In this document: piece by piece, positions 1 through 64,000 of the stretch | Numbering within the stretch: the stretch's first letter is position 1 | How the letters are laid out: each line of letters begins with the position of its first letter | Assembly (NCBI GenBank): GCA_944381185.1 | Contig: CALWKE010000002.1 | Coordinates: 2,050-66,049 of the forward strand | Source of the DNA: an uncultured Clostridia bacterium | GTDB taxonomy: Bacteria; Bacillota; Clostridia; Christensenellales; UBA1242 | Direction of reading: 5' to 3' | Length of the DNA: 64,000 bases | The notes under the pieces: generated by a model | The model's input: only the letters and a program-made list of their open reading frames with translations | Database searches by the model: none | What the model was told of the DNA's origin: nothing | Made by a program: the position numbers and the translations under genes

Positions 1-368
1 ATGAAAATTTAACAGTTTTATTAACCACACATTACATGGAAGAAGCGACTATTGCAGATAATGTTGTTATTATTGATAGTGGAAAAATTGTTGCAGAAGG
101 CTCACCAAATGTTTTAAAAAATAGATATGCTAGTGATTATTTGCGAGCATATAAATACGATAAAGAGATTTTAAACATTTTAAGTGATTTAAAATTGCCA
201 TATAAAAAGAGTAAAAATTGTTTAGAGATAATCTTTAAAAATACTGAAAGTGCAAAAGATTTTCTTGTTAAAAATAATAAATATTTTAATGATTTAGAAA
301 TTGTAAAGGGTTCAATGGATGATGTGTTTTTAGCCGTTACGGGAAAAGAATTAAAGGAGAATATATGA
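1..368 (+). CDS. ABC transporter ATP-binding protein, C-terminal part (5' end outside window)
   Basis: Frame is open from the window edge. ..ENLTVLLTTHYMEEATIADNVVIIDSGKIVAEGSP.. is the H-loop region of ABC ATPases. The TGA stop overlaps the ATG of the next gene (ATGA), typical of ATPase-permease coupling. Confidence 0.85.
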   Translation, partial: ENLTVLLTTHYMEEATIADNVVIIDSGKIVAEGSPNVLKNRYASDYLRAYKYDKEILNILSDLKLPYKKSKNCLEIIFKNTESAKDFLVKNNKYFNDLEIVKGSMDDVFLAVTGKELKENI

Positions 369-1273
369 GCAGTAAGTCACAATTTAAAAAGTTAACTTAT
401 TTGACAATGCGAAATGTAAAAATTTATTTTAAAGATAGAATGACATTTTTTGTTTCGCTTATAACTCCAATCATTTTATTAGTATTATTTGTATTTTTCT
501 TGCAAACAACTTATGAAGATAGCATTTTTTCAATTATTCAGGGATTTGATGTTGACCAAAAATTTATTGATTCATTTACTGGTGGCTGGTTATTCTCGTC
601 GATATTATCAACATCTTGTATAACAGTCGCTTTTTGTTCGGGAATGATGGTTATTGATAAAATTAATAAAAATAATATAGATTTTATAGTTTCGCCTGTT
701 AAAAAAAGCATTTTACAATTAAGCTATGTGATTGCAAATGTTTTTTCGACATTAATAATTGCTTTTATATTACTTGTTATTGGTCTTATTTATCTTGCGT
801 TTATTGGTTTTTATTTATCATTTTTAGACTTATTACTTATAATTTTTACAATAGTAATAACATCACTTTTTGGAACGATTCTTGCAAATATAATTTGGAT
901 ATTCACAAAAACGCAGGGCGTTGTTAGTGGAATTTGCACGCTTGTTTCAGCACTTTATGGTTTTATTTGTGGAGCATATATGCCAATTAGCACAATGGGT
1001 TCAGGTATGCAGACTTTCACAGCATTTTTACCGGGAACTTATGCAACAATACTCTTCAGACAAGGTTTTTTAAATGGTGTTTTAAATGAAATGAGTAAAA
1101 CATTACCAAATGAGATGATAAATGGAATTGCAGAAGGGTTTGATGTAAGAATGTTATTTTTTGGGAACAATGTTTCGACACTTGCTCTTATTTTAGTTAT
1201 AACAATTTCAACATTTGTTTTATTAGGAATATTTTTGTTAATTTCAAAATTGAAATTTAGGAATAACAATTAG
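365..1273 (+). CDS. ABC-2 type transporter permease
   Basis: 302 aa polytopic membrane protein (about 6 hydrophobic segments). Start overlaps the stop of the ABC ATPase. Architecture matches ABC-2 exporter permeases. Confidence 0.8.
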   Translation: MSSKSQFKKLTYLTMRNVKIYFKDRMTFFVSLITPIILLVLFVFFLQTTYEDSIFSIIQGFDVDQKFIDSFTGGWLFSSILSTSCITVAFCSGMMVIDKINKNNIDFIVSPVKKSILQLSYVIANVFSTLIIAFILLVIGLIYLAFIGFYLSFLDLLLIIFTIVITSLFGTILANIIWIFTKTQGVVSGICTLVSALYGFICGAYMPISTMGSGMQTFTAFLPGTYATILFRQGFLNGVLNEMSKTLPNEMINGIAEGFDVRMLFFGNNVSTLALILVITISTFVLLGIFLLISKLKFRNNN

Positions 1274-1374
1274 AGAAAGTTTTCTTAAATCGACACTTTT
1301 AAATTTTTGTGTTGAGTGTTTTATGCTTTTTTTCTGTTATAATTTGTTTGTAAATTCATTAAGGAGGGAAAAAA

Positions 1375-1728
1375 ATGAATACAGACAAAATTTATGCAGA
1401 ACAAATTGCAAGTGAATATGCACCAAAAGAAGCAACAAAGGTTAATCAACTTCGAAAGTTAGATAAAAAAGCAAAGTTGCCAGCAACAATTTTTGCATTT
1501 ACATTTGGCATAATTAGTGCACTTATTTTAGGAACGGGTATGTGTTTTGCAATGGAAGTTGTTGCAACAGGTGCAGTTGCAATGGCAGTTGGTATTATTA
1601 TTGGAATTCTTGGTATTATTGGTTGCTCGGTTAATTATCCAATTTATAAAAGATTGCTTGCAAAAGGAAAGGAAAAATACGGAGATGACATTATGCGTCT
1701 TGCAAAAGAAATTAGCGAAGAAAATTAA
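1375..1728 (+). CDS. small membrane protein, unknown function
   Basis: 117 aa with an AAGGAGGG SD just upstream of the ATG and a central ~45-residue hydrophobic hairpin. No family recognised. Confidence 0.6.
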   Translation: MNTDKIYAEQIASEYAPKEATKVNQLRKLDKKAKLPATIFAFTFGIISALILGTGMCFAMEVVATGAVAMAVGIIIGILGIIGCSVNYPIYKRLLAKGKEKYGDDIMRLAKEISEEN

Positions 1729-1742
1729 AAGGGGAAGGTGCT

Positions 1743-2339
1743 ATGAATAAATCAGAAAGCAAATATTTTAATACATCACTTTTGATGAATCAAGCACTTA
1801 TTCAACTGTTAAACAAAAAAGATTATGATTTTATAACAATAAAAGAAATATGCAAAAAGGCAGGCGTAAATCGTTCTACATTTTATTTGCATTATGACAA
1901 TATTGATGATTTACTTTATGAAACAATTGAAAATTTAAATAAAGAGTTTGACTCATATTTTAATAAAAATAATGCCGTGGTGGAAAATATTGATAATGCG
2001 AGCATAAATGATTTAATTTTAATAACTCCAAAATATTTAATACCATATTTAAATTTTGTAAAAGAACATAAAATTGTTTACGAAGTTTCAATTAAGCACT
2101 ATACCCTGATGCGTTCTATTGAAAAGTATAAAAATTTGCAAAATAAAGTTTTGTTTCCAATTTTTAGTAGATTTAATATAAAAGAAAATGAATGGAAATA
2201 TTTTTCAGCATATTATATTAATGGAATTAATGGTGTGGTTTGTGAATGGATTAAATCAGGTTGCAACGACAAGATTGAAACAATTTGTGATATTATTATA
2301 AAAATGGTTGACCCAATAAAAAATAAAGAAGAAATATAA
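1743..2339 (+). CDS. TetR/AcrR family transcriptional regulator
   Basis: N-terminal HTH ITIKEICKKAGVNRSTFYLHYDNIDDLL matches the TetR signature. 198 aa, a typical size. Confidence 0.85.
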   Translation: MNKSESKYFNTSLLMNQALIQLLNKKDYDFITIKEICKKAGVNRSTFYLHYDNIDDLLYETIENLNKEFDSYFNKNNAVVENIDNASINDLILITPKYLIPYLNFVKEHKIVYEVSIKHYTLMRSIEKYKNLQNKVLFPIFSRFNIKENEWKYFSAYYINGINGVVCEWIKSGCNDKIETICDIIIKMVDPIKNKEEI

Positions 2340-2341
2340 TT

Positions 2342-2980
2342 ATGAAATTAAATATAAACTTTCAACAAAGAACAATTTTAATGGCGATATTTTCTGCTTC
2401 AATAAATCTTGCATTCATTGTTTATTATTCATATTTAGGTTTAAATTTTAAAGATGGTTTTGCAATAGGAATATCTACTTATTATTTTTTGTTGTTTTTA
2501 ATAAAAACAATAACATTGTTGATTGAAAGAATAATAATAAAAAAAGATGAAAATTCTAAATTAGATATAAGGTTAAAAAATTACAAAATTTCATCAATTT
2601 TCATTTTTGTTTTAGATTTGTGTTTAATTGCACCAATAATATTAATGGTAATAAATCCAAAAGAAGTAAGTTTTGGAATTATTCCAGCAATCGCCATGGC
2701 CACTTATTGTGTTTATAAAATCACAATATCTATTGTGGGTTATAGAAAATCAAAAAAATCAAACAATCCAACAATAGTTTTATTTAAAGAAATTAATATT
2801 ATTGGTGCGGTTGTTTCAATTTTAACTTTGCAACACACATTAATAATGGTTAATAGTGGAATGACCAATAATATGCGAACTTTATCATTATACACAAGTG
2901 TTGCATTTATAATAGTTATTATAAGTTTTTCAATAATTTCATTTCGAAAAAATCAAAAATTATTCAATCAAGCAAAATAA
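2342..2980 (+). CDS. integral membrane protein, unknown function
   Basis: 212 aa with about 6 hydrophobic helices. Starts 3 nt after the TetR stop, so probably co-transcribed. Confidence 0.6.
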   Translation: MKLNINFQQRTILMAIFSASINLAFIVYYSYLGLNFKDGFAIGISTYYFLLFLIKTITLLIERIIIKKDENSKLDIRLKNYKISSIFIFVLDLCLIAPIILMVINPKEVSFGIIPAIAMATYCVYKITISIVGYRKSKKSNNPTIVLFKEINIIGAVVSILTLQHTLIMVNSGMTNNMRTLSLYTSVAFIIVIISFSIISFRKNQKLFNQAK

Positions 2981-3005
2981 AAAGGCATTATAAAATGCCT
3001 TTTTA
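2979..3005. terminator. bidirectional rho-independent terminator between convergent genes
   Basis: AAAAAGGCATT-ATAA-AATGCCTTTTT: a 7-9 bp stem flanked by an A-run and a T-run. Confidence 0.75.
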
Positions 3006-3024
3006 CTTTGTAATTTTTGTTAAT

Positions 3025-3711
3025 TTATTTTTGTAAGGTTTTATTTTTTCTATTTTTGTATTTTTCTTTAAAGTATTTAAAATTATCAAAGAAATATAGA
3101 ACATAGCCAAGGGCGACAAACACAACAAATAGAATTGCTATCCACATAAAGAAGCCACCCCAACCAAGAGTGTTAACATCTAAAAAGAAATAAGGGTATA
3201 AAAGTGAACCACTTACATTTTGCATAATAGTAGCACGAATTAAAATAAAGATAACATAAACAATAGGCATTATGGTGCAAAGAAGAGGGTGAAACCATTT
3301 AAGTTTATTGTGTTCATAAAAAAGTATCCAATGAACCAAAAACATAATAGGCAAAATTAAATGAAGTGCAAGGTTAGAAATTGATAAAAAGTAAGAACTT
3401 GCTGTTTGTTCGCCAGCCAAAAGAAAGTTATAAACAAGGCAAGTTATCAAAATCATAATAACACACAAAAAATTAAAAGTTGGTGCAGTTTTAACATAGC
3501 CATCTTCTTTTTTTGATGATGCCTTTGCCGTTTGAATTAAAGCAGCAAGCATAACACCAAAGCAAATATAGTTGCTTAAATTTGTGTAATAAACATAAAA
3601 GTTGCCATTGAAAGTTTTATCAAAATAGCCAATGCTACCAATAATTCCAATAAACCCTAAAACGACATAAACAGTTTGAAAAATTAATTGTGTGGTTCTG
3701 TTTTTAATCAT
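3025..3711 (-). CDS. integral membrane protein (possibly Pr6Pr/FAR-17a-like)
   Basis: 228 aa, 6-7 TM segments. The YYTNLSNYICFG motif resembles the YFTxxSN motif of Pr6Pr family proteins. Family assignment is from memory only. Confidence 0.5.
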   Translation of the reverse strand: MIKNRTTQLIFQTVYVVLGFIGIIGSIGYFDKTFNGNFYVYYTNLSNYICFGVMLAALIQTAKASSKKEDGYVKTAPTFNFLCVIMILITCLVYNFLLAGEQTASSYFLSISNLALHLILPIMFLVHWILFYEHNKLKWFHPLLCTIMPIVYVIFILIRATIMQNVSGSLLYPYFFLDVNTLGWGGFFMWIAILFVVFVALGYVLYFFDNFKYFKEKYKNRKNKTLQK

Positions 3712-3760
3712 AAAAATCTCCTAAATTTAGTATTTTATAAAAATTTTTAAATATGTAAGA

Positions 3761-4606
3761 TTATTTTTTGAAAAATGCAACGGCTATTGCATCTGGACCA
3801 ACATGAGTTCCGATAGTTGAACCAATCATATAAGTTGGAATTTCATTTGTTTCATGTTGCCAAATGTGTGCATGGTCTTTTAAATATTTTTGAAGAAATG
3901 TATCACTCAATCCCGAGTAGGCAACGCAATAAGGCATTTCAAAGTCAACGCCTCCACATTTTTCAATTTCTTGATTTAAAAGATTATTTCCTTTTTTTGA
4001 GCCTATGGCTTTTCCAACAAGTTTAACTTCGCCGTCAACAACTGCAACAACGGGTTTTATTGAAAGAAGTTCACCAGTAAAGGCGGCGAGTGATGAAATT
4101 CTTCCACCTTTACGTAAATATTTAAGAGTTGCAAGAACAGCTAAAACTTTTATATTTTTTTTCTTTTTATTAAGTTCATCAGCAATTTCACTTGCTGATT
4201 TATTTTGTTTTATAAGTTTCAAAGCATACAAAATTAACACTCTTTCGCCAATGCAGGCATTCAAACTATCCACAACAAAAACTTTGCCACCAAATTTTTT
4301 AGATGCTTTTACGGCTGAATTATATGTGTTTGAAAGTTTAGATGAAAGAACAATCGCAACAACTTCGTCACCATTTTGTGTAAGTTTTTCAAATGCTTCG
4401 CTAAATCTAAATTCATTGATTTGACTTGTTTTAGGAATTTCAACACTTTCAATCAATTTTTCAAAAAATTCTTTATGTGAAAGGTTAACTCCATCAAGAT
4501 AAGTTGTGTCGCCGAATGTAACTTCCATAGGAAGCATTTCAACTCCATATTTTTCTGCTTCTTCTTTATCAAAATCGCAAGATGAATCAACTAAAATTTT
4601 AACCAT
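3761..4606 (-). CDS. DegV family fatty-acid-binding protein
   Basis: 281 aa. N-terminus MVKILVDSSCDF.. and the ..SSKLSNTYNSA.., ..LKYLRKGGRIS.. blocks are typical DegV/FakB motifs. Confidence 0.9.
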   Translation of the reverse strand: MVKILVDSSCDFDKEEAEKYGVEMLPMEVTFGDTTYLDGVNLSHKEFFEKLIESVEIPKTSQINEFRFSEAFEKLTQNGDEVVAIVLSSKLSNTYNSAVKASKKFGGKVFVVDSLNACIGERVLILYALKLIKQNKSASEIADELNKKKKNIKVLAVLATLKYLRKGGRISSLAAFTGELLSIKPVVAVVDGEVKLVGKAIGSKKGNNLLNQEIEKCGGVDFEMPYCVAYSGLSDTFLQKYLKDHAHIWQHETNEIPTYMIGSTIGTHVGPDAIAVAFFKK

Positions 4607-4608
4607 TA

Positions 4609-5061
4609 TTATTTCTCCTTATATCGAACAAAAACGCTCTGTAAATTTTTATCAATTTTGTGAAGTGAACTATAAAGATACTTTCGCTCTTGGTCGTTAA
4701 TGTTATAACTAGACAAATTCCAAATCTCTTGAATTTTATCATTAATTAAAACCCCAACATCTTTACCTTTTTGAGTTAAAGTGATTGGATTTTTATATTT
4801 TTTTTCACCACTCGCTTCTTGTGAAACTAAACCCTTGTTTTCAAGGTCTGCAATGGTTCTTGAAATTGCCGCTTTGTCTTCGCCACAAAGTTTACACAGT
4901 TTGCTAGATGAAATTCCATTTGGTTCATTAAATAAAAAATATAAACATTGAACCTGATTTCCTTTGAGACCAAATTCAAACATTTCAATATTTTTTATTT
5001 TTTGAATATTTTTGTTTATGCTTGAAATAAGAGTTGTAAATTCACTATACCTGATATCCAT
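4609..5061 (-). CDS. MarR family transcriptional regulator
   Basis: Winged-helix region ..SSSKLCKLCGEDKAAISRTIADLENKGLVSQE... The ORF track starts at TTG 5076. ATG at 5061 (MDIRYSEF..) is preferred because GGAGAA lies 3-4 nt upstream. Confidence 0.85.
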   Translation of the reverse strand: MDIRYSEFTTLISSINKNIQKIKNIEMFEFGLKGNQVQCLYFLFNEPNGISSSKLCKLCGEDKAAISRTIADLENKGLVSQEASGEKKYKNPITLTQKGKDVGVLINDKIQEIWNLSSYNINDQERKYLYSSLHKIDKNLQSVFVRYKEK

Positions 5062-5108
5062 ATTTTCTCCGAACAAATTTTCTTCACGAGTATGAATTTA
5101 ATACAAAA

Positions 5109-5126
5109 TTGTTGATTTGTCAACAA
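5109..5126. promoter_or_regulatory. inverted repeat, candidate MarR operator in the divergent marR/nudix intergenic region
   Basis: TTGTTGA-TTTG-TCAACAA is a perfect 7-bp inverted repeat, about 45 nt upstream of the MarR start. Confidence 0.4.
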
Positions 5127-5216
5127 AATTTTATATAAAAATATATAATGATTAAAGTTTACAAAAGTGATAAAAAACAGTATAATAAAAAAAGAATAAA
5201 GGTGGGGTTATAAAAT

Positions 5217-5744
5217 ATGAATAATGAAGAATATAAAAATAAAAAATTAGAATATGCTTACACACTTGCAAAGAGAAAAAAATTTTTTAAAAAAGCAAGG
5301 GCGATTGTTTTTGAGCGGAACAATATTTTGCTTATAAAAGTAACATATCCAAACAAAGAAAAAGAAGAAGAATATTTGCTTCCAGGTGGTGGAGTTGACT
5401 CAAATGAAACTGTTAAACAAGCAGTGGCAAGAGAGGCTGAAGAAGAGTATGCAGTTAAGGTCAAACCAACCAAATACCTTGGACGTCAATATTATAAAGT
5501 AAAAATGAATTTTAATGGTGAAGATTTTGTTTCTAATAGAGTTGAATATTATTATCTTTGTGAAGTTGAATCTTATGATAATGATAACCACTTTGGAATC
5601 GATGGCGAGTTTTCAGCGAATGATAAGATTTATGAAAAAATAAAAATTTCAATTGATGAGTTAATGAAAATTTCTCCCAAAAAACTTAATCATATGAAAG
5701 AAGAAGTTTATGAAAAACTAATAAATATTTTTAAAACTATGTAA
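5217..5744 (+). CDS. NUDIX hydrolase
   Basis: Nudix box GGGVDSNETVKQAVAREAEEEYAV (Gx5Ex7REUxEExGU with a G->A variant). 175 aa. Confidence 0.85.
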   Translation: MNNEEYKNKKLEYAYTLAKRKKFFKKARAIVFERNNILLIKVTYPNKEKEEEYLLPGGGVDSNETVKQAVAREAEEEYAVKVKPTKYLGRQYYKVKMNFNGEDFVSNRVEYYYLCEVESYDNDNHFGIDGEFSANDKIYEKIKISIDELMKISPKKLNHMKEEVYEKLINIFKTM

Positions 5745-5801
5745 AAATTGCACTATATTTCAAATAAAATTGATATATTTTGCGTTTTTTTGAGAAAAAA
5801 T

Positions 5802-5830
5802 AAAAAAGATAGAAAATCTTCTATCTTTTA
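5802..5830. terminator. bidirectional terminator (NUDIX gene / P-loop gene)
   Basis: AAAAAAGATAGAA-AATC-TTCTATCTTTTATTTT: a 9-bp stem with A and T flanks. Confidence 0.75.
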
Positions 5831-6730
5831 TTTTGGTTGATTTTGATTTGTATATTTTATGATGTTTTCACAAATATTTTGTATAGAATTTATATTTAAC
5901 AGGGAAGCCCTTTTTTGATTTAATTTAGTATTTTCAATATCTCTTGATGAGAGTGAGTTATCATTTGGGTCAGTGAAAAGATTGCTTACTTCAACTGTTG
6001 CGGTTGCATATTTTTTGTATGAATTTGGGTTATTTCTATAAATTTTATTTGCTTCATCAGTTGTTGCAGAAAGCAAACTTTTTTCATAGAACTCATCTGG
6101 TTTAAGATAAACAATACTTCCTATCATTGAAAGAATTTTTGATTGATAACTTTCATAATCTTTAAGTTCATAAACATAAAATTTGTCTTTATCGTTAACG
6201 CCATCAATAACTGTTCCAATATTTCCGCCGGCATCAATGATAAGTGGCATGTTAATTTTCTGTAAACACTTTTCAAGAATTTGAAGAGAAATATAGTTGT
6301 CGAAGGCAACGATGCCACTATTTGAAAGAATAGGAGAGTCTTCAAGAAAATCATAAACTTGTTTCATTCTTGATATTATATTTTTAAAAGATTTAAAATC
6401 AAAAATTTTATTTAACTCAAAAACTTCTTGCACATATTTTGAAATTTGTTTTTCTTTTTCTTTTTTGATTTCTTCAAAATCAGCTTCTTGATTTATTTTT
6501 TTTAATTCAGTTTTTAAAATTTTCGCTTTTAATTCTTCAGGACTCATTTCAAAATATCCAGGGTTTTCATAGTATTCTTGACATAGTCCACGAATAAGGT
6601 CAAGTTTAAGAAGAAAATAACTTTCTTTGCCACTATTTATTGTTGCAGACAAATTTTCTGCAATCAAAGATTTTCCAACACCTTTTGGACCAATCAAAAT
6701 TATTGATTTAGACAAATTTTCATTATTCAT
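5828..6730 (-). CDS. P-loop NTPase/kinase-like protein, unknown function
   Basis: Walker A IILIGPKGVGKS near the N-terminus and a candidate Walker B/aspartate PLIIDAGG. 300 aa. No specific family recognised. Confidence 0.55.
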   Translation of the reverse strand: MNNENLSKSIILIGPKGVGKSLIAENLSATINSGKESYFLLKLDLIRGLCQEYYENPGYFEMSPEELKAKILKTELKKINQEADFEEIKKEKEKQISKYVQEVFELNKIFDFKSFKNIISRMKQVYDFLEDSPILSNSGIVAFDNYISLQILEKCLQKINMPLIIDAGGNIGTVIDGVNDKDKFYVYELKDYESYQSKILSMIGSIVYLKPDEFYEKSLLSATTDEANKIYRNNPNSYKKYATATVEVSNLFTDPNDNSLSSRDIENTKLNQKRASLLNINSIQNICENIIKYTNQNQPK

Positions 6731-6837
6731 ATACTTATTATATCATAACTAATAACATCTTTCAATAGAATATTGAAATTAATAAAATAAATTTTCATTT
6801 TTAGATTATTGTGTTATAATGGTTTCAGGAGTAACTT

Positions 6838-8289
6838 ATGAAGAAAGTTTTAAGATATTTTTTAATTTTATCACTAATAATAGTTTTTCCGATTTTATTT
6901 ACTTCATGTGGAAATAACAAAAAACTAACAATCACTTCTAGTTTAAGTCAAATAGAAGTTTATGTTGATAACAAAAAACTTGAACTAAATAAAGAGTTAA
7001 AGGGCGATTATTCAAATAAAATATTTAAACTAAAAATAGGTAATAATGTTGACCCCAATTCAATAGAAGTTTTTGTTAATGATAGCAAAGTTGATTTAAA
7101 TGTTTTTGATGAATTTTCACTTTCAAATAATATTAATTTTGATATTGTTGACTATGCTGAATTTTCGGTGAGTAAATTATCAAAAAACACAACAATAAAA
7201 GTTGTTGCAAAAGAGCGGATTATAAATTTTAGTATTTCGTCTTTAAATGAACTTTCGCAAATTCAACAAGACTATGCGAATAATATTTTTCTTAATAAAA
7301 CATCTCTTTTAAATTTAATAACTCAAAATCAAACATATAAAACAACATTAAATGAAATTTATTCAAAGGGAATAGTTTTTGAAACTTCAAAAGTTGGAAT
7401 TTTTAATTCTGATGTGTTAAATGTAGTTTCAAGCGTAAATGAAGTTGAAAACAATATTTTAGCAATTCAAACTGAAAATTTAAAGGAATACAAGATTTCA
7501 TTATTTGATGAAACTGGTTTAAAAGTAAATTTAACTGAAAATAATTCACTTGTTTTAGATTTATCAAATCTTGAATATTCGTCTTTCAAAATAATTAATG
7601 ATAAACCCTGTAAAGCGATAACTATTGATGAAATTGGTGAAAATTCAACCGTAACTTTTGGAAGTCAATTTATTTTCAATGTTACATTTAATAAAGACTA
7701 TATGTTAAACAAACTTCAATTTGTTTTAAAAATTAACGGTGAAGAAATTTTGCCTTCAAACAAGACCGATGATTATTATAGTTATATGATTTCAAAAGAT
7801 AATGTTCCAAGTGATTTTGGAGATGGAAGCAACGCGAATGAATACATAATAACTTATGAAGGACTAGATGTTTCAAATATAAAGAGTTTGGCAGAAATAA
7901 CTTTTGATACAAATAATTTAGTTGGGTTAAAAGAAAAAGAAAATTTGTTTTATTATGAAGATGATATAAATTTCGCTTTAAAAAATGAGAATGTGATTTT
8001 TAAAATTGTTAGTTTAAATAATTTTGATGAAAATAAAAAACTTTATATAAAAATTGGCAACAAATTAAAAGATATTTCAAGTGTTCTTTTTGATGACAAT
8101 GTTTTTCCTGTTTATGAAAACGGAAAGAGAATTCTTCAAATTTCAGATAGCAACTTTGTTTTAACCATAGAATTTAAACCTACAACAAATAATGAAGATA
8201 AATTTATTGAAAGCTATAGCGAAATTTTGAATTTTGAACTAGAGATAACTGCAAATGATGATATGAATATTATTTTTTACCAAGATTAA
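6838..8289 (+). CDS. lipoprotein, unknown function
   Basis: Signal peptide plus lipobox (..PILFTSC GNN). 483 aa, N/K/I/S-rich extracytoplasmic protein. Confidence 0.7.
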   Translation: MKKVLRYFLILSLIIVFPILFTSCGNNKKLTITSSLSQIEVYVDNKKLELNKELKGDYSNKIFKLKIGNNVDPNSIEVFVNDSKVDLNVFDEFSLSNNINFDIVDYAEFSVSKLSKNTTIKVVAKERIINFSISSLNELSQIQQDYANNIFLNKTSLLNLITQNQTYKTTLNEIYSKGIVFETSKVGIFNSDVLNVVSSVNEVENNILAIQTENLKEYKISLFDETGLKVNLTENNSLVLDLSNLEYSSFKIINDKPCKAITIDEIGENSTVTFGSQFIFNVTFNKDYMLNKLQFVLKINGEEILPSNKTDDYYSYMISKDNVPSDFGDGSNANEYIITYEGLDVSNIKSLAEITFDTNNLVGLKEKENLFYYEDDINFALKNENVIFKIVSLNNFDENKKLYIKIGNKLKDISSVLFDDNVFPVYENGKRILQISDSNFVLTIEFKPTTNNEDKFIESYSEILNFELEITANDDMNIIFYQD

Positions 8290-8308
8290 AATATATTAAG
8301 GAGTGAAT

Positions 8309-9091
8309 ATGAAAATAGCAATAGTAACAGGTGCAAGTAGCGGAATGGGCAAAGACTTTGCACGAAAACTTGATAATGAAAAACTTGATGAAATTTGGGT
8401 GGTTGCAAGAAGTGAAAATGGTCTCAATGATTTGAAGAATGATTTAAAAACAAAAACAAAAATTTTAACCTATGATTTATCAAATCTTGATAATATTGAT
8501 AAAATTCAAAAAGAAATAGAAAAAGAAAAAGCAACTGTTATGTGGCTGGTTAATGCCGCTGGCTTTGGCAAGTTTAATTCGTGGGATAATATTAAAACTG
8601 AAACAAGTTTGAATATGATTGACCTGAATTGTAAAGCAGTTGTAAAACTTACTGATGTGTGTATTCCAAATATGATAGAAGGCTCTAGAATTGTTAACTT
8701 TGCATCAGTTGCAGCATTTCAGCCTGTGCCGTATGCAAATATTTATGCTGCAACAAAGGCATTTTTGCTTTCATATTCAAGGTCACTTTCATATGAACTT
8801 AAATCACGAAAAATAAGTGTGACAGCAATTTGTCCTTATTGGACAAAGACAAAGTTTTTTGATAGAGCAGTTAGTCAGGAAAACAAAGTTGTAAAAAAAT
8901 ATGTTGTTATGTATGACAGTGAAAAAGTTGTAGACAAAGCATATAAAGATGCATTAAAAAGAAAGAGATATTCAATTTATGGATTTATATCAAATGCACA
9001 AGTATTTTTAACTAAATTGTTTCCAGCATCGTTTATTGATTATGTTTGGTTAAAACAACAAAAACTAGATAAAATGCCTAAAAATAAGTAA
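8309..9091 (+). CDS. SDR family oxidoreductase
   Basis: TGASSGMGK cofactor motif and YAATK (YxxxK) catalytic motif. ATG at 8309 is preceded by AAGGAG. The track ORF starts at GTG 8303. Confidence 0.9.
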   Translation: MKIAIVTGASSGMGKDFARKLDNEKLDEIWVVARSENGLNDLKNDLKTKTKILTYDLSNLDNIDKIQKEIEKEKATVMWLVNAAGFGKFNSWDNIKTETSLNMIDLNCKAVVKLTDVCIPNMIEGSRIVNFASVAAFQPVPYANIYAATKAFLLSYSRSLSYELKSRKISVTAICPYWTKTKFFDRAVSQENKVVKKYVVMYDSEKVVDKAYKDALKRKRYSIYGFISNAQVFLTKLFPASFIDYVWLKQQKLDKMPKNK

Positions 9092-9111
9092 ATTTATATA
9101 AAATTTCAACA

Positions 9112-9138
9112 AAAACTGCATAATTTTGCAGTTTTTTC
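9112..9138 (+). terminator. rho-independent terminator after the SDR gene
   Basis: AAAACTGCA-TAATT-TTGCAGTTTTTTC hairpin plus T-tract. Confidence 0.7.
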
Positions 9139-9162
9139 TTATGCTAAAAATAGGTAAATTTT

Positions 9163-9996
9163 ATGAAAACAAATAAAGTATCTGTTTTTTATGTTCTAAC
9201 ATCAATCTCACTTTTTTTGCTTTTAATCTTTGGTGGGGTGTATGGGGTTTATGTTTCAGTTGGGTTAAACTTTGTAAAATCAAGTGTGTCGAACATTGCA
9301 AATGTAACAAGGTCAAACAATATTTCTTATGGCGGTTCAGTTAATTTTGAAGCGTCAATGTCGGGAGTTATTTTGCTTTCAATTATTTTGATAGTTTTGG
9401 CAGTTGTTGACATTGTTTTGTTAATTCGTCAAGTTGTGTTTTTTAAGCAATATAAATTTATAAAAGATTCAAGTTTTGAACATAAGATTGAAAAGAAAAT
9501 TAAATCTAAAAAAATATTAATATTTTTTGTTTGCCTTTTTAATATAATAACATTTGCGGTTGGAATAGCGGGAATATTTGTAAATGTTCGTGCTTTTGTT
9601 GGCAATAATATTTCATGGGTTTTATATTTAGTTGATGGACTTGTTTCAATTTTTTCATTAATTTCGATTGTTTTACTTTTTAAAAAGTTGGCACAGTTAA
9701 AGAAGATGAAAAAAGACTATAAAAACCGTAATAATTCTTTTGATGTTGATAAAAAAATTATTCAAGAAAGTAAAAGTGAAATTGAATATAAACAATCTAA
9801 TCAAAATTTTGAAAATAAATTTCACAACTTCAATATAGATGATTTTGAATATAATCTTTTAAAATTAAAAATGTTAAAATCTAGCAAAATATTAACAGCT
9901 GAAGAATATCAAAAGTTGAGGTTAAAGATATTTGAAATGCTTGAAAATAAAACTAATACTAGTGATGAACAACTAGAAAAACAGAGTGAAAAATAA
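9163..9996 (+). CDS. membrane protein with SHOCT-like C-terminal motif
   Basis: 277 aa, 4 TM segments. The C-terminal ..KILTAEEYQKLRLKIFEML.. resembles the short SHOCT oligomerisation motif. Confidence 0.5.
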   Translation: MKTNKVSVFYVLTSISLFLLLIFGGVYGVYVSVGLNFVKSSVSNIANVTRSNNISYGGSVNFEASMSGVILLSIILIVLAVVDIVLLIRQVVFFKQYKFIKDSSFEHKIEKKIKSKKILIFFVCLFNIITFAVGIAGIFVNVRAFVGNNISWVLYLVDGLVSIFSLISIVLLFKKLAQLKKMKKDYKNRNNSFDVDKKIIQESKSEIEYKQSNQNFENKFHNFNIDDFEYNLLKLKMLKSSKILTAEEYQKLRLKIFEMLENKTNTSDEQLEKQSEK

Positions 9997-10065
9997 TTGA
10001 TTTTGTCGTATTCTCTTTACAAAAATACCTTTACCTATTATTATGTGGCTGGAGGTATTATTTTT

Positions 10066-10623
10066 ATGAGAAAGTTTTTTAAAGAATTTAAAGATTTTAT
10101 AAATAAGGGCAATGTTATTGATTTGGCTGTTGCTCTTGCAATAAGCACAGCATTCACTGCAATTGTTAATGCACTTGTCAACAGTGTTATCATGCCATTA
10201 GTCACTGCAATTTTTGGAAAGGTTGATGTGACGGATTTAAGTTTCACAATAAACAATTCAATTATTCCAGTAGGTGTGTTTGTTCAAGCGATTATTAACT
10301 TTTTAATGATAACTTTCTTCTTATTTTTGATTATTCGTGCAATTAATAAAACAAAATCTGTTGCTGAAAAAGAGAAGTCTAAAAAAGTAACAAAAGAAGA
10401 AAAGGAAGAAATTAAGGCACTTGGAACAGTTGACATGAAAGATAAAAAGGCAGTTTATGCAGCAGCTCTTGAACTTCGAAATCAAAAACAAGCAGAGAAA
10501 GAAGAGACAGAAGCAAAGGCTAAAGCAGAAGCAGAAACAACTGAAAATCTTTTAAAACAAATTCGCGATTTGCTTATTGAACAAAAATCAGTTAAAACAA
10601 AATCAAACAAAAAAGAAGACTAA
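10066..10623 (+). CDS. mscL: large-conductance mechanosensitive channel MscL (with extended charged C-terminus)
   Basis: MRKFFKEFKDFINKGNVIDLAVALAISTAF.. is the MscL N-terminal signature. ATG 10066 is preceded by GGAGG. The track ORF starts upstream at TTG 9997. Confidence 0.9.
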   Translation: MRKFFKEFKDFINKGNVIDLAVALAISTAFTAIVNALVNSVIMPLVTAIFGKVDVTDLSFTINNSIIPVGVFVQAIINFLMITFFLFLIIRAINKTKSVAEKEKSKKVTKEEKEEIKALGTVDMKDKKAVYAAALELRNQKQAEKEETEAKAKAEAETTENLLKQIRDLLIEQKSVKTKSNKKED

Positions 10624-10650
10624 AAATTAAATTTTTAAATTAAGAAAACA

Positions 10651-10688
10651 AAAAAGGAACTTTATTATTTTTGAAAAGTTCCTTTTTT
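10651..10688. terminator. bidirectional terminator (mscL / XRE gene)
   Basis: AAAAAGGAACTTT..10-nt loop..AAAAGTTCCTTTTTT: an 11-12 bp stem. Confidence 0.75.
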
Positions 10689-10711
10689 GTTGAATAAAAA
10701 ATAGCAAGATT

Positions 10712-11404
10712 TTAATCTTTTTTTATTTTCTTTAAGATGAGTTTATTAAGTTTGATAATTTTGCCCGAATTAATTAGCATTGCAAGAATTGGTGCAAGAA
10801 TTTGGTATCCAACGGCAATTAAAAATATATAAGAAATATCAGGATAATTAATAAACGAAATATAAAAACAAATAGTGATAAGCCAACCAAAAAGTGAAAG
10901 GGTAATTATATCAACTTTCTTTCGAACACAGCATAAAAATATGAATACACTAATGTCAATTACAGGTGTAATGTAAACAAAAATGTAAAATAGCGGAAAA
11001 CCTTTATAACCAACCATTGTTAAAACAAAATATGCAACGCAGGCAAGAAGAATAAATATTGCATCAACCAAAAGAAGCATATAGAGTTTCCATCTAAAAG
11101 GAACGGCTGCTTTGGTTTTAATTGCTTTTTTATTTTCAGTTGTAATTGGACTTGTCAATGTATCTAGTGAAACATTGAAGATTTTGGCTAATTTTTTTAA
11201 AGTAAAAATATCTGGAGTTGTTTCAGCAAGTTCCCATTTTGAGATATTTTTATTTGAATATTCAAGTTTTTTTGCAAGTTCAGTTTGTGACATATTCATT
11301 TTTTTTCTAAAAAAGGCAATGTTTTGAGCAATTATTTCTTTTTCGGTCATAGTGCTTGTTATGTCATCTTCAAAAATTTCTTCTTTTTCAGCAATATTAT
11401 CCAT
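10712..11404 (-). CDS. XRE-family HTH regulator fused to a 4-TM membrane domain
   Basis: HTH ..MSQTELAKKLEYSNKNISKWELAETTPDIFTLKKLAKIFNVSLD.. followed by hydrophobic helices. ATG 11404 (MDNIAEKEE) has GAGGAAA upstream. The track starts at GTG 11416. Confidence 0.8.
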   Translation of the reverse strand: MDNIAEKEEIFEDDITSTMTEKEIIAQNIAFFRKKMNMSQTELAKKLEYSNKNISKWELAETTPDIFTLKKLAKIFNVSLDTLTSPITTENKKAIKTKAAVPFRWKLYMLLLVDAIFILLACVAYFVLTMVGYKGFPLFYIFVYITPVIDISVFIFLCCVRKKVDIITLSLFGWLITICFYISFINYPDISYIFLIAVGYQILAPILAMLINSGKIIKLNKLILKKIKKD

Positions 11405-11479
11405 AAATTTCCTCACAAATATTAAAACTAGGCTAATTATATCATAAAATTTAGCAAAAATAAAGCATTTTATTAAATT

Positions 11480-11494
11480 TCGCTTTAAAAGCGA
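11480..11494. promoter_or_regulatory. 15-bp perfect palindrome, candidate operator between the XRE regulator and degV
   Basis: TCGCTTT-A-AAAGCGA in the 200-bp divergent intergenic region. A related half-site AGCGAT recurs about 35 nt downstream. Confidence 0.4.
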
Positions 11495-11618
11495 TTGTTA
11501 AAACAAATCAAGCGATAACCACAATAAAAGTGTAGATACGAATTTATAAAAATCAGTTTTTATTTAAAAATTTTCATAATATACTATCATTGTTAAAACT
11601 TTTTAGCGGGGTGAATTT

Positions 11619-12482
11619 ATGAAAGAAAAAATTAAAATAATAACAGACACAACAACAAGTCTTTCTCCTGAAGAATGTAAAAAGTTAGATTTAGATTATG
11701 TTGAAACAACTTATGTGGTTGATGGTGAAGAACATTCTGCCTATGATAATGAAAGTGAAACTCTTCCAATGTTTTATGAAAAACTTGATAATATAAAATC
11801 TTGCTCAACGGGGTGTGTTAATGTGCAGGCATTTGAAGATGTTTTCACAAAATGGATAAATCAAGGTTATAAAGTTATTTATACAGGTTTAAGTGCAGCA
11901 TTAAGTTCAACATATCAAAATGCAAAGATTGCAGCTGATAAAATTAATAATGAACATGGCAAAAAACTTGTTGTTACAATTGATAGCAGGTCGGCTAGTT
12001 ATGGCACACTTTGCCTTATTGATGAAATTAAAGAGTTGATTGAAAAAGAAAAATCTATTGAAGAAATTGAAAAACTTGTTGATGCTATGGCGCACAATAT
12101 GTCGGTTGCTTTTGTTTGTCGAGATCTGTCATTTTTGCATAAAAGTGGAAGAATAAGTTTGCTTTCTGCGGGGCTTGGAAAACTTTTGCATGTTGTTCCA
12201 ATTGTTTATGTCAGCAAAGAAGATGCAAAACTTCGAGTTGGTGATAAATGCTTGGGCTCAAAACTTGCGTTCAAAACCTTGAAAAATAGATTTATTAATT
12301 TTATAAAAGAGAAAAAACATAAAAGATGTTATATAACAAGTTGCAATTTGCCAAATGAAGTTGAAGAACTAAAAAAGGCAATAATTGAAAACACAGATAT
12401 AAAAGAAGTCAAAACGGGACTTATTGATAAGACTCTTGCATGTTGCTGTGGTCCAAAAACAATCGCTATTTTCTGTGGTTAA
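11619..12482 (+). CDS. DegV family fatty-acid-binding protein
   Basis: 287 aa. KIKIITDTTTSL.., ..SAALSSTYQNA.. and ..LHKSGRISL.. are DegV motifs. Second paralogue in the window. Confidence 0.9.
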   Translation: MKEKIKIITDTTTSLSPEECKKLDLDYVETTYVVDGEEHSAYDNESETLPMFYEKLDNIKSCSTGCVNVQAFEDVFTKWINQGYKVIYTGLSAALSSTYQNAKIAADKINNEHGKKLVVTIDSRSASYGTLCLIDEIKELIEKEKSIEEIEKLVDAMAHNMSVAFVCRDLSFLHKSGRISLLSAGLGKLLHVVPIVYVSKEDAKLRVGDKCLGSKLAFKTLKNRFINFIKEKKHKRCYITSCNLPNEVEELKKAIIENTDIKEVKTGLIDKTLACCCGPKTIAIFCG

Positions 12483-12534
12483 ATATTTTAGTTATAATAA
12501 TATAACTATAATATAATTTTTATTTAATAAATCA

Positions 12535-12564
12535 CCACCAGTTCTGCTGGTGGATTTTTATTTT
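12535..12564 (+). terminator. rho-independent terminator after degV
   Basis: CCACCAG-TTCTG-CTGGTGG followed by ATTTTTATTTT. Confidence 0.8.
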
Positions 12565-12615
12565 AAAATATTTTTAGATTTTTGTCAGGGGTTCATAACA
12601 ATTTTGATTTTTACT

Positions 12616-12624
12616 TGCTATAAT
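12616..12624 (+). promoter_or_regulatory. extended -10 promoter element in a long intergenic region
   Basis: TGCTATAAT (TGnTATAAT), about 170 nt upstream of the lipoprotein ATG, immediately followed by a G-rich tract. Confidence 0.4.
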
Positions 12625-12791
12625 AAGTGTGAGCACGGGGGCGGGGTTAATTGTTAAGAAGGGGGAATAAATTTAATTTTTTTAACAACTATTTTTCTTT
12701 GAAACAAAATGTTGTTTTTAAAAATTTTGCATAATTTTGGCTTTATTTGCAGAAACTTTATACTATAGGGTAAATAAAAGGAGGTAAAAAA

Positions 12792-13310
12792 ATGAAAATA
12801 AGGTCAAAATCTCTAAAGCGGGCATTTACTTTAGTTATAACGATGTTTGCAGTTTTGTTCAGTGGTTTAGTTCTTACTGCCTGCGGTGGCAAAAAAGAGC
12901 AACAAACTGAAACAAATGTTCGTTCTACTTACGTGTTTGAAACAACTATGCCATCTAAATTAACGGTTGGCGAAATTTACAATTTTGATGTAACATTAAA
13001 AGCGGATAAAGTTGGAAACAAAGGTTATGACCATGTAAGAATTTTGCTTGAAATTGACAATACTGAAAATCTTGAAATTGTTGCTGTTACTGATGAGGGT
13101 CATGAAATTGATATTGGTTTAATAGGGGCATGGGGACCTGAAGGTGGTTTTGCATTGTCGCCTAATTATAACGAAACAACATCAGTTAAACTCAAAATAA
13201 AAACAGCGGGCACATTTAATGTTACAATGAAACTTGTTGATCTTGATAATAATAACGCAGTTATCATTGAAGATAAAGACACATATGTTGTTTCAAATGC
13301 TTCTGTTTAA
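12792..13310 (+). CDS. lipoprotein, unknown function
   Basis: Signal peptide with lipobox LVLTAC GGK. 172 aa. AAGGAGG SD upstream. Confidence 0.7.
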   Translation: MKIRSKSLKRAFTLVITMFAVLFSGLVLTACGGKKEQQTETNVRSTYVFETTMPSKLTVGEIYNFDVTLKADKVGNKGYDHVRILLEIDNTENLEIVAVTDEGHEIDIGLIGAWGPEGGFALSPNYNETTSVKLKIKTAGTFNVTMKLVDLDNNNAVIIEDKDTYVVSNASV

Positions 13311-13344
13311 AATATTTTTATTGAAATTGAAATAGTTTGTAAAA

Positions 13345-13379
13345 ACAAAAAATCTCACAACTCAATGTGAGATTTTTTT
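13345..13379. terminator. bidirectional terminator shared by the lipoprotein gene (+) and tRNA-Lys (-)
   Basis: AAAAAAATCTCACA-ACTCAA-TGTGAGATTTTTTT: an 8-bp stem abutting the tRNA 3' CCA. Confidence 0.8.
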
Positions 13380-13454
13380 GGTGGGCGATCAGGGACTCGA
13401 ACCCTGGACCTTATGATTAAGAGTCATCTGCTCTACCAACTGAGCTAATCGCCC
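13379..13454 (-). tRNA. tRNA-Lys (anticodon CUU)
   Basis: The reverse complement GGGCGATTAGCTCAGTTGGTAGAGCAGATGACTCTTAATCATAAGGTCCAGGGTTCGAGTCCCTGATCGCCCACCA folds as a cloverleaf. It has a 7-bp acceptor stem, GCTC/GAGC D stem, CTCTTAA anticodon loop, GGTTCGAGTCC T arm and an encoded CCA. Confidence 0.93.
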
Positions 13455-13471
13455 ATATAGACAACAAAAAT

Positions 13472-13499
13472 ATTATAGCACATATATAAAAAAAATCAA
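13472..13499 (-). promoter_or_regulatory. sigma-A type promoter for tRNA-Lys
   Basis: The minus strand reads TTGATT-16 nt-(TGc)TATAAT, about 17 nt upstream of the mature tRNA 5' end. Confidence 0.65.
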
Positions 13500-13592
13500 C
13501 TAAAATTTTAAATTTGTTAAAAATTAAATTTTCTTTTTATAAAACTTGTTAAAATTTATGTAATTTGCTATAATCATTTTGAGGTATTACAA

Positions 13593-14081
13593 ATGAGTGA
13601 AAAAAGTAGTGCAAAAAGCAATGATATCAGAGATAAGATTGCTCTAGTTTTAAGAATAGTTGCCTTTGTTCTCTATGCTTTTGCAATAATTTTATTTATA
13701 GTAGGGTTCATTAATGCATTTGGCGATATTGCTGGCTTTGGTGGGAATGATTTTGAGTTAGATGATTTTAATGAAAACATTGTTGGCTTTGGTTCAATTA
13801 TTAATAAAATTGTGTCTTATATTGCAACTGCTTTTACTTGTTCTGTTTGTGGTTCAATTTTGCTTATTATTTCAAACAGTCTTAAATTTAAAGTAAAAAA
13901 GGATATGATTGAGAGTAAAAATAATAATGCAACTGAATCATTAAATGACGGCAAACCAAATGATGAAAAATCTAAAAAGTATAGAATTATTTGTGCGTAC
14001 TGTGGGTCGGAACTTGACCTTGATGATAAAAAATGTCCGAATTGCGGAGCCTCAAAAAAAATTCAAAAGAAAATTAAATAA
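13593..14081 (+). CDS. membrane protein with C-terminal zinc-ribbon
   Basis: 162 aa, two TM segments, C-terminal CAYCGSEL..x..CPNCGA (CxxC...CxxC). Confidence 0.6.
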   Translation: MSEKSSAKSNDIRDKIALVLRIVAFVLYAFAIILFIVGFINAFGDIAGFGGNDFELDDFNENIVGFGSIINKIVSYIATAFTCSVCGSILLIISNSLKFKVKKDMIESKNNNATESLNDGKPNDEKSKKYRIICAYCGSELDLDDKKCPNCGASKKIQKKIK

Positions 14082-14108
14082 TAAATAACTTGCATAGTGG
14101 AGGAAATT

Positions 14109-15695
14109 ATGTCAGAAAAATTTTATATAACAACGCCAATTTATTATCCAAGCAGAAAGTTTACACTTGGAAATTGTTACACAACTGTTATTTGCGATGC
14201 AGTTGCAAGATTTAATAAACTTCTGGGCAAAGATGTTTTTTTTATGACAGGCACTGATGAGCATGGTCAAAAGATTGCTCAAGCGGCAAAGAATGCAAAT
14301 AAAACAGAAATGGAGTATTTGGATGAAATTATTGCTGATGCAAAAAGCCTTTGGAAACTTTTAAATATTGATTATGACAAGTTTATAAGAACAACTGATG
14401 ATTATCATGTTAAATCAGTTCAAAAGATTTTTAGAGAGCTTTATGATAAAGGCTATATTTACAAATCTAAATATAAGGGCAAGTATTGCGTGCCTTGTGA
14501 GTCGTTTTGGACAGAGTCACAACTCGTTGATGGAAAGTGCCCAGATTGTCATCGTGATGTTATTGATCAAGAAGAGGAAGCATATTTCTTTAAACTTTCA
14601 GAGTTTGGTGATAAACTTTTGAAACTTTATAAAGATAATCCAGAATTTTTAAAGCCAGAGTCAAGAGTTAATGAAATGATTACAAATTTCATAAAGCCGG
14701 GGCTTGATGACCTTTGTGTTACAAGAACAAGTGTAAAGTGGGGCATTCCTGTTGATTTTGACCCAAAGCATACAATTTATGTTTGGATTGACGCACTCAC
14801 AAACTATATCACTGGGCTTGGTTATGGAACAGAAGATGATTCACTTTATAAAAATTATTGGCCAGCAGATGTTCATGTTATTGGCAAGGAAATTGTTCGT
14901 TTTCACGCAATAATTTGGCCAGCAATATTAATGGCATTAGATATTCCGCTTCCAAAGCGAGTTTTTGGTCATGGTTGGCTTCTTTTTGGTGGTGACAAAC
15001 TTTCAAAGAGCAAAACCACAGGCACGGCTGAATGTGTTGACCCTAGAATTTTAGCACCAAGATACACCGCTGATGCTGTTAGATATATTTTGCTTCGTGA
15101 AATTCCATTTGGTTCAGATGGAAATTATACAACAGAATTATTTTTAAATCATATAAACAGCGACCTTGCAAATAACTACGGCAATTTGGTTTCACGAACA
15201 TTTTCAATGCTTAAAAAATATAGAAATAGTATTGTTCCAAAATTTGAAGAGCCAGTTGAAGAAATTGATAAAGATTTATTTGAAACCATAACAAAATCAG
15301 CAAATGATGCAAAAAAATATATTGAATCCAATTTTGATGTTTCAAAGGCACTTGCAAGCATTTTTGATATTTTTTCAAAGGCAAATAAGTATATTGAAGT
15401 AACTGAACCATATCGTTTGGCTAAAGACGAAGCAAAAGCAGATAGGCTTGATGCAGTTTTAAGAAATTTGCTTGAGGCAATCAAGGCGGGAACAATTCTG
15501 CTTTCAGCATTCTTGCCAGATTGCTCAAAAAAAGTTTTAGATGCACTTCACTTAAAAAATGTTAAGTTTAAAGATGTTTTAAATAATGATTTGCTTTTAA
15601 CTGGTGAAATGGTTGATGAACTTGGAATATTATTTCCAAGACTTGATGTTCAAAAAGAACTTGAAGAACTTTCAAAAATTGCTGAAGGAAAATAA
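14109..15695 (+). CDS. metG: methionine--tRNA ligase (short form, no C-terminal EMAPII/Trbp domain)
   Basis: Collinear with MetRS: FYITTPIYYPS.., a 4-Cys zinc knuckle CVPCE..CPDCH, and KMSKS as KLSKS. ATG 14109 follows GGAGG. The HIGH position reads TLGN (see findings). Confidence 0.93.
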   Translation: MSEKFYITTPIYYPSRKFTLGNCYTTVICDAVARFNKLLGKDVFFMTGTDEHGQKIAQAAKNANKTEMEYLDEIIADAKSLWKLLNIDYDKFIRTTDDYHVKSVQKIFRELYDKGYIYKSKYKGKYCVPCESFWTESQLVDGKCPDCHRDVIDQEEEAYFFKLSEFGDKLLKLYKDNPEFLKPESRVNEMITNFIKPGLDDLCVTRTSVKWGIPVDFDPKHTIYVWIDALTNYITGLGYGTEDDSLYKNYWPADVHVIGKEIVRFHAIIWPAILMALDIPLPKRVFGHGWLLFGGDKLSKSKTTGTAECVDPRILAPRYTADAVRYILLREIPFGSDGNYTTELFLNHINSDLANNYGNLVSRTFSMLKKYRNSIVPKFEEPVEEIDKDLFETITKSANDAKKYIESNFDVSKALASIFDIFSKANKYIEVTEPYRLAKDEAKADRLDAVLRNLLEAIKAGTILLSAFLPDCSKKVLDALHLKNVKFKDVLNNDLLLTGEMVDELGILFPRLDVQKELEELSKIAEGK

Positions 15696-15712
15696 GTGTA
15701 AAAATAAATTTA

Positions 15713-15738
15713 AGCATTGCGTTTCGCAATGCTTTTTC
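15713..15738 (+). terminator. rho-independent terminator after metG
   Basis: AGCATTGCG-TTT-CGCAATGCT followed by TTTTCTTT. Confidence 0.8.
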
Positions 15739-15763
15739 TTTGCATAAAATAAATTGAGGTGAT

Positions 15764-16825
15764 ATTATTTCAGTTTTAGAAATTAACTTAAAAGCAATAA
15801 AAAGTAATTTTGAATTAGTTAAAAACAAAATAAAGGTAGGTCAAAAAATTTGTGTTGTGGTCAAGGCAAATGCTTATGGTTTTGGAGCAAAAGAAGTTGT
15901 GAAAACCCTTCAAAAAGATGCAGATTATTTTGCCGTGTCGTCAGCCTATGAGTATTTTGAGATTAACAAACTCACAAGTAAACCAATTTTAATTTTAGAC
16001 CCAATTTATGATGAGAATGAATTAAAAAAACTTATTGGGGTTGGGGCTGAACTTTCAGTTTGTAATTTGTTTGGTTTGGAAAAAATTATTGAAGTGAGTT
16101 CAAAATTAAACAAAAAAGCAAAGGTTCATATTGCAATCAACACTGGTATGAACAGATTTGGATTTAAAGAAAAAAGAGAATTTGTTAAGTTGTTGAATAC
16201 TGTCAAAAAAACGCAAAATTTATGTGTTTTAGGTGTATTTTCACACTATTTTCAAGCAAATAATAAAAATTTTGCAAATTTGCAGTATAATAAATTTAAT
16301 GATATAAAATTATTTTTTGATCAAAACTTACCAGAAATTAAACTTTTTCATCTTGCAAATTCTGATGGATTAGAATATAAAAATGGATTTGATATGGTTA
16401 GAGTTGGCATGGCTCTTTACACTGACAAAGAATTTCAAACGGTTTCTCTTTCAACTAAAATTGTTGATGTGCAAAACTTATCTAAAGGAGAAGTTGCAGG
16501 TTATGATGCAGTTTTTAAAGCAACAAAAAGTGTAAAACTCGCAAGTATTCAAATAGGCTATGGAGATGGAATTTTTAGGAATATCGCTGGCAGAGGATAT
16601 GTTTTAATAAACGGAAAATTTTCTAAAATTGTTGCAGTTTGTATGGATTCTATGATTGTTGATATAACCGAGATTGATGCAAAAATTGGTGATGAAGTAA
16701 CTGTTATTGGTAAAAATGGAGACAATCAAATTTTTATTTGTGATGTTGCATCATGGTGTGATACAATAGATTATGAAATTATAATTGGGCTTGCTGAACG
16801 AGTTGAAAGAAGATACATAAGTTGA
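15764..16825 (+). CDS. alr: alanine racemase (probable non-canonical ATT start)
   Basis: PLP-lysine motif VVKANAYG and collinear Alr sequence. The track ORF starts at GTG 15857, right at that motif. The 31 in-frame codons upstream encode an Alr-like N-terminus (IISVLEINLKAIKSNFELVKNKIKVGQKICV) with GAGGTG just before two ATT codons. Confidence 0.85.
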   Translation: MISVLEINLKAIKSNFELVKNKIKVGQKICVVVKANAYGFGAKEVVKTLQKDADYFAVSSAYEYFEINKLTSKPILILDPIYDENELKKLIGVGAELSVCNLFGLEKIIEVSSKLNKKAKVHIAINTGMNRFGFKEKREFVKLLNTVKKTQNLCVLGVFSHYFQANNKNFANLQYNKFNDIKLFFDQNLPEIKLFHLANSDGLEYKNGFDMVRVGMALYTDKEFQTVSLSTKIVDVQNLSKGEVAGYDAVFKATKSVKLASIQIGYGDGIFRNIAGRGYVLINGKFSKIVAVCMDSMIVDITEIDAKIGDEVTVIGKNGDNQIFICDVASWCDTIDYEIIIGLAERVERRYIS

Positions 16826-16833
16826 GGTTTTTT

Positions 16834-17382
16834 ATGCAAATTATTACAGGCAAATACAGAGCAAGAAAACTTGATGCCGTTCGTGGCGACACAACAAGAC
16901 CAACTCTTGCAAGGGTAAAAGAATCAATTTTTAATTTACTTTCAGTGGGTTATTCAAATCTTATTGTTCTTGACCTTTTTGCAGGAAGTGGTGCTTATGG
17001 CATTGAATGCATCAGTCGTGGTGCAAAAAAAGTTATTTTTGTTGACAGAGAAAAAGAGGCTGTTAGAACAATTACTAATAACACCAGAAATATGAATGAT
17101 GATTTTGAAATTATTCATTCGGATTATGAAAAGGCATTAAATAATTTTGCTGAAAAAAAATTAAAGTTTGATTTGGTGTTTCTTGACCCGCCTTATAAAA
17201 GCAGTTATTTGCAAAAATCTCTTGAATTATTACATTTGCTTAAATTACTAAAAAAAGGTGCAATTATTGTGTGTGAACACGAGTTTGAAAATGATTTGCA
17301 AAGTTTGCCAAATTGTTATATAATAGAGAAGTCAAGAAAATATGGCATTGCCTATGTTGACATAATTGTTTTTAATGGGTAA
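16834..17382 (+). CDS. rsmD: 16S rRNA (guanine966-N2)-methyltransferase RsmD
   Basis: MQIITGKYRARKL..RPT..., SAM motif DLFAGSGAYGIE and the DPPY motif (FLDPPYKS). Confidence 0.9.
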   Translation: MQIITGKYRARKLDAVRGDTTRPTLARVKESIFNLLSVGYSNLIVLDLFAGSGAYGIECISRGAKKVIFVDREKEAVRTITNNTRNMNDDFEIIHSDYEKALNNFAEKKLKFDLVFLDPPYKSSYLQKSLELLHLLKLLKKGAIIVCEHEFENDLQSLPNCYIIEKSRKYGIAYVDIIVFNG

Positions 17383-17387
17383 AGATT

Positions 17388-17876
17388 ATGGATATTGTTC
17401 AAATTATTGATGAACTTGAGCAAGAGTTTGCAAATTCAAAAAACTTTTTGTGGAGCAAAAAAACTCTTGTTGATATGGAAAAATGTGCTTCTCTTATTGC
17501 AGAGCTTAAAGCAAGTTTGCCATCTGCAATTCAAGAGGCAAGCTATGTGCTTTCAAAAAAAGACCAAATTTTAAATAAAGCAAATTCCGATGCTAAAAAA
17601 ACTATTGCTGAAGCTGAATTTCGAGCCGAGCAACTTGTGAGTTCGTCAGAAATTTTTAAAAAGAGTGAACAAGAAGCAAGTGAAATGATTGAAAAAGCTA
17701 ATAGAAAATGTGCTGAACTTTATGCAGTTACTAAAGATAATGTTGACAAGATGCTTAAATCTGTTGAAACATATTTAGACCAAAATTTAAATGTGATTAG
17801 AAGAAATCGTGATGAACTTGAAAAAGCAATTAACAATATTAAAGTTTCAGTTATTTCAGATGAACATGACAACTAA
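17388..17876 (+). CDS. coiled-coil protein, unknown function
   Basis: 162 aa, predicted all-helical and rich in E/K/A. Starts 6 nt after rsmD. Occupies the slot where coaD lies in the Bacillus ylb cluster but is not a CoaD homologue. Confidence 0.6.
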   Translation: MDIVQIIDELEQEFANSKNFLWSKKTLVDMEKCASLIAELKASLPSAIQEASYVLSKKDQILNKANSDAKKTIAEAEFRAEQLVSSSEIFKKSEQEASEMIEKANRKCAELYAVTKDNVDKMLKSVETYLDQNLNVIRRNRDELEKAINNIKVSVISDEHDN

Positions 17877-18908
17877 AATGTAACAAATCAAAGCGGAAAA
17901 AAATGAATGCACAACTTTTGTAAAAATAAAGTTGTGTGTTTTTATTTTTGCATTTTTTAAAAATGCCATAGATTGCATGATGATTGATATTCCACTAAAA
18001 GAAATTAAAGCAGATGCAAGTATTATTGTTTCTTTGCAAATATGTAGCGATAAACTTTTGCAACCTCTTGTTACTTCAACAATTCCATATAATGTTTCTT
18101 TAAAATAGGGGAGATTTATTCCAAGTTTATTAAATACGCTAGAGAAAAAATATGTTATAAAATTAAATATGTTCAAGACATCTAGAAGTTCACTAACCAA
18201 ATAGAAAATTGTTATGTAGGCTCCAACAATAAACAGGGAGTTAATTGTTTCGCTAACACAATAATTTAAAATATTTGCATTTTTTGAAAAATTAACAGAA
18301 TTTTGAATTGTTGTATTTTTTGAAAAATTTTGATTTTTTGTTTTAAGTTTATTAAATATATTTGCTAAAATGCCTAAAAATATACTTGAAAGAATATGGG
18401 AAAAATAGAGGATTAAACCAAATTTGAAACTTTTAAACATGATTGAGCCAACAGTTCCAATAACGAAGACTGGCCCCGATGTTGTGCAGAAAATAGACAT
18501 TTTTTTTGCGTTTTCTTCATTTATTAAATTTTTTGAATAAAGGTCACTTATTATTTTTGCACCAATCGGATATCCTGAAAGTATGCTCATAAAAAATGCA
18601 TAAAGTGAAACCCCGGGAGTTCCAAAGACAGCATATGAAAATTTATCCATTTTTTTTGTGATTTTAAAAACAGTTCCTATTTCTGTTAAAAGTTTTGTTA
18701 AAAGCATAAATGGAAGAAGTCCCGGCAAAACAGAAAACACAAAGAGTTTTAGTCCAGAAATTGTTCCTTCGGTAAATATTGTTGGATTTGAAATGATTAT
18801 TATCATCACAAAAAGTATAAAAATTGTGAGCAAACTATCTTGAAAAAAACTTGAGTTAAAACATTTTAAAAAAGTTTTGTTAGAATTAATTGTTTTTGTT
18901 GGTTTCAT
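17856..18908 (-). CDS. nucleoside-recognition (Gate) domain membrane protein, YlbJ-like
   Basis: About 350 aa polytopic protein resembling the YlbJ/nucleoside-transporter-gate family. ATG 18908 (MKPTKT..) is preferred to the track start 19004, which would overlap the divergent gene. Confidence 0.6.
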   Translation of the reverse strand: MKPTKTINSNKTFLKCFNSSFFQDSLLTIFILFVMIIIISNPTIFTEGTISGLKLFVFSVLPGLLPFMLLTKLLTEIGTVFKITKKMDKFSYAVFGTPGVSLYAFFMSILSGYPIGAKIISDLYSKNLINEENAKKMSIFCTTSGPVFVIGTVGSIMFKSFKFGLILYFSHILSSIFLGILANIFNKLKTKNQNFSKNTTIQNSVNFSKNANILNYCVSETINSLFIVGAYITIFYLVSELLDVLNIFNFITYFFSSVFNKLGINLPYFKETLYGIVEVTRGCKSLSLHICKETIILASALISFSGISIIMQSMAFLKNAKIKTHNFIFTKVVHSFFSALICYILVVMFI

Positions 18909-18959
18909 AATTAAATATATGATAAAATAAATGTATAAATGTTGAAGGAGGGTAAACTT

Positions 18960-19781
18960 GTGATTGGTGAATACAGGTTCTTTCAAGATTTTTTTGATGG
19001 GCAAATCATAAAGGAAGAAAGTGAAAAGTATAAACTTTTTAAAGTTCTTTTATTTTCAGTTGTTTTTGCTGTTGCTTTGTTTTTAACATTTATTGATATT
19101 TTTGGTATTATTGAACTTGCCCTTTTGGTGTTTGGTTTGGTTTGGAATATTTTTTCTGGACTAGGCAAAAAAATTTCATATCTTCTTTGTGTTATTGTTT
19201 CATGTTTATATGCAATTATTTGTATAAGTTTTAATGTGTATGCAAATGTGCTTATTTATTTGGCGTGTTATATTCCACTTCAATTAATAGCCACAACAAA
19301 AGACTATGAAGATGGAGATTTTATTCAAATAAAAAAACATATCACTGATTATAATAAAATTTTATTAGTTTTGGTTTTTATATCACTTTTTATGATAATG
19401 ATTTTCTTTGATGTGTTAACTGGTTCAAGATTCATTATTTTTGATGCACTTTCAGCGTCGCTTTTGGTTTGCTCGGCTGTTCTACGCAATGAGAGATATT
19501 TTGAATATTATATTTTTAGAATATTTGCTTTGATTGCAAGTGTTTTATTGTGGATTGTTGTGCTTGCTGAATATGGCAACACCAGTGCAATAGCGGTTAT
19601 AATTCTTTATTTATCGTATTTTGTTTTTGATGTTGTTTCATTTATAACACAAAAATTGACATATGTTAATGAATATATGATTCAGGAAGAAAAATATCAA
19701 AAAATTGAAGACCAACTTTTGATTAATGAAAAATTAAAAATTTATGCAGATATAAATAAAAATATTGAAAATAAAAAATAG
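18960..19781 (+). CDS. PnuC-like (nicotinamide riboside transporter family) membrane protein
   Basis: 7 TM segments. The blocks IELALLVFGLVWNIFSGLGKKISYLL.. and ..FDALSASLLVCSAVLRNERYFEYYIFRI.. align by eye with PnuC helices. GTG 18960 lies 7 nt after GGAGGG; the track start is 18939. Confidence 0.5.
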   Translation: MIGEYRFFQDFFDGQIIKEESEKYKLFKVLLFSVVFAVALFLTFIDIFGIIELALLVFGLVWNIFSGLGKKISYLLCVIVSCLYAIICISFNVYANVLIYLACYIPLQLIATTKDYEDGDFIQIKKHITDYNKILLVLVFISLFMIMIFFDVLTGSRFIIFDALSASLLVCSAVLRNERYFEYYIFRIFALIASVLLWIVVLAEYGNTSAIAVIILYLSYFVFDVVSFITQKLTYVNEYMIQEEKYQKIEDQLLINEKLKIYADINKNIENKK

Positions 19782-19784
19782 GGA

Positions 19785-20960
19785 CTATAAAAACATAGTT
19801 CCTATTTTTTTGTCGCTAGATAATTTATTATCAAAAACTGTGTTATAAATTGTGCTTGCATTAAGGTCAATATTAATGATTTCATTTTGATTTTTATTAA
19901 GGCTATTGTAATCATTGTTTGATACTATTAAATTTATTTTTTGTTTTTTTGTTTTTAATAACTCTTTATTATTTTTTTCTATTGCAAGAACTTTTGCACA
20001 AGGTTTTGTTGCCTTTGATTTTTCTATAACTTTTTTTGTTACGACTAAAAGTGGATATAGCATAAGTTTGTTTACTCTAGCCATTCGATATCTTGGCGAA
20101 ACAATATTTGAAACAATTTCATCAAAAGAAGAGTAATTATTACACATCTTTTTTATTCGATATTCAATGCCTTCACTATAGTCATAAAAGAGTTCAAGTT
20201 CTTTTTCAGGTGTTTGCTTAATTTTTAAAATTTGAAGAGTTTTAAGTGTTTTTATATGGTTTTTATTAAAAAAAGTGTCTAATTTTGCGTTTTTTGGAAT
20301 AAATTCATAATAGTCTTCGCCGTTAAAAATTTTATTTCTTATGCCTGATGCTGATAAAAATTTACCCTTATTAACTGTTTCATAATATCCGTCATCACAC
20401 CTGTTAATTGCAACTGGAATAATTTGTGATTTGAGTTTTAGTATTGCAGTTAAATATTCAATCGCTAAAATGTTATTTGGTTTTTCAAGGATTTCAAGAA
20501 CGTTTTTATCGTTAAGTGTTTTTGAAATGCTTCGTTTTAGAGCGGTGTTAAAATTAATTCCGTTTTCAATTTCGTTTTTAAAATTATTTTGAAAGGTAAC
20601 TGAATTTTCATATTTTAGTTTTGCGACTGTTTTAAGAATTTCAAGAGTTGTGTTTTCAACTCCGAATGCAACATATTTTGCACCTATCGCATTTAATATT
20701 TTAATGGCACCATAGGCAAAATTTTCTGCGTTTGAACAGGCATAGATTATTGGAAGCTCAAGCACAGCGTTTGCACCCGCACTTATTGCTTTTTTTGCTC
20801 TTGAATATTTATCTTCTATTGCGGGTTCTCCGCGTTGCACAAAATCTCCACTCATAACGCAAACAATTTCTGCATTTGTTTGTTTTTTGGCTTCCTGAAT
20901 AATGTATTCATGCCCATTATGAAAGGGATTAAACTCACAAATTATTCCACAAAAATTCAT
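19785..20960 (-). CDS. tmcAL: tRNA(Met) cytidine acetate ligase TmcAL (YlbM family nucleotidyltransferase)
   Basis: N-terminus MNFCGIICEFNPFHNGHEYIIQEAKK.. is the characteristic YlbM/UPF0348 signature. 391 aa. Confidence 0.85.
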   Translation of the reverse strand: MNFCGIICEFNPFHNGHEYIIQEAKKQTNAEIVCVMSGDFVQRGEPAIEDKYSRAKKAISAGANAVLELPIIYACSNAENFAYGAIKILNAIGAKYVAFGVENTTLEILKTVAKLKYENSVTFQNNFKNEIENGINFNTALKRSISKTLNDKNVLEILEKPNNILAIEYLTAILKLKSQIIPVAINRCDDGYYETVNKGKFLSASGIRNKIFNGEDYYEFIPKNAKLDTFFNKNHIKTLKTLQILKIKQTPEKELELFYDYSEGIEYRIKKMCNNYSSFDEIVSNIVSPRYRMARVNKLMLYPLLVVTKKVIEKSKATKPCAKVLAIEKNNKELLKTKKQKINLIVSNNDYNSLNKNQNEIINIDLNASTIYNTVFDNKLSSDKKIGTMFL

Positions 20961-21061
20961 AACTTATCCTCATTTGCTTGAAAAAAATGCTTTAATAATT
21001 ATAATATATCTTATTATAAGCAATTTTGCTTAAATAACAATATTTTTGAGGTAAAAATTTT

Positions 21062-22060
21062 ATGGCAGATGTTTTTGAACTATTAACAGGAAAAGCAAAA
21101 CACACAAACAAAAAAATTATTTTAACTGAAACAGAAGATTCAAGAATTATTGAAGCAGCAAAAAAAGCTGCTGATATGGATCTTTGTAAAATTATTCTTC
21201 TTGGAAGCAGAGAAGAACTTGAAAACAATTTTACTGAAAGTCAACTTGAAAACATTACATTTGTTGATGTAAGTAGGTCAAGTGAAAAGAAAAATGAATA
21301 TGCAAATCTTCTATATGAACTGCGTAAAAATAAAGGCATGACCGAAGAAATGGCACAAGAGCAAGTTTCAAACAAACTTATCTATGCAAACCTTATGCTT
21401 CGTGCTGGTGATGCAGATGGTCTTGTTTCAGGAGCAATAACTCACACAGCAGATGTTTTAAGACCTGCATTTCAAATTGTTAAGATGAAAGAGGGAATAA
21501 ATAAAGTTTCATCGGTATTTATTATGGAATCACCAAATGAAAACTATGGTGAAAATGGTTTTTTAGTTTTTGCTGATTGTGGAGTTAATCCAAATCCAAC
21601 TGCTGAAGAACTTGCAGAAATTGCCATAGTTTCAAGTGAAACAGCAAAAAGTCTTTGCGGAATGACCCCAAGAGTTGCATTACTTTCATATTCAACACAT
21701 TCAGGTGATGAAATGAAAGACCCTAATGTTGTTAAAATTAAGGAAGCTCTTAAAATTGTTAAAGAAAAGTCGCCAGACCTTATTATTGATGGAGAAATTC
21801 AAACTGATGCGGCACTTGTTCCTGAAGTTGCAGAAATAAAATGTCCAAATTCAGTGCTTAAAGGCAAAGCAAATGTTCTTATTTTTCCAGATTTAAATGC
21901 AGGCAACATTGCATATAAACTTGTTCAAAGGCTTGCAGGTGTTCATGCAGTCGGACCTGTTCTTCAAGGTTTAAAGAAGCCAGTTAATGACCTTTCTCGT
22001 GGAACAAATGCAGATGAGATTGTTCTTTGCATAGCTATCACAATTATTCAAACATTATAA
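21062..22060 (+). CDS. pta: phosphate acetyltransferase
   Basis: 332 aa collinear with Pta (..IILTETEDSRIIEAA.., ..GLVSGAITHTADVLRPA.., ..GPVLQGLKKPVNDLSRG..). Confidence 0.93.
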   Translation: MADVFELLTGKAKHTNKKIILTETEDSRIIEAAKKAADMDLCKIILLGSREELENNFTESQLENITFVDVSRSSEKKNEYANLLYELRKNKGMTEEMAQEQVSNKLIYANLMLRAGDADGLVSGAITHTADVLRPAFQIVKMKEGINKVSSVFIMESPNENYGENGFLVFADCGVNPNPTAEELAEIAIVSSETAKSLCGMTPRVALLSYSTHSGDEMKDPNVVKIKEALKIVKEKSPDLIIDGEIQTDAALVPEVAEIKCPNSVLKGKANVLIFPDLNAGNIAYKLVQRLAGVHAVGPVLQGLKKPVNDLSRGTNADEIVLCIAITIIQTL

Positions 22061-22077
22061 TTTTTAAGGAGAGATAT

Positions 22078-23277
22078 ATGAAAATTTTAGTTATTAATGC
22101 TGGTAGTTCGTCACTAAAATATCAAGTGATTGAAACCGAAACAAAAACTGTTATCACAAAAGGTCTTTGTGAAAGAATTGGTATTGATGGCAGGCATACC
22201 AACAAAACAAATGGAAGAAAATATGAAGAAAATGTTACTATGAAAAATCACAGTGACGCACTTAAAGTTGTGCTTGACTGCTTGATTAGTGATGTTGTTC
22301 CTGAAATTACATCGCTTGATGATATTGAAGCCGTTGGTCACAGGGTTCTTCATGGTGGTGAAATATTTAAAAGTTCTGTTATTATTGATGATGAAGTTTT
22401 AAGCGAACTTGAACAGCTTATTCCACTTGGACCACTTCATCAACCAGCAAATATTGCAGGAATTAAAGCATGCAGAGAAATTTTGAAAGGTGTTCCACAA
22501 GTTGCCGTGTTTGACACAACATTCCATTCAACAATGCCAGATTATGCATATCGTTATGCTATTCCTAAAAAGGCATACACTGATTGGCATATTAGAAAAT
22601 ATGGTTTCCATGGCACAAGTCACAGATACATTGCAGGCGAACTTGAAAAACTTGAAGGCAAAAAAGGTAACTTTATTATTTGCCATATTGGTAATGGTGC
22701 AAGTTTGTCAGCCGTTTCAAATGGTAAATGTGTTGATACCACAATGGGATACACTCCACTTGAAGGCGTTATGATGGGTTCAAGGTCGGGTGATGTTGAC
22801 CCTTCAATCTGTGAAAGAATTATGAAAGAAACAGGCATGACCATTGGCGAAACAATCAACTATCTTAACAAAAAGAGTGGTCTTTTGGGTGTGTCTGGCA
22901 TAAGTGAAGATATGCGAGATGTTGAAGAAGTTGCTTATAGTGACGAGCAAAGTGAAAGAGCCGAAGACGCAAGGCTTGCTCTTAAAATGCATGCATATAA
23001 AGTTAAAAAATATATAGGTGCTTTCTATGCAGTGCTCGGAACAGTTGATGCTATTGCATTTACTGCAGGTGTTGGTGAAAATGGTATTGAATATCGTGAA
23101 TCAGTGCTAACCGGTCTTGAAGGGCTTGGAATTGTTCTTGATAAAGATAAAAATAAAAACTTTAAACGCGGTGAAGTTAATGTTATTTCTGCAGATGACT
23201 CTAAAGTTAAAATTTATGTTATTCCAACTGATGAAGAACTTATGATTGCTGAAGATACCGAGGCACTTGTTAAATAA
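22078..23277 (+). CDS. ackA: acetate kinase
   Basis: MKILVINAGSSSLKYQ.. N-terminal ATPase motif, then ..GHRVLHGG.. and ..GFHGTSH... ATG (residue 18 of the track ORF) follows AAGGAGAG. Confidence 0.95.
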   Translation: MKILVINAGSSSLKYQVIETETKTVITKGLCERIGIDGRHTNKTNGRKYEENVTMKNHSDALKVVLDCLISDVVPEITSLDDIEAVGHRVLHGGEIFKSSVIIDDEVLSELEQLIPLGPLHQPANIAGIKACREILKGVPQVAVFDTTFHSTMPDYAYRYAIPKKAYTDWHIRKYGFHGTSHRYIAGELEKLEGKKGNFIICHIGNGASLSAVSNGKCVDTTMGYTPLEGVMMGSRSGDVDPSICERIMKETGMTIGETINYLNKKSGLLGVSGISEDMRDVEEVAYSDEQSERAEDARLALKMHAYKVKKYIGAFYAVLGTVDAIAFTAGVGENGIEYRESVLTGLEGLGIVLDKDKNKNFKRGEVNVISADDSKVKIYVIPTDEELMIAEDTEALVK

Positions 23278-23300
23278 ACTTGTTAAATTTAAAAATATAA

Positions 23301-23329
23301 TTGACAAAAGATAAAACTTGTTGTATTAT
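23301..23329 (+). promoter_or_regulatory. consensus sigma-A promoter of rpmF
   Basis: TTGACA-17 nt-TATTAT. Gives an approximately 85-nt 5' UTR containing two hairpins. Confidence 0.75.
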
Positions 23330-23419
23330 TATCTTGCTTTGTATAAAAGGTGCATTTTGTGTGCCTGTTAAGTAAATTTCTCAACCAAACCATGGTTGAT
23401 GTGATAGGAGGATAGATTA

Positions 23420-23611
23420 ATGGCAGTTCCAAAACGCAAAAGTTCAAAGGCCAGAGGCAGAAGCAGAATTGCTAACTGGAAGGCAACAGCCCCAACACTT
23501 GTTGAATGTCCACAATGCCACGAACTTAAAAGAGCACACGCAGTTTGCGAAAATTGTGGTTATTATGATGGCGAAAAGAAAATTAGTGTTAAAGCCGATG
23601 AAAAGAAATAA
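23420..23611 (+). CDS. rpmF: 50S ribosomal protein L32
   Basis: MAVPKRKSSKARGRSR.. plus a CxxC..CxxC zinc ribbon. 63 aa. AGGAGG SD. Confidence 0.95.
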   Translation: MAVPKRKSSKARGRSRIANWKATAPTLVECPQCHELKRAHAVCENCGYYDGEKKISVKADEKK

Positions 23612-23626
23612 TTATTTTAAATATGA

Positions 23627-23654
23627 ATTGGATAGAAATATCCAATTTTTTTTA
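23627..23654 (+). terminator. rho-independent terminator after rpmF
   Basis: ATTGGATA-GAAA-TATCCAAT followed by TTTTTTTT. Confidence 0.85.
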
Positions 23655-23790
23655 TGGTAAAAATATTTTAAATTACCATTTTGGTTGTTTTTTTAAAGTT
23701 TAATTGTTATATAATGGTGTTTTTAGTTTATTTTAATTGAATTATAAAAAAAAATCATTTATAATTATAGGTGATTTTAGGAGTGAAAGT

Positions 23791-24813
23791 ATGAAGATTA
23801 TTATTGATGCTTTTGGTGGTGACTATTCTCCCGAAGAAATTGTTAAGGGGGCAATCACTTCAGTTAATCTTATTCCTGATGTTGAAATAATTTTAACGGG
23901 CGACAAAGAGAAAATTGAAAATATTTTAAAACAAGAAAATTATTCAGGTGATAGAATTGAAATTGTTCATGCACCTGATGTTATTTCAAATGATGAATCG
24001 CCAACAATGGCTATCCGCAGAAAAACGGAGAGTTCACTTGTTAAAGCCCTAACACTTTTAAAGGAAAGAGATGACATTATTGGTATGATTAGTGCGGGAA
24101 GCACAGGGGCAGTTTTATCTGGTGGACTGTTTATTGTTGGAAGAATGCAGGGGGTTAAAAGACCAGCACTCTCTCCATTTTTGCCAACTGTAACCGGTGG
24201 AAAAACTCTGCTTATTGACTGCGGTGCAAACGTTGATTGCAAGCCTGAATATTTAGTGCAATTTGCAATTATGGGTTCAATTTATGTTAAGGCAATGCTG
24301 GGCATTGAAAATCCTAGAGTAGGTCTTATTTCAAATGGCGTTGAAGACCATAAAGGCAATGAGCAAATTCATCAAACTTTTGAACTTTTGAAAAACACAA
24401 AAGACATTAATTTTGTTGGAAATATGGAAGCAAGAGAAATGCTTTCAGGTGACTATGATGTTTTGGTGGCTGATGGTTTCACTGGTAATGTTGCCATGAA
24501 ATCTGCAGAAGGAACAATCAAAGCATTTATGCAAATTTTGAAAAATGAAGTGGCAGACTCGGGGCTTAAAGGCAAACTGGGTGCCCTTATGATGAAAGGT
24601 GTTTTCAAAAAAATTAAGGCAAGAATGAACTATACTGATGTTGGTGGTTCTCCATTTTTGGGTCTCAATAAAATTTTGATAAAGTCACATGGTTCAAGCA
24701 AAGCTAAAACAATTTATTCATGTGTTCTTCAAGTTATTGATATTTATAAATCAAATTATATTGAAAACATGCGTGAAGGCATAAAAAATTCTAGTATTGC
24801 AGAGGAAAAGTAA
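23791..24813 (+). CDS. plsX: phosphate acyltransferase PlsX
   Basis: MKIIIDAFGGDYSPEEIVKG.. and ..SAGSTGA.., ..LIDCGAN.. motifs. ATG is residue 19 of the track ORF, after AGGAGTG. Confidence 0.93.
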   Translation: MKIIIDAFGGDYSPEEIVKGAITSVNLIPDVEIILTGDKEKIENILKQENYSGDRIEIVHAPDVISNDESPTMAIRRKTESSLVKALTLLKERDDIIGMISAGSTGAVLSGGLFIVGRMQGVKRPALSPFLPTVTGGKTLLIDCGANVDCKPEYLVQFAIMGSIYVKAMLGIENPRVGLISNGVEDHKGNEQIHQTFELLKNTKDINFVGNMEAREMLSGDYDVLVADGFTGNVAMKSAEGTIKAFMQILKNEVADSGLKGKLGALMMKGVFKKIKARMNYTDVGGSPFLGLNKILIKSHGSSKAKTIYSCVLQVIDIYKSNYIENMREGIKNSSIAEEK

Positions 24814-24820
24814 GGTGAAA

Positions 24821-25486
24821 ATGAATTTTAATTATGCCGAAGTCGAAAAAATTGTTGGCTACACATTTAAAAATAAAGCACTTTTAAAAACAGCCTTTAC
24901 TCATTCAAGTTATTCAAATGAACACAGAACTGAATCAAATGAAAGGCTTGAGTTTTTGGGTGATGCCGTTATTGAATTAATTATAACTAGCAGGCTTTAT
25001 TTGGAATTTAATGGTCAAGAAGGCGACCTTTCAAAAATTCGTTCAAAAGTTGTTAGCGAAAAGCCCCTTGCCGAAGCAATAGATAAATTAGGGCTTGATA
25101 AGTTTTTGCTTAAAGGTGTGGGTGAACAGAAAAATACTACAATTTCACTTGCAATTAAATGTGATTTGTTTGAAGCCATTTGTGGTGCAATTTATCTTGA
25201 TTCAGGAATAAACGAAACCACTAAATTTTTCAATAAAGCAGTGGGCAATATTATTGAAAATATAAAAAAGAATGGTTTTGATGATGACCCAAAAACAAAA
25301 CTTCAAGAAATGCTTAAACAATCAAAAATTGTTTATAGCACAACAAAATCGGGTGCTGACCACAATCCAACCTATAAAACAGTAGTTTTTATTGATGACA
25401 AAAAGAGTGGGATTGGTGTTGGCTCTAACAAAAAAACAGCAGAAGAGAATGCTGCTGATGTTGCTATTAAAAATATTTTAGGATAA
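24821..25486 (+). CDS. rnc: ribonuclease III
   Basis: RNase III signature NERLEFLGDAV and a C-terminal dsRBD (..GADHNPTYKT..KKTAEENAA..). Confidence 0.93.
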   Translation: MNFNYAEVEKIVGYTFKNKALLKTAFTHSSYSNEHRTESNERLEFLGDAVIELIITSRLYLEFNGQEGDLSKIRSKVVSEKPLAEAIDKLGLDKFLLKGVGEQKNTTISLAIKCDLFEAICGAIYLDSGINETTKFFNKAVGNIIENIKKNGFDDDPKTKLQEMLKQSKIVYSTTKSGADHNPTYKTVVFIDDKKSGIGVGSNKKTAEENAADVAIKNILG

Positions 25487-25490
25487 ACTT

Positions 25491-28400
25491 ATGAATTTTG
25501 AAAAAATAGATATTTATGGCTTTAAGTCATTCGCTGATAGAGTTGAAATTAAATTTGAACCGGGAATAACTGCTATTGTTGGGCCTAATGGTTGCGGAAA
25601 GAGTAATGTTGCCGATTCAATTCGTTTTGTTATGGGTGAATCTAGTGCAAAATCTATGCGTGGTTCATCAATGCAAGATGTTATTTTTAATGGAACAGAA
25701 AAAAGAAAAGCTCAATCATATTGCGAAGTTTCGTTATATTTTGATAACTCTAAAAAAATATTTAACCTTGATTATGATGAGGTTATTTTAACAAGAAAAC
25801 TCTATAAAAGTGGCGAGAGTGAATATTTGATAAATAAAAACACTTGTCGTAGGCGTGACATTGTTGATGCTTTTCGTGACATTGGTCTTGGAAAAGAAAG
25901 TTACTGTGTTATTGGTCAAGGAAAAATTGATAGCATTCTTTCAGCAAAGCCAGAAGACAGACGAAATGTGTTTGAAGAGTCGGCGGGAATTTCTAAATTT
26001 AAAGAAGAAAAAAATCAATCCGAAAACAAACTTGAAAGAGTTAATGAAAATTTGGTTAGAATTAATGATATTATTGCTGAACTTGAAAAACAACTTGGAC
26101 CACTTAAAACCCAAGCGGAAAATGCAAAAATATTTTTGGACTTATCAAACAGACTTAAAGAACTTGAAATTAATATTTATGTTTATGGGTATGAAAATTC
26201 AAATAAACAGAAAGAAAAAATTTATGAGAATATAAAAGCGATTGATGAAGAACTTGCTTTAAAACAAAAAGATTTTGAAAAGGCTCTTCAAGAGTATGAA
26301 CAAAACCAAGCAAAAATTGATGAGTTTGATGAAACAATAAACACTCTTCGTGATGAACTTTTGAACCTTACTGTTGCACTTGAAAAACAAAATGGTGAAG
26401 TTAAACTTTTTAATGAAAAAATTTCTATTTTAAAAGAGCAAAATGAAAAACTTACTGGGCAAATTGAACAGGGAAAATTTGAAACTCAAAAGAATAGTGA
26501 ATTGATAGAAAAACTGCAAAAAGATAAAGAATTGGCTGAAAATCATATAAAAGAAGTTGAATTTGAGTCAAAATCTTTAGAATCTAACTATAATTTGACT
26601 ATTGAAAAATTAAGACTTGGTGAAGCAGATGCTGAAAGTTTTGATAGTGAACTTTATTCAACGTTAGAGATGTCGGGCGATATAAAATCAAATCTTTTGA
26701 AATATAAAACAGAGTTATCATCTTTAAAAGAAAGACAAGTTGAACTTCAAGGTGAAGGTGATAATTTAAAACAAGAAGACAAGGCACTTGACGACAAAAT
26801 TTCGCAGGCTGAAAGTGAAATTGAAAGAATTGAAAAATCTATCGAAAATAAGACAAATGAAAAGAAGCAAATTTTAAATTCTATTAATGAATTTAATGAA
26901 CAGTTTAATGAAATAAACGAAAAAATTGATGCTAAAAAAGTTGAATATCATACAAAGTTAAGTAAATTCAATGTGCTTTCAGAGATGAAGGAATATAATG
27001 AAGGTTTTGCTGTTAGTGTTAAAAGGTTGCTTGAACAAGCACACGACGGAACAAGTATTGGCGGAAAGGTTATTGGTGTTGTTGCTAGTCTTATGAAAGT
27101 TCCTGCAAAATATGAAGTTGCTATTGAAATGGCACTGGGTGCAAGTGTTCAAAATATTGTTACTAAAAATGAAGAAGATGCAAAAGACCTTATTGCGTAT
27201 TTGAAATATAATAAATTTGGCAGGGTTACATTTTTGCCAATTACTGGCGTTAAAGAAAGATATATGCCACAGAGCATACTTTCAAAACTTTCAATGAAAG
27301 GTGTGTGTGGTGTTGCAAGTGAACTTATTGATTTTGATGAAAAATATAGAAAAGTTTTTAGCAGTTTGCTTGGTTCAACATTGATTGTTGATAATATTGA
27401 TAATGCGGTTGAGTTTTCAAGAGCAACAGGTTATCAAGTTAAAATTGTTACACTTGATGGAGATATAATTAGTCCACAAGGTTCAATGACTGGTGGAAGC
27501 AGAAAAGATAATTCAACAAACTTGTTGGGCAGAGATCGTGAAATAGAAACACTTAAAGTTCAACTTGAAAATTTGAAAAAAGATATGGAAAGTCTTGAAA
27601 AACAGGCAGAAAGTATTCGAACTGAAAGTGGAAAACAGTCTGATTTATTAAGTGTTAAAATTGATGAAATTCATATTCTTGAAATGGATAAGGCAAAGCA
27701 AGAAGAATTTATTGATTCTTGTGATGAACAAAAAGATGAAATAGAAGAGTCGCTTGCCAGTCATGAGATAAGTTTTTCAGCTTTGCTTGATAAAATTGAT
27801 TTTGTTGAAAATGAAATTGAAAGGATTTCAAAAGAACAGCAAGCGGTAGACTCAAAAAAATCACAAGCAAGTGAGAGCAAAAAACAGGCAAGTGATAATT
27901 TTGGCAAACTTCGAAATCAGCGTGATGAACTTTTTGAAAAAATTGGTGAAGTTAAAATTAAACTTGAAACCGCTAAAAATGATTTAAAAAATATTGAAAG
28001 TGAACTTGAAAGATTAACTATTTTAAATGCACAAACAGAATATCGAACAAAAGAAAATTTGTTAGAAGTTCAAAAGAACAATCAAGACATTGAAAACTTT
28101 AATGAACAAATAACAAATATAATTTCAAACAGCACCTTTTCATCAAGTTCAAAGAAGGTTGAACTTGTTAGAGAAAAAATTGCAGAAGTTACTGATGAAA
28201 AGAAAAAATGTCAGGACTTGATGAATAAAGCAGATGGAAACAAAATGCTTTTGGCTGGCGAAATTCAAAGAGCAAATGATAGGCGTGCAAAAGAAGAAAA
28301 TGCCATTGTGAAAATTGATACCGACCTTGAAAATATGCAAAATAGAGTTTGGGAAGAGTATCAAATGACTTATGGCGATGCAAAGCAAATGGCGATAGCT

Positions 28401-29081
28401 GATTTTGATTTGAAAGCGGGCACTGAAGAATGTGCTGATATTAAAAAGCGTATTCAAAAACTTGGAAATGTTAACCTTGCAGCCATTGAAGATATTAAAA
28501 CTATTTCAGAAAGATATGATGACCTTGTGGTTCAAAGAGATGATTTAACGAAAGCTCAAACAGACCTTCGAACAATTATTAAAGATTTAACCACAAAAAT
28601 GGAAGAAAAATTCAAAGACCAATTTGACCAAATAAGAAAGAATTTTCAAGTTATATTCCGAGAATTGTTTGGTGGCGGAAGAGCAGATATTTTGCTTGAA
28701 GATGAAAACAATGTTCTTGAATGTGGCATTGATATTATTGCAGAACCACCGGGTAAAAAACTTCAAAACATAACACTTCTTTCTGGTGGCGAAAAGGCAC
28801 TTACGGCAGTTGCTATTCTATTTTCAATTTTAAAACTTCGCCCTATGCCATTCTGTGTGCTTGACGAAATTGAAGCAGCACTTGATGATGCTAATGTTGA
28901 GAGGTATGCAAAATATCTTCATAGATATAGCGGAGAAACTCAATTTATTGTTATCACACACCGTAAGCCAACAATGGAACTTGCCGATGCTCTTTATGGT
29001 GTTACCATGGAAGAAAAGGGTGTTTCAAAAGTTGTTTCTGTTAAACTTTCAGATGCAATCAAAATTGATAATGCTGAATAA
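25491..29081 (+). CDS. smc: chromosome segregation protein SMC
   Basis: 1196 aa. Walker A GPNGCGKSN, long coiled coils, hinge (..GVVASLMKVPAKYEVAIEMALG..), signature LSGGEKALTA and Walker B FCVLDEIEAALD. Confidence 0.96.
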   Translation: MNFEKIDIYGFKSFADRVEIKFEPGITAIVGPNGCGKSNVADSIRFVMGESSAKSMRGSSMQDVIFNGTEKRKAQSYCEVSLYFDNSKKIFNLDYDEVILTRKLYKSGESEYLINKNTCRRRDIVDAFRDIGLGKESYCVIGQGKIDSILSAKPEDRRNVFEESAGISKFKEEKNQSENKLERVNENLVRINDIIAELEKQLGPLKTQAENAKIFLDLSNRLKELEINIYVYGYENSNKQKEKIYENIKAIDEELALKQKDFEKALQEYEQNQAKIDEFDETINTLRDELLNLTVALEKQNGEVKLFNEKISILKEQNEKLTGQIEQGKFETQKNSELIEKLQKDKELAENHIKEVEFESKSLESNYNLTIEKLRLGEADAESFDSELYSTLEMSGDIKSNLLKYKTELSSLKERQVELQGEGDNLKQEDKALDDKISQAESEIERIEKSIENKTNEKKQILNSINEFNEQFNEINEKIDAKKVEYHTKLSKFNVLSEMKEYNEGFAVSVKRLLEQAHDGTSIGGKVIGVVASLMKVPAKYEVAIEMALGASVQNIVTKNEEDAKDLIAYLKYNKFGRVTFLPITGVKERYMPQSILSKLSMKGVCGVASELIDFDEKYRKVFSSLLGSTLIVDNIDNAVEFSRATGYQVKIVTLDGDIISPQGSMTGGSRKDNSTNLLGRDREIETLKVQLENLKKDMESLEKQAESIRTESGKQSDLLSVKIDEIHILEMDKAKQEEFIDSCDEQKDEIEESLASHEISFSALLDKIDFVENEIERISKEQQAVDSKKSQASESKKQASDNFGKLRNQRDELFEKIGEVKIKLETAKNDLKNIESELERLTILNAQTEYRTKENLLEVQKNNQDIENFNEQITNIISNSTFSSSSKKVELVREKIAEVTDEKKKCQDLMNKADGNKMLLAGEIQRANDRRAKEENAIVKIDTDLENMQNRVWEEYQMTYGDAKQMAIADFDLKAGTEECADIKKRIQKLGNVNLAAIEDIKTISERYDDLVVQRDDLTKAQTDLRTIIKDLTTKMEEKFKDQFDQIRKNFQVIFRELFGGGRADILLEDENNVLECGIDIIAEPPGKKLQNITLLSGGEKALTAVAILFSILKLRPMPFCVLDEIEAALDDANVERYAKYLHRYSGETQFIVITHRKPTMELADALYGVTMEEKGVSKVVSVKLSDAIKIDNAE

Positions 29082-29198
29082 AAACGCAAAAAATACCATT
29101 TTTAGATAAAATTATAGTTAAATTTGCTTAAAATTAGAAAATTTTTGCGTATTTACTATAAAATAATAAATATATAATTACATTTTAAGGAGTGCTTT

Positions 29199-30101
29199 AT
29201 GGGATTTTTTTCAAGGCTTGTTAATGGACTAAAGAATACAAAAAAATCTTTTTCAGAAAAGTTTAAATATATTTTTACTGGAAATGAAATTGATGAAGAT
29301 TTTTTTGAAGAGCTTGAATACATTTTAATTAGTGCTGACATTGGAACGGAAACAGTTAGTGAAATTTTGGATAGGCTTAAAGCAGAAATAAAACAAAAGA
29401 AACTCAAAAAAACTGAAGACTCAAAAGAACTTCTAAAAAATATTATGAAAGATATTTTAAATGAAAATGTTGCGGAAGAATTTGAGTATCCACTTGCAAT
29501 TATGGTTGTTGGTGTTAATGGTGTTGGCAAAACAACAACTATTGGTAAAATTGCTCAAAAGTTCGCAAGTAAAAAAAAGAAGGTTGTTATTGCAGGTGCT
29601 GATACTTTTAGGGCGGCTGCTGGTGACCAACTTAAAGTTTGGGCAGACAGGGCAAAAGCAAAATATGTTGCAGGTGAACAGGGTGCTGACGCTTCAGCTG
29701 TTGTGTTTGATGCAATTTCTTCAGCAAAGGCAAGAGAAGCCGATGTTATTTTGATAGACACTGCGGGCAGACTTCACAATAAAATTAATCTTATGGAAGA
29801 ACTTAAAAAGATTGGCAAAGTTGTTAGCCGTGAATATCCTGAAGCACATTATCACAAACTTATTGTGGTTGATGGAACAACGGGGCAAAACTCAATCAGC
29901 CAAGTTTCACTTTTTAATGAAGCGGTGGGTCTTACTGATATTTGTGTAACAAAACTTGATGGCACAAGCAAGGCAGGCTTTTTGATTGAACTTGTAAGCA
30001 AGTATCCAGATATGGCAATAAGATATATTGGAGTTGGCGAATCTGCTGATGATTTGCTCGACTTTGATGCAAGCGATTTTGTTGATGCAATTTTTGAATA
30101 A
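29199..30101 (+). CDS. ftsY: signal recognition particle receptor FtsY (NG domain only)
   Basis: GVNGVGKTTT, DTAGRLHN and TKLDGTSKAG SRP-GTPase motifs. 300 aa. Confidence 0.95.
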   Translation: MGFFSRLVNGLKNTKKSFSEKFKYIFTGNEIDEDFFEELEYILISADIGTETVSEILDRLKAEIKQKKLKKTEDSKELLKNIMKDILNENVAEEFEYPLAIMVVGVNGVGKTTTIGKIAQKFASKKKKVVIAGADTFRAAAGDQLKVWADRAKAKYVAGEQGADASAVVFDAISSAKAREADVILIDTAGRLHNKINLMEELKKIGKVVSREYPEAHYHKLIVVDGTTGQNSISQVSLFNEAVGLTDICVTKLDGTSKAGFLIELVSKYPDMAIRYIGVGESADDLLDFDASDFVDAIFE

Positions 30102-30106
30102 GAAAA

Positions 30107-30140
30107 AACAGCATATCAACCGGTATGCTGTTATTTTATT
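30107..30140 (+). terminator. rho-independent terminator after ftsY
   Basis: AACAGCATA-8 nt loop-TATGCTGTT followed by ATTTTATT. Confidence 0.7.
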
Positions 30141-30176
30141 AATTAAAGTTAGTATTATGGGCATGGAGAAAATTTT

Positions 30177-30470
30177 ATGAAAAATAAAATTGTTACAATC
30201 TGTGGAAGTATGAAATTTCAAAAAGATATGATTGATGTTGCTTCAAAATTAGAAAAAGAATATGGCTGGTGTGTTATTCAATGCGTTTATAATTTAGGCA
30301 AAAATTTATCTGACAAAGAAATGGAAAATATTAAAAAGGCACATTTTCAGAAAATTGATATCAGTGATGCCATTTTTGTTTTAAATATTGGTGGATATAT
30401 TGGTGAGTCAACTAAAAATGAAATTGAATATGCAAAAAAATTAAATAAAGAAATTATTTATTTTGAGTAA
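30177..30470 (+). CDS. small nucleoside 2-deoxyribosyltransferase-like (Rossmann-like) protein, unknown function
   Basis: 97 aa. The N-terminal IVTICGSMKF and C-terminal ..ISDAIFVLNIGGYIGESTKNEIEYAKKLNKEIIYF resemble the NDT-like superfamily pattern. Family assignment is by eye. Has its own GGAGAA SD. Confidence 0.5.
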   Translation: MKNKIVTICGSMKFQKDMIDVASKLEKEYGWCVIQCVYNLGKNLSDKEMENIKKAHFQKIDISDAIFVLNIGGYIGESTKNEIEYAKKLNKEIIYFE

Positions 30471-30504
30471 TTTAAAAAAAGCTTCATTTAGTTTTATAAA
30501 ATCA

Positions 30505-30533
30505 TTGACAAGTAGAGATTTTAGTTGTATTAT
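30505..30533 (+). promoter_or_regulatory. consensus sigma-A promoter of ylxM-ffh-rpsP operon
   Basis: TTGACA-17 nt-TATTAT, 62 nt upstream of the ylxM ATG. Confidence 0.75.
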
Positions 30534-30566
30534 ATGTAAAGTAAATTTGCTTGACAAAGGTAGTTT

Positions 30567-30899
30567 ATGGAAATTAAAGAACATACATCTTTTGTGGTTT
30601 TATTTGATACTTATGGCAAACTTTTATCTAACAAGCAACATGCGGTTATGGATAAGTATCTTAACCTTGACCTTAGTGAAAGTGAACTTGCCGAACTTGA
30701 CAGCGAATCTAGGCAATCTATTCACGATGCAATCACAAAAGCAAAAAAGCAACTTCTTGAATTTGAAGACAAGTGCAAAGTTGTGAGCCGAAATAGTGAA
30801 TTAAAAAATGAACTTGAAACACTAAAAAAATTTATAAAAAATGGCAAATCTGCCGATTATTTAATTCAAGTTGTTGATGACATTAAAACCAGAATTTAG
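30567..30899 (+). CDS. ylxM: YlxM/p13-like putative DNA-binding protein (SRP operon)
   Basis: 110 aa. ..VVLFDTYGKLLSNKQHAVMDKYLNLDLSESELAE.. matches the UPF0122 (YlxM) helix-turn-helix. Lies immediately upstream of ffh as in Bacillus. Confidence 0.85.
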   Translation: MEIKEHTSFVVLFDTYGKLLSNKQHAVMDKYLNLDLSESELAELDSESRQSIHDAITKAKKQLLEFEDKCKVVSRNSELKNELETLKKFIKNGKSADYLIQVVDDIKTRI

Positions 30900-30909
30900 G
30901 AGGTTTCGT

Positions 30910-32238
30910 GTGGGATTATTTGAATCATTGGGCGAAAGATTAAATCATATATTTTCAAAACTAACCAAGCGTGGCAAACTTACAGAACTTGAAATCAAGC
31001 AGGCTATGCGTGAAGTTAGAATTGCTTTGCTTGAAGCCGATGTAAATTTTTTGGTTGCAAAAGATTTTGTGAGCAAAGTTTCAGAAAAAGCAGTCGGTGA
31101 ACAAATTTTAAATAGTTTGACTCCTGGTCAACAAGTTATTAAAATTGTTCGTGATGAACTTGTTAACCTTATGGGTGGAACGCAATCAAAACTTGAAGTT
31201 TCACCAAAGCCACCAACAGTTATTATGATGTGTGGTTTGCAGGGTGCTGGAAAAACCACAATGGCGGGAAAACTTGGTTTTATGCTTAAAAAGCAAGGCA
31301 AAAAACCTATGCTTGTTGCCTGTGATATTTATCGTCCTGCAGCAATAAACCAACTTAAAATTGGTGCTTCAAATGCTGGTGTTGATTTTTTTGAAAAGGG
31401 AACAATTAACCCTGTTAAAATTGCTGAACAAGCCGTTGAACAGGCAAAGCGTATGGGTAATGACACTGTTATTATTGATACGGCGGGTCGTCTTCAAATC
31501 AATGAAGAGCTCATGAAGGAACTTGAAAATATCAAGAAGGCTGTTAATCCAACTGAAATACTTCTTACTATTGATGCTATGACGGGTCAAGAATCAGTTA
31601 ATGTTGCAAAAGAATTTAATGATAGGCTTGATATTACAGGCGTGATTGTAACAAAACTTGATGGTGACACTCGTGGTGGTGTGGCACTTTCAGTTAAAGC
31701 CGTCACCGGCAAACCAATTAAATTTTGCGGTGTTGGTGAAAAAATTGGTGATATTGAACCATTTTATCCTGATCGAATGGCTTCAAGAATTCTTGGTATG
31801 GGTGATGTGCTTTCACTTATTGATAAGGCACAGGCAAGCGTTGATGAAGCAGAGATGAAAAAAGTTGAAGAGAATATTCGAAAGAACACATTTTCATTTG
31901 AAGACTTTTTGATTCAGTTTGAACAAATTGGCAAAATGGGAAACATTCAAGACATAATTAGTATGATACCGGGTGCCGGAACAAAATTTAAAGCTACTGA
32001 TGTTGATGAAACAAAAATTAAAAAGTATAAGGCAATCATTCAGTCAATGACCAAAAAAGAAAGGCTTAACCCAGACCTTATAAAAGCAAGCAATCGAAAA
32101 CGAATTGCAGAGGGAAGTGCAACAACAATTCAAGATGTTAATGCTTTAATTAAGCAATTTGAACAAACCAAACAGATGATGAAGAATATGAATAGTGGAA
32201 AACTTCAAAAGATGCTCGGACGAAATTTTAAATTTTAA
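30910..32238 (+). CDS. ffh: signal recognition particle protein Ffh
   Basis: GLFESLGERL.. N-terminus, GLQGAGKTT, DTAGR and TKLDGDTRGG motifs, and a Met-rich M domain. GTG 30910 lies 6 nt after AGGAGG. The track ORF starts at 30871. Confidence 0.95.
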   Translation: MGLFESLGERLNHIFSKLTKRGKLTELEIKQAMREVRIALLEADVNFLVAKDFVSKVSEKAVGEQILNSLTPGQQVIKIVRDELVNLMGGTQSKLEVSPKPPTVIMMCGLQGAGKTTMAGKLGFMLKKQGKKPMLVACDIYRPAAINQLKIGASNAGVDFFEKGTINPVKIAEQAVEQAKRMGNDTVIIDTAGRLQINEELMKELENIKKAVNPTEILLTIDAMTGQESVNVAKEFNDRLDITGVIVTKLDGDTRGGVALSVKAVTGKPIKFCGVGEKIGDIEPFYPDRMASRILGMGDVLSLIDKAQASVDEAEMKKVEENIRKNTFSFEDFLIQFEQIGKMGNIQDIISMIPGAGTKFKATDVDETKIKKYKAIIQSMTKKERLNPDLIKASNRKRIAEGSATTIQDVNALIKQFEQTKQMMKNMNSGKLQKMLGRNFKF

Positions 32239-32292
32239 TTAGTATCTATCAGCTTTTGCTGTGATGATAAATTCAAATCGGAGGAAAAAGAA

Positions 32293-32556
32293 ATGGCAGT
32301 TAAAATGAGACTTACAAGATTAGGTGATAAAAAGAGCCCTTTTTATCGAATTGTAGTGGCAGATTCAAGAGTTGCAAGAGATGCAAAATATATTGATCTT
32401 ATCGGAACTTATAACCCACTTACAAATCCAGAAGAAATCAAAATTGATGTCGAAAAGGCTAATAAATGGATTAGCAATGGTGCTCAACCAACTGAAACAG
32501 TTAAGGCTCTTTTAGTTAAAGCAGGTGCAACCAAAGCTGACAAGAAGTCTAAATAA
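32293..32556 (+). CDS. rpsP: 30S ribosomal protein S16
   Basis: [26 protein letters not shown].. is the canonical S16 N-terminus. Confidence 0.96.
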
Positions 32557-32574
32557 TAAATTTGGCAGGTGCTT

Positions 32575-32805
32575 ATGAAAGAGTTAGTTGAATTTATTGT
32601 TAAAAATCTTGTTTCTGACCCTGAAAATGTGATAGTTACTGAAACTGTTAATGACAGGGAAACAGTTTACACTGTTAAAGTTCCAGAAGAAGATTTTGGT
32701 AAGATTATTGGAAGAAGTGGAAAGATTGCAACCGCTATTAGAACAGTGGTTAGAACATCAGCAAAAAAACAAAACAAACATGTTTTTGTTAAATTTGAAA
32801 AGTAA
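32575..32805 (+). CDS. KH domain RNA-binding protein (YlqC family)
   Basis: MKELVEFIVKNLV.. and the GKIIGRSGKIATAIRTVV GxxG KH motif. Conserved partner of rpsP. Confidence 0.9.
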   Translation: MKELVEFIVKNLVSDPENVIVTETVNDRETVYTVKVPEEDFGKIIGRSGKIATAIRTVVRTSAKKQNKHVFVKFEK

Positions 32806-32826
32806 GGCTATTGCCTTATTTTTTTT
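32804..32826 (+). terminator. terminator of the ffh-rpsP-KH operon
   Basis: AAGGC-TATT-GCCTT followed by ATTTTTTTT. Overlaps the KH gene stop codon. Confidence 0.7.
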
Positions 32827-32828
32827 GT

Positions 32829-32860
32829 AAAAAAAGCAGTGAAAATTCACTGCTTTTTAT
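32829..32860. terminator. bidirectional terminator, serves the minus-strand mTERF-like cassette
   Basis: AAAAAAA-GCAGTGA-AAAT-TCACTGC-TTTTTATTTT. Lies directly 3' of the minus-strand gene ending at 32862. Confidence 0.8.
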
Positions 32861-32861
32861 T

Positions 32862-33155
32862 TTAAATTAAAAATGGGTCGTTTTTAAGTGCTTGTTCAAT
32901 ATCATCATATTCATTTGCAAGTTTTTTCAAATCATTTTTAAGTTCTTCTGAATTTCGACATAAAAAACCCGGATTCATCGCAATAATATAAGTTAAATCA
33001 TCAACAGGATACCCAAATGAAATTAGTATGTTAAGGTTTTCAGATGCTTCATCAACTGAAAGTTCTTCAAGTACGGGTGATTGTTCAACTAATGTTTCAA
33101 TTTCTCCGTCATCAAATTTTAATTCTTTAAAAAAGTTATATAAAAGTTTATCCAT
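32862..33155 (-). CDS. small mTERF-like helical repeat protein
   Basis: 98 aa from ATG 33155, with AAGGAG 8 nt upstream. The track start 33233 would overlap the upstream gene. Contains two motif copies of type ..GEIETLVEQSPVLEELS.. / ..FGYPVDDLTYIIAMNPGFLCRNSEEL... Confidence 0.7.
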   Translation of the reverse strand: MDKLLYNFFKELKFDDGEIETLVEQSPVLEELSVDEASENLNILISFGYPVDDLTYIIAMNPGFLCRNSEELKNDLKKLANEYDDIEQALKNDPFLI

Positions 33156-33165
33156 ATTATTCTCC

Positions 33166-34386
33166 TTAATCTTTTTGAAGAGGTGGCTCAATTTTGAGCG
33201 AACTATAAGTTTCATAAATTTGATCGATTGCATTTTCGTTAAGTGGATATAACTTCATTAGGTCGTTACTAGTTGCTTTGAATTGTCTTTTAAATTCTGG
33301 TTCAGATTCATCAAGTTGCCTTGGGGTTGAATTTAATCCTAAATCATGTTTAATATACATATATCTTGCATAAATTTTTTCAGGACTAGTTACAAACCAA
33401 CCATTAATTTTCATATATGATTTATCTGGAAACATTGTTGCCCAAAGTGCATATTTTATTTTTAGATCAGCAGTTGGGCACATTAAAATTCGTGGATTAT
33501 TTTGGATATCAGCAAGTGTTATTCCAATTTCATTTAAAATTGTTAGTTTTTTTATTACAGATTTTGGATTTTCGCTGTTTTCATCACAATCAAGACCAAG
33601 AAGGGTAGGAAACTTTTGAAGATTTTCATTGGTTAACCCCAATATTTCCTTATAAAACTTAATTTTTCTTATAACTGAAGTTTTATTTTTTTCGTTGTAT
33701 GTGTCATAGCAAAGTAGGGTAGGAAATTGTTGAAATTGTTTGTTAGTAAACCCAAGTGTATCTTTATAAAATTTGATTTTTGCTCGTATTGATGTTGGAA
33801 CGCCTTCATCAGAAGAACAATCAGATGTTAAAAGGTTTGGCAAAATTTGAAATTGCTTATTAGTAAACCCAAGGGTATCTTTATAAAATTTGATTTTAGA
33901 CCTTATTGATGTTGGGTTATTTATATCTTCTAAAATGCAATCGTAACTTAAAAGAGAAGGGGTTGTTTTTAATTGTTTGTTAGTAAAACCAAGTTCAGTT
34001 TTAAAAAATTTCACTTTGGCTTGTATTGATGTTGGGTTTTCTTCAGGGCTTGAAAATGTGTCACTTGTGATTATATTTGGTATTTTTTGAAATTGCTTTT
34101 TTGTGAAGCCAAGTTCGGTTTTATAATATTCAATTCTCTTATTTGCAGAAGATGGTTTTTCACTTAATTCTAAAACAAGCAATGTGAAATAATTTAAAAT
34201 TTGATCAAGTGAAAGGCCAACTTCGTTTTTGTAAAAATCAATTTTATCAAGCCACATTTGTTTACTTTGATTGAGTATTGCGTGAAAAGAACTTTTTTCA
34301 ATTTTGCTGTAATAATATTCGGCTTGTTCATCAGTTAATTTTAATGTGTTAATTAAAAAATCTTTTGTGATTTGAATTTTTGCCAT
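33166..34386 (-). CDS. mTERF-like helical repeat protein (about 7 tandem ~38-aa repeats)
   Basis: 406 aa. Repeats have the form PTSIRAKIKFYKDTLGFTNKQFQxxPxLLxxD, matching the mTERF motif pattern (Lys/Pro-x-hydrophobic-x-F-L-x-x-LG-F/L-S/T-x-x-x-hydrophobic-x-x-x-P-x-L-L). Confidence 0.75.
   Translation of the reverse strand: MAKIQITKDFLINTLKLTDEQAEYYYSKIEKSSFHAILNQSKQMWLDKIDFYKNEVGLSLDQILNYFTLLVLELSEKPSSANKRIEYYKTELGFTKKQFQKIPNIITSDTFSSPEENPTSIQAKVKFFKTELGFTNKQLKTTPSLLSYDCILEDINNPTSIRSKIKFYKDTLGFTNKQFQILPNLLTSDCSSDEGVPTSIRAKIKFYKDTLGFTNKQFQQFPTLLCYDTYNEKNKTSVIRKIKFYKEILGLTNENLQKFPTLLGLDCDENSENPKSVIKKLTILNEIGITLADIQNNPRILMCPTADLKIKYALWATMFPDKSYMKINGWFVTSPEKIYARYMYIKHDLGLNSTPRQLDESEPEFKRQFKATSNDLMKLYPLNENAIDQIYETYSSLKIEPPLQKD
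33560..34145 (-). repeat. intragenic tandem repeat, period about 114-117 bp, about 5 copies
   Basis: The near-identical core TTAGTAAACCCAAG(T/G)GTATCTTTATAAAATTTGATTTT recurs about 117 bp apart on the + strand (near 33743 and 33860). More diverged copies flank it. This encodes the protein repeats of the 406-aa gene. Confidence 0.75.
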
Positions 34387-34531
34387 TTTAAAAACTCCCC
34401 ATATATCGTTATTATATCATAATTATTTAAAATTTTCAATAGATATATAAAAATATATTATTGTTTTAAAATATTGCTATTTTTTTGACATTGTGATATA
34501 TTTTGTATGTAAAAATTTTAAGGAAGAATTT

Positions 34532-36274
34532 ATGGAAAAGATTACTATAAATAAATACAGAAATATTGATAATGGAAGTTTAAGACTATCTGATGCTGGA
34601 AAAACTGTAAAACTTGCTGGTTGGGTTGATTCAATTCGTAAACTTGGCGGAGTTACATTTGTTGTTCTTCGTGACCAATATGGGAAAACTCAAGTCGTTC
34701 TTCGTGATGAATTTGTTGAACTTAATAAAGAAGATGTTATTTCAGTTGAAGGAAAGGTTGTTGAGCGTGAAAGTAAAAACTTAAATATGCCAACAGGTGA
34801 AGTTGAGGTTGTTGCAGAAAAAATTGAAATGCTTGGCAAGTGCACAAAAACACTTCCTTTTGAAATTAAAAATAGCCAGAGTGTTGCTGAAGATATAAGG
34901 CTTAAATATAGATATCTCGACCTTAGAGCAGAGTATAACCAAAAGATGCTTAAACTTCGAAGTGATTTGCTTTTGTTTGTTCGCGAATATATGAATTCAC
35001 AAAATTTTACCGAAGTTCAAACACCAATTCTTACTTCTTCAAGCCCAGAGGGTGCAAGAGATTATCTTGTTCCAAGCAGGCTTAATCCCGGAAAATTTTA
35101 TGCTCTTCCACAGGCTCCACAGCAATTTAAGCAACTTTTGATGGTGTCGGGAATTGACAGGTATTTTCAAATTGCTCCATGTTTTAGAGATGAAGATGCA
35201 AGGGCAGACCGAAGCCCTACCGAATTTTATCAAATTGATATGGAAATGGCTTTTGCAACACAAGAAGATGTGTTTGAGGTTATGGAAGGGCTTTACAGGG
35301 CAGTGTTTAAAAAGTTTGCTAATTTTGAAATAGGCGAATTTAAACGAATAAAATATGCTGATGCCATTCGTGACTATTGTTCTGATAAGCCAGACCTTCG
35401 AAATCCTCTTAAAGTTGTTGATGTTACAGATATTTTTAAAAATACTTCATTTAGTGTTTTTCAAGGTAAAACAATTAAGTGTATAAGGGCACATACCAAT
35501 GAAAAACCAAGAAAGTGGTATGACAAGTTAACCGAATTTTTAAAATCAAGAGAAGCAAAGGGACTTGCGTATTTTGTTGTAAACGACGGCGATGAACTTT
35601 CAGGCGGAATTTCAAAATTTGTAACTGAAAGTGAAAAGGCTGACATTAAAAAACTTGTTGGATTTGAAAAAGGCGACACACTTTTCTTTGTTGCAGACGA
35701 GAGAGATAAAGCCATTAAATATACAAACGTTCTTCGCAATGAACTTGGAAAAGAACTTGAACTTATTGATGAAAATGATTATAAGTTCTGTTGGATTGTT
35801 GATTTTCCATTTTTTGAAAAAGACGATGACGGAAATATTGCGTTTGCACACAATCCTTTTTCACTTCCACAATGCTCACTTGAAGAGATAAAAAAAGACC
35901 CATTTAATGCACTTGCTTATCAATATGACCTTGTTATTAATGGTTATGAAAGTTTGTCGGGTGCTGTTCGAAACCATGACCAAAACATGATGGTTGAACT
36001 CTTTAAACTTGCAGGCTATAACAAAGAAGTTGTTGAAAACAAATTTCCAGCACTTTATAATGCGTTTTCGTATGGTGCACCACCACATGCTGGTTGTGCT
36101 CCGGGTTTTGATAGGCTTATGATGCTTTTAACTCATAATGATTTCATTCGTGATGTCTATGCCTTTCCAATGAACAAAAATGGGCAAGACCCACTTTGCA
36201 ATGCACCAAACACAGTTGATGAAAAACTGCTTCGTGATGTGCATATCAAAATTATTGAAGAAGATTTAAAATAA
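34532..36274 (+). CDS. aspS: aspartate--tRNA ligase
   Basis: Class II motifs FRDEDARADRSPTEFYQIDMEMAF and GAPPHAGCAPGFDRLMML, with an N-terminal OB fold. ATG is residue 14 of the track ORF, after AAGGAAG. Confidence 0.95.
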   Translation: MEKITINKYRNIDNGSLRLSDAGKTVKLAGWVDSIRKLGGVTFVVLRDQYGKTQVVLRDEFVELNKEDVISVEGKVVERESKNLNMPTGEVEVVAEKIEMLGKCTKTLPFEIKNSQSVAEDIRLKYRYLDLRAEYNQKMLKLRSDLLLFVREYMNSQNFTEVQTPILTSSSPEGARDYLVPSRLNPGKFYALPQAPQQFKQLLMVSGIDRYFQIAPCFRDEDARADRSPTEFYQIDMEMAFATQEDVFEVMEGLYRAVFKKFANFEIGEFKRIKYADAIRDYCSDKPDLRNPLKVVDVTDIFKNTSFSVFQGKTIKCIRAHTNEKPRKWYDKLTEFLKSREAKGLAYFVVNDGDELSGGISKFVTESEKADIKKLVGFEKGDTLFFVADERDKAIKYTNVLRNELGKELELIDENDYKFCWIVDFPFFEKDDDGNIAFAHNPFSLPQCSLEEIKKDPFNALAYQYDLVINGYESLSGAVRNHDQNMMVELFKLAGYNKEVVENKFPALYNAFSYGAPPHAGCAPGFDRLMMLLTHNDFIRDVYAFPMNKNGQDPLCNAPNTVDEKLLRDVHIKIIEEDLK

Positions 36275-36283
36275 TAAAAATAT

Positions 36284-36311
36284 AACTTCTTGGGTGTCCA
36301 AGAAGTTTTTT
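36284..36311 (+). terminator. rho-independent terminator after aspS
   Basis: AACTTCTTGG-GTGT-CCAAGAAGTT followed by TTTT: a 10-bp perfect stem. Confidence 0.85.
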
Positions 36312-36352
36312 AGTTTACAGAATTTTATTTTCTGTGATATAATTTTTATGTT

Positions 36353-36925
36353 ATGAGTATTAACTATATTTTATCGCAACTGTTTGTTATTTTTCACTAT
36401 GTTATGCTCGGTGCAACATATCTTATAATCAGCAGAAAAAAGATATTAATTTTTAGTTTGATATCACTTTTGTTAAATGGTGTTTCATTTATATTTTTAT
36501 CGGCATGGTCTGGGCTTGCAACAGTTGGTATTGCTGTGACAAGAAATATTATATTTTTAATTCAAAATAAAAATAGAAAGGTTGATGAACAAAATACAAT
36601 AACTTGGGTTGATTGGCTGATATTGATAGTGTTGTTTGTGATTTCAATAATACTTGCAATATTTACTTATAATGGAATATTCAGTTTGCTTTCGGTTGTT
36701 GCGACAATGGTTTACACGGTTTCAGTTTGGCATAAAGATGTCAAAGTTTATGGAATTTTAGGCGTTGTTGCAAGTGCCCTTTGGATTGGATATTATATAT
36801 TTATAAACTCTATTTTTGCGGTGTTATTAGAGTCGGTTGTTCTTGTTGTTGAGATTATTTCAGTGATAAAAAATTATAAGAACAAAAAATTGAACTTAAC
36901 TGGAGATAGTTATGGAAAAAGTTAG
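36353..36925 (+). CDS. integral membrane protein (YgjV-like)
   Basis: 190 aa, 5-6 TM segments. Overall pattern resembles the YgjV inner-membrane family; assignment is by eye. Confidence 0.5.
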   Translation: MSINYILSQLFVIFHYVMLGATYLIISRKKILIFSLISLLLNGVSFIFLSAWSGLATVGIAVTRNIIFLIQNKNRKVDEQNTITWVDWLILIVLFVISIILAIFTYNGIFSLLSVVATMVYTVSVWHKDVKVYGILGVVASALWIGYYIFINSIFAVLLESVVLVVEIISVIKNYKNKKLNLTGDSYGKS

Positions 36926-37409
36926 TTTTGGCAAGGTTGTAAAAATTCACGGAATTGCAGGCGGAATGAAGGTTGCAACCAAATATGATAGAGATTTTGA
37001 TATTCAAAAAGTTGATTTTGTTTTTGACGAAAATGATAATAAATTTAAAGTTAATAGGATTTTTCAAACAAATGATGGTGTTGTTGTGATTTTAGATGGA
37101 GTTGATATAAACAAAGCACGAACATTTATTGGAAGATATTTTTATATTGACAGAAATTTGGTTGCTGATAAAATTTTGATTGAAGACTTAAAAAATTCTG
37201 TTGTGGTTTTTGATGACGGCGAAGTCTTTGGAAAAATCACTGATGTCCAAGACTATGGCAGTGCCGAAGTTTTTTATTTGAAAGATGATAATGGTAAAGA
37301 ATTTATGTTTCCAAATGTTGTTGGACTTATTAAGTCTTTTGATTATAAAGAAAAAAGGCTCGTTATAGATAAGCAAAAATTAAAAGAGGTCTGCGATTAT
37401 GAGGATTGA
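36912..37409 (+). CDS. rimM: 16S rRNA processing protein RimM
   Basis: ..GKVVKIHGIAGGMKV.. N-terminal barrel and a PRC-barrel C-terminus. Immediately upstream of and overlapping trmD. Confidence 0.9.
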   Translation: MEKVSFGKVVKIHGIAGGMKVATKYDRDFDIQKVDFVFDENDNKFKVNRIFQTNDGVVVILDGVDINKARTFIGRYFYIDRNLVADKILIEDLKNSVVVFDDGEVFGKITDVQDYGSAEVFYLKDDNGKEFMFPNVVGLIKSFDYKEKRLVIDKQKLKEVCDYED

Positions 37410-38076
37410 TATTTTAACACTTTTTCCGGAAATGTTTGCACCAATAAAAGAAAGTATTTTGAAGCGTGGGGCAGAGAGTGGAAAACTTGAAATAAATATA
37501 ATTAATATTCGTGACTACTCTAAAGACAAACACAAAAAATGTGATGACTATACCTTTGGTGGTGGACCGGGAATGCTTATGATGCCACAGCCGATTTATG
37601 ATGCAATAACAAGCATTGATGGCTACAAAGATGCACGCAAAATCTACCTTAGCCCAAAGGGAAAAATTTTTAATCAAAAAATGGCAAGCGAGTTATCAAA
37701 AAATAACCATATAATACTTTTATGCGGGCACTATGAAGGCGTTGACCAAAGGGTTATTGATTTGCTTATTGATGAAGAAATTTCTGTTGGTGATTATGTG
37801 CTTACTGGTGGTGAACTTCCAGCGATGATTATTGTTGATGCAGTTTCAAGATTAATACCCGGAGTTTTAGGGGGAGAATTATCTGCTGAAATTGAAACTT
37901 TTTCAGACGGACTACTAGAATATCCACAATACACAAAGCCAAGAGAATTTATGGGACTTGAAGTTCCTGAAGTATTGCTTTCAGGCAATCACCAAAAAAT
38001 TGATGAGTGGAGAAAACAAAAGTCATTAGAACTTACAAAAAATAATAGACCAGATTTGTTAGATAAAAATAATTAG
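37399..38076 (+). CDS. trmD: tRNA (guanine37-N1)-methyltransferase TrmD
   Basis: MRIDILTLFPEMF.., ..DYTFGGGPGMLM.. and ..LLCGHYEGVDQRV.. are TrmD signature blocks. Confidence 0.96.
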   Translation: MRIDILTLFPEMFAPIKESILKRGAESGKLEINIINIRDYSKDKHKKCDDYTFGGGPGMLMMPQPIYDAITSIDGYKDARKIYLSPKGKIFNQKMASELSKNNHIILLCGHYEGVDQRVIDLLIDEEISVGDYVLTGGELPAMIIVDAVSRLIPGVLGGELSAEIETFSDGLLEYPQYTKPREFMGLEVPEVLLSGNHQKIDEWRKQKSLELTKNNRPDLLDKNN

Positions 38077-38108
38077 TTATAATAATATAATCATGCAAAG
38101 GAAGAAAT

Positions 38109-38600
38109 ATGAAAAAGCATATTGAATTTAAAAAATTAGTTAAAATTAACAAAAAAACATTCAATAAAATTGTTAAATGGCTTTTTGATTGGTGGGGTAA
38201 AAAGCGTGGATATTCTCTTGAACAAATGAATTGTTATGTTGAACATAGTTTAAACGAAGATAAATTGCCAATAATATACGGATTATTTTTGGATGGTGAG
38301 ATAATTGGAATGTATCAATTTGTTTATAGTGATTTTGAAATCAGACCAGACATCTATCCATGGCTTGCAAATGTTTATATTGATGAAAAATATCGTGGTA
38401 AAGGATATGGAAGAAATTTACTTGAACAAGTTAAAGATACTGCACAAAAAGATATATCATTTAATGAACTTTTTCTGTATACCAAACATAATGGGTTATA
38501 TGAAAAATTTGGTTTTGAATTTGTTCAAGATTTTGATACATTTTCAAAAGAACCGAGAATTCAAAGACTTTATAAAATGAATTTAAAAAAGTGGGAATAA
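38109..38600 (+). CDS. GNAT family N-acetyltransferase
   Basis: Acetyl-CoA motif A ..VYIDEKYRGKGYGRNLLEQV.. (Q/RxxGxG/A). 163 aa. Confidence 0.85.
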   Translation: MKKHIEFKKLVKINKKTFNKIVKWLFDWWGKKRGYSLEQMNCYVEHSLNEDKLPIIYGLFLDGEIIGMYQFVYSDFEIRPDIYPWLANVYIDEKYRGKGYGRNLLEQVKDTAQKDISFNELFLYTKHNGLYEKFGFEFVQDFDTFSKEPRIQRLYKMNLKKWE

Positions 38601-38603
38601 AAT

Positions 38604-39470
38604 ATGTTTGATGAAGAAATTGAAATTCAAAAAAAGAATAAACTTAAATGGTTTCCGGGGCACATGAAGAAAGCACTTGATGATATTGAGGATAATAAAA
38701 TTAAACTTGCAGATGTTATTCTTTATGTGCTTGACAGCAGAGCACCATTTTCATGTTTAAATCCGAATGTAAATAAAATTGTTCATAACAAACCAATAAT
38801 ATATGTTTTCAATAAATTTGACCTTGCTGATGAAAAGCGAGTTATTGAAATTCAAAAGCAATTTTCAAGTGAAAACAAAGTTTCAATTATTGTTAATGCC
38901 ACAAGTTCAGCGTTTAAACAGGCAGTTAAAAACGCATTAAAACAAGTGTTAAAAGATAAAATTGAGAGAAATAAGGCAAAGAATTTGCGTGCAACATATA
39001 AAGTTTTGGTTTTAGGAGTTCCAAATACTGGTAAAAGCACTCTTATTAATATGTTATCGGGCACAAAAAAAGCAAAGACAGGCAACATTGCAGGAGTAAC
39101 AAAAGTTAATAACTGGATTAAAATTGATGATGACTTTTTGCTTTTAGATACACCCGGGGTGCTTTGGCCAAGTTTTGATGATGAAATTTCAAGAAATCTT
39201 GCCTATGTTGGTTCGCTTTCTGATAAGGAATTTGACCTTGCAGATTTGGGCTTTGAACTTATGAAAATTATTTTTGAAAAGTATCCAAATAATTTAAAAC
39301 AAAAATTTGAAGTTAACTTTGAATTTGAAGAGTTTATTGAACTTTATGACAGATTTTGCAAAAAGCGTGGATTTTTAATACGTGGTGGTGAAATTGATTA
39401 TAACCGTGCTGGTAAAACATTTGTTGATGATTTCAGGGCAGGAAAATTTGGAAGAATAACTCTTGAATAG
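38604..39470 (+). CDS. rbgA: ribosome biogenesis GTPase A (YlqF/RbgA)
   Basis: Circularly permuted GTPase order: NKFDL (G4), then GVPNTGKST (G1), then DTPG (G3). N-terminal WFPGHM motif. Confidence 0.93.
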   Translation: MFDEEIEIQKKNKLKWFPGHMKKALDDIEDNKIKLADVILYVLDSRAPFSCLNPNVNKIVHNKPIIYVFNKFDLADEKRVIEIQKQFSSENKVSIIVNATSSAFKQAVKNALKQVLKDKIERNKAKNLRATYKVLVLGVPNTGKSTLINMLSGTKKAKTGNIAGVTKVNNWIKIDDDFLLLDTPGVLWPSFDDEISRNLAYVGSLSDKEFDLADLGFELMKIIFEKYPNNLKQKFEVNFEFEEFIELYDRFCKKRGFLIRGGEIDYNRAGKTFVDDFRAGKFGRITLE

Positions 39471-39477
39471 GTGAATT

Positions 39478-40104
39478 ATGACACAAAGGAAAAAAGTTGA
39501 TATTAATGAAAAATTAGTTTTTGAACGAGAAGAGTTAGAAAAAGGAAATAAACTTATTGCTGGTTGTGATGAGGTTGGCAGAGGTCCACTTGCAGGACCT
39601 GTTTGCGTTGCCTGTGTTATTATGCCACTTGACAATTTGATTGATGGGATTGATGATAGTAAAAAAATTAGTGAAAAAAAACGAGAGATGCTAGCAGAGA
39701 AAATTAAAGAGACAGCAATAAGTTATTCTATTTGTATGGTTAGTGAGGAAACCATTGACAAAATTAATATTTTAGAAGCAACAAAACTTTGCATGAAAAA
39801 TGCCATTGAAAAACTTGATGTTAAGCCTGATATTGTTTTAGTTGATGCTATTTCGAAACTAGACACAGATGTTAAGGTTCGTGGAATCGTTAAGGGTGAC
39901 GCTTTAAGTTATAGTATTGGGGCGGCTAGTATTTTGGCTAAAGTTGAGAGAGATAAATTTATGTGTGAACTTGCAAAAGAATATCCAGAGTATGGTTTTG
40001 AAAAAAATAAGGGATATGGAACCAAAGAGCACATTGAAGCACTTAAACAAATTGGTCCATGTGTTTGCCACAGATTAAGTTTTTTAAAGTTTTTGGAAAA
40101 GTGA
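39478..40104 (+). CDS. rnhB: ribonuclease HII
   Basis: ..IAGCDEVGRGPLAGPV.. catalytic DE motif plus ..DSKK.., ..GYGT..H... 208 aa. Confidence 0.94.
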   Translation: MTQRKKVDINEKLVFEREELEKGNKLIAGCDEVGRGPLAGPVCVACVIMPLDNLIDGIDDSKKISEKKREMLAEKIKETAISYSICMVSEETIDKINILEATKLCMKNAIEKLDVKPDIVLVDAISKLDTDVKVRGIVKGDALSYSIGAASILAKVERDKFMCELAKEYPEYGFEKNKGYGTKEHIEALKQIGPCVCHRLSFLKFLEK

Positions 40105-40105
40105 T

Positions 40106-40576
40106 ATGTTTAATGAAAGAACTTGGAAAGAAGGAGAAAAGATAACACAAGAATATATGAAAAAAAATGGGTATAAAATAGTTTATACCAATTTTTCTTG
40201 TGTGGGCGTTGAACTTGATATTGTTGCAATTTTAGCAAAAAAAGTTCAATATAAAATTGAAAAAAATAGAATAAAACAAGAGATAAAAAACGCAAAAGAT
40301 ATTAAAATTAAGCAAAATTTAATGCAAAAACTTAAAAATATTAAAAAATCTTTAACAGACCTGCTTGTTATCACTGAAGTAAAAGCAAGGCAAAATGAAA
40401 AATTTGGAAGTGGGTTTGATGCAATTTCAACAAAGAAAAAAGTTAATATTATTCGAGGTGCGAAATTTCTTTTAAAAGATAAAAAGTTTCAAGACAAACA
40501 AATTCGTTTTGATGTTGCAAGTGTTGACAATGGCAAAGTTACATATATTGAAAATGCTTTTGATGCAAATATTTAA
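40106..40576 (+). CDS. yraN: YraN family (UPF0102) endonuclease-like protein with internal Lys-rich insertion
   Basis: ..GEKITQEYMKKNGYKIVYTNF..VELDIVAI.. then ..LLVITEVKAR.. and ..IRFDVASV.. match the YraN core. About 45 extra residues lie between the ELDIVA and EVKAR strands. Confidence 0.8.
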   Translation: MFNERTWKEGEKITQEYMKKNGYKIVYTNFSCVGVELDIVAILAKKVQYKIEKNRIKQEIKNAKDIKIKQNLMQKLKNIKKSLTDLLVITEVKARQNEKFGSGFDAISTKKKVNIIRGAKFLLKDKKFQDKQIRFDVASVDNGKVTYIENAFDANI

Positions 40577-40660
40577 CTTAATTTGTTTGGTTAACTAAAA
40601 TTTTAAGAAAGGCAAATATAAATAAAAAGCGAAGAAAAGATATTATTTTACAAAAAATGC

Positions 40661-40689
40661 TTGATTTTATTTTGATTGGGTGGTATACT
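40661..40689 (+). promoter_or_regulatory. sigma-A promoter of rplS
   Basis: TTGATT-17 nt-TATACT, 108 nt upstream of the rplS ATG. Confidence 0.7.
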
Positions 40690-40768
40690 CTTAACGTGAC
40701 TTATGAGTGGTCCTCTGCATTAGAGCTAGCAAGAACACTCTTACATACTTTATAAAGGAGGCAAACCT
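40690..40768 (+). promoter_or_regulatory. structured rplS 5' leader (candidate L19 autoregulatory leader)
   Basis: About 75-nt UTR with nested helices GAGTG..CACTC and CTCT-GCATT-AGAG upstream of AAGGAGG. Firmicute rplS genes carry an L19_leader element in this position. Confidence 0.45.
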
Positions 40769-41110
40769 ATGAATATTATCGATTCAATTGAAAAAGAAGG
40801 TATGCGCACTGATATTCCTGCTTTTAGCGTTGGTGACACCGTTAAAGTTTTCGTTAAAGTTATTGAAGGAACTCATGAAAGATTGCAGGCATTTGAAGGT
40901 GTGGTTATAGCTCGTAAAAATGGTGGCATAAGAGAAACTTTCACTGTTCGTCGTATATCTTTTGGAATTGGCGTTGAAAGAACATTCCCATTGCATTCAC
41001 CAAAAATTGACCATATTGAAGTTGTTCGTAAGGGTGTTGTTAGAAGGGCTAAACTTTATTATCTTAAAGGCAAAACCGCCAAGAATTCTAGAATTAAAGA
41101 AAAGAAATAA
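40769..41110 (+). CDS. rplS: 50S ribosomal protein L19
   Basis: ..[61 protein letters not shown].. is canonical L19. Confidence 0.96.
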
Positions 41111-41117
41111 TTTATTA

Positions 41118-41149
41118 AAGAATATACAAATTTGTATATTCTTTTTTTT
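41118..41149 (+). terminator. rho-independent terminator after rplS
   Basis: AAGAATATACAAA/TTTGTATATTCTT palindromic stem followed by TTTTTTT. Confidence 0.85.
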
Positions 41150-41168
41150 ATTTAAATTTTTGTTAATC

Positions 41169-41197
41169 TTGATTTTGTATTTTAAAATTTTTATGAT
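41169..41197 (+). promoter_or_regulatory. sigma-A promoter of comM-dprA
   Basis: TTGATT-17 nt-TATGAT, 59 nt upstream of the comM ATG. Confidence 0.6.
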
Positions 41198-41227
41198 ATT
41201 ATTTTGTTGTAGTTTGTCGAGGTTAAT

Positions 41228-42754
41228 ATGTTTTCAAAAATTTTTAGTTATGGTTTAGTTGGGCTTAAAGGTCTTAAAATAGATGTTGAAGTTGACACAA
41301 TTCTTGGACTTCCAAGATATGATATAGTTGGGCTTCCAGATGCAGTTGTTAAAGAGTCGGGGCAAAGAGTTCGTTCTGCAATAAAAAATTCGGGTTTTAA
41401 ATTTCCTAATAATAAGGTGATTGTTAATCTTGCACCTGCAAATATAAAAAAAGTTGGTGCTATTTATGATCTGCCTATTGCAATTGCAATTCTTGAATCT
41501 ATGGGAGAGGTTAAAAAGAGTAGAATTTCAAGTTTTGTGATTATGGGTGAACTTGGGCTTGATGGTGAAGTTCGTGCCATTAATGGTGTTTTGCCTGCAC
41601 TGATTTCAGCAAGGCAAGAAGGATACACAAATTTCATTATTCCAAAAGCGAATGAAAAAGAGGCTAGTTACATTGACGGAATAAATGTGTATACTTTTAA
41701 TTCGCTTGCTGATGTTGTTGCATTTTTAAATGGAACAGTTGATGTTTCTCCCGTTCAAAAAGCAGAGTGGAAAAGTGAAACAAACGAGAATATCAACGAA
41801 GATTTTGCAAGAGTAAAAGGTCAGAAAATTGCAAAGCGTGCAATAGAAATTGCTGTTAGTGGTGGTCATAATATTTTGATGGTAGGACCTCCGGGGGCAG
41901 GCAAAACAATGATTGCAAGGTGCATTCCTTCAATCATGCCAGACCTGACTTTTGATGAAGCGCTTGAAGTTACAAAAATTCATTCTATTGCAGGAGAACT
42001 TGATTTATCTAAAGGTGTGATTTCATCAAGACCGTTTAGAAGTCCGCATCACACAGCGTCAACAGTTGCACTTGCTGGTGGTGGAAAAGATGCAAAACCG
42101 GGTGAAGTTAGTTTGGCAAGCAATGGTGTTTTGTTTTTAGATGAACTTCCAGAGTATTCAAGAACAACTCTTGAAACTCTTCGCCAGCCACTTGAAGATG
42201 GTGAAATTACAATTTCACGGGCGAGTGGAACTTTTGATTATCCTGCAAACTTTATGCTTGTTGCAAGTATGAACCCATGTCCTTGTGGAAACTTTGGCTC
42301 AAAAGATGCGGTTTGCACATGTTCGCCAACGCAAATCCAAAATTATTTGAAAAAGATATCAGGGCCACTTCTTGATAGAATTGACCTTAAAATTGATGTT
42401 GAAAGAGTTAAGTTTTTAGAACTTACTTCAAAGGAACTTGAAGAGCCAAGTAGTGAGATAAAAAAGCGAGTTGATAGGGCTCGTCAAATTCAAAATGAAA
42501 GGTTTAAGGGAACTAAAATTCATACTAATGCAAAAATGAATTCAAAGATGATTAATGAATTTTGCAAACTTGATGATGAAAGTGAACAACTTATGAAAAT
42601 GGCTTTTGACAAATTTCATATTTCAGCAAGAGGATATACAAGAATCTTGAAAGTTGCAAGAACAATTGCTGACCTTGCTGGAAGTCAAAATATTGAAGCA
42701 AATCACATTGCAGAAGCTCTTGCATATCGAAATATAGATAAATTTCAACTTTAA
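41228..42754 (+). CDS. comM: YifB/ComM family Mg-chelatase-like ATPase
   Basis: Lon-protease-like N-domain plus an AAA+ core (GPPGAGKTM, ..VLFLDELPE..). 508 aa. Confidence 0.92.
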   Translation: MFSKIFSYGLVGLKGLKIDVEVDTILGLPRYDIVGLPDAVVKESGQRVRSAIKNSGFKFPNNKVIVNLAPANIKKVGAIYDLPIAIAILESMGEVKKSRISSFVIMGELGLDGEVRAINGVLPALISARQEGYTNFIIPKANEKEASYIDGINVYTFNSLADVVAFLNGTVDVSPVQKAEWKSETNENINEDFARVKGQKIAKRAIEIAVSGGHNILMVGPPGAGKTMIARCIPSIMPDLTFDEALEVTKIHSIAGELDLSKGVISSRPFRSPHHTASTVALAGGGKDAKPGEVSLASNGVLFLDELPEYSRTTLETLRQPLEDGEITISRASGTFDYPANFMLVASMNPCPCGNFGSKDAVCTCSPTQIQNYLKKISGPLLDRIDLKIDVERVKFLELTSKELEEPSSEIKKRVDRARQIQNERFKGTKIHTNAKMNSKMINEFCKLDDESEQLMKMAFDKFHISARGYTRILKVARTIADLAGSQNIEANHIAEALAYRNIDKFQL

Positions 42755-42762
42755 GGAGTTAT

Positions 42763-43842
42763 ATGAAAGGAGAAGAACTAGCACTTATTTGGCTTAATCA
42801 AAATGGTATAAGTTTTTCAAAATCAGAAAAAATATTTAGTGAATTTGATAAAATTGATAGCATTTTTGAACCAAAATTAATAAAAAATGCGTTTTTTGAT
42901 TTTAATGGTGGCAGTGAATTAAAAGAAAAGTTAATTAACATTGACCCCATCAAATTTGAAAGAGAACTTGAAGAAAGTTTGTTTAAATATGACATCAAAG
43001 TTATAACTTATATTTCAAAGGAGTATCCTGAAAAATTAAAAAACATTGATGAGCCACCGCTTGCACTTTACTATAGAGGCGACATTAGTTTGCTTGGCAA
43101 AAAATCTATTGCGATTGTGGGAACAAGAAAGCCAAGCGATTATGGAAGACTGGTTTGTGAAAAATTTACAAAAGAATTATCTTCGTCAGGGCTTGTTACG
43201 GTTTCGGGGCTTGCCTATGGAACGGATACCATTGTTGCTGAAACAACTTTAAATTCAGGCGGGAAAACCATAGCGGTTTTAGCCGGTGGTCTAGACTCAA
43301 TTTATCCTTTTCAAAATAAAGCGCTTTCAGAGCGTATTATAAAAAATGGATTATTAGTTAGTGAGTATATGCCAAGGCAAAAGCCAACAAATTATTCATT
43401 TTTAGAGCGTAACAGAATTGTTTCAGCACTTTCACTTGGAACACTTATTATTGAAGCAGGCAAACGCAGTGGAACCATGACAACTGCAAGATTTGCGATT
43501 GACCAAGGAAGAGAACTTTTTGTTGTTCCGGGGAATATTACTTCACCTGAAAGTGAGGGAACAAACAACTTAATTGATGAACTACCTGACACTTTTACAA
43601 TTAATCCTGATAGAATTTTAAATAAACTTGGCATTCAAAAAAGAGTAGAGCCAAAGAGTAAAACCCAAGTTAATCTTGATGAAAACTTAATTTTAAATGA
43701 ACTGTCTTCAGGAGAAAAAACTTTTAATGAACTTTCTGAAAAACTTGATATTGAGCCATCAAAACTTTCATCATTACTTATTAAAATGGAAATGTTTGGA
43801 CTTATTAAAAAAGGAAATTCAAACACTTACTTCAAAATTTAA
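42763..43842 (+). CDS. dprA: DNA processing protein DprA (Smf)
   Basis: Rossmann-fold blocks ..IAIVGTRKPSDYG.., ..SGLAYGTDT.. and ..GTMTTARFAIDQGRELFVVPG.., with a C-terminal winged helix. Confidence 0.92.
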   Translation: MKGEELALIWLNQNGISFSKSEKIFSEFDKIDSIFEPKLIKNAFFDFNGGSELKEKLINIDPIKFERELEESLFKYDIKVITYISKEYPEKLKNIDEPPLALYYRGDISLLGKKSIAIVGTRKPSDYGRLVCEKFTKELSSSGLVTVSGLAYGTDTIVAETTLNSGGKTIAVLAGGLDSIYPFQNKALSERIIKNGLLVSEYMPRQKPTNYSFLERNRIVSALSLGTLIIEAGKRSGTMTTARFAIDQGRELFVVPGNITSPESEGTNNLIDELPDTFTINPDRILNKLGIQKRVEPKSKTQVNLDENLILNELSSGEKTFNELSEKLDIEPSKLSSLLIKMEMFGLIKKGNSNTYFKI

Positions 43843-43932
43843 AGAGATACTTTATTTCGACAAAAAATATTATTAGATACAAATTTTTGAATTTGTCAAA
43901 AGAAATATTAGAGATATTGAATAAAAAGATGT

Positions 43933-43961
43933 TTGACAATTTTTAAATCAATGTGATAAAT
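43933..43961 (+). promoter_or_regulatory. sigma-A promoter of topA-trmFO-hslVU
   Basis: TTGACA-17 nt-ATAAAT (preceded by TGTG), 55 nt upstream of the topA ATG. Confidence 0.6.
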
Positions 43962-43987
43962 TGAGTTTTAGATTTGAAGGAGAGTAT

Positions 43988-46192
43988 ATGAAACTTGTTC
44001 TTATAGAAGGTCCCGGTAAAAGAGAGAGTGTGCAACACTATTTAGGTAGTGGCTATAAGGTTATGCCAACATTTGGGCATTGCAGAGATTTGCCTGAAAA
44101 AGGTTTGGGTGTTGATGTAAAAAATAATTTTGAACCTGAATATGTTATTTCACCAGACCACAAAAAGACTGTTGATGCAATAAAAAAAGAAATGCAAAAG
44201 GCTGAAGATGTTTACTTTGCTTCCGACCCTGACCGTGAAGGAGAGGCTATTGCATGGCATATGTGCTACATTCTTGGGATTGACCCTAAAAAGGCAAACA
44301 GAATAACATATAATGAAATAAGTGAGTCGGCAGTTAATGAGGCAATAAAAAATCCAAGGCCAATTGATGATAACTTGGTTAATGCACAGCAGGCAAGAAG
44401 AATTCTTGATAGGCTTGTTGGTTACAAAATTTCGCCAATACTTTGCAAAAAAATTCAAAATAAACTTTCAGCAGGCCGAGTGCAGTCAGTAACACTTCGA
44501 CTTGTGGTTGACAGAGAAAGGGAAATTCAAAACTTTAAACCTGAAGAGTATTGGACACTTCAAGTTATATTAAATAAAACAGACGGCTCAAAGGAAACTT
44601 TTAAAGCAACTTTAAACCTTGGTAAAGATAAAACTGTTAAAAGCAAGGAAGAGATGGATAAAATTGTTGAAGCAATTTCTGGTGAAGAATTTGTTGCAAC
44701 AAATGTAAAAAAGTCAGTTACTAAATCTCAACCAAGTGCACCATTTACAACTTCAACTCTTCAGCAAGAAGCACTCAACAGGCTTGGTATGAGCCTTAAA
44801 ACAACAAGCAGTGTTGCTCAAACACTTTATGAAGGCGTTGAAATTGCAGGTGGAAGAAAAACCCCACTTGTAACTTATATTAGAACCGACTCTGTTCGTG
44901 TTGCACCCGAGGCACAGGCAAAGGCTAAAGAATTTATTGAGCAAAATTTTGGAAAAGATTATGTTGTTTCAAAACCTAGGTCTTTTAAAAATAAAAAAGA
45001 TGCTCAAGATGCTCACGAAGCAATAAGACCAATTTCGCTAGACAGGCGTCCTGAAGACCTTAAAGATAAGATTAAAAGAGATGAATATAGACTTTATAAA
45101 CTTATTTATGACAGGTTTTTGGCAAGTCAGATGAGTGAAGCAACCTATAATTCACTTTCGGTTGATATTGAATGTAATGGTTATAAATTCAAAACTACTG
45201 GTAGAACTCTTTTATTTGAGGGTTACACAGCGGTTTATAATAATCAATCAGCTGATGATGAAAATGGAGAGAGTGCAAAACTTCCAAATATTGAAAAGGG
45301 TGACAAATTTGTTGCCAAGGAAACAAAGCCTGAACAAAAATGGACAAAGCCACCTGCAAGATACACCGAAGCAAGTCTTGTTAAGGCTATGGAAGAAAAG
45401 GGTATTGGCAGACCATCAACTTACACACAATTAGTTTCAACGCTCTTTACTCGTGAATATGTGAAGCGAGAAGGCAAGAGTATTGTTCCAACTGAACTTG
45501 GCAATATGGTTGTTGATATGCTTATTAAATTTTTCCCAGATATTATGAATGTTGGCTTTACTGCTGACATGGAAAACAAACTTGATGACATTGAATATGA
45601 GGGTAAAGATTGGCACAAGGTTATAAGCGAGTTTTACGACGATTTTGAAAAAGATGTTATTGCTGCATCTAAAGATAACACAAAATTAAAAGTTCCTGAT
45701 GAAGTTAGTGATGTTGTGTGCGATAAATGTGGTGCAAAAATGGTTATTCGTTCAGGTAAATTTGGCAAATTCTTGGCATGTCCAAACTATCCAACCTGCA
45801 AGAATACAAAGCCACTTGAAGAACCAAAGAAGGTTGTTGCAAAATGTCCAATTTGTGGGAAGAATGTTATTGCACGAAAATCTAAAAAAGGCAAAACATT
45901 TTATGGTTGTGAAGGATATCCAGAGTGCTCTTTTGTTTCGTGGAATATTCCTGCGAATGAAAAATGTCCAAAGTGTGGTGAAGAACTTTTTGTTAAACCA
46001 TATAAATATATGAAAATAATCTCTTGCCCAAAATGTGATTACTCTAGGCGAGAAAAGATTGAAAAAAATAATGAAGCAACTTTAAATGACGATGTTGATT
46101 TTAGCAGAAATGCAACAAATAATACCATGTCAACTCAAGATGAAATAGATATCTTAAACAGGTTAGATGAAGAAAATGAACAAAAAAGTTAA
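43988..46192 (+). CDS. topA: DNA topoisomerase I
   Basis: TOPRIM (MKLVLIEGPGK.., SDPDREGEAIAWH), active-site Tyr block TYIRTDS and three C-terminal 4-Cys zinc ribbons. ATG is residue 10 of the track ORF, after GAAGGAGAG. Confidence 0.95.
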   Translation: MKLVLIEGPGKRESVQHYLGSGYKVMPTFGHCRDLPEKGLGVDVKNNFEPEYVISPDHKKTVDAIKKEMQKAEDVYFASDPDREGEAIAWHMCYILGIDPKKANRITYNEISESAVNEAIKNPRPIDDNLVNAQQARRILDRLVGYKISPILCKKIQNKLSAGRVQSVTLRLVVDREREIQNFKPEEYWTLQVILNKTDGSKETFKATLNLGKDKTVKSKEEMDKIVEAISGEEFVATNVKKSVTKSQPSAPFTTSTLQQEALNRLGMSLKTTSSVAQTLYEGVEIAGGRKTPLVTYIRTDSVRVAPEAQAKAKEFIEQNFGKDYVVSKPRSFKNKKDAQDAHEAIRPISLDRRPEDLKDKIKRDEYRLYKLIYDRFLASQMSEATYNSLSVDIECNGYKFKTTGRTLLFEGYTAVYNNQSADDENGESAKLPNIEKGDKFVAKETKPEQKWTKPPARYTEASLVKAMEEKGIGRPSTYTQLVSTLFTREYVKREGKSIVPTELGNMVVDMLIKFFPDIMNVGFTADMENKLDDIEYEGKDWHKVISEFYDDFEKDVIAASKDNTKLKVPDEVSDVVCDKCGAKMVIRSGKFGKFLACPNYPTCKNTKPLEEPKKVVAKCPICGKNVIARKSKKGKTFYGCEGYPECSFVSWNIPANEKCPKCGEELFVKPYKYMKIISCPKCDYSRREKIEKNNEATLNDDVDFSRNATNNTMSTQDEIDILNRLDEENEQKS

Positions 46193-47483
46193 TGTTATTG
46201 GTTGTGGACTTGCTGGTGCAGAAGCAACTTATCAACTTGCAAAAAGAGGGATTTTTGTTGATGTTTTTGAAATGAAACCAACAAAATTTTCTCCCGCTCA
46301 TTCAAGTTCTAATTTTGCTGAAATTGTTTGTTCAAACTCATTTAAAAGTGAAGACCTTGCAACGGCATCGGGTTGCCTTAAAGCGGAACTTAAAGAACTT
46401 GATTCATTAATATTAAAGTGTGCCGAGCAGGCAAAAGTTCCTGCAGGGTCAGCACTTGCTGTTGACAGGGACAAGTTTAGTGAACTTGTAACAAAAGAAA
46501 TTTTATCACTTTCAAATGTTAAAGTTCATTATGGTGAAGTTGCAAAACTTGATTTATCTGTTCCAACCATTGTTGCAACAGGGCCACTTACAAGCGATGC
46601 TCTTTCAGGCGAAATTAAACAAATTCTTGGCAGTGATAACTTGCATTTTTATGACGCATCTGCACCAATAATCGACGCTGATAGTCTTGATATGACAAAG
46701 ACATTTAAAGCGGGCAGATATGGCAAAGGTGACAGCGATTATATTAATTGTTTTATAAGTAAAGAAGAATATTATAGTTTTGTTGATGAACTTGTTGGTG
46801 CTGAAAGGGTTGAACTTCACGATTTTGAGAAAAAGGAAATTTTTGAAGGGTGTATGCCTATTGAAGTTATGGCTAGTCGTGGAAAAGACACGCTTCGTTT
46901 TGGACCTCTTCGTCCTGTTGGGCTTGAACTTGATGATGGAACAAGACCCTTTGCTGTTGTTCAACTTCGAAAAGAAAGCAATGTTAACAATCTTTATAAT
47001 ATGGTTGGGTTTCAAACAAATTTAAAATTTGGGGAACAAAAGCGAGTGTTTTCAATGATTCCGGCATTAAAAAATGCGGATTTTGTGAAGTATGGTGTTA
47101 TGCACCGAAATAGTTTTATTTGTGCACCAAAGTTTTTAAATCCAGACTATTCTGTTCGTGAAATTCCAAATCTTTATATTGCAGGGCAACTGTCAGGTGT
47201 TGAAGGTTATATGGAAAGCACTGCAAGTGGACTTGTTGCAGGTGTGGCTCTTGCGCATAAAATTTTGGGCAAAACTCTTGCGTTTCTTCCAAAAACTACT
47301 ATAATTGGAGCTATATCAAATTATATTTCAACGGCTGACGAAAAACATTTTCAGCCAATGAATGCTAATTTTGGAATACTTCCAGCACTTGATGAAAAAA
47401 TTAAAGATAAGTCAGCCAAAAAACAGGCATATTCATTAAGAGCGATACATGACATAAAAGAATATAAGGAGAGTTTATGTTAG
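46167..47483 (+). CDS. trmFO: methylenetetrahydrofolate--tRNA-(uracil54-C5)-methyltransferase TrmFO
   Basis: FAD motif [13 protein letters not shown] and full-length collinearity with Gid/TrmFO. The start may be 46167 or 46176. Confidence 0.93.
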
Positions 47484-48013
47484 ATTTTAAGGGAACAACA
47501 ATTATTGGCGTAAAAAAAGATGGCAAAATTGTGCTTGCTGGTGACGGACAAGTTACTGCAGGTGAGCATACCATTTTTAAGGGAAACGCAAGAAAGGTGA
47601 GAAGAATTTTTAAAGATAAGGTTGTTATTGGTTTTGCAGGCTCAACAGCTGATGCTTTTAACCTTAGTGAGCACTTTGAAAAAATGCTCGAAAAATATTC
47701 TGGAAATTTGGAAAGAGCCGCTGTTGAACTTGCACTGCTTTGGCGTGGTGATAAGGGTATTCGTCAACTTGATGCAATGATGATTGCAGCAGATAAAAAC
47801 CAACTTTTAATTATTTCTGGCAATGGCGATGTGTTTGAACCAGAAGGTGGGGTTTGTGCCATTGGTTCAGGTGGAAATTATGCACTTGCTGCTGGCAAAG
47901 CACTCTATGAAAACACAGACCTTTCAGCAAAAGAAATTGCTGAAAAAGCAATGAAGATTGCAGGTGATATTTGTGTTTACACAAACGACCATATCACAGT
48001 TGAGGAGGTGTAA
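47477..48013 (+). CDS. hslV: ATP-dependent protease subunit HslV
   Basis: ..[22 protein letters not shown].. with N-terminal Thr nucleophile context. 178 aa. Confidence 0.94.
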
Positions 48014-48014
48014 T

Positions 48015-49337
48015 ATGTCTGTTGAACTTTCACCAAAACAAATAGTTAATGAACTTGATAAATATATTATTGGTCAAGATGAAGCAAAAAAGGCGGTTGC
48101 AATCGCTCTTCGAAACAGATACAGAAGAAGCAAACTTCCAGCAGAAATTCGTGAAGAGATTACACCTAAAAACATAATTATGCAAGGTCCAACAGGTGTT
48201 GGTAAAACAGAAATTGCTAGGCGTCTTGCAAGGCTTGTAAAAGCACCTTTTGTTAAAGTTGAAGCAACAAAGTTTACTGAAGTAGGTTATGTTGGAAGAG
48301 ATGTTGAATCAATTGTTCGTGATTTAGCAGAGGCTTCTGTTAGACTTGTTAAAAAGGAAAGATTTGATGAAGTTCGTGAAAAGGCAGAAAATGCAACTTA
48401 CGAAAGATTAATTCAAGCACTTTATCAAAGTTATAAATCAAAACACCCTGACATGACTGATGATGTTCTAAAAAGTCACATTTTAGAAGATATAAAATCT
48501 CATAAGATTGATAATGAAATTGTTGAAGTTGAAATTTTGGAAGATAATAACCCAATGCAGATGATTCCGGGTATGGGTATGGAGATAAATATTTCAGATA
48601 TGCTGGGTGGAATTCTTCCAAAGAAAAGAAAGAAAAAAAGACTTGCTGTTGTTGATGCAAAACATATCTTTTTGAATGAAGAGAGTGAAAAACTTATTGA
48701 TATGGATAATGTTTCAGCCGAAGCCATTAGACGAGCTGAACAAGATGGTATTGTTTTTATTGATGAAATTGATAAAATTACTGGCAAGGGCGGTGCTGGT
48801 TCAAGCAGTCCTGATGTTTCAAGAGAAGGCGTGCAAAGAGATTTGCTTCCAATTGTTGAAGGCTCAACCGTAACAACAAAATATGGTTCAATTAGAACGG
48901 ATTTTATTTTGTTTATTGCAGCAGGTGCTTTTCATATGTCTAAAATTGAAGACCTTATTCCTGAACTTCAAGGAAGGTTTCCAACAACTGTCACTTTAAA
49001 CAGCATAACTTTTGATGACTTTGTTAAAATTTTATCAGATACTGAAAATTCGTTAATAAAGCAATATTCAAGCCTTTTAAATGTTGATAATATTAAACTT
49101 GAATTTGAAAAAGATGGCATTGAAGAAATTGCAAGAATTGCCGTTCTTGCAAATGAAACAAATGAAAATATTGGTGCAAGAAGACTTCACTCAATTATGG
49201 AAAGTTTGCTTGAAGATGTTTCATTTAATGCAACTGGCGAGCACCCACTCATCACAATTAAGATTGACAAAAATTATGTTGATGAACATTTGTCAAACAT
49301 CTGCAAATCATTTGACCTTAGTAAGTATATTTTATAA
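48015..49337 (+). CDS. hslU: ATP-dependent protease ATPase subunit HslU
   Basis: ..[17 protein letters not shown].., Walker [16 protein letters not shown] and Walker [14 protein letters not shown] (residue 20 of the track ORF) follows GAGGAGG. Confidence 0.95.
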
Positions 49338-49360
49338 TATTGTTTTAGGAGGTATTATTT

Positions 49361-49696
49361 ATGCTTAATGCAGGAATTATGACCGAAGAAGAATTTGATG
49401 CAATTATTAATTCAAAAAAGATTTGTGTTTGTGATTTTTCAGCTTCTTGGTGTGGACCATGCAGAATGATGGCTCCTGTTCTTGAAGATATTTCAGATAA
49501 ATATAAGGGTAAATATTATTTTTATCAAATTGATATTGATAGTGCGGAAGACCTTGCAAACAAATATCAAGTTTCAGCTGTTCCAACTATAATTGTTTTT
49601 TCAAATGGCAAAGAAATTGGAAGAACAATGAGCTATCAAGATTACTATGAATTTGAAAGATTTTTAAATAATACTGTTAAAAAAGCCGAGCAATAA
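49361..49696 (+). CDS. trxA: thioredoxin
   Basis: WCGPC active site and a thioredoxin-fold length of about 105-111 aa. Confidence 0.92.
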   Translation: MLNAGIMTEEEFDAIINSKKICVCDFSASWCGPCRMMAPVLEDISDKYKGKYYFYQIDIDSAEDLANKYQVSAVPTIIVFSNGKEIGRTMSYQDYYEFERFLNNTVKKAEQ

Positions 49697-49805
49697 TTTG
49701 CTTGGTTTTTTTATAAAAATCGCATTAATTTTAATAAAAATGCAATTTTTTATGGTTAAAATAGCCTAAAATTATAATTTTTTGCGAAAAATTTGTTTTT
49801 TAGTA

Positions 49806-49834
49806 TTGATTTTTGTTTCTTTTAGTTATATTAT
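49806..49834 (+). promoter_or_regulatory. sigma-A promoter of the nifS/nifU-like pair
   Basis: TTGATT-17 nt-TATTAT, 54 nt upstream of the ATG. Follows the thioredoxin terminator. Confidence 0.6.
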
Positions 49835-49859
49835 AATAATATAAATTAAGGAGAAAATT

Positions 49860-51044
49860 ATGGAAGGAAAAACAATCTATTTAGACTATGCTTCAACAAC
49901 TCCAATTTCAGCAGATGTCTATAAAAAGATGCTTGAATGTTTTAACAAATATCAGGGAAACACATCAAGCATTTATGCTCTTGGCAGGCGAGCAGATGCA
50001 GAACTTGAAGAGGCAAGAGTTAAGGTTGCAAAAGCAATAGGTGCCGAGCCAGATGAAATTTATTTTACTTCAGGTGGAACAGAGGCTAATAACTGGGCTA
50101 TTAAAGGTATTGCAAGAGCAAACAAAGATAGGGGTAATCACATCATTACTTCGTGTATTGAGCACCCATCAGTGCTTGAATCTTGCAGAGAACTTGAAAG
50201 AGAAGGTTTTAAAGTTACCTATGTTCCAGTTGATGAAAATGGTGTTGTTGACTATGCGTCAATAATCAAAGCTATTGGACCAAACACAATTTTAATTTCA
50301 ATTATGACTGCAAACAATGAAGTTGGTTCACTAGAACCTATTCGTGCAATTGCAGAACTTGCAAACCAAAATGAAGTTTATTTTCATACTGATGCAGTTA
50401 GTGCAATTGGTGCAATCAATATCAATGTTAAAGAGTTAGGCGTTGACGCACTTTCACTTTCAGCACACACAATCTATGGTCCAAAAGGTGTTGGTGCACT
50501 TTATATTAAGCGTGGAACAAAAATTGATAAGTTTATGTCTGGAACGGGTGAAGAAGGCGGAATGCGTGCAGGCACAGTGAATGTTCCTGCTTGTGCTGGC
50601 TTTGGTGTTGCCATTGAAAATGCAACCACTGAACTTGAAGAAAAAGTTCGTGATGTTAGAGTTCTTCGAAAATATTTTCAAAAGAAAGTTTCAGAAGCTA
50701 TTCATAACATTTCGCTCAATGGTCACCCAACACAAAGACTTGCCAATAACTGTTCAATTTCATTTGAAGGTGCTGAAGCAGAAGCTATTGTTATGATGCT
50801 TGACAAAGAGGGAATTTGTGCTTCAAATGGTTCAAGTTTTGGTGCATTTTTAAACGAGCCATCACATGTTCTTGTTGCAATGGGCAAAGATATGGAAACA
50901 GTTAGGTCAACTGTTCGCTTTACTTTTGGTGCTGAAATTTCAAGAGAAGAAATTGATGGTGTTGTTGAAACACTTCGAAAGATTGTTAAGAAAATCAGAA
51001 GTATTTCTGCTATAAGAATCTATAAAAATAAGGTGGAGTTATAG
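49860..51044 (+). CDS. NifS/IscS-like class V aminotransferase-fold protein, predicted catalytically inactive
   Basis: Collinear with cysteine desulfurases (..YLDYASTTP.., ..SCIEHPSV.., ..FHTDAV.., ..YGPKGVGALY.., ..EPSHVL..). However SxHK reads SAHT (T204) and GSAC reads GSSF (F327). See findings. Confidence 0.85.
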   Translation: MEGKTIYLDYASTTPISADVYKKMLECFNKYQGNTSSIYALGRRADAELEEARVKVAKAIGAEPDEIYFTSGGTEANNWAIKGIARANKDRGNHIITSCIEHPSVLESCRELEREGFKVTYVPVDENGVVDYASIIKAIGPNTILISIMTANNEVGSLEPIRAIAELANQNEVYFHTDAVSAIGAININVKELGVDALSLSAHTIYGPKGVGALYIKRGTKIDKFMSGTGEEGGMRAGTVNVPACAGFGVAIENATTELEEKVRDVRVLRKYFQKKVSEAIHNISLNGHPTQRLANNCSISFEGAEAEAIVMMLDKEGICASNGSSFGAFLNEPSHVLVAMGKDMETVRSTVRFTFGAEISREEIDGVVETLRKIVKKIRSISAIRIYKNKVEL

Positions 51045-51045
51045 T

Positions 51046-51426
51046 ATGATGTATTCAAATAAGATAATGGAAGAATTTTATAATCCTGAAAACTATGGCG
51101 TTATAAAAGGTGCAAGTGGTGTTGGAAAGGTTGTGTCTGATGTTGGCAGTGAGATTATAAAAATTTATATTAAAGTTGAAGGTGACAAAGTCACCGAAGC
51201 ACAATATCAAACTTATGGTGGTGTTGTTGCTATTGCTTGCACAAATATTGCAACAAAACTTATTATGGGCAAGTCACTTTCTGCAATCAGCAGAATGAAT
51301 GAAAATAATATTTTAGAAATAACGGGTGAAATTCCTGAAAACAAGATGTATGTTGTGACACTTGTTGTTAACGCTATGCATGCAGCGGTTGAAAGTTATT
51401 ACAATAAGAGTGCAAAAGATGACTAA
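51046..51426 (+). CDS. NifU/IscU-like protein lacking all three cluster-ligand cysteines
   Basis: Collinear with the IscU N-terminal domain (YSNKIMEEFYNPENYG.., ..IIKIYIKVEGDKV.., ..MHAAVESYY..). CGD->GSE, GC->GG and HC->YV. Start lies 2 nt after the nifS-like stop. Confidence 0.85.
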   Translation: MMYSNKIMEEFYNPENYGVIKGASGVGKVVSDVGSEIIKIYIKVEGDKVTEAQYQTYGGVVAIACTNIATKLIMGKSLSAISRMNENNILEITGEIPENKMYVVTLVVNAMHAAVESYYNKSAKDD

Positions 51427-51510
51427 TAAAAAAAGAGCAAATGCTTAAAGTATTTGTTCTTTTTTATTGACTTGAAAATTTTTTAATTATAATATAGGTC
51501 TAGGTGAAAA

Positions 51511-52104
51511 ATGAGTTTAGTTGAATTTATTAAAAATTTTCAAGAAAAATACCCAAAGTTAAGTGAAATTATTAGATTTGTTATCTTTGGCGGAATTTGC
51601 ACAATTATTGATATGTTTGTTATGGGTATTGTGCTATATGTGTTTGAGCCAAGCATTTATCCAAACTTTTTCAATGTGTTCTATGGTGGTGGTGAACCAA
51701 AAACTATTGCAACAGTTATTGGCACTGGTGCAGGTTTTACAGTTTCGGTTATTTGCAACTATTTATTTTCAACATTTATTGTGTTCAAAGAAAAGGGAAG
51801 GTCGAAATCCGTTAATGGTGTTGTTTTATTTGTAATGTTTGCAGCAATTGGGCTTTTTCTCAACATGGGCGGAATGTGGCTTGGATATGATATTTTAAAT
51901 ATTAATGAATGGGTAACAAAAATCATAATGACACTTATTGTGCTTGTTTATAATTATGCAACTCGAAAACTTATTATCTATAAAAAATTGCCAAACAAAC
52001 AACCAATTAAAGCCCTTGAAACAAAAGAAGAAAAAACTGACAAAGATAAACAATTTGCAACAAATTTAAACCTTATTCAAAATATTGAAAATGAAAACCA
52101 TTAA
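51511..52104 (+). CDS. GtrA family membrane protein
   Basis: ..IRFVIFGGICTIIDMFVMGIVLY.. and 4 TM helices match the GtrA-like family. Has a long polar C-terminal tail. Confidence 0.8.
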   Translation: MSLVEFIKNFQEKYPKLSEIIRFVIFGGICTIIDMFVMGIVLYVFEPSIYPNFFNVFYGGGEPKTIATVIGTGAGFTVSVICNYLFSTFIVFKEKGRSKSVNGVVLFVMFAAIGLFLNMGGMWLGYDILNINEWVTKIIMTLIVLVYNYATRKLIIYKKLPNKQPIKALETKEEKTDKDKQFATNLNLIQNIENENH

Positions 52105-52109
52105 ATTTT

Positions 52110-52133
52110 GAGCAGAATATCTGCTCTTTTTTT
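52110..52133 (+). terminator. rho-independent terminator after the gtrA-like gene
   Basis: GAGCAG-AATAT-CTGCTC followed by TTTTTTT. Confidence 0.75.
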
Positions 52134-52146
52134 GTATAATAATGTC

Positions 52147-52177
52147 GAAACCTCACATACTAGGTGTAGGAGGTTTC
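52147..52177 (+). promoter_or_regulatory. SD-sequestering hairpin in front of the ytxH-like gene
   Basis: GAAACCTC..15 nt..GAGGTTTC is a perfect 8-bp helix whose 3' arm contains the GGAGG SD and ends 2 nt before the ATG. TGTATAAT lies about 7 nt upstream of the helix. Confidence 0.5.
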
Positions 52178-52178
52178 T

Positions 52179-52421
52179 ATGGAAAATTTGCTTAAAGGTA
52201 TGCTTTGGGGTTTTGCAATTGGTGCAGTAGTTGGTGGCATTATGGTTGCCAAAAATAAAAAACTTGCTAGAAAAATCAATGAAGGCATTGATGACGCCGA
52301 AGAAAAAATTCAAGACATGAAAGAAAATATTGAAGAAAAAATAAAAGAAAGCAAAGAGCAAGAAGTTGAATCTGACAAAGATTTTAAAAAAAATCAATCA
52401 AAAAATATAAAAATTGGTTAA
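52179..52421 (+). CDS. YtxH-like small membrane-anchored protein
   Basis: 80 aa. An N-terminal Gly-rich TM (LWGFAIGAVVGGIMVA) followed by a charged helix matches the YtxH/DUF948-like pattern. GGAGG SD. Confidence 0.7.
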   Translation: MENLLKGMLWGFAIGAVVGGIMVAKNKKLARKINEGIDDAEEKIQDMKENIEEKIKESKEQEVESDKDFKKNQSKNIKIG

Positions 52422-52485
52422 AAAAATTAGACAACATTTTTAATTTATGTTATCATTTTAATGTAGATTACTAAAAGGGGCGAAT

Positions 52486-52908
52486 ATGAAGATTGTTGCA
52501 CTTGATATTGGGACTGTTCGAATTGGCATAGCAACAAGTGATATAATGGAAATTATCGCTTCTGCTTATGAAACTTATCGCAGAAAAAATGAAAGTGCAG
52601 ATGTTTTGTATATTGCTAACCTTGTTCGTAATCTTGATGCAGGTTTGGTTGTTATTGGGCTTCCCTTAAAAATGGATGGCAGTGAAGGTCAAAGTGTTCA
52701 AATGGCAAAACGATTTGGTTCACTTCTTGAAAAAGAAATTAGTGTTCCTGTTTGTTATCAAGACGAGCGTCTTTCAACTGTTTCAGCCGAGCGAGTTTTA
52801 ATTGAATCGGGTATGCGTAGGGAAAAGCGTAAAGAAAAAATTGATAGCCTTGCTGCAACATTCATTTTGCAAACATATCTTGATAAAAAGAAAAATTTGA
52901 AGGTATAG
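52486..52908 (+). CDS. ruvX: Holliday junction resolvase-like nuclease RuvX (YqgF)
   Basis: MKIVALDIGTVRIGIATSD.. and ..DERLST..A.. blocks. 140 aa. Confidence 0.92.
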   Translation: MKIVALDIGTVRIGIATSDIMEIIASAYETYRRKNESADVLYIANLVRNLDAGLVVIGLPLKMDGSEGQSVQMAKRFGSLLEKEISVPVCYQDERLSTVSAERVLIESGMRREKRKEKIDSLAATFILQTYLDKKKNLKV

Positions 52909-52938
52909 TTGCACAAAAAAAATAGAGGAGAGTTTATT

Positions 52939-53289
52939 ATGGCAGATGAAGAAAAATTAGAAGATGAAAACCTTCCTGAATCAATGGAACACATGAAAGA
53001 TGATGACGATGATGTTGTTACATTGCTTTCAGCTGACGGAGAAGAAATTGATTTTGTTGAAATTGCAGGCATTGCATATAAAGGTGCGTTCTATGCAATT
53101 TTGCAACCAGTTGAACTTCTTGATGGTATGGACGAAGATGAAGCCCTTGTGTTTAAAGTAACAAGAGGCAAAGATGGCGAAGATAAGTTCGAAATTGAAC
53201 TTGATGATTCTGTTATTGATGCAGTTTTTGCTGAATATAACAAACTTCTTGATGAAGCCGAAGGTGCAGGCACAGATACATCAAAATAA
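52939..53289 (+). CDS. DUF1292 family protein (YrzB-like)
   Basis: Acidic about 116-aa protein with ..LLSADGEEIDFVEIAGIAYKGAFYAILQPVE.. Follows ruvX as yrzB does in Bacillus. ATG is residue 11 of the track ORF, after GAGGAG. Confidence 0.8.
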   Translation: MADEEKLEDENLPESMEHMKDDDDDVVTLLSADGEEIDFVEIAGIAYKGAFYAILQPVELLDGMDEDEALVFKVTRGKDGEDKFEIELDDSVIDAVFAEYNKLLDEAEGAGTDTSK

Positions 53290-53330
53290 TTTGCCATAGA
53301 TATTTATATGTTTTTGTCAAGCAAAAAAAT

Positions 53331-53360
53331 AAAAACACCAAATATTTTTGGTGTTTTTTT
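53331..53360. terminator. bidirectional terminator (DUF1292 gene / alpha-CTD-like gene)
   Basis: AAAAACACCAAA-TATT-TTTGGTGTTTTTTT. Confidence 0.8.
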
Positions 53361-53383
53361 GCATGAGTGAAATTTAGTTTTTA

Positions 53384-54352
53384 TTATTGCATAGATTTTT
53401 CGTCAATTGATTGTTCAATTTCAATTTTTCTAATTTGCACTTGATTTATGTTTGTTTTGTAAAGTGCAGATTTATTAAAACTAGCAAGTTCGCCAATTGT
53501 TTTGATACCAAGGTCTTTAATTTTATGCATGAGTCCTTTTGCAAGATTTAATGTTTCAACTGAAAGATTTAATGTTTCTTCAGTTGCAGAAAAATAAGAA
53601 TTTTGAACGATTGTTGGCTTTGTCATTGTTGTTGTCTCCTTATATTTAGTTGTTGAAGTTATTAAATTATCTGTTTGGACTGTGGCGTGCAAATTTTGTG
53701 TTTGAGTGCTATTTAATTCTTGATTTTGCAAATACATTTGATAATCATAAATAAATTTTTCGTAACGCTTTTGAATAGCTTGTTTTTTGATATTTAAATA
53801 TTTATTTTCTCGTTTACCAGTTTGCTCAATTTTAGATGCGTTTCTTTCAAAAAAAACTCCATATTTTGCAAGTTCGGTTTTAAGTTTTTCAATTTCTTCC
53901 GATTCTATGCCGTATTTTTTAAGTATGCTTGATTTTAATATTGAAAGGTCACCGAGAGTTTCAACACCTGAATTTTTTATAAATTTTATTTTTCCAATTT
54001 TATTATAGAGTTGTTCACCAATGTCTAATATATCAACTGAAAAATCATAAGTTGAATAATCAGAATCAAGCAAGTGCAAACCAAAAACTGCAAGGGAATT
54101 TTTTAACTCGTCAATAATTTTTGTAGGAGTGATTTTTAAATTTCCAATATGTCGAATAAGAACTGCGTAAAGGTCAGCACTTTTAACTTTTGTTAAATCG
54201 CCAATAGTTGCAAGTGATTGAACAAAGGTTACGCCCGTTACTTCTTTTTCAATTTTTTTAAAAACTTCCTTTGAAGGGGCTGACAAATCTAGGGCATAGA
54301 TTGGAAAGTCTAATATTCTTTTTTCAGGGCTAATTGGTGGTTTAAAAAGCAT
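53384..54352 (-). CDS. protein with three RNA polymerase alpha-subunit C-terminal-domain-like (HhH) modules
   Basis: 322 aa. Three segments resemble the alpha-CTD pattern (..L-[DN]-L-S-x-x-x-x-N-x-L-x-x-x-G-I-x-T-[IV]-G-[DE]-L..). An example is TLNLSVETLNLAKGLMHKIKDLGIKTIGELASFNKSALYK. Confidence 0.6.
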   Translation of the reverse strand: MLFKPPISPEKRILDFPIYALDLSAPSKEVFKKIEKEVTGVTFVQSLATIGDLTKVKSADLYAVLIRHIGNLKITPTKIIDELKNSLAVFGLHLLDSDYSTYDFSVDILDIGEQLYNKIGKIKFIKNSGVETLGDLSILKSSILKKYGIESEEIEKLKTELAKYGVFFERNASKIEQTGKRENKYLNIKKQAIQKRYEKFIYDYQMYLQNQELNSTQTQNLHATVQTDNLITSTTKYKETTTMTKPTIVQNSYFSATEETLNLSVETLNLAKGLMHKIKDLGIKTIGELASFNKSALYKTNINQVQIRKIEIEQSIDEKSMQ

Positions 54353-54457
54353 TTGATTTTCTCCAAAATAATATTAGTTAGAATTATAACACATCAAATT
54401 AGTAAAAAAGACGATTTCTAAAATTTTTAATTTATTTTTTAAATTATAAAAAAGTTA

Positions 54458-54486
54458 TTGCAAAAATTGTTTTTGTGTGTTATTAT
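54458..54486 (+). promoter_or_regulatory. sigma-A promoter of rpsB-tsf
   Basis: TTGCAA-17 nt-TATTAT, giving an approximately 115-nt leader before rpsB. Confidence 0.7.
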
Positions 54487-54609
54487 CTTGCTATCACACA
54501 TTTGTGGTGATGTTTTTAGTGTTGCGTGAAATTAAAATTTTTGAGTGATTTTGCGTTCTAAAAGCAGATGACCCGCAAAGAGGGATAAACAAAAGGAGAT
54601 TTTTTTATT

Positions 54610-55446
54610 ATGGCAGTTGTATCAATGAAACAATTACTAGAGGCAGGTGTTCACTTTGGTCACCCAACAAGAAAATGGAACCCAAAGATGAAAAAATACA
54701 TTTTTACTGCAAGAAATGATATTTATATTCTTGACCTCGAAAAAACCGTAACTTTGATTGATGAGGCTTATGCATTTGTTAAATCAACAGTTGAAGCTGG
54801 CGGTTCAATCCTATTTGTAGGAACAAAAAAACAAGCTAAAGATGCAGTTATTGAAGAAGCTCAAAGAGCAGGTATGTTCTATATGGGTAATCGTTGGCTT
54901 GGTGGCACACTCACAAACTTCAAAACAATTAGAAGCAGAGTAGACAGACTTGCAAAATTAAACCAAATGGAAACAACAGGTGAATTTGAACTTTTACCTA
55001 AAAAGGAAGTTTTGGGTTTAAAGGCTGAAAGGCAAAAACTTGAAGATAACCTTGGTGGAATTAAGGAAATGAGAACTCTTCCTGCAGCACTTTTTGTTGT
55101 TGACCCGGGAAAGGAATATATTGCTGTTCGTGAAGCAAAGAGTTTGGGAATTCCTATTGTTGCACTTGTAGACACTAACTGTGATCCAGATGATATTGAT
55201 TATGTTATTCCGGGTAATGATGATGCTATTCGTGCAGTTAAACTTATTGCTGGTGCTATTGCTGATGCATGTATTGAAGCAAAAGAAGGCGAAGAAGGCT
55301 TGGCAAGAATAAAAGCTGCAGAAGCCGAAGCAGAAGCTGCAAAACATCAAGACGAAAATGCTGAAACTGAAGAAAAAGCAGAAGAAGCAGTTGAAGAAAA
55401 TAAAGTAGAAGAAAAGGCAGAAGAAACTGCTGAAGAAAATAAATAA
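54610..55446 (+). CDS. rpsB: 30S ribosomal protein S2 (with acidic E/A-rich C-terminal tail)
   Basis: [27 protein letters not shown].. is canonical S2. The C-terminus has about 50 aa of E/A/K low complexity. Confidence 0.96.
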
Positions 55447-55467
55447 TAATTTTTAAGGAGAATAAAT

Positions 55468-56121
55468 ATGGCAATAACAGCAAAAGATATAACCACATTA
55501 AGAGAGCAAACCGGTGCAGGTATGCTTGATTGTAAGAATGCACTTACAGAGTGCAATGGTGACATGGAGAAGGCAGCAGACTGGCTTCGTGAAAAAGGTA
55601 TTGCAAAGGCTGCTAAAAAGCAATCTAGAATTGCAGCAGAAGGTGCAGTTTTCCTTTACAACCACATGAATGGTAAAATTGGTGTTATGCTTGAACTTAA
55701 CTGTGAAACAGACTTTGTTGCTAAAAATGAAGACTTTCAACAACTTGGTCACGACATCTGCTTGCATATTGCAGCAAATGCTCCAAAATATGTTTCAAGA
55801 GATGAAGTTGATTCAAGTGTTCTTGAAAAAGAAAGAGAAATTCTTCGTGCACAAGTAATCAACGAAGGCAAGCCAGAAGCTATGGCAGACAAGATTGTTG
55901 ATGGAAAAATTGGCAAATTCTATAAAGAAGTTTGCTTGCTTGAACAAGAGTTTGTTAAAGACCCAGATATCACAGTTGAACAACTTGTAACAAATGCAAC
56001 AGCAAAAATTGGTGAAAAGATTTCTGTTAGAAGATTTGCAAGATTTGTTATGGGTGAAGGTCTTGAAAAAAGGCAAGACAATTTGGCTGAAGAAGTTAAA
56101 AAACAAACAGAAGGAAAATAA
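55468..56121 (+). CDS. tsf: translation elongation factor Ts (short form)
   Basis: ..[24 protein letters not shown].. UBA-like N-terminus and ..[14 protein letters not shown]... 217 aa. Confidence 0.95.
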
Positions 56122-56132
56122 TAAAGATAAAG

Positions 56133-56155
56133 CACAGGCTTGCCTGTGTTTTTTT
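56133..56155 (+). terminator. rho-independent terminator after tsf
   Basis: CACAGGC-TT-GCCTGTG followed by TTTTTTT. Confidence 0.85.
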
Positions 56156-56219
56156 GTCTTAAAAATTTAATTTTAATGTTTATTTCTTTGTATAAATTGC
56201 ACGACTTTGTTTTTTTTGA

Positions 56220-56248
56220 TTGATAAATATAAAAAAATTTAGTATTAT
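56220..56248 (+). promoter_or_regulatory. sigma-A promoter of frr-uppS-cdsA-rseP
   Basis: TTGATA-17 nt-TATTAT, 57 nt upstream of the frr ATG. Confidence 0.65.
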
Positions 56249-56276
56249 ATATTAAGTTAAAGGAGAATATTTTTTT

Positions 56277-56852
56277 ATGAATACAGATAATGAAAATGTA
56301 AATCTTATTTTTATGGAATTTGAAGAAGAACTTAAAAAGGCAACAAACCATTATGAAAGTGAACTTGCAACAATTCGTGCAGGCAGGGCTAATCCTCACA
56401 TTTTAGACAAAATTTTAGTAGACTATTATGGAACACCAACACCAATTCCACACATGGCAAATGTGTCTGTTCCTGAAGCTAGGCAACTTTTGATTTCGCC
56501 TTGGGATATATCAAATGTTAAAAATATTTCAAAGGCAATACTTGCTTCAGACCTTGGGTTGACACCAACTGATGACGGAAGGGTTATTAGGCTCACATTC
56601 CCAATGCTTACTGAAGAGAGAAGAAGAGAACTTGTTAAAAGCACAAGAAAACTTGTTGAAGATGCAAAAATTGCAAGCAGAAATGCAAGGCGTGATGCTA
56701 TTGAAGCCCTTAAAAAACTTAAAAAAGATGGCGAGATAACCGAAGATGAAGAAGCATCTTATGAAAAGGAAGTTCAAAAGGTTCTTGACGAAACAACTGA
56801 AAAATTTGATAAGATGATGGACGAAAAAGAAAAAGAAATTATGCAGGTTTAG
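56277..56852 (+). CDS. frr: ribosome recycling factor
   Basis: ..ELATIRAGRANPHILD.., ..LTPTDDGRVIRLTFPMLTEERRRELVK... 191 aa. Confidence 0.95.
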   Translation: MNTDNENVNLIFMEFEEELKKATNHYESELATIRAGRANPHILDKILVDYYGTPTPIPHMANVSVPEARQLLISPWDISNVKNISKAILASDLGLTPTDDGRVIRLTFPMLTEERRRELVKSTRKLVEDAKIASRNARRDAIEALKKLKKDGEITEDEEASYEKEVQKVLDETTEKFDKMMDEKEKEIMQV

Positions 56853-56853
56853 T

Positions 56854-57051
56854 ATGCAAAATTTAAACGATCTTATTGGTTTGCCAGTTGAAGAAGCACA
56901 GCTATTATTAAACAAAAATGGTTATAAAAATATAAATTTTATAAATAATTATAAACATAATGATAAGTGTGACACTTTGCTTGTTTGTGCAGTTCGGCAA
57001 GGTGAAGATGATGTGACACTTATCTTGGGTGAATTTTATGTTGGCGTTTAA
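56854..57051 (+). CDS. small PASTA-like domain protein, unknown function
   Basis: 65 aa. The ATG lies 1 nt after the frr stop (translational coupling). ..LNDLIGLPVEEAQLLLNKNGY.. resembles the start of a PASTA-type alpha/beta module. Weak assignment. Confidence 0.45.
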   Translation: MQNLNDLIGLPVEEAQLLLNKNGYKNINFINNYKHNDKCDTLLVCAVRQGEDDVTLILGEFYVGV

Positions 57052-57061
57052 GGAGTAATAA

Positions 57062-57781
57062 ATGTTATTTAAAAGCAAGAACAAAAATAAAATTGACTAT
57101 GACAATATGCCAAAGCATATTGCTTTTATTTGTGATGGAAACAGAAGATGGGCAAAAAAGCGTGGACTTCCAACTCTTTTGGGGCACAAAGAAGGTGTTG
57201 AAGCAATAAAAAGAGTTGTTAGAAGAGCATCTGAAATAAATTTTCCAAATTTAACATTTTTCTGTTTTTCAACTGAAAATTTTGGAAGAAGCAAAGAAGA
57301 AGTTGACTATCTTTTTAACCTGTTTCGTGGTCTTAAAGATATGATTAAAAGTTTTATTAAATATGACTATCGCTTTCATCACACAGGTGACAGGTCGCTT
57401 TTATCTAAAGATATTTTAGACCTTATTGATGAGGCGGAAGAAACGACCAAAAATTGCAAAAAGGGAACAATAAATATTGCACTTGCCTATGGTGGCAGAA
57501 ATGATATTGTGAATGCTTGCAAAAGAATTGTTAGTGAAAAAGTGAAACCAGAGGATATTACTGAAGAATCTTTTAAAAAGTATTTAACCACTGGTGATAT
57601 GCCCGATGTTGACCTTTTGGTTAGAACAAGTGGCGAACAGAGGATTAGTGGTTTTATGCTCTATAACATGGCATATGCGGAACTCTATTTTGTTAAAAAA
57701 CATTGGCCTTCATTTAAGGGCGAAGACCTTGACGAGTGCATAATTGAATATCAAAAGAGAACTCGCAGGTTTGGAAAATAG
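57062..57781 (+). CDS. uppS: isoprenyl transferase (undecaprenyl-diphosphate synthase)
   Basis: ..HIAFICDGNRRWA.. and ..LLVRTSGEQRISGFML.. are cis-prenyltransferase motifs. Confidence 0.94.
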   Translation: MLFKSKNKNKIDYDNMPKHIAFICDGNRRWAKKRGLPTLLGHKEGVEAIKRVVRRASEINFPNLTFFCFSTENFGRSKEEVDYLFNLFRGLKDMIKSFIKYDYRFHHTGDRSLLSKDILDLIDEAEETTKNCKKGTINIALAYGGRNDIVNACKRIVSEKVKPEDITEESFKKYLTTGDMPDVDLLVRTSGEQRISGFMLYNMAYAELYFVKKHWPSFKGEDLDECIIEYQKRTRRFGK

Positions 57782-57794
57782 GGGGCAGATACTA

Positions 57795-58706
57795 ATGAAA
57801 AAAGTAATGTTAACCAGAATTATTACTGGGGCGTTTATTTTGCTTTTTACTGTGGCTTTTGTTTTGCTAAAACAAGTGAGCCCATTATTTTTTGATGCCT
57901 TTGTTTTAATCATCAGTGTTGGTGCAATTTATGAAATTAACAAGGCTTATAAAAATGTAGGCAAAAAAGTGAACTGGATTTTGCTTATTTTTGCAACACT
58001 TTCAATGTGTTTGATTAACATTTTTGTTGAAGATGTTTCAAGAGTTTTTATTTATGACATTTTGCTAGCAATGATTTTGTTTGTTGCATTAATGTTAATA
58101 GATATCATTGTTTTTGCAGTTAACCGCAAAAATGGAACAACTGAACCTGATGCGTCGGTTTTAAATAGCACACTTTTTGATCAAACAAAATTCACAATGA
58201 TGAGTTTTGCTTATCCAGTTTTGTTAATTTCTTCACTTTATATGCTCAATCATTTGCCATATGATATTGGCTATATGGGAATAATTGTTTCGTTTGCCGT
58301 TTCAATGCTCACTGATACTTGTGCACTTTTTGTTGGGGTGGCTTGTGGAAAACGAAAATTTGTTCCTGAAGTTTCTCCAAAGAAATCCGTTGCAGGAGTT
58401 GTTGGGGGGCTTATTGGTGGAGTAATTGGTGCAGGACTTTGTTTTGTTATATTTTATTTCACAAACTGGTTTGCTCTTGATGGTATAAGTTTGCTAAAAT
58501 CAATTTCAGCATTTGCTATTGTTGGTGTGATTGGTTCGTTTATCAATCAACTTGGTGACCTTGTTTCTTCCGCTCTTAAACGAAAGGTTGGGCTTAAAGA
58601 TTTTGCACATATTTTCCCCGAACATGGTGGGTTTATGGACAGGGTTGACGGACTTATGTTTGTTTCAACTTTTGTTTATGTAATTTTTAGTTTACTTTTA
58701 GTATAA
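57795..58706 (+). CDS. cdsA: phosphatidate cytidylyltransferase
   Basis: C-terminal signature SALKRKVGLKDFAHIFPEHGGFMDRVDG. ATG is residue 18 of the track ORF. Confidence 0.92.
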   Translation: MKKVMLTRIITGAFILLFTVAFVLLKQVSPLFFDAFVLIISVGAIYEINKAYKNVGKKVNWILLIFATLSMCLINIFVEDVSRVFIYDILLAMILFVALMLIDIIVFAVNRKNGTTEPDASVLNSTLFDQTKFTMMSFAYPVLLISSLYMLNHLPYDIGYMGIIVSFAVSMLTDTCALFVGVACGKRKFVPEVSPKKSVAGVVGGLIGGVIGAGLCFVIFYFTNWFALDGISLLKSISAFAIVGVIGSFINQLGDLVSSALKRKVGLKDFAHIFPEHGGFMDRVDGLMFVSTFVYVIFSLLLV

Positions 58707-58743
58707 AAAATCAATTTTAACATAGAATTTATTAGGAGATAAT

Positions 58744-60084
58744 ATGACCTTTTTATATATTTTGTTAGCACTTGTTATTCTGCTTGTAATGATAACAGTC
58801 CACGAGTTTGGGCATTATTGTGCTGGCAAAATATTAGGTTTTAAAATAAATGAATTTGCAATAGGATTTGGTCCAAAACTTTATTCTAGAACTAAAAAAG
58901 ACGGAGAAGTTTTTTCAGTTCGTGCACTACCTCTTGGTGGTTTTTGTGCTTTTGAAGGTGAAGATGAAGACGGAAAGTCTAATCCGCAGGCAATGAACAA
59001 TCAACCTGCGTGGAAAAGACTTATTGTTCTTTTGTCGGGTGTTGGCTTTAACTTTTTGTTTGGTGTTTTAACTGCTGCAATTTACTTGATGGTTTCAGGT
59101 TATGCTACTGTTATGGTGACTCAAACGATAAATCAACAAGAAATTCAAACCATGGGGCTTCAAAAAAATGATATTGTTGTTGCTGTTGACGGCAAAACAG
59201 TTGAAGCTTATCGTAACTTTTCAAGTTTAATTGCCGATTACAAAGAAGGTGAAGAATTTGTTGTAACCGTTAATCGTGGTGGAGAAATTGTTTATATAAC
59301 TACTAAAAAACAAAAATTTGATGCTTTTTATTATGTTTCATATCAAGATTATTTAAAAGGGCAACTTTACACAAAAACAGGTGAAGATGTTTATGCTCAA
59401 ATAACAGATGAAGAGTATAGCAAACTTTTAGATGATATTGTTAATCAAGACACTTCAAGTGAAGCTATTGATGCGGTTGGCAAGGGCAGTGCACTAACTG
59501 CTGTTTTAGAAGGATATTACTATAAATTAAATGATGAATACAAACCAGCAAATAGTAATGAAATTATAACTCTTTTGGTTTCAGGAAATGCTGACCAAAA
59601 TATACCAGCATCAATTTCTTATGCAACAGCGGGTGTTAGCATGGGAATAATTCAACAAAATGTTGGTGAAAGTTACAACTTTTTTGAAGCCGTGCTTAAA
59701 GCTTGGCCATTCTGTTTTTATCTTTGTGGGTTAATATTAAGTGCTCTTGGTGGGCTTTTCACGGGCTCGACCGCAGTTTCGGAACTTGGTGGAACAATAA
59801 CTGCAATTTCACAAATGGCAGAAATCAGTTCTTACGGAATTAGTTATTTCTTGCTTCTACTTCCGTTAATAGCAATGAACTTGGCGGTGTTTAACATCTT
59901 GCCAATACCAGCACTTGATGGTGCACGGGCTGTGTTTGTTTTAATTGAAATAATATTTAGAAAGCCTGTTAACCGAACAGTTGAAGCATGGATTCACACA
60001 GTAGGTTTGTTTGTGATTTTGGGGTTTGTTATATTTTTAGATGTCTACCACTTTTTTATAGCGTCCTATTTCTTGCGTTTGTGA
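58744..60084 (+). CDS. rseP: RIP metalloprotease RseP (site-2 protease, M50 family)
   Basis: HEFGHY zinc motif in TM1, a PDZ-like middle region and the NILPIPALDG motif near the C-terminus. Confidence 0.92.
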   Translation: MTFLYILLALVILLVMITVHEFGHYCAGKILGFKINEFAIGFGPKLYSRTKKDGEVFSVRALPLGGFCAFEGEDEDGKSNPQAMNNQPAWKRLIVLLSGVGFNFLFGVLTAAIYLMVSGYATVMVTQTINQQEIQTMGLQKNDIVVAVDGKTVEAYRNFSSLIADYKEGEEFVVTVNRGGEIVYITTKKQKFDAFYYVSYQDYLKGQLYTKTGEDVYAQITDEEYSKLLDDIVNQDTSSEAIDAVGKGSALTAVLEGYYYKLNDEYKPANSNEIITLLVSGNADQNIPASISYATAGVSMGIIQQNVGESYNFFEAVLKAWPFCFYLCGLILSALGGLFTGSTAVSELGGTITAISQMAEISSYGISYFLLLLPLIAMNLAVFNILPIPALDGARAVFVLIEIIFRKPVNRTVEAWIHTVGLFVILGFVIFLDVYHFFIASYFLRL

Positions 60085-60110
60085 TTATTTTATTGTATAA
60101 TCAATTTGCT

Positions 60111-61730
60111 ATGGAAAATGAAAAACTTATTGAAGAATTGAATGCAAGAACAAATAATGAATATAAATTTATGCTTAAATCTGCACTCTTAAAACAGAAT
60201 GCAGATTTTTGTGTGATTGAAATTTTTTATCGTGACGGCATTATGCTTTCAAATGAAAAAAAACAAAAATGTAGCGAAATTTTAAAATCTATTTTGCCTA
60301 AAAAGTTTAAATATGAATTCAAATTCATAAAAAACTTTGTGAGTGAAGAGAGAATTGAAGTTGATTTTAAAAATTTGATGAATAAGAGTTTTGCTTCAAT
60401 TTCGTATAAACTTAAAAGTGTAAATAAAAATGAAAATAAATTTCAAATTGATGCAACAATTGATACACTTTCTTTTGATCATGCAGTTCAAAAAAACCTT
60501 TCAAAACTTATTGAAAATGAGTTAAAAAACAGGTACGAAGATTATGAATTTGAATGTAAATTTCAAGAAGGTGAAGTTTTTAAAGAAAATGAAAAAGAGT
60601 TATTAAAAAATAACTTTAAAGAAGAAGAGGTTGATATTTTTGCAAAACGAAAAATTGAAGTCACTGAAAAAGAGGTTTTGCTTGGAGAAGAAATAGAATG
60701 CCCTGCAAGTTACATTAAAGATAAAAAAGAACCTGAAGAGAATGTTGTTTTTTGTGGAAAAATTAAGGATTTAAAAGATATTGTTATAAAAAGAAAACCA
60801 AAACAAAACAATGAAGAAAAAGAAAATAACAAAGAGTCTACTCAAAATTCTGAAAACGAAGAAGTGCAATCAAAGTATAGTCGAAAGATGTTTAAGTGGA
60901 TTCTTGAAGGGTTTACAGGTTCTGTTTCGTGCGTGTTTTTTTCAAACAAAGAAAATCAACCAGTTTTTGAAAAAATAGCAGATAATATGTCAATTATTGT
61001 TCGTGGAAAACTTGAAAATGATAAATATAGTGGTGACCTTTCACTTGTTGTTAAAGATTTGAGTTTATGCAAACTTCCAGAAAAATTTGAAGAAGTTATT
61101 ATATATAAAAAAGAGAAACCTTTTTATGAATTTGTTGAGCCTGAAAACATTGTGACATATAAGCAAGATGACCTTTTGTCGTTTATGCAAGTTGAAGAAG
61201 TTCCGCCACTGCTTGCAGGAAAAACCTATGTTTGCTTTGACTTTGAAACCACAGGTCTTCATTTTGAAGCGGGAGATAAAATTATTGAAATTGGTGCAGT
61301 TAAAATTGAAAATGGTAAAATAACTCAAAGATTTATGAGTTATGTTGACCCTGAAAAGCCAATTCCACCCAAATCTTCTGCAATTAGTGGTATTGTTGAT
61401 AGTGATGTTGCAGGGGCTCCAAAAGATTATGAAATTTTGCAAGACTTTTATAAATTTACTCGTGGGGCAATTCTCATTGGTTACAATAACATAAACTTTG
61501 ATAATGTGTTTTTGATTGGCCAAGGCAAAGAATGTAGATGGGATTTTGCATCAAATGAAACAGACGATGTTTATAGGTATGCACAAAAGTATGTTCATGG
61601 TGTAAAAAATTACAGACTTGGAACAATTGCAGCGGCTCTTGGAGTTACTCTTGATAATGCACACAGGGCAGTATTTGATGCTCTTGCAACCGCTGAAGTG
61701 TTTATTAAGATTGCAAAAATGATAAAATAG
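60111..61730 (+). CDS. PolC-like N-terminal domain + OB fold + DEDDh 3'-5' exonuclease, without PHP or polymerase core
   Basis: 539 aa from ATG 60111. The OB-like segment ..VVFCGKIKDLKDIV..FKWILEGFTGSVSCVFFSNKE..IIVRGKLENDKYSGDLSLVV.. is followed by Exo I VCFDFETTGL, Exo II GYNNINFD and Exo III AHRAVFDALATAE. The stop follows directly. Confidence 0.8.
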   Translation: MENEKLIEELNARTNNEYKFMLKSALLKQNADFCVIEIFYRDGIMLSNEKKQKCSEILKSILPKKFKYEFKFIKNFVSEERIEVDFKNLMNKSFASISYKLKSVNKNENKFQIDATIDTLSFDHAVQKNLSKLIENELKNRYEDYEFECKFQEGEVFKENEKELLKNNFKEEEVDIFAKRKIEVTEKEVLLGEEIECPASYIKDKKEPEENVVFCGKIKDLKDIVIKRKPKQNNEEKENNKESTQNSENEEVQSKYSRKMFKWILEGFTGSVSCVFFSNKENQPVFEKIADNMSIIVRGKLENDKYSGDLSLVVKDLSLCKLPEKFEEVIIYKKEKPFYEFVEPENIVTYKQDDLLSFMQVEEVPPLLAGKTYVCFDFETTGLHFEAGDKIIEIGAVKIENGKITQRFMSYVDPEKPIPPKSSAISGIVDSDVAGAPKDYEILQDFYKFTRGAILIGYNNINFDNVFLIGQGKECRWDFASNETDDVYRYAQKYVHGVKNYRLGTIAAALGVTLDNAHRAVFDALATAEVFIKIAKMIK

Positions 61731-61792
61731 TGTAAATTTGCCATAAAACGCTGTTATTTCTCAATTTATAAAGAAAAATTTTAACTTTATAC

Positions 61793-61821
61793 TTGCAATT
61801 AATCAGTTTTTAGTATATAAT
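61793..61821 (+). promoter_or_regulatory. consensus sigma-A promoter of rimP-nusA operon
   Basis: TTGCAA-17 nt-TATAAT, 106 nt upstream of the rimP ATG. Confidence 0.75.
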
Positions 61822-61846
61822 TAATTTATGAAATGGCTTGATTTTG

Positions 61847-61876
61847 GGAGTGGTGAAAACCACTCCTAAAATTTTG
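61847..61876 (+). promoter_or_regulatory. leader terminator/attenuator hairpin upstream of rimP-nusA
   Basis: GGAGTGGT-GAAA-ACCACTCC is a perfect 8-bp stem with a GNRA tetraloop, followed by the interrupted U-tract TAAAATTTTGTAAAAAAATTTT. Located between the promoter and the rimP SD. Confidence 0.55.
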
Positions 61877-61898
61877 TAAAAAAATTTTGGAGTGTGTT

Positions 61899-62357
61899 AT
61901 GTCTAAAATATCAGAAGAAGTTGAAAAATTTTTAACCCCAATAGTTGAAAGCCTTGGTTGTGAAATTGTTGAAGTTGAGTTTGCTCATAAACACGATGGT
62001 GACAATTTGACTGTGTTTATTGACAAAAAGGGTGGAGTTACCATTGATGATTGTGAAAAGGTGCACAAGGCCATTGATGAGCCACTTGATGAACTTAATC
62101 CAACTAACGACAAACCATACACACTTAATGTTTCAAGCCCGGGAATTGATAGACCAATTATTACAGATAAAGATTTCACAAGAAATTTGGGCGAACTTTT
62201 AGAGGTTAGACTTTTTCAAGCCATTCAAAAGAAAAAAATATATATTGGAAATCTTATGGAATTCAATTCAGAAACAATTAAACTTGATACGGGCGATGAA
62301 ATTGTTTCAATTGACCGAAAGTTGATTTCAAAGGCAACAAAATATATTGAAATTTAG
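61899..62357 (+). CDS. rimP: ribosome maturation factor RimP
   Basis: ..VEKFLTPIVESLGCEIVEVEF.., ..LTVFIDKKGGVTIDDCEKV.. and ..YTLNVSSPGIDRPI.. are RimP blocks. Confidence 0.93.
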   Translation: MSKISEEVEKFLTPIVESLGCEIVEVEFAHKHDGDNLTVFIDKKGGVTIDDCEKVHKAIDEPLDELNPTNDKPYTLNVSSPGIDRPIITDKDFTRNLGELLEVRLFQAIQKKKIYIGNLMEFNSETIKLDTGDEIVSIDRKLISKATKYIEI

Positions 62358-62366
62358 GAGAATATT

Positions 62367-63494
62367 ATGACAAATAAAGATTTTTTCTTGGCACTTGATG
62401 CCTTGGAACAAGAAAAAAATATCAGTAAAGAGTATTTTCTTGATGCTCTTCAAACAGCACTTGCAACAGCGTATAGACGAAATTTTGATTGTGTTAAACC
62501 AGTGCAGGTTGAACTTAAACCAGAAAAATATTCAATAGATATCTATGCGTATCAAACAGTTGTTGATGAAGTTACTGACCCAAATGCAGAAATTTCACTT
62601 GCTGATGCAAAACTTATCAAAAAGACTGCAAAGATTGGTGACAGAATAAAAGAACCTCTTTCACCAAAAGATTTTGGTAGAATTGCTGCAGGAACGGCAA
62701 AACAAGTTATAACTCAAAAACTTCGTGAAAAAGAAAAGAGTTCTGCTTATGGCGAATTTGAGAGCAAAGTTGACACTCTTATGACAGGTATTGTTAACAG
62801 AGTTGATGCAGGCACTGTTTATATTGAATTTCCGGGCACTAACATTGAAGGTGTTATGATGGAATATGACCAAATTGCTGGCGAAAAATATAACACTGGA
62901 GACAGAATTAAAGTTTATGTTAAAAAACTTCGTGAAACAGCTTATGGTGTTCAAGCAATTGTTTCAAGGTCAAATGCTGGTTTTGTTAAAAAACTCTTTG
63001 AACTTGAAGTTCCTGAAATTCAAGATGGTGTTGTTGAAATTGTGAATGTTGTTCGTGAAGTTGGATATCGAACAAAAATTGCTATCAATTCAAAAGACCC
63101 TAATGTTGATGCTCTTGGTGCATGTGTTGGACCTAAAGGTGTGAGAGTTAATTCAATCGTTTACAGTTTAGGCGGAGAAAAAATTGATATTATTGTTTGG
63201 TCAGATGACCCATTTGAATATATTGCAAGGGCACTTTCACCAGCAAAAGTTATTTCGGTTGAAATTGATGAAATCACAAAATCTGCAAGGGTTATTGTTC
63301 CTGATGACAAACTTTCACTTGCAATTGGCAAAGGCGGACAAAATGTAAGGCTTGCAGCAAAACTTACTGGCTGGAAGATTGATGTTAAAAGTGAAAGCAA
63401 GGCTGCAGAAGAAAATAATATTTCAGCAAATCACACAGATGTTGATGATATTGGTGGAATATTCAGTGGAACTGAAGATATTAATCTTGATTAA
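62367..63494 (+). CDS. nusA: transcription termination/antitermination factor NusA
   Basis: N-terminal domain, S1 (..GIVNRVDAGTVYIEF..) and two KH domains (..GACVGPKGVRV.., ..AIGKGGQNVRLA..). 375 aa. Confidence 0.96.
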   Translation: MTNKDFFLALDALEQEKNISKEYFLDALQTALATAYRRNFDCVKPVQVELKPEKYSIDIYAYQTVVDEVTDPNAEISLADAKLIKKTAKIGDRIKEPLSPKDFGRIAAGTAKQVITQKLREKEKSSAYGEFESKVDTLMTGIVNRVDAGTVYIEFPGTNIEGVMMEYDQIAGEKYNTGDRIKVYVKKLRETAYGVQAIVSRSNAGFVKKLFELEVPEIQDGVVEIVNVVREVGYRTKIAINSKDPNVDALGACVGPKGVRVNSIVYSLGGEKIDIIVWSDDPFEYIARALSPAKVISVEIDEITKSARVIVPDDKLSLAIGKGGQNVRLAAKLTGWKIDVKSESKAAEENNISANHTDVDDIGGIFSGTEDINLD

Positions 63495-63505
63495 TAGAGG
63501 TAGAT

Positions 63506-63769
63506 ATGCCAAAGATTGAACCTGTTAGAACATGTGTTGCTTGTCGAAATAAAGGCACAAAAGAGAACTTTTTTAAAGTTGTTATGAACAAAAACGGCGA
63601 AGTTTTGGTTGAAACAACAAAAAAGTTAGATGGTCGTGGTGCTTATGTTTGCAAAAATCAAGAGTGCTTGAATCTTTGCAAAAAAAAGCGTATACTAAAT
63701 AGGGTATTTAAAAGAGAAGTGCCAGAAAATGTTTATGAGGAACTTTTAAGTGAATTTAACAAACAATAA
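63506..63769 (+). CDS. ylxR: YlxR (RnpM/DUF448) family RNA-binding protein
   Basis: ..PVRTCVACRNKGTKENFFKVV.. and ..GRGAYVC.. motifs. Conserved position after nusA. Confidence 0.9.
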   Translation: MPKIEPVRTCVACRNKGTKENFFKVVMNKNGEVLVETTKKLDGRGAYVCKNQECLNLCKKKRILNRVFKREVPENVYEELLSEFNKQ

Positions 63770-64000
63770 TAAATTAAAATCATATCTGGGGTTTGCAATA
63801 AAATCAAGAAGTATCGTTTTTGGCATAGAAAACATAGCAAAGGCAAAGCAAATAAAACTTGTTCTAATCTCAAACAAACTAACACAATCAGGAAAAAATA
63901 AAATTTTAAATTTATGCGAAAAGAAAAATTTAAAACATATTAATATTGATGAAGAGTTGTTTGATGAGATTATTCAAAAATCAGGTATAAAAATTATGGC
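63750..64000 (+). CDS. ylxQ: L7Ae-family RNA-binding protein YlxQ-like (3' end outside window)
   Basis: Not in the ORF track because there is no stop within the window. GTG 63750 overlaps the ylxR end. Hand translation MNLTNNNKLKSYLGFAIKSRSIVFGIENIAKAKQIKLVLISNKLTQSGKNKILNLCEKKNL.. matches the YlxQ/L7Ae pattern. Confidence 0.65.
   Translation, partial: MNLTNNNKLKSYLGFAIKSRSIVFGIENIAKAKQIKLVLISNKLTQSGKNKILNLCEKKNLKHINIDEELFDEIIQKSGIKIM

What the first reader, a model, noticed from the sequence alone, without database searches (positions are those of the whole stretch)
32862..34386. Minus-strand two-gene cassette of mTERF-like helical-repeat proteins inserted in the rpsP-KH / rimM-trmD cluster
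The 406-aa protein contains about 7 tandem ~38-aa repeats of the form P-T-S-I-R-[AS]-K-I-K-F-Y-K-D-T-L-G-F-T-N-K-Q-F-Q-x-x-P-x-L-L-x-x-D. The 98-aa protein downstream carries two more such motifs (..EIETLVEQSPVLEELS.., ..FGYPVDDLTYIIAMNPGFLCRNSEEL..). The spacing and conserved positions match the mTERF repeat: a hydrophobic-x-F/Y-hydrophobic helix, then LG-F/L-S/T, then a helix ending in P-x-L-L. mTERF is known essentially from mitochondrial and plastid nucleic-acid-binding solenoids that act in transcription termination and ribosome biogenesis. Bacterial members are at best rare. The cassette is antisense to an otherwise strictly co-oriented housekeeping block and is bracketed by terminators. 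It sits between the rpsP-KH genes and aspS/rimM-trmD. At DNA level the repeats are still 114-117 bp tandem copies with near-identical 40-nt cores, suggesting recent expansion or homogenisation.
Basis: partly seen in the sequence, partly recalled or inferred. Interest (0 to 1): 0.75.

Follow-up and report, generated by a model that had tools for sequence, protein, structure and literature searches.

The report
Bacterial mTERF-like two-gene operon
A gut-type Clostridia genome carries a small operon for two proteins built from the same helical repeat as the mitochondrial and chloroplast "mTERF" nucleic-acid binders; such bacterial versions (pTERF) were first reported in 2024, but the small acidic partner gene found here has not been described in the only pTERF paper I could find.

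Summary
Two co-transcribed minus-strand genes (406 aa, 33166-34386; 97 aa, 32862-33155) sit antisense between rpsP-KH and aspS-ygjV-rimM-trmD. The large protein has about 7 tandem 38-40-aa repeats.

The mTERF reading is supported:
- Pfam mTERF scores above its gathering cut-off.
- The family profile hits human MTERF3 (E 3e-11).
- AlphaFold models are confident (pLDDT 92 and 96). The large model shows about ten three-helix units; the small one has eight helices.
- The top Foldseek PDB hits for both proteins are almost all MTERF1/3/4.

The headline is not new. A 2024 Nucleic Acids Research paper (PMC11417379) named "pTERF" proteins from Clostridia MAGs and showed that two of them bind specific dsDNA at nanomolar Kd. 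This cassette fits that description, but I could not obtain the pTERF1 sequence, so direct homology is untested.

Features that paper's main text does not mention:
- A strongly acidic, roughly 97-aa three-repeat mini-mTERF lies directly downstream of the large gene in 6 of 9 independent genomic contexts.
- A family-specific C-terminal "YAR" module has no known relative.
- The family is much larger than reported (240 clusters at E<=1e-10).
- The locus is fixed in one clade.

Most likely function: a sequence-specific nucleic-acid (probably DNA) binder with an accessory subunit. The target and physiological role are unknown.

The parts
34411..34439 (-). Promoter-like site for the cassette: TTGAAA, 17 nt, TATAAT with TG-extended -10
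   Evidence: 11 of 12 matches, the best in the region. It lies 25 nt upstream of the gene 1 ATG. Relatives also carry a TGnTATAAT element upstream. Consensus match only; not shown to be active.
34395..34400 (-). Ribosome-binding site GGGGAG of gene 1, 8 nt before the ATG
   Evidence: Read directly from the sequence.
33166..34386 (-). Gene 1: 406-aa prokaryotic mTERF-like (pTERF-type) solenoid protein
   Evidence: ORF. Pfam mTERF 28 bits, above the 23.1-bit cut-off. Family profile vs MTERF3 E 3.1e-11. AF2 pLDDT 92.5, pTM 0.81. Foldseek top hits are MTERF3/1/4. dN/dS 0.17 against a 96%-identical relative.
33469..34257 (-). Repeat region of gene 1 (aa 44-306): R1-R7, of which R2-R6 are clear 38-40-aa tandem mTERF motifs
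   Evidence: The AF2 secondary structure shows a repeating pattern of a roughly 12-residue helix, a roughly 6-residue helix and a roughly 5-residue helix.
33169..33468 (-). C-terminal roughly 100-aa helical module of gene 1 (aa 307-406). It holds most of the family's near-invariant residues (P304 just upstream, A340, R341 of the 'YAR' motif, F365, and Y-P-L at 380-382)
   Evidence: Conserved across 101 divergent members and present in most of the top 150 representatives. No Pfam match and no significant PDB sequence match.
32862..33155 (-). Gene 2: 97-aa acidic mini-mTERF of three motifs, translationally coupled to gene 1
   Evidence: RBS AAGGAG overlaps the gene 1 stop codon. Homologues are 94-99 aa with 68% mean column identity. 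Profile vs MTERF3 E 2.1e-7. AF2 pLDDT 96.2. Foldseek vs 3m66: TM 0.78, rmsd 2.5 A. pI 4.05, net charge -14.
32831..32858 (.). Bidirectional intrinsic-terminator-like hairpin shared by the convergent KH gene and gene 2
   Evidence: 12-bp stem, A-run on one side and T-run on the other.
32293..32805 (+). Flank: rpsP (S16, 32293-32556) and a KhpA-type KH protein (32569-32805), convergent with the cassette
   Evidence: Pfam.
34493..38076 (+). Flank: aspS, ygjV-like membrane protein, rimM and trmD, divergent from the cassette. The likely true aspS start is the ATG at 34532, giving 580 aa as in relatives
   Evidence: Pfam. The AspRS orthologue length is 580 aa in L016.

Best explanation
The cassette is a two-gene operon of prokaryotic mTERF-like (pTERF-type) proteins in an uncultured, low-G+C Clostridia bacterium.

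Gene 1 encodes a superhelical solenoid. It has about seven tandem 38-40-aa three-helix mTERF motifs, followed by a family-specific helical C-terminal module. Gene 2 is translationally coupled to it and encodes a strongly acidic 97-aa protein made of three further mTERF motifs.

Two lines of analogy suggest a function. The two tested pTERFs bind specific dsDNA with nanomolar affinity. All characterised eukaryotic mTERFs are nucleic-acid binders. On that basis the large protein most likely binds a specific nucleic-acid sequence, DNA being the favoured ligand, along its groove, and acts as a transcription regulator or roadblock. The acidic small protein most likely binds the large one, either as a cap or extension of the solenoid or as a modulator of nucleic-acid binding, rather than binding nucleic acid itself.

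Shown here: the genes, the repeats, the mTERF fold assignment, the conserved gene pair, purifying selection and the bacterial context.

Inferred: nucleic-acid binding, the choice of DNA over RNA, and the interaction between the two proteins.

Unknown: the target site and the physiological role.
For: Fold and family.

Bacterial, not eukaryotic:
- The cassette is flanked by SMC, FtsY, YlxM, Ffh, S16, KH, AspRS, RimM and TrmD.
- Relatives are in MAGs titled Clostridia or Lachnospiraceae.
- Relatives lie next to sporulation genes, ribosomal proteins and the like.

Real, expressed-looking genes:
- A strong promoter-like site, ribosome-binding sites and a terminator.
- dN/dS 0.17.
- The same locus and orientation in relatives with only 40-46% identity.

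Functional link between the two genes: a homologous small protein (25-39% identity in the distant contexts, 47-86% within the window's own clade) follows the large gene in six independent neighbourhoods.
- The aspS locus.
- After mgsA (L007).
- After a second large paralogue (L010).
- After an Fe-ADH gene (L011).
- After an ABC transporter (L013/L014).
- L015, where the small protein is 130 aa.

Charge:
- The small partner is always acidic, pI 4.05-4.7.
- The large family is mostly basic: median pI 8.84, with 84% above 7.

DNA binding by the kind: pTERF1 binds ACTNNNAGTC with Kd 1.87 nM, and pTERF2 binds a different motif (PMC11417379).
Against: - No binding experiment exists for this protein, and its target cannot be predicted.
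- Direct homology to pTERF1 (MBQ3414883.1) could not be tested, because neither the sequence nor Table S11 was available.
- pTERF1 has a 35-aa period, against 38-40 aa here.
- pTERF1 bound DNA on its own, so a partner is not needed for binding in vitro.
- Three distant large genes have no small gene beside them.
- The closest orthologues of the window protein are near-neutral (pI about 6-6.5) rather than basic.
- The best PDB relatives by sequence are MTERF3 and MTERF4, which act on rRNA rather than DNA.
Confidence: 0.6

Rival explanations
1. It is an RNA-binding ribosome- or tRNA-biogenesis factor. On this view the solenoid holds rRNA or tRNA for a modifying or assembly enzyme, as MTERF4-NSUN4, MTERF3 and plant mTERF9 do in organelles.
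For: - The best sequence relatives with solved structures are MTERF3 and MTERF4, plus the mitoribosomal protein mS93.
- In this clade the cassette sits among rpsP, a KhpA-type KH gene, rimM, trmD and a GTPase gene (PF01926 MMR_HSR1 in L004).
- Two distant members lie next to tRNA-modification genes: MnmE in L009 and an MnmA-type gene in L008.
- The pTERF paper reports that predicted targets are enriched for RNA-metabolism GO terms.
Against: - The cassette is antisense to the housekeeping genes and has its own promoter.
- Other members sit beside unrelated genes: an ABC transporter, Fe-ADH, GAPDH, mgsA and an M20 peptidase.
- The family is confined to a few uncultured lineages, which is unlike a core biogenesis factor.
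- The only experimental data for bacterial mTERF-like proteins show sequence-specific dsDNA binding.
Confidence: 0.2
2. It is a protein-protein scaffold with an mTERF-like fold and no nucleic-acid ligand. The large and small subunits would assemble into a helical array that recruits other proteins.
For: - Helical solenoids are often protein binders.
- The closest orthologues are near-neutral, and the linkers and the small subunit are acidic.
- The near-invariant residues lie in the unassigned C-terminal module rather than in the repeats.
Against: - Every characterised protein with this fold binds nucleic acid, including the two bacterial ones tested.
- Each repeat keeps conserved Lys, Ser and Thr positions: K124, K164, K203, K241, K280 and S160, S199, S237.
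- The wider family is mostly basic.
Confidence: 0.08
3. It is a recent transfer from a eukaryote (a plant, alga or protist in the gut), or a chimeric or contaminant assembly, rather than a resident bacterial family.
For: - mTERF is overwhelmingly eukaryotic, and reviews state it is absent from prokaryotes (PMC12977773).
- G+C of the cassette (0.27-0.30) is slightly below that of its flanks.
- A diatom mTERF protein appears among the weak hits.
Against: - The genes have bacterial promoter, ribosome-binding-site and terminator signals and are translationally coupled.
- The same insertion is found in many independent assemblies. These include relatives at 40-46% identity, a 47-member cluster, and contigs of up to 189 kb.
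- The bacterial family is deeply divergent, at 20-30% identity. It has its own C-terminal module and its own partner gene, which the hits lacking that module (e.g. P0106, P0126, P0182) do not share.
Confidence: 0.03
4. It belongs to another helical-repeat class (TPR, HEAT, PPR or TALE-like), and the mTERF match is a composition or repeat artefact.
For: - Designed TPR proteins appear at E about 2e-3 in the PDB profile search.
- A TAL effector appears at rank 7 in Foldseek.
- The repeat is 38-40 aa, against about 30 aa in classic mTERF.
Against: - mTERF beats these by eight orders of magnitude in the profile search.
- mTERF fills ranks 1-6 for the large protein and ranks 1-15 for the small one in Foldseek.
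- Relatives reach 145-220 bits on Pfam mTERF.
- The three-helix unit (long helix, short helix, one-turn helix starting at a Pro) is the mTERF unit rather than the two-helix TPR, PPR or HEAT unit.
Confidence: 0.02

Closest known systems
pTERF1 / pTERF2, prokaryotic mTERF-like proteins (Nucleic Acids Res 2024, PMC11417379; pTERF1 = MBQ3414883.1)
   Same: - Encoded in uncultured Clostridia/Bacillota MAGs from gut-type metagenomes.
- Contiguous tandem three-helix repeats that Pfam annotates as mTERF.
- 3-11 units.
- 9-18% identity to eukaryotic mTERFs, with a similar repeat fold.
- The window protein fits all these descriptors.
   Different: - Repeat period is 38-40 aa here, against 35 aa for pTERF1's cluster (TR_35).
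- Direct sequence comparison was not possible.
- The paper's main text does not contain the words operon, adjacent gene, genomic context or C-terminal domain. The acidic mini-mTERF partner, the YAR C-terminal module and the fixed aspS/rpsP locus are therefore additions.
- DNA binding is shown for pTERF1/2 and only inferred here.
Human MTERF3 (MTERFD1; PDB 3m66)
   Same: It is the best solved relative of both proteins.
- Family profile E 3.1e-11 for the large protein and 2.1e-7 for the small one.
- Foldseek rank 1 for both.
- The small protein superposes at TM 0.78 and rmsd 2.5 A over 96 columns.
   Different: - MTERF3 is a nucleus-encoded mitochondrial protein with interspersed repeats of about 30 aa, acting in mitoribosome biogenesis and transcription.
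- Identity is 15-22%.
- The whole-chain TM for the large protein is only 0.41-0.57, because repeat length and superhelical pitch differ.
- It has no YAR module and no split small subunit.
Human MTERF1 bound to its termination site (PDB 3n6s, 3mva)
   Same: It has the same repeat fold (Foldseek ranks 2-4). It is the mechanistic model for sequence-specific dsDNA binding by an mTERF solenoid wrapping the duplex.
   Different: MTERF1 relies on base flipping with specific Arg/Phe/Tyr residues, and these were not examined here. It is organellar, monomeric and has no partner gene.
MTERF4-NSUN4 complex (PDB 4fp9, 7o9k)
   Same: It is an mTERF solenoid that works with a second polypeptide bound near its C-terminal end, and it appears among the structural hits. 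It is a precedent for an mTERF protein acting as one half of an obligate pair.
   Different: There the partner is an rRNA methyltransferase, not a mini-mTERF, and the ligand is rRNA.
TALE / STAR repeat proteins
   Same: They work similarly: tandem helical repeats of about 33-35 aa read DNA in a modular way. A TAL effector appears at Foldseek rank 7.
   Different: The repeat topology differs (two helices with an RVD loop). They are not homologous, and no repeat-variable di-residue pattern is seen here.

Membership tests
mTERF (Pfam PF02536 / InterPro mTERF superfamily) | Significant match to the family profile, at or above Pfam's gathering score | tested here: met
   - Gene 1: 28.0 bits against a cut-off of 23.1, E 1.3e-6.
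- Relatives: 30-220 bits.
- Gene 2 as the 97-aa product scores only 18.6 bits, below the cut-off, but 9 of 12 orthologues match at E<0.01.
- The gene 2 family profile hits MTERF3 at E 2.1e-7.
mTERF (Pfam PF02536 / InterPro mTERF superfamily) | Repeat unit of two alpha-helices plus a short Pro-initiated 3-10 or one-turn helix, stacked into a superhelical solenoid | tested here: met
   - AF2 models have pLDDT 92.5 and 96.2 and show repeating helices of about 12, 6 and 5 residues.
- Foldseek top hits are MTERF3/1/4.
- This rests on a predicted, not an experimental, structure.
mTERF (Pfam PF02536 / InterPro mTERF superfamily) | Repeat length of about 30 aa, with repeats often interspersed | tested here: not met
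   The repeats are 38-40 aa, strictly tandem, and joined by acidic Ser/Asp/Glu-rich linkers. The family as a whole shows periods of 36-41 aa. This is a variant feature and does not break homology.
mTERF (Pfam PF02536 / InterPro mTERF superfamily) | Nucleus-encoded and targeted to mitochondria or plastids | tested here: not met
   The genes are encoded in a bacterial chromosome among SMC, ftsY, ffh, rpsP, aspS, rimM and trmD. Relatives lie in Clostridia MAGs.
mTERF (Pfam PF02536 / InterPro mTERF superfamily) | Binds DNA or RNA | not testable with these tools
   The only support is indirect: conserved Lys in each repeat, and basic pI for the window protein (8.71) and for most of the family.
pTERF (prokaryotic mTERF-like proteins, PMC11417379) | Prokaryotic (Bacillota/Clostridia MAG) origin | tested here: met
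   Record titles of L001-L003. P0055 is MBO5103015.1, 'Clostridia bacterium'. Sporulation genes lie next to a relative.
pTERF (prokaryotic mTERF-like proteins, PMC11417379) | 3-11 contiguous tandem repeats annotated as mTERF motifs, each of three helices | tested here: met
   Seven sequence-recognisable units, of which 5 are clear and 2 degenerate. Three-helix units in the model.
pTERF (prokaryotic mTERF-like proteins, PMC11417379) | Sequence homology to pTERF1 (MBQ3414883.1) or to the 46 listed homologues | not testable with these tools
   - The sequence is not in the paper's text or in the held supplements.
- Table S11 was truncated.
- Accession look-ups of 20 family members gave only MBO5103015.1.
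pTERF (prokaryotic mTERF-like proteins, PMC11417379) | High-affinity, sequence-specific dsDNA binding | not testable with these tools
   This needs an experiment. The pTERF1 motif ACTNNNAGTC occurs in the window at chance level, 3 matches against 3.28 expected. That is uninformative, because specificity differs between members.

The most novel reading that the evidence does not exclude
Bacterial mTERF-like proteins may work as a two-component system. In this reading the strongly acidic three-repeat mini-mTERF is a dedicated partner of the large solenoid. It could act as a nucleic-acid mimic or anti-factor that occupies or caps the binding groove and so gates DNA or RNA binding. Alternatively it could be a detachable end-module that changes the length and specificity of the solenoid.

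This large, deeply divergent Clostridia family has 240 or more clusters at 50% identity, its own C-terminal module and its own partner gene. It could represent an ancient bacterial lineage of the fold that bears on where organellar mTERFs came from.
Probability: 0.2. Interest if true: 0.75.

Novelty: new member of a known kind. Interest (0 to 1): 0.55.

Why it matters
mTERF proteins are central regulators of mitochondrial and chloroplast gene expression. Reviews up to 2026 still describe them as absent from prokaryotes (PMC12977773). Only one screening paper has reported bacterial versions, as programmable-looking DNA binders.

This locus adds three things.
- It shows such a protein in a clean chromosomal context.
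- It shows that the family is several-fold larger than reported.
- It shows that the protein usually travels with a tiny acidic mTERF partner and carries a conserved C-terminal module of unknown role.

These features give concrete experiments: co-purification, and binding assays with and without the partner. They bear on how the bacterial proteins are controlled. They also provide material for asking whether the organellar mTERF fold has bacterial roots, and whether pTERFs can be engineered as modular DNA binders.

Tried and rejected
- Tandem Repeats Finder on 32000-35000 found no 114-120-nt array, because the copies are too diverged. The repeat finder did find them.
- NCBIfam gave only noise. 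PADLOC gave nothing, and PHROGs gave one weak hit to a family of unknown function (phrog_20440, E 1e-4). There is therefore no support for a defence or phage cassette.
- The first genome-contig scan, with the single protein, found nothing. The alignment-based scan found 3 loci.
- I tried to predict the large+small complex from fused, paired sequences.
- I tried to identify pTERF1 among family representatives through repeat period and accession look-ups. This failed. The paper's Table S11 is not held.
- I searched the window for the pTERF1 motif ACTNNNAGTC. It occurs at chance level.
- I aligned the aspS/mTERF divergent intergenic regions of six loci to look for a conserved operator. Only promoter-like elements are shared.
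- I searched the C-terminal module alone against Pfam and PDB sequences. Nothing was significant; the best was E 0.067 to a non-conserved part of RpoD.
- The third word-indexed homologue search, with a 101-sequence profile, added almost nothing beyond the first.
- The 123-aa form of gene 2 (start at 33233) was rejected in favour of the 97-aa form. The reasons are the ribosome-binding site and the N-termini of the homologues.
Full report
**What is in the sequence**

The minus strand between 32862 and 34386 carries two ORFs. Gene 1 (33166-34386) encodes 406 aa.

The second ORF can be read as 123 aa from 33233. That start lies inside gene 1. The ATG at 33155 is preceded by AAGGAG, which overlaps the gene 1 stop codon. 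All homologues begin at that Met. Gene 2 is therefore 32862-33155 and encodes 97 aa, not 98.

Expression signals:
- A minus-strand promoter-like site (TTGAAA-17-TATAAT with a TG-extended -10, 11 of 12) lies at 34439-34411.
- A GGGGAG ribosome-binding site precedes gene 1.
- A single bidirectional hairpin (32831-32858) separates gene 2 from the convergent KH gene.
- There is no terminator on the other side. That side is a divergent promoter region shared with aspS.

Pfam confirms the neighbours: YlxM, Ffh, S16, a KhpA-type KH protein, then the cassette, then AspRS, YgjV, RimM, TrmD and a GNAT acetyltransferase.

**The repeats**

Gene 1 holds five clear 38-40-aa units (R2-R6, aa 78-273) of the form PTSxxxKhKFYKxxLGFTxKQFxxxPxLLxxD. 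A degenerate unit flanks them on each side.

At the DNA level there are five 83-nt copies spaced 114-120 nt and 61-84% identical. Only R4/R5 share a nearly identical core of about 40-70 nt. Tandem Repeats Finder does not call the array. Repeat homogenisation is therefore limited to one pair.

Orthologues are 465-496 aa. The window protein lacks about two units that they have.

**Is it mTERF?**

Yes, by every test available.
- Pfam mTERF is above its gathering score for gene 1 (28.0 vs 23.1 bits). More distant family members reach 80-220 bits.
- A profile of 24 homologues finds human MTERF3 (3m66) at E 3.1e-11. Designed TPRs come next at about 2e-3.
- AlphaFold2 gives a confident model (pLDDT 92.5, pTM 0.81) made of repeating long, short and one-turn helices.
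- Foldseek ranks MTERF3, MTERF1 and MTERF4 first. Whole-chain TM is low (0.41-0.57), as expected when the repeat length and pitch differ.
- The 97-aa protein is a three-motif mini-mTERF. As the 97-aa form it scores 18.6 bits on Pfam, below the cut-off, though 9 of 12 orthologues match.
- Its family profile hits MTERF3 at 2.1e-7, and also MTERF4, mS93 and MTERF1.
- Its model has pLDDT 96.2 and superposes on 3m66 at TM 0.78 and rmsd 2.5 A, with the top 15 hits all mTERF.

**Is it bacterial and real?**

The context is typical Firmicutes housekeeping. The same cassette occupies the same place and orientation (aspS <- -> mTERF, small gene, then -> <- KH-rpsP) in several other sources:
- a 96%-identical relative (L016);
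- relatives at 40-46% identity on contigs of up to 189 kb (L001-L006);
- three of these are MAGs titled Clostridia or Lachnospiraceae.

dN/dS for gene 1 against L016 is 0.17. Distant members lie next to sporulation genes, ribosomal proteins, GAPDH and similar. Eukaryotic contamination or recent transfer is very unlikely.

**Size and shape of the family**

The word-indexed search found only 28 clusters, none of them named. The exhaustive HMM search found 725 representatives at 50% identity at E<=1e-3, 240 at <=1e-10 and 73 at <=1e-30.

Most of the top 150 share both the repeats and a C-terminal module of about 110 aa. That module contains most of the residues that are nearly invariant across 101 divergent members: P304, A340, R341 (the 'YAR' motif) and F365. 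K280 lies just upstream of it. The module has no Pfam match and no significant PDB sequence relative. Repeat periods in the family are mostly 36-41 aa.

**The partner gene**

A homologue of the 97-aa protein follows the large gene in six independent neighbourhoods. Identity to the window protein is 25-39% in the distant contexts and 47-86% within its own clade.
- The aspS locus.
- After mgsA (L007).
- After a second large paralogue (L010).
- After an Fe-ADH gene (L011).
- After an ABC transporter (L013/L014).
- L015, where it is 130 aa and itself hits Pfam mTERF; that large protein's cluster has 777 members.

It is absent next to three other large genes.

The small protein is better conserved than the large one (68% vs 48% mean column identity). 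It always ends exactly at the P-x-[LI]-I of its last motif. It is always acidic, with pI 4.05-4.7 and net charge -4 to -15. The large family is mostly basic (median pI 8.84), although the window protein's closest orthologues are near neutral.

Conservation of the pair across changing neighbourhoods is good evidence of a functional link.

**What is already known**

Reviews still state that mTERF is absent from prokaryotes (PMC12977773). However, a 2024 screen for DNA-binding tandem-repeat proteins (PMC11417379) described 'pTERF':
- pTERF1 (MBQ3414883.1) comes from a ruminant-gut Clostridia MAG, has a 35-aa period and binds ACTNNNAGTC with Kd 1.87 nM.
- pTERF2 binds another motif.
- About 46 homologues, all from MAGs and mostly Bacillota, have 3-11 repeats.

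The window protein fits every descriptor I could check. I could not obtain any pTERF sequence, so homology to pTERF1 is probable but untested. The main text of that paper does not contain the words operon, adjacent gene, genomic context or C-terminal domain, and no other paper mentions pTERF.

**Mechanism**

Most likely (about 0.6), the large protein is a sequence-specific nucleic-acid binder. DNA is favoured because it is the only ligand shown for bacterial members. It would act as a regulator or roadblock, with the acidic mini-mTERF as an accessory subunit that caps, extends or gates it.

The main rival (about 0.2) is an RNA-directed role in ribosome or tRNA biogenesis. Three things suggest it: the MTERF3/4 similarity, the rpsP-rimM-trmD neighbourhood, and MnmE or MnmA neighbours elsewhere. 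The variable neighbourhoods and the narrow phylogenetic range count against it.

I found no target site. The pTERF1 motif occurs at chance level, and the divergent promoter region shows no conserved operator. There is no support for a defence or phage origin.

**Verdict**

The novelty is reduced by the 2024 pTERF report. This is a new member of a known, very recently described kind, with three undescribed features: the partner gene, the C-terminal module, and the family size and fixed locus. Interest is moderate (0.55).

Noticed in passing
L010:1266-4016: One metagenomic contig carries two large mTERF-like paralogues in tandem (427 and 389 aa), followed by a single 97-aa small partner. The module can therefore have three genes.
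   Followed up: partly
L015:53-1874: A 481-aa family member belongs to a cluster with 777 member sequences and contigs of up to 730 kb, so it comes from an abundant organism. It is followed by a 130-aa small partner with one extra repeat that itself hits Pfam mTERF.
   Followed up: partly
L004:7798-8442 (also L005, L006): In relatives with 46% identity, an Xre-type HTH gene (69 aa) and a 113-aa ORF with no Pfam hit lie between the cassette and the KH gene. The window has neither. This suggests the spot between rpsP-KH and aspS is a recurrent insertion site.
   Followed up: no
window 30177-30470: A 97-aa ORF with no Pfam match sits between ftsY and ylxM, on the same strand as the housekeeping block. 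It is unrelated in sequence to the 97-aa mini-mTERF.
   Followed up: no
window 38109-38600: A GNAT acetyltransferase gene directly follows trmD, where many Firmicutes have rplS (that comparison is from my own knowledge). aspS and a ygjV-like membrane gene also split rpsP-KH from rimM-trmD. The classic operon is rearranged in this lineage.
   Followed up: no
window 34493-34531: The aspS ORF as listed starts at a GTG and gives 593 aa. Orthologues are 577-580 aa, which suggests the true start is the ATG at 34532. The divergent intergenic region would then be 145 bp, as in L016.
   Followed up: partly
window 13382-13454 (-): This tRNA gene is the only Rfam match in the whole 64-kb window. No T-box or other leader was detected upstream of aspS.
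   Followed up: no
L009:6195-7508 and L008:7741-8826: Two distant large mTERF-like genes that lack the small partner lie next to tRNA-modification genes: MnmE in L009 and an MnmA-type tRNA methyltransferase in L008. In L008 a Zn-ribbon/TM2 protein lies between the two genes. This may be coincidence or a hint of an RNA-related role.
   Followed up: no
P0182, P0193, P0194 (representative search): Very long proteins (1150-1300 aa) from metagenomes carry strong mTERF matches, up to 220 bits. P0194 also has the bacterial-type C-terminal module. Their origin, bacterial or eukaryotic, was not determined.
   Followed up: no

Follow-up and report, generated by a model that had tools for sequence, protein, structure and literature searches.

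Two adjacent genes were found on the forward strand of the window (the whole 64,000-nucleotide stretch of DNA analysed here, from an uncultured Clostridia bacterium), and their products resemble a cysteine desulfurase and its iron-sulfur cluster scaffold. The first gene (49860-51044, forward strand) encodes a 394-amino acid protein of the type I NifS/IscS fold, here called S, which has no pyridoxal phosphate (PLP) lysine, persulfide cysteine or PLP glutamine. The second gene (51046-51426, forward strand) encodes a 126-amino acid protein of the NifU_N/IscU fold, here called U, which has none of the five cluster ligands. The stop codon of S (51042-51044) and the ATG of U at 51046 are separated by 1 nt, and not by the 2 nt given in the first-pass annotation of this DNA. 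The true start of U is likely the second ATG, at 51049, where its relatives start.

A Shine-Dalgarno sequence, AAGGAG, can be read at 49848-49853 (forward strand), 6 nt 5' of the S start codon. Terminator-like hairpins with U runs were found on both flanks of the pair, on the same strand. One of these (49685-49711; -16.4 kcal/mol, z = -6.0) follows the thioredoxin gene and separates it from S and U; it was missed by a consensus scan because its stem is AT-rich. The other (51429-51465; -17.3 kcal/mol, z = -7.2) lies directly 3' of the U stop codon. The pair had been credited with a promoter and a terminator of its own. The hairpins agree with the latter, but the promoter-like sequence TTGATT-17-TATTAT (49806-49834) is at chance level in this AT-rich DNA, with 11 such sites against 9.9 expected. 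The conserved 1-nt spacing, the strong ribosome-binding site and the flanking terminator-like hairpins argue for the pair being expressed as one unit.

The neighbours of the pair are trx, a gene for a GtrA-like membrane protein, ruvX and a DUF1292 gene. The thioredoxin gene (49361-49696, forward strand), with its WCGPC motif, is a conserved upstream neighbour throughout the radiation of related loci. No regulatory RNA was found upstream of the pair, as an Rfam scan of the whole window gave one tRNA only, and the 163-nt spacer between trx and S contains no remnant of an Rrf2 gene. A 107-aa open reading frame in the corresponding interval of a related locus (L022) was considered as such a remnant and found to be unrelated. 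Some loci (for example L009) carry extra genes, either in the trx-S interval or 3' of U; these are also unrelated, and reading their translations revealed no link to Fe-S clusters or sulfur. Within this one genomic neighbourhood, neither Fe-S proteins nor SUF genes were detected, either by Pfam searches of about 40 open reading frames in the window or in the precomputed Pfam results for its flanks. Scans of all loci for CxxxCxxC and ferredoxin motifs also gave no Fe-S protein in this neighbourhood.

Family assignment and active-site residues

Both reading frames are full length and collinear with IscS/NifS and IscU/NifU, as the first-pass annotation had held (open reading frame list, Pfam, HMMER and MAFFT). 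S matches Pfam PF00266 (Aminotran_5) with E = 1.1e-76 over residues 6-366 and profile positions 1-369 of 371, and is 40% identical to E. coli IscS. Its AlphaFold model has a pLDDT of 83 and TM values of 0.85-0.89 against NFS1 and IscS. Similarly, U matches PF01592 (NifU_N) with E = 1.8e-25 over residues 2-123 and profile positions 1-125 of 127; it is 30% identical to E. coli IscU, and its model (pLDDT 85) has TM values of 0.80-0.86 against IscU structures. Thus, each protein carries the type I cysteine desulfurase or the IscU fold from end to end. The best-scoring NCBIfam families are TIGR03402 (FeS_nifS) for S and TIGR03419 (NifU_clost) for U, yet the scores lie under the cut-offs. S scored 466.8 against the equivalog cut-off of 530.75 for TIGR03402 and 378.1 against 643.2 for TIGR02006, exceeding only that of the loose subfamily model NF002806 (343.6 against 304). 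U scored 100.5 against 187.9 for TIGR03419 and 59.1 against 192.4 for TIGR01999. In the databases the two proteins are named 'cysteine desulfurase' and 'iron-sulfur cluster assembly scaffold protein'. Identification of S as DndA or SspA of DNA phosphorothioation was rejected, the strong PADLOC and NCBIfam matches reflecting general IscS homology only. No dndBCDE or sspBCD genes neighbour the pair, PADLOC matches none of its neighbours, and S also lacks the catalytic Lys and Cys.

Residues of S were mapped by HMMER alignments to solved desulfurases and a MAFFT alignment to E. coli IscS. T204, F327 and S181 proved to be the equivalents of Lys206, Cys328 and Gln183 of E. coli IscS, as first proposed, and their codons were checked. 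T204 (ACA, 50469-50471, forward strand) stands at the Schiff-base lysine, where the sister species has AAA, and the motif S-x-H-K reads SAHT. F327 (TTT, 50838-50840, forward strand) stands at the persulfide cysteine in a loop that reads GSSFGA; among relatives the codons at this position include the series TGT (Cys), TAT (Tyr) and TTT (Phe). S181 (AGT, 50400-50402, forward strand) replaces the PLP-contacting glutamine. The former catalytic loop (residues 322-334, SNGSSFGAFLNEP; 50823-50861, forward strand) is the most variable segment of S in the family, with an entropy of 1.85 against 0.68 for the protein overall, and position 327 is occupied by S, Y, F, E, T, D, N, A, L, I, V or G, or is deleted. 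The statement that every catalytic residue of S is replaced was, however, too strong. Lys, Cys and Gln are indeed lost, but the PLP and substrate residues T74, H102, D178, S201, H203 and R353 are retained; among the E. coli set H104, D180, Q183, S203, H205 and R354, only Q183 has changed. The flanking motifs EHPSV, YGPKGVGALY, EPSHVL and MHAAV were found as described.

Residues of U were mapped in the same manner (HMMER alignment to IscU, MAFFT alignment to E. coli IscU), and the substitutions proposed for the named columns of both proteins were confirmed in these alignments. G34-S35-E36 (51145-51153, forward strand) is found in place of Cys-Gly-Asp, with G34 at Cys37 and E36 at Asp39 of E. 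coli IscU. G59 (51220-51222, forward strand) replaces the second ligand cysteine, Cys63, and is invariant in the family. Y102-V103 (51349-51354, forward strand) replaces the ligand pair His105-Cys106. All three cysteine ligand positions are free of Cys in the 120 nearest homologues (62-100% identity), every one of which has G34, E36, G59 and Y102, while position 103 is I, V or L. E36 and Y102, at the Asp and His ligand positions, are therefore invariant in the family. C65 is present in 69/121.

The substitutions are fixed within the species. Among the 19 members of its protein cluster, drawn from NCBI, ENA and Logan assemblies, all 12 full-length variants carry T204 and F327. In addition, three independent assemblies (contigs L025-L027) have identical codons at the substituted sites. 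Because every species variant carries them, the substitutions are not errors, and the concern that they might be sequencing or assembly artefacts, or private to one strain, is refuted and can practically be dismissed; no observation in its favour was made. In the wider family the two positions of S are not conserved in this form, K204 being present in 110 of 121 homologues and Cys327 in only 40.

Order of the losses and constraint on the pair

A related metagenome-assembled genome (MAG), L032, has Trx-Rrf2-NifS-NifU, all canonical, at the same chromosomal position, and shares with the present locus the synteny TopA-TrmFO-HslVU ... RuvX-DUF1292-RpsB-Tsf. Among related MAGs this one locus ranges from a canonical IscR-NifS-NifU operon, through an intact desulfurase with a ligand-depleted scaffold, to the present family. 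A desulfurase with both Lys and Cys adjoins a ligand-free U gene in L006, L008-L010, L012, L014, L015 and L028, and the same combination was found in the sister clades L029, L030, L034, L038, L039, L042, L045 and L049. The scaffold ligands have eroded in combinations that vary between lineages of a large radiation, many members of which have a canonical desulfurase. In many independent relatives with depleted ligands, a Tyr is again found where His105 would be, and an acidic residue where Asp39 would be. In a tree of housekeeping genes, rooted on L032 as outgroup by assumption, the focal family branches off after the lineages with partial erosion. The loss of scaffold ligands is older than a radiation spanning dozens of 50%-identity clusters.

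A neighbour-joining tree with parsimony gave six gains or losses of the Cys and two losses of the Lys in the focal family. Further independent pairs with both partners dead were found in L047/L048 and in L069, and the Lys is absent in about four lineages, including this species. L047/L048, L017/L018 and L069 also lack H102, and some of them lack H203. The pairing table and the sister-clade loci thus speak against the coordinated loss in both partners that had been proposed. The losses were sequential and independent, with the scaffold ligands lost first, the Cys later and repeatedly, and the Lys rarely.

Between this DNA and another strain of the species, omega was 0.079 for S, and U had no non-synonymous change. 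Against the sister species it was 0.071 for S and 0.047 for U, compared with 0.074 for TrmFO and 0.048 for HslU. Values for the pair were about 0.05-0.2 throughout, also where members of dead lineages were compared; within these lineages S gave 0.11-0.13 and U 0.09. Set against four housekeeping proteins, S had a relative rate of 1.27 with the Cys, 1.27 without it and 1.26 in this species, and its evolution is about as slow as that of TopA, TrmFO and HslU. Omega in dead lineages is, however, about twice that of one pair with Lys and Cys (0.11-0.13 against 0.06), and L017 and L018 evolve about 1.6 times faster; therefore, some constraint has been lost along with the chemistry. Both reading frames are intact in about 30 distinct loci, wherever the trx-ruvX stretch was recovered. 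The intact reading frames and low omega lead us to reject pseudogene decay, and the earlier view that the losses are not random decay holds: this is an intact pseudoenzyme pair under strong purifying selection.

Changes on the branch to this species are concentrated in S around the former chemistry, where the PLP site and the catalytic loop account for 9-10 of the 16 amino acid changes; the others are conservative. None of these changes creates a Cys, and the single change to Lys, R316K, is conservative and lies outside the PLP site. On the sister branch S has 13 changes, none of them at PLP-site residues or in the loop proper; A321T lies just before the loop.

The surface by which the two proteins would meet has been retained. 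The E. coli IscS-IscU interface (PDB 3LVL), as defined in PMC2854127, consists of Y3, Y11, V40, K42, K59-G64 and K103 on the scaffold side and of helix alpha8, E347 and helix alpha12 on the desulfurase side, and its positions are conserved above background in the focal family. The IscS-contact residues of U have an entropy of 0.12 against 0.76 overall (P = 1e-4), and 10 of the 12 contact positions are conserved at 95% or more. The IscU-contact segments of S have an entropy of 0.41 against 0.68 overall (P = 0.04). The C-terminal helix of S (residues 378-389, KIRSISAIRIYK; 50991-51026, forward strand) is homologous to the IscU-contacting helix alpha12, and R380, S381, S383, A384, R386, I387, Y388 and K389 are invariant or nearly so (at least 98%). 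The surface of S that corresponds to the docking site of TusA, ThiI and CyaY, with an entropy of 1.64, is among the most variable regions. What selection keeps in every one of the states described above is the fold and the S-U interface, not the sulfur relay.

A proposed pseudoenzyme complex and its alternatives

The pair shares gene order, a tight desulfurase-scaffold junction and both folds with canonical clostridial-type NifS/NifU, but is without the Lys, the Cys, the five scaffold ligands and the Rrf2 gene. It differs from the E. coli isc system in having no hscBA, fdx or iscA neighbours and in the high variability of the Cys328-loop equivalent. SufU, a zinc-dependent sulfurtransferase of IscU-like fold whose Cys ligands bind Zn and accept persulfide, is a precedent for an IscU-fold protein turned from cluster scaffold to accessory subunit of a desulfurase. 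Matches of U to SufU are weak in sequence and fold (TM 0.54-0.59 to SufU structures, against 0.80-0.86 to IscU), and U has no Cys ligands.

The sole precedent found is the IscS of Archaeoglobus fulgidus, a natural paralogue of cysteine desulfurases that lost the Lys alone and has a working partner. It has the same type I fold, was matched in sequence and fold searches, and likewise lacks the Schiff-base Lys, which is naturally replaced by Asp199 (PDB 4HVK, 4EB5); it is inactive as a desulfurase, still associates with a partner of IscU type and has PMP bound non-covalently (PMC8918507). It keeps the loop Cys, a proposed [2Fe-2S] ligand, and its IscU keeps all ligands; the complex is therefore still thought to assemble clusters from sulfide (PMC8918507). 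This mechanism cannot apply to the present pair because both the loop Cys and the partner's ligands are gone. In the part of the literature that was covered, no dead NifS/NifU pair and no IscU family without Cys was found beyond A. fulgidus IscS.

The explanation that we favour with reasonable confidence is that S and U form a pseudoenzyme complex, derived from a canonical IscR-NifS-NifU operon and kept for a non-catalytic role. Judging from sequence alone, a dimer of S and its U partners would assemble as before into the classical S2U2 complex. Such a complex would, in this species, make no cysteine persulfide, as it has neither PLP Lys nor loop Cys, and would hold no Fe-S cluster, as it has no Cys, Asp or His ligands. 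Related genomes show the sequence of events. Loss of the Rrf2/IscR gene came first, at a stage when the scaffold ligands ceased to be required. These ligands eroded in combinations that differed by lineage, beside a still intact desulfurase, and in the focal family the former cluster site of U then froze as an invariant G-x-E, G and Y-[IVL]. Loss of the loop Cys from the desulfurase, several times, and of the Lys in about four lineages, this species included, came last. The pair is predicted to have no desulfurase or cluster activity, and the function would be that of a stable complex used for its binding or structural properties. Non-covalent retention of PLP or PMP by the complex is probable because D178, H102, S201, H203, T74 and R353 are kept. 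Most lineages that lack the Cys keep K204, and D178, S201, H203 and R353 hardly vary in the family; therefore, most of the family seems to be under selection for a PLP-dependent, Cys-independent property. Residual chemistry or ligand binding would account for this better than a purely structural role.

The same retention suggests that the PLP site still matters in most Cys-less members, and it is a point for regarding the pair as an enzyme with non-canonical chemistry, using non-covalent PLP or another nucleophile (one of the conserved residues C109, C298 and C320, or a Cys from a partner). Selenocysteine lyase, cysteine sulfinate desulfinase and C-DES-like cystine lyase carry out Cys-independent reactions of the NifS type, and U might serve such a reaction as activator or product acceptor. 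C298 is also nearly invariant in the focal family, whereas the aligned residue is not Cys in L029, L030 or E. coli IscS. We nevertheless consider such an enzyme, in either form, rather unlikely. The Schiff-base Lys is gone in this species (AAA to ACA), where the branch brought no new Cys and R316K as its only new Lys; position 327, in a hypervariable loop, is deleted or taken by many different residues, which argues against a new specific role there; H102, and sometimes H203, is also lost in L047/L048, L017/L018 and L069; and U has no conserved Cys that could accept sulfur or selenium, C65 occurring in only 69 of 121.

Attention may instead be placed on U, as a protein handling iron or another metal through oxygen ligands (E36, Y102, D32, S31/S35), with the dead S as its docking platform. 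The invariance of G34, E36, G59 and Y102 over 62-100% identity, unlike the decayed loop of S, and the recurrence of Tyr and acidic residues at the His105 and Asp39 positions would agree with this. However, two of the invariant replacements are glycines, which are incapable of metal ligation, and G58, G59 and V60 lie within the IscS-contact strand, so that their invariance may reflect the interface alone; a metal-handling role is accordingly judged unlikely. It is very improbable that the genes are functionless relics on their way to loss and not yet disrupted. Catalytic residues have been lost progressively and repeatedly, and the genomes appear reduced, a setting in which decay is common (inferred only from a low GC content, about 31%, and from the size of the longest contigs, 0.4-0.8 Mb). 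Relics would, however, hardly keep intact frames in about 30 loci, the low omega even of dead lineages, a rate of S near that of TopA, TrmFO and HslU, and interface residues that are the best conserved, all after a loss of scaffold ligands that predates the radiation of dozens of 50%-identity clusters.

Given the database names of the two proteins, metabolic reconstructions will credit these gut Clostridia, which are uncultured but common, with an Fe-S or sulfur relay that this species is predicted to be unable to run. It is possible, and we suggest it tentatively, that the IscS-IscU architecture has a function that involves neither sulfur mobilization nor cluster binding and that is under housekeeping-level constraint across the radiation, the frozen G-x-E/G/Y-[IVL] site of U being a new functional site and not a scar. 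Should that role be ancestral, and not a recent acquisition, a hidden moonlighting function of this kind may exist in canonical IscS-IscU complexes. The locus provides a natural, phylogenetically ordered series, from the canonical operon through loss of the scaffold ligands and of the persulfide Cys to loss of the PLP Lys. Every state is found several times, always under purifying selection. With such a series, constraint on the desulfurase-scaffold complex can be told apart from that on its chemistry, and a non-catalytic role of these complexes thereby becomes a testable question.

The gene pair and its substituted residues

Two adjacent genes encode a NifS/IscS-type protein (S-like; 49860-51044, + strand, 394 aa) and a NifU_N/IscU-type protein (U-like; 51046-51426, + strand, 126 aa), which match Pfam Aminotran_5 (E=1.1e-76) and NifU_N (E=1.8e-25) end to end respectively. 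Among NCBIfam models, the clostridial NifS and NifU equivalogs score highest, though both stay under their curated cut-offs (466.8 vs 530.75 and 100.5 vs 187.9). The AlphaFold models of both proteins are confident, with TM scores of 0.85–0.89 to NFS1 and IscS for the S-like protein and 0.80–0.86 to IscU for the U-like protein.

Residues were mapped by HMMER alignments to solved structures and MAFFT alignments to IscS and IscU from E. coli MG1655, and codons were read directly. In the S-like protein, T204 (ACA), F327 (TTT) and S181 align with Lys206 (the PLP lysine), Cys328 (the loop cysteine) and Gln183. In the U-like protein, G34, E36, G59, Y102 and V103 occupy the positions of Cys37, Asp39, Cys63, His105 and Cys106. 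This mapping confirms the report in the first-pass annotation that canonical residues are substituted in intact, full-length ORFs, subject to three small corrections. The ORFs are separated by 1 nt, not 2 nt. Replacement of every catalytic residue was too broad a claim: Lys, Cys and Gln are gone, but the remaining PLP/substrate residues T74, H102, D178, S201, H203 and R353 are kept. Of the promoter and terminator assigned to the pair, strong flanking hairpins with U runs were found (-16.4 and -17.3 kcal/mol, z=-6.0 and -7.2), but promoter-like hexamers occur at chance level for AT-rich DNA.

Fixation and constraint

That the substitutions are artefacts is one of the weaker readings. The exact S-like protein belongs to a 19-member cluster from NCBI, ENA and Logan assemblies. 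A check of near-identical genomes for canonical Lys or Cys, proposed earlier as a test for error, found T204 and F327 in 12/12 full-length variants of the species cluster, and the codons at the lost residues are identical in three independent contigs of the species; this agreement rules out sequencing error. Among the nearest relatives, codon 204 goes from AAA to ACA and codon 327 runs through TGT, TAT and TTT, each a single-base step.

In the focal family (the window pair and its 120 nearest homologues), G34, E36, G59 and Y102 are present in 120/120 nearest U-like proteins (62–100% identity), position 103 is I, V or L, and C65, the sole Cys of the window protein, is found in 69/121. Lys204 of the S-like protein is retained in 110/121; it is replaced by Thr in the window species only and by Leu in a single further clade. 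Only 40/121 retain Cys327; the remainder have S, Y, F, E, T, D, N, A, L, I, V or G there, or a deletion. Parsimony on a neighbour-joining tree (the method of all trees here, without support values) gave six Cys state changes and two Lys losses. Canonical-looking desulfurases (H102, D178, Q181, S201, H203, K204, GSAC loop) lie directly upstream of ligand-free U-like genes at loci L006, L008-L010, L012, L014, L015 and L028. The second Lys-less clade (K204L; locus L013 and proteins P0104, P0106, P0109 and P0111) has S-like proteins with 10–12 cysteines, vs 3–8 elsewhere in the family, and the loop S-T-C-T-G-I-E-N.

A reading of the pair as relic genes is also weaker. Compared with another strain of the species (dS ~0.07), omega is 0.079 for the S-like gene and the U-like gene shows zero non-synonymous changes. 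Compared with the sister species (dS ~0.8), omega is 0.071 and 0.047 respectively, values like those of the housekeeping genes TrmFO (0.074), HslU (0.048) and RuvX (0.10), in agreement with the earlier argument against random decay. Between members of lineages that have lost these residues, omega is 0.11–0.13 (S) and ~0.09 (U), and one pair with both Lys and Cys gave 0.06 for S; most inter-species values are rough because dS is near saturation, which leaves the within-species and sister-species values unaffected. Relative to four housekeeping proteins, the S-like rate is 1.27 with Cys, 1.27 without Cys and 1.26 in the window species; L017 and L018 alone exceed this, at ~2 times the four proteins. 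Sixteen S-like changes on the window-species branch were polarised with an outgroup. Active-site changes comprise Q181S, K204T, I200L, S76A and six loop changes, the other six are conservative, and no replacement active-site Lys or Cys was gained on this branch. The sister branch carries 13 changes, with 0 at PLP-site residues or in the loop proper and A321T just before the loop. Decay of the pair is ruled out by the low omega and by changes centred on the active site of a protein constrained elsewhere; the S-like protein is a case of local release.

The IscS–IscU interface was taken from the E. coli definition (PMC2854127). In the U-like protein, conservation at the IscS-contact residues is far above that of random sets (entropy 0.12 vs 0.76, P=1e-4), and in the S-like protein the IscU-contact segments are likewise better conserved (0.41 vs 0.68, P=0.04). 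R380, S381, S383, A384, R386, I387, Y388 and K389 in the S-like C-terminal helix are invariant or nearly so (>=98%). Variability within the S-like protein peaks in the former Cys loop (entropy 1.85) and is also high at positions corresponding to the TusA/ThiI/CyaY docking surface (1.64).

Genomic setting and the wider radiation

The pair lies in a constant neighbourhood, ComM-DprA-TopA-TrmFO-HslV-HslU-Trx-S-U-...-RuvX-DUF1292-RpsB-Tsf. The window DNA (GC ~31%) matches MAG contigs labelled 'Clostridia bacterium', with named sources in the gut or digestive tract (human gut, sheep, goat, roe deer), and sporulation genes lie just past the window end. Across the 64 kb, a tRNA-Lys(CTT) (13379-13454, - strand) is the sole RNA gene detected and Rfam found no riboswitch or leader; no Fe-S proteins or motifs were found in the scanned window ORFs and ~20 kb flanks of this housekeeping region.

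Several other features were observed. The only domains in a 580-aa ORF (59988-61730, +) are an OB fold and an exonuclease domain of the DnaQ/RNase_T type; there is no polymerase domain. This ORF lies between rseP and rimP-nusA, the usual place of full-length polC in Firmicutes, where relatives L025, L037 and L038 have 502–519 aa versions. The genes uppS, cdsA and rseP are consecutive (57062-60084, +) without dxr or ispG, which Firmicutes often carry in this cluster. Their absence here is a hint that the genome may lack the MEP pathway, some of whose enzymes are Fe-S enzymes, or encode it at another site. A 490-aa gene call in L037 (16564-18036), ~5 kb past the window end and followed by spoIIIAA and spoIIIAE, joins an AP_endonuc_2 domain to a complete EF-P; either a gene fusion or the merging of gene calls may explain it. 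Adjacent ORFs at 33166-34386 and 32862-33233 (-) weakly match the mTERF domain (E=1.3e-6 and 3.1e-5), known mostly from organelles. A 322-aa protein without Cys or Trp (53384-54352, -) weakly resembles the RNA polymerase alpha-CTD; the sister species (L022) has a 723-aa version and a 223-aa ORF in its place, and the DUF1292-rpsB interval is variable among relatives. A DegV-family paralogue (11619-12482, +) has 12 cysteines and the other copy (3761-4606) has 4.

A profile of the U-like family was searched against 1.84 billion representative proteins. The family forms one 50%-identity cluster (225 bits). Of the next 149 matches below it, 76 are canonical NifU; interspersed among them are dozens of further NifU_N clusters with depleted ligands (for example CGD.S.YA, TGD.G.YG and DRE.C.HC). 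Six lower-scoring clusters were looked up at locus level, all with the same synteny. L029, L030, L034, L038 and L039 have a fully canonical desulfurase and a scaffold missing differing ligand subsets. In L032 (GCA_964368755.1), NifS and NifU (CGD, C, HC) are both canonical, and an Rrf2/IscR gene with its Cys motif, seen in L032 only, lies directly upstream. In an HslU/RuvX/RpsB/Tsf tree rooted on L032, the analysts' chosen outgroup, L029, L030 and L034 diverge before the tight focal family, an order that holds on that rooting. Because differing ligands survive in differing lineages, the common ancestor of the derived clade had all scaffold ligands; the simplest reading is that selection on them was released once, followed by parallel erosion. 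More loci of this kind came from a metagenome scan that used the adjacent DUF1292 gene as seed. Two of them combine a dead desulfurase with intact ORFs and a ligand-free U partner: one with H102D and K204L and no loop Cys (L047/L048), and one with H102D, H203D, K204N and a shortened loop (L069). Since these are further independent dead desulfurases, loss in both partners arose about four times.

The hslU-trx slot also differs, with a ThiF-family (TcdA-like) gene in L032 (5333-6848) and L038 (5688-6398), and hisS in L029, L030, L034 and L039; in the focal family it is empty. Among the top 150 NifU_N representatives at 50% identity (P0264-P0412), ~half lack at least one cluster ligand, a share biased by the profile's preference for sequences of this kind. 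IscU-like proteins with missing ligands thus appear to form a large, diverse group and not one family. Many of the representatives have Tyr at the His105 position and Ser/Gly/Asn at the Cys63 position, and many bear long Lys/Glu-rich C-terminal tails (up to 579 aa).

A putative pseudoenzyme complex

The closest precedent is A. fulgidus IscS, which likewise lacks the PLP Lys and is inactive. It binds PMP without a covalent link, retains the Cys of the loop, pairs with a canonical IscU and is proposed to build clusters from sulfide (PMC8918507); the window pair differs in having neither loop Cys nor canonical IscU partner. SufU exemplifies an IscU-fold protein that has ceased to act as a scaffold, although it has retained its Cys ligands, unlike the U-like protein. 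Literature searches of incomplete coverage turned up no account of an IscU family lacking Cys, nor of a doubly dead NifS/NifU pair.

Two further alternatives are also weaker. One is residual non-canonical catalysis; the other is an oxygen-ligand metal site on the U-like protein, whose former ligand positions are invariant, not variable, and are held either by a new site or by the interface.

As judged from these sequence comparisons, the pair is probably a pseudoenzyme complex in which the selected property is the S–U complex itself and not sulfur transfer or cluster assembly. The S-like protein of the window species probably still binds PLP or PMP non-covalently, as A. fulgidus IscS does, and is predicted to be unable to turn over. 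This reading calls for caution, since among relatives K204 is kept by most Cys-less members and D178, S201, H203 and R353 by almost all, so that a Cys-independent, cofactor-dependent property may still matter in much of the family; the window species and three other lineages show that this property is dispensable too. Public annotation labels these S-like and U-like proteins as functional enzymes.

What the first reader, a model, noticed from the sequence alone, without database searches (positions are those of the whole stretch)
60111..61730. PolC-derived N-terminal/OB/exonuclease protein at the polC position, lacking PHP and polymerase domains
In Bacillus-type genomes the order is cdsA-(dxr)-rseP-(proS)-polC-rimP-nusA. 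Here the slot between rseP and rimP holds a 539-aa ORF. Its last ~170 residues are a complete epsilon-type DEDDh exonuclease (VCFDFETTGL / GYNNINFD / AHRAVFDALATAE). Its middle part resembles the PolC OB fold, and its N-terminus resembles the PolC N-terminal domain. The ORF stops right after Exo III, and no PHP, palm, fingers or thumb sequence follows: rimP begins 168 nt later behind its own promoter. In real PolC the exonuclease is nested inside the PHP domain, so this is not a simple 3' truncation. It could be a stand-alone proofreading or accessory subunit derived from PolC, or a remodelled remnant with the replicative polymerase encoded elsewhere. The ATG has no SD. A TATAAT box lies only about 11 nt upstream, inside the rseP 3' end, so the mRNA may be leaderless or nearly so.
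Basis: partly seen in the sequence, partly recalled or inferred. Interest (0 to 1): 0.6.

Follow-up and report, generated by a model that had tools for sequence, protein, structure and literature searches.

The report
PolC-derived exonuclease without a polymerase
In the genome slot where related bacteria keep their main replicative polymerase gene polC, this uncultured chicken-gut Clostridia bacterium and many relatives carry a conserved gene for only PolC's N-terminal, DNA-binding and proofreading-exonuclease parts plus a likely sliding-clamp hook, which suggests a stand-alone proofreader whose polymerase partner is still unknown.

Summary
Window 60111-61730 (+) is a real 539-aa gene between rseP and rimP.

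Profile-profile comparison with 25 full-length PolC proteins aligns it colinearly to PolC residues 1-623:
- N-terminal domain: E 8e-8
- OB fold: E 1.7e-16
- DEDDh exonuclease: E 4.7e-74

The PHP half that precedes the exonuclease in PolC is replaced by an unrelated linker of about 45 residues. Nothing follows the exonuclease.

It is not an artefact. The DNA is identical in independent assemblies. At least 285 homologues of about 500-620 aa keep the whole architecture and all DEDDh catalytic residues. 45 GTDB species representatives carry the short form in the polC slot, while Lachnospiraceae, Ruminococcus and Geosporobacter have a 1354-1557-aa PolC there.

New here: the linker holds a conserved Qxx[LM][FLM] motif (352-QDDLLSF-358). 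It resembles the C-terminal QLSLFDF clamp-binding tail of the PolCs retrieved here.

Best reading: a clamp-tethered, PolC-derived 3'-5' proofreading exonuclease that acts in trans, probably with a DnaE-type polymerase. This function is inferred. I could not establish whether a PolC polymerase exists elsewhere in these genomes.

I found no description of the family in the papers searched, so I class it as a new variant of a known kind.

The parts
60111..61730 (+). Gene for the 539-aa polymerase-less PolC homologue (stop codon TAG 61728-61730)
   Evidence: ORF list and sequence. More than 120 full-length homologues at 54-98% identity. DNA is identical in five independent assemblies.
60111..60590 (+). 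N-terminal domain, residues 1-160: two tandem KH-like (alpha-beta-beta-alpha-alpha-beta) subdomains without a GxxG loop. Homologous to the PolC N-terminal domain.
   Evidence: hhalign against the PolC N-terminal domain: 94.5%, E 8e-8, 156 colinear columns. AF2 pLDDT 87.7. Top PDB fold matches are the tandem KH domains of archaeal NusA.
60651..61076 (+). PolC-type OB fold, residues about 181-322
   Evidence: Pfam PF01336 at 255-318. hhalign against the PolC OB: 98.7%, E 1.7e-16. Foldseek matches PolC 9qpc_A (398 columns) and 3f2b_A (130 columns).
60795..60872 (+). Variable, low-complexity K/E/N/Q-rich loop inserted in the OB fold (residues 229-254)
   Evidence: pLDDT below 50. Length varies in close relatives. 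No counterpart in PolC, where the whole segment is gapped.
61077..61214 (+). Family-specific linker (residues 323-368) that replaces the PHP N-terminal half of PolC. Y339 and P344 are nearly invariant.
   Evidence: No similarity to PolC PHP-N (hhalign 0.1%). Y339 in 281/285 and P344 in 280/285 homologues.
61164..61184 (+). Candidate beta-clamp-binding motif 352-QDDLLSF-358
   Evidence: Q352 in 280/285. Position 355 is L/F/M/I/V in 284/285. Qxx[LMIVF][FLMYW] occurs in 253/285. The full-length PolCs fetched here end in ..NQLSLFDF. The model has low confidence here.
61215..61727 (+). DEDDh (DnaQ-type) 3'-5' exonuclease domain, residues 369-539. Exo I: D377 and E379 (61239-61247). Exo II: D464 (61500-61502). 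Exo III: H518 and D523 (61662-61679).
   Evidence: Pfam RNase_T E 2.6e-33. TIGR00573 scores 99.9 bits against a cut-off of 71.5. PDB PolC and DnaQ matches. Catalytic residues are invariant.
60073..60101 (+). Promoter-like element TTGCGT-17 nt-TATAAT, ending 9 nt before the ATG. There is no Shine-Dalgarno site.
   Evidence: Read from the sequence. The same TTGCGT-17-TATAAT occurs in L001 with 6 nt to the ATG. TTGACA-17-TAnAAT-6 nt-ATG occurs in L011, L014, L016, L019, L020 and L046.
60081..60084 (+). GTGA overlap: alternative in-frame GTG start overlapping the rseP TGA stop
   Evidence: Sequence. P0001 (549 aa) uses this start. The family consensus begins at the ATG instead.
58744..60084 (+). 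rseP (M50 site-2 protease), upstream neighbour that defines the slot
   Evidence: ORF. Pfam for the orthologue in L001.
61899..62357 (+). rimP, downstream neighbour, followed by nusA-ylxR. It has its own promoter (61793-61821) and a conserved leader hairpin (61840-61873).

Best explanation
This is a functional, conserved gene for a polymerase-less homologue of the N-terminal half of PolC. It has a tandem KH-like N-terminal domain, a PolC-type OB fold and an active DEDDh 3'-5' exonuclease. PolC's PHP half upstream of the exonuclease has been replaced by a short linker that carries a clamp-binding-type motif. Everything downstream of the exonuclease is absent.

Shown:
- the homology and the architecture;
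- conservation of the catalytic residues;
- occupation of the polC slot in a large set of uncultured gut Clostridia.

Inferred mechanism: the protein docks on the beta sliding clamp through 352-QDDLLSF-358. It may also dock on the clamp loader through the KH-like N-terminal domain, the role proposed for that domain in PolC. The OB fold would hold single-stranded DNA while the exonuclease removes mismatched 3' ends in trans for a separately encoded C-family polymerase, most simply DnaE1. Functionally it would be an epsilon-like proofreading subunit of PolC ancestry.

The gene probably arose in situ from polC. It appears to be expressed from a promoter at the rseP end that gives a leaderless or nearly leaderless mRNA.
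For: Homology:
- hhalign of the family against PolC aligns residues 5-536 to PolC 1-623, E 2.5e-73.
- Foldseek's top hit is PolC 9qpc_A, 398 columns, E 2.5e-18.
- The N-terminal domain folds as tandem KH-like repeats. That matches the published prediction for the PolC N-terminal domain and its proposed clamp-loader role (PMC3919608).

Conservation:
- DEDDh residues are invariant in 285 homologues, and the linker motif is conserved.
- A profile search found 565 50%-identity clusters with E <= 1e-30. The best 150 are all 562 aa or shorter.

Synteny:
- uppS-cdsA-rseP(/ispG)-X-rimP-nusA holds in 38 of 45 short-form GTDB loci. Full-length PolC sits in the same slot in other Clostridia.
- Those PolCs carry the clamp motif at their extreme C-terminus (Table S1 of PMC3919608). 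Truncation would have removed it.

Background from the literature:
- Some Clostridia have DnaE1 only.
- Clostridial DnaE1 keeps a putative epsilon-binding surface (PMC3919608).

Expression:
- The gene is transcribed at low level in chicken-gut metatranscriptome contigs.
- A -35/-10 pair lies 6-9 nt before the start codon in several lineages.
Against: - No polymerase partner was identified. I could not search the rest of any genome that carries the gene, so DnaE1-only status is unproven.
- The protein has no C-terminal tail like the polymerase-binding segment of E. coli epsilon. How it would contact a polymerase is unknown.
- The clamp motif is inferred from sequence pattern alone.
- The window shows strong gene-strand bias (about 84% of large ORFs on +) and purine-rich skew. 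Published work associates these features with PolC-containing genomes (PMC3814617 abstract; PMC5054071, own recollection of that paper, not read here).
- The exonuclease tree does not resolve whether short forms derive from PolC. Short forms are monophyletic in 15% of bootstraps and the PolC clade in 80%, with a distant root.
- Databases label some members '3'-5' exoribonuclease'.
Confidence: 0.55

Rival explanations
1. Accessory paralogue or trans-subunit of a PolC encoded elsewhere. The genome still has a PolC-type polymerase, either full-length or the Exo-less NTD-OB-PHP-Pol3-HhH form known from some Clostridia and Negativicutes. The short protein supplies or supplements DnaQ-type proofreading for it.
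For: Exo-less PolCs make up 6% of PolC sequences and, apart from one extra PolC copy in Thermotogae, are confined to Clostridia and Negativicutes (PMC3919608). The window shows strong strand bias and purine skew, which published work links to PolC genomes. The rest of the genome could not be searched.
Against: The short form sits exactly in the ancestral polC slot in 45 species, so a second polC elsewhere needs an extra duplication or translocation. No C-family polymerase lies within +/-10 kb of any short-form locus. A literal split PolC is unlikely, because the N-terminal PHP half needed to complete a PHP fold is absent from the short form. No Negativicutes record appeared among the 45 short-form loci, although only the best 80 of 576 matches were kept.
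Confidence: 0.27
2. RNA-processing enzyme. On this view it is an OB-fold 3'-5' exoribonuclease acting on rRNA, tRNA or mRNA, co-located with the rimP-nusA-infB-rbfA-truB ribosome-biogenesis cluster, as some database names suggest.
For: NCBI names such as '3'-5' exoribonuclease'. The DEDDh superfamily includes RNases, with weak Pfam hits to Rv2179c-like. The N-terminal fold resembles NusA KH domains. The neighbouring genes act on RNA.
Against: All three domains are specifically and colinearly PolC-like. Exo identity to PolC is about 41%, close to the 47% seen within the family. The KH-like repeats lack the GxxG RNA-binding loop (read from the sequence). The location is where polC itself lies in other Clostridia, so the neighbourhood says nothing about RNA. 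The gene has its own promoter-like element, rimP has another, and they are separated by 168 nt. The conserved clamp-type motif has no role in RNA processing.
Confidence: 0.1
3. Non-functional remnant of polC, or an assembly or annotation artefact.
For: The gene looks like a truncated PolC. Some public gene calls differ (519 or 549 aa).
Against: Homologues keep full-length conservation down to 26% identity, with invariant catalytic residues in 285 sequences. The DNA is identical in independent assemblies. The gene is present in 45 GTDB species and is transcribed. The divergent gene calls come from read-through of TGA or use of an upstream GTG, not from sequence differences.
Confidence: 0.02

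Closest known systems
[quoted passage not shown]
   Same: Same order of N-terminal domain, OB fold and DnaQ-type exonuclease, with significant profile-profile similarity in each. Same chromosomal slot (rseP/ispG - X - rimP-nusA). Clamp-binding-type QxxLF motif.
   Different: No PHP domain: neither the half before nor the half after the exonuclease is present. No palm, thumb, fingers or (HhH)2. About 540 aa instead of about 1400-1550 aa. The clamp-type motif lies in an internal linker rather than at the C-terminus. An extra low-complexity loop sits in the OB fold.
E. coli DNA polymerase III epsilon subunit (DnaQ)
   Same: Separate polypeptide with a DEDDh exonuclease. As I recall, epsilon has a clamp-binding motif (QTSMAF) next to its exonuclease domain; that point is from my own knowledge and was not tested here. 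Proposed to proofread in trans for a DnaE-type polymerase.
   Different: About 30% identity in the exonuclease. The motif lies before rather than after the exonuclease. There is no C-terminal polymerase-binding tail. It carries additional KH-like and OB domains of PolC origin. Its partner is unknown.
Exo-less PolC of some Clostridia and Negativicutes (NTD-OB-PHP-Pol3-HhH; Timinskas et al. 2014, PMC3919608)
   Same: Shows that the PolC exonuclease and polymerase modules can be uncoupled in this part of the bacterial tree.
   Different: Reciprocal outcome. Those proteins keep the polymerase and lose the exonuclease. This one keeps the exonuclease and loses the polymerase. Both keep the N-terminal domain and OB fold, so they are not two halves of one split gene.
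DnaE1 with an N-terminally fused DnaQ exonuclease (EXO-PHP-Pol3 architecture, PMC3919608 Table S2)
   Same: Another independent way of pairing a DnaQ-type exonuclease with a DnaE-type polymerase.
   Different: That one is a covalent fusion to the polymerase. Here the exonuclease is a free-standing protein with PolC accessory domains.
Firmicute DinG-type proteins with an N-terminal DnaQ-like exonuclease domain (e.g. S. aureus DinG, PDB 8zef)
   Same: The exonuclease domain is similar (E 2e-16).
   Different: No helicase domain here. The N-terminal domain and OB fold are PolC-specific.

Membership tests
PolC-type DNA polymerase III (NCBIfam NF001688 / TIGR01405) | Whole-protein score at or above the curated equivalog cut-off | tested here: not met
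   145.1 bits against a cut-off of 873 (NF001688). 123.6 bits against 1043 (TIGR01405).
PolC-type DNA polymerase III | [quoted passage not shown] | tested here: met
   hhalign 94.5%, E 8e-8, colinear 1-162 to 1-170, with controls at 0.1-0.2%. AF2 topology is two alpha-beta-beta-alpha-alpha-beta repeats. Top PDB matches are the tandem KH domains of archaeal NusA.
PolC-type DNA polymerase III | [quoted passage not shown] | tested here: met
   PF01336 E 4.8e-7. hhalign 98.7%, E 1.7e-16. Foldseek match to 3f2b_A.
PolC-type DNA polymerase III | PHP domain split by the inserted exonuclease | tested here: not met
   The linker at 323-368 has no similarity to PolC PHP-N (0.1%) and no HxH motif. The ORF ends 8 residues after the last Pfam RNase_T position.
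PolC-type DNA polymerase III | Pol3 core (palm, thumb, fingers) and (HhH)2 | tested here: not met
   No tblastn match of PolC C-terminal halves or of E. coli DnaE in the window or in any short-form locus.
PolC-type DNA polymerase III | Clamp-binding motif at the extreme C-terminus | tested here: not met
   The C-terminus is ...KIAKMIK. A QxxL[FLM]-type motif is found internally instead, at 352-358.
DnaQ / epsilon-family DEDDh exonuclease (TIGR00573, Pfam RNase_T) | Exo I, II and III motifs with the DEDDh residues | tested here: met
   D377, E379, D464, H518 and D523 are present and invariant in 284-285 of 285 homologues. TIGR00573 scores 99.9 bits against a cut-off of 71.5. PF00929 E 2.6e-33.
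Pol III epsilon proofreading subunit (functional class) | Physical association with a C-family polymerase and stimulation of its fidelity | not testable with these tools
   No partner polymerase sequence from the same genome could be obtained. No complex prediction was possible.
Pol III epsilon proofreading subunit (functional class) | Beta-clamp-binding motif adjacent to the exonuclease domain | tested here: inconclusive
   A conserved Qxx[LMIVF][FLMYW] occurs in 253/285 at an aligned position 13 residues before the exonuclease. It resembles the PolC C-terminal QLSLFDF. Binding was not tested.
Pol III epsilon proofreading subunit (E. coli type) | C-terminal segment that binds the alpha-subunit PHP domain | tested here: not met
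   The protein ends right after the Exo III helix.

The most novel reading that the evidence does not exclude
A large radiation of uncultured gut Clostridia has lost the PolC polymerase altogether and replicates with DnaE1 alone. Record labels include Christensenella and Christensenellaceae MAGs, Ca. Scatosoma, Ca. Coproplasma, Ca. Caccovivens, and this chicken-gut lineage. These bacteria kept PolC's N-terminal domain, OB fold and exonuclease as a free-standing, clamp-tethered proofreading subunit that acquired its own internal clamp-binding motif. That would be a natural conversion of a PolC+DnaE1 replisome into a DnaE1+epsilon-like replisome. These commensals would also lack the target of PolC-directed antibiotics.
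Probability: 0.4. Interest if true: 0.8.

Novelty: new variant of a known kind. Interest (0 to 1): 0.64.

Why it matters
Current surveys of bacterial replicases classify genomes as DnaE1-only, PolC+DnaE1 or PolC+DnaE3. They note as open questions how clostridial DnaE1 and PolC share the work and what proofreads for DnaE1 (PMC3919608, PMC12926913). Those surveys start from polymerase domains, so a polymerase-less PolC homologue may be easy to miss; the passages and supplementary tables I read do not mention one.

A conserved family in the polC slot would give a concrete candidate for a new type of trans-acting proofreader. It comprises at least 285 sequences in hand and hundreds of 50%-identity clusters. 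It would also provide an evolutionary intermediate between the two-polymerase and the one-polymerase-plus-epsilon replisomes.

There is a practical side as well. PolC inhibitors such as ibezapolstat are being developed on the premise that low-G+C Firmicutes depend on PolC (PMC11963600). Gut lineages that carry only this remnant might be intrinsically insensitive.

All of this is testable with standard biochemistry: exonuclease assays, clamp pull-downs and fidelity assays.

Tried and rejected
1. Finding the polymerase partner.
- tblastn with PolC C-terminal halves and with E. coli DnaE found nothing against the window or against 50+ short-form loci with +/-10 kb flanks.
- Pfam of large ORFs next to rearranged short-form loci gave surface-repeat, EAL/GGDEF, MutS/MutL, MiaB and IspG proteins, and no polymerase.
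- Extending beyond the window start showed only that the scaffold begins 3.4 kb upstream.
- Pfam of 20 large window ORFs found no replisome gene.
- No available tool could search the rest of a carrier genome.

2. Literature.
- Neither polymerase survey mentions such a protein in the passages I read.
- The per-genome table of PMC12926913 is truncated in the held copy. It lists 9 DnaE1-only Firmicutes; the six whose names appeared in the passages fetched are not from the taxa named here. Christensenella minuta falls in the missing part.
- Searches combining PolC with Christensenella or TANB77, and the ibezapolstat PolC paper, gave nothing relevant.

3. Cultured carriers. A second homologue search from a 'Christensenella sp.' MAG returned only MAG proteins. 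One was named 'PolC-type DNA polymerase III [Ca. Caccovivens sp.]' although it is only 509 aa.

4. Transcription start. Metatranscriptome contigs cover the gene at low depth but leave 60058-60386 uncovered in the two clear RNA runs, so no 5' end could be read.

5. Direction of evolution. A neighbour-joining tree of the exonuclease domain, rooted on E. coli DnaQ, did not resolve it. An earlier run of that script was lost.

6. Rfam. No family matched between 59950 and 61950.

7. 'Split PolC' idea. Rejected because the PHP N-terminal half is absent from the short form.

8. The 519-aa and 482-aa gene calls. I considered and rejected these as evidence of a frameshift. The DNA is identical, and the gene caller read through TGA.
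Full report
**Observation**

Window 60111-61730 (+) is an intact ORF of 539 codons. It lies between rseP (58744-60084) and rimP (ATG 61899), which is followed by nusA and ylxR.

- Pfam finds a complete RNase_T/DEDDh exonuclease at residues 374-531 (E 2.6e-33) and an OB fold at 255-318 (E 4.8e-7).
- The best NCBIfam model is PolC (NF001688). It matches only model positions about 420-588 and scores 145 bits against a cut-off of 873.
- Among solved structures the best sequence matches are PolC chains 9qpc and 2p1j, through the exonuclease. A weak second stretch matches the PolC OB fold.
TATAAT (60096-60101) lies in the 26-nt spacer after the rseP stop codon, 9 nt before the ATG. It does not lie inside rseP.

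**It is a real gene and a large family**

- A homologue search returned more than 120 clusters at 54-98% identity. All are 526-618 aa and cover the whole query.
- A profile search of 1.84 billion representative proteins gave 565 clusters with E <= 1e-30. The best 150 (E <= 7e-67) are all 562 aa or shorter, and none has PolC length.
- The species of the window is common in gut metagenomes. Its exact NusA occurs in 147 index blocks, and DNA runs labelled chicken gut metagenome hold the window.
- Five independent assemblies have identical DNA across the rseP/ORF junction.
- Some public gene calls (rseP 482 aa, ORF 519 aa) read through the TGA stop. This is a gene-caller choice, not a sequence difference. 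Relatives end RseP at the same residue with TAG or TAA.

**Homology to PolC, domain by domain**

From the single genome-contig scan I obtained 80 loci.

- 45 loci carry a short form, with stop-to-stop ORF spans of 496-646 codons.
- 33 loci carry full-length or contig-truncated PolC. The 25 used for the PolC alignment span 1354-1557 codons stop to stop.
- Both forms occupy the same neighbourhood. In 38 of the 45 short-form loci rimP-nusA follows directly, and where flanks allow uppS-cdsA-rseP (or ispG) precedes.

I aligned 25 full-length PolCs and compared that profile with the family profile.

| Comparison | Result |
|---|---|
| Whole protein | family 5-536 colinear with PolC 1-623, E 2.5e-73 |
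| N-terminal domain | 94.5% probability, E 8e-8, 156 colinear columns |
| N-terminal domain against two other PolC regions (controls) | 0.1-0.2% |
| OB fold | 98.7%, E 1.7e-16 |
| Exonuclease | 100%, E 4.7e-74 |
| Linker 323-368 against PolC's PHP N-terminal half | nothing (0.1%) |

Structure prediction agrees.

- AlphaFold models are confident (pLDDT 81 for the whole protein, 88 for the N-terminal domain alone).
- The whole model's best PDB match is PolC 9qpc_A over 398 columns (E 2.5e-18).
- The N-terminal domain is two alpha-beta-beta-alpha-alpha-beta repeats. Its best PDB matches are the tandem KH domains of archaeal NusA.
- This is the fold published as a prediction for the PolC N-terminal domain, which that paper proposes binds the clamp loader (PMC3919608).
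- The repeats lack a GxxG loop, so they are more likely a protein-binding module than a nucleic-acid-binding one. This last point is my inference.

**What is missing and what is new**

- There is no PHP, palm, thumb, fingers or (HhH)2 in the window or within 10 kb of any short-form gene.
- In PolC the exonuclease is nested in the PHP domain. The short form therefore differs from PolC by two changes: loss of everything after the exonuclease, and replacement of the roughly 100-residue PHP half before it by a roughly 45-residue linker. A literal 'split PolC' is unlikely for that reason.
- The linker is not junk. Y339 (281/285), P344 (280/285) and Q352 (280/285) are nearly invariant.
- Q352 heads a Qxx[LMIVF][FLMYW] motif present in 253 of 285 members. 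Examples are QVDLF, QDSMF and QLSLF; here it is 352-QDDLLSF-358.
- Nearly all of the 25 full-length PolCs end in a C-terminal QLSLFDF-type tail, typically ...PESNQLSLFDF. Timinskas et al. list this position as the PolC clamp-binding motif.
- The short form, having lost that tail, carries a look-alike motif in a low-confidence, presumably flexible segment 13 residues before the exonuclease.
- The five DEDDh residues are invariant in 284-285 of 285 members.
- Close relatives also have a variable K/E/N-rich loop inside the OB fold (residues 229-254 here). It has no counterpart in the PolC alignment, where the whole segment is gapped.

**Most likely mechanism**

Shown: an actively conserved protein made of PolC's N-terminal domain, OB fold and proofreading exonuclease, sitting where polC sits in other Clostridia.

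Inferred: it is recruited to primer termini through the sliding clamp (motif 352-358), and possibly to the clamp loader through the N-terminal domain. It would excise mismatched 3' ends for a polymerase encoded elsewhere.

The simplest partner is DnaE1.

- Every bacterium surveyed has a DnaE-type enzyme.
- Some Clostridia are DnaE1-only.
- Clostridial DnaE1 retains a putative epsilon-binding surface and a clamp motif (PMC3919608).

On this view the lineage reduced polC in situ and kept its proofreader as an epsilon-like subunit.

I could not test the key premise. No tool route let me search the remainder of any carrier genome, and the held copy of the only per-genome polymerase table is truncated. 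The main rival therefore stays open: a PolC (full or Exo-less) elsewhere, with this protein as an accessory.

Other points:
- The window's strong gene-strand bias and purine skew are features that published work links to PolC genomes. They weigh slightly towards that rival or reflect history.
- An RNA-processing role, suggested by some database names, is disfavoured by the specific three-domain colinearity with PolC and by the clamp-type motif.
- A dead remnant is excluded by the conservation.

**Evolutionary direction**

- Exonuclease identity averages 47% within the family, 41% between family and clostridial PolC, and 30% to E. coli DnaQ.
- A neighbour-joining tree recovers the sampled PolCs as one clade (80% bootstrap). 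It does not recover the short forms as one clade (15%), and the root is unreliable.
- Derivation from PolC is favoured by parsimony, since PolC occupies the same slot in several other clostridial families. The tree does not demonstrate it.

**Expression signals**

- The ATG has no Shine-Dalgarno site.
- TTGCGT-17 nt-TATAAT ends 9 nt before the ATG. The 62%-identical relative L001 has the same pair ending 6 nt before its ATG.
- Six more distant lineages (L011, L014, L016, L019, L020, L046) have consensus TTGACA-17-TAnAAT ending exactly 6 nt before the start codon. The -35 box sits in the last rseP codons.
- This is the geometry of a leaderless mRNA. In this window the leader would be about 3 nt.
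- Overall 9 of 42 distinct upstream regions have a -10-like box 4-10 nt upstream, against 3.9 +/- 1.8 in shuffles. Other lineages, preceded by ispG, lack it.
- Termination-reinitiation after rseP is an alternative. So is the GTG that overlaps the rseP stop.
- Metatranscriptome contigs show that the gene is transcribed. They do not cover the 5' end.

**Distribution**

- Record titles for short-form loci name uncultured Clostridia, Christensenella sp. and Christensenellaceae MAGs, Ca. Scatosoma, Ca. Coproplasma and Ca. Caccovivens. They come from human, chicken, rabbit, ruminant and mouse guts.
- No cultured organism appeared among the hits.

**Comparison with what is known, and verdict**

- The protein fails the membership tests for PolC: no PHP, no polymerase core, and a sub-threshold equivalog score.
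- It passes those for a DnaQ-type DEDDh exonuclease.
- It resembles E. coli epsilon in being a separate exonuclease with a clamp-type motif beside the catalytic domain. It differs in ancestry, in the extra PolC domains and in lacking epsilon's polymerase-binding tail.
- It is the reciprocal of the Exo-less PolCs already described in Clostridia and Negativicutes.
- I found no description of this architecture in the papers searched.
- I rate it a new variant of a known kind. The interest is moderately high and hinges on the whole-genome polymerase census that I could not run.

Noticed in passing
window 61793-61898 (also L001 11790-11880, L004, L007): The rimP leader has a strongly conserved promoter (ACTTGCAA-17-TATAAT) and a conserved hairpin at 61840-61873 (GGGAGTGG...CCACTCC followed by UAAAAUUUUG). 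Folding energy is -23.6 kcal/mol with z -5.6. The stem and the T-rich tail are invariant in relatives whose proteins are only 42-62% identical. L007 has a changed loop that extends the stem. No Rfam family matches. It looks like an attenuator of the rimP-nusA-infB operon, possibly for NusA autoregulation.
   Followed up: partly
window 60082-60190; loci L088-L093: Public ENA gene calls on identical DNA give RseP 482 aa and the exonuclease gene 519 aa, because the caller read through TGA as if it were not a stop codon. Relatives end RseP at the same residue with TAG or TAA, so the standard bacterial code (table 11) is correct here.
   Followed up: yes
window 54610-60084: The cluster rpsB-tsf-frr-uppS-cdsA-rseP lacks pyrH (usually between tsf and frr). 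It also lacks dxr, ispG and proS, which usually sit before polC; ispG is present in that position in several Christensenella-type loci. A small ORF of 65-68 aa with no Pfam hit (56854-57051) is conserved between frr and uppS in relatives.
   Followed up: no
window 33166-34386 (-): A 406-aa ORF gives a weak whole-protein match to the mTERF family (PF02536, E 1.3e-6, 28 bits against a cut-off of 23.1, with no single stretch passing). That family is unusual in bacteria.
   Followed up: no
whole window: About 84% of large ORFs are on the + strand. GC skew is positive in every 4-kb bin (+0.04 to +0.27) and AT skew is mostly positive. This purine-rich leading-strand pattern is usually associated with PolC-containing Firmicutes, which is notable for a genome whose polC slot lacks a polymerase. 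G+C is 26-36%.
   Followed up: no
window 60795-60872 (residues 229-254): A low-complexity K/E/N/Q-rich loop of very variable length is inserted in a hairpin of the OB fold in the close relatives. It has no counterpart in PolC, where the whole segment is gapped. The model predicts it to be disordered.
   Followed up: partly
P0318: NCBI names a 509-aa member of the family 'PolC-type DNA polymerase III [Candidatus Caccovivens sp.]', while other members are named '3'-5' exoribonuclease' or 'ribonuclease H-like domain-containing protein'. Automatic annotation of this family is inconsistent and could make genome surveys miscount PolC.
   Followed up: no
window 6838-8289 (+): A 483-aa ORF has no Pfam match at E <= 1e-5. 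It is called as a gene in the independent scaffold L094.
   Followed up: no
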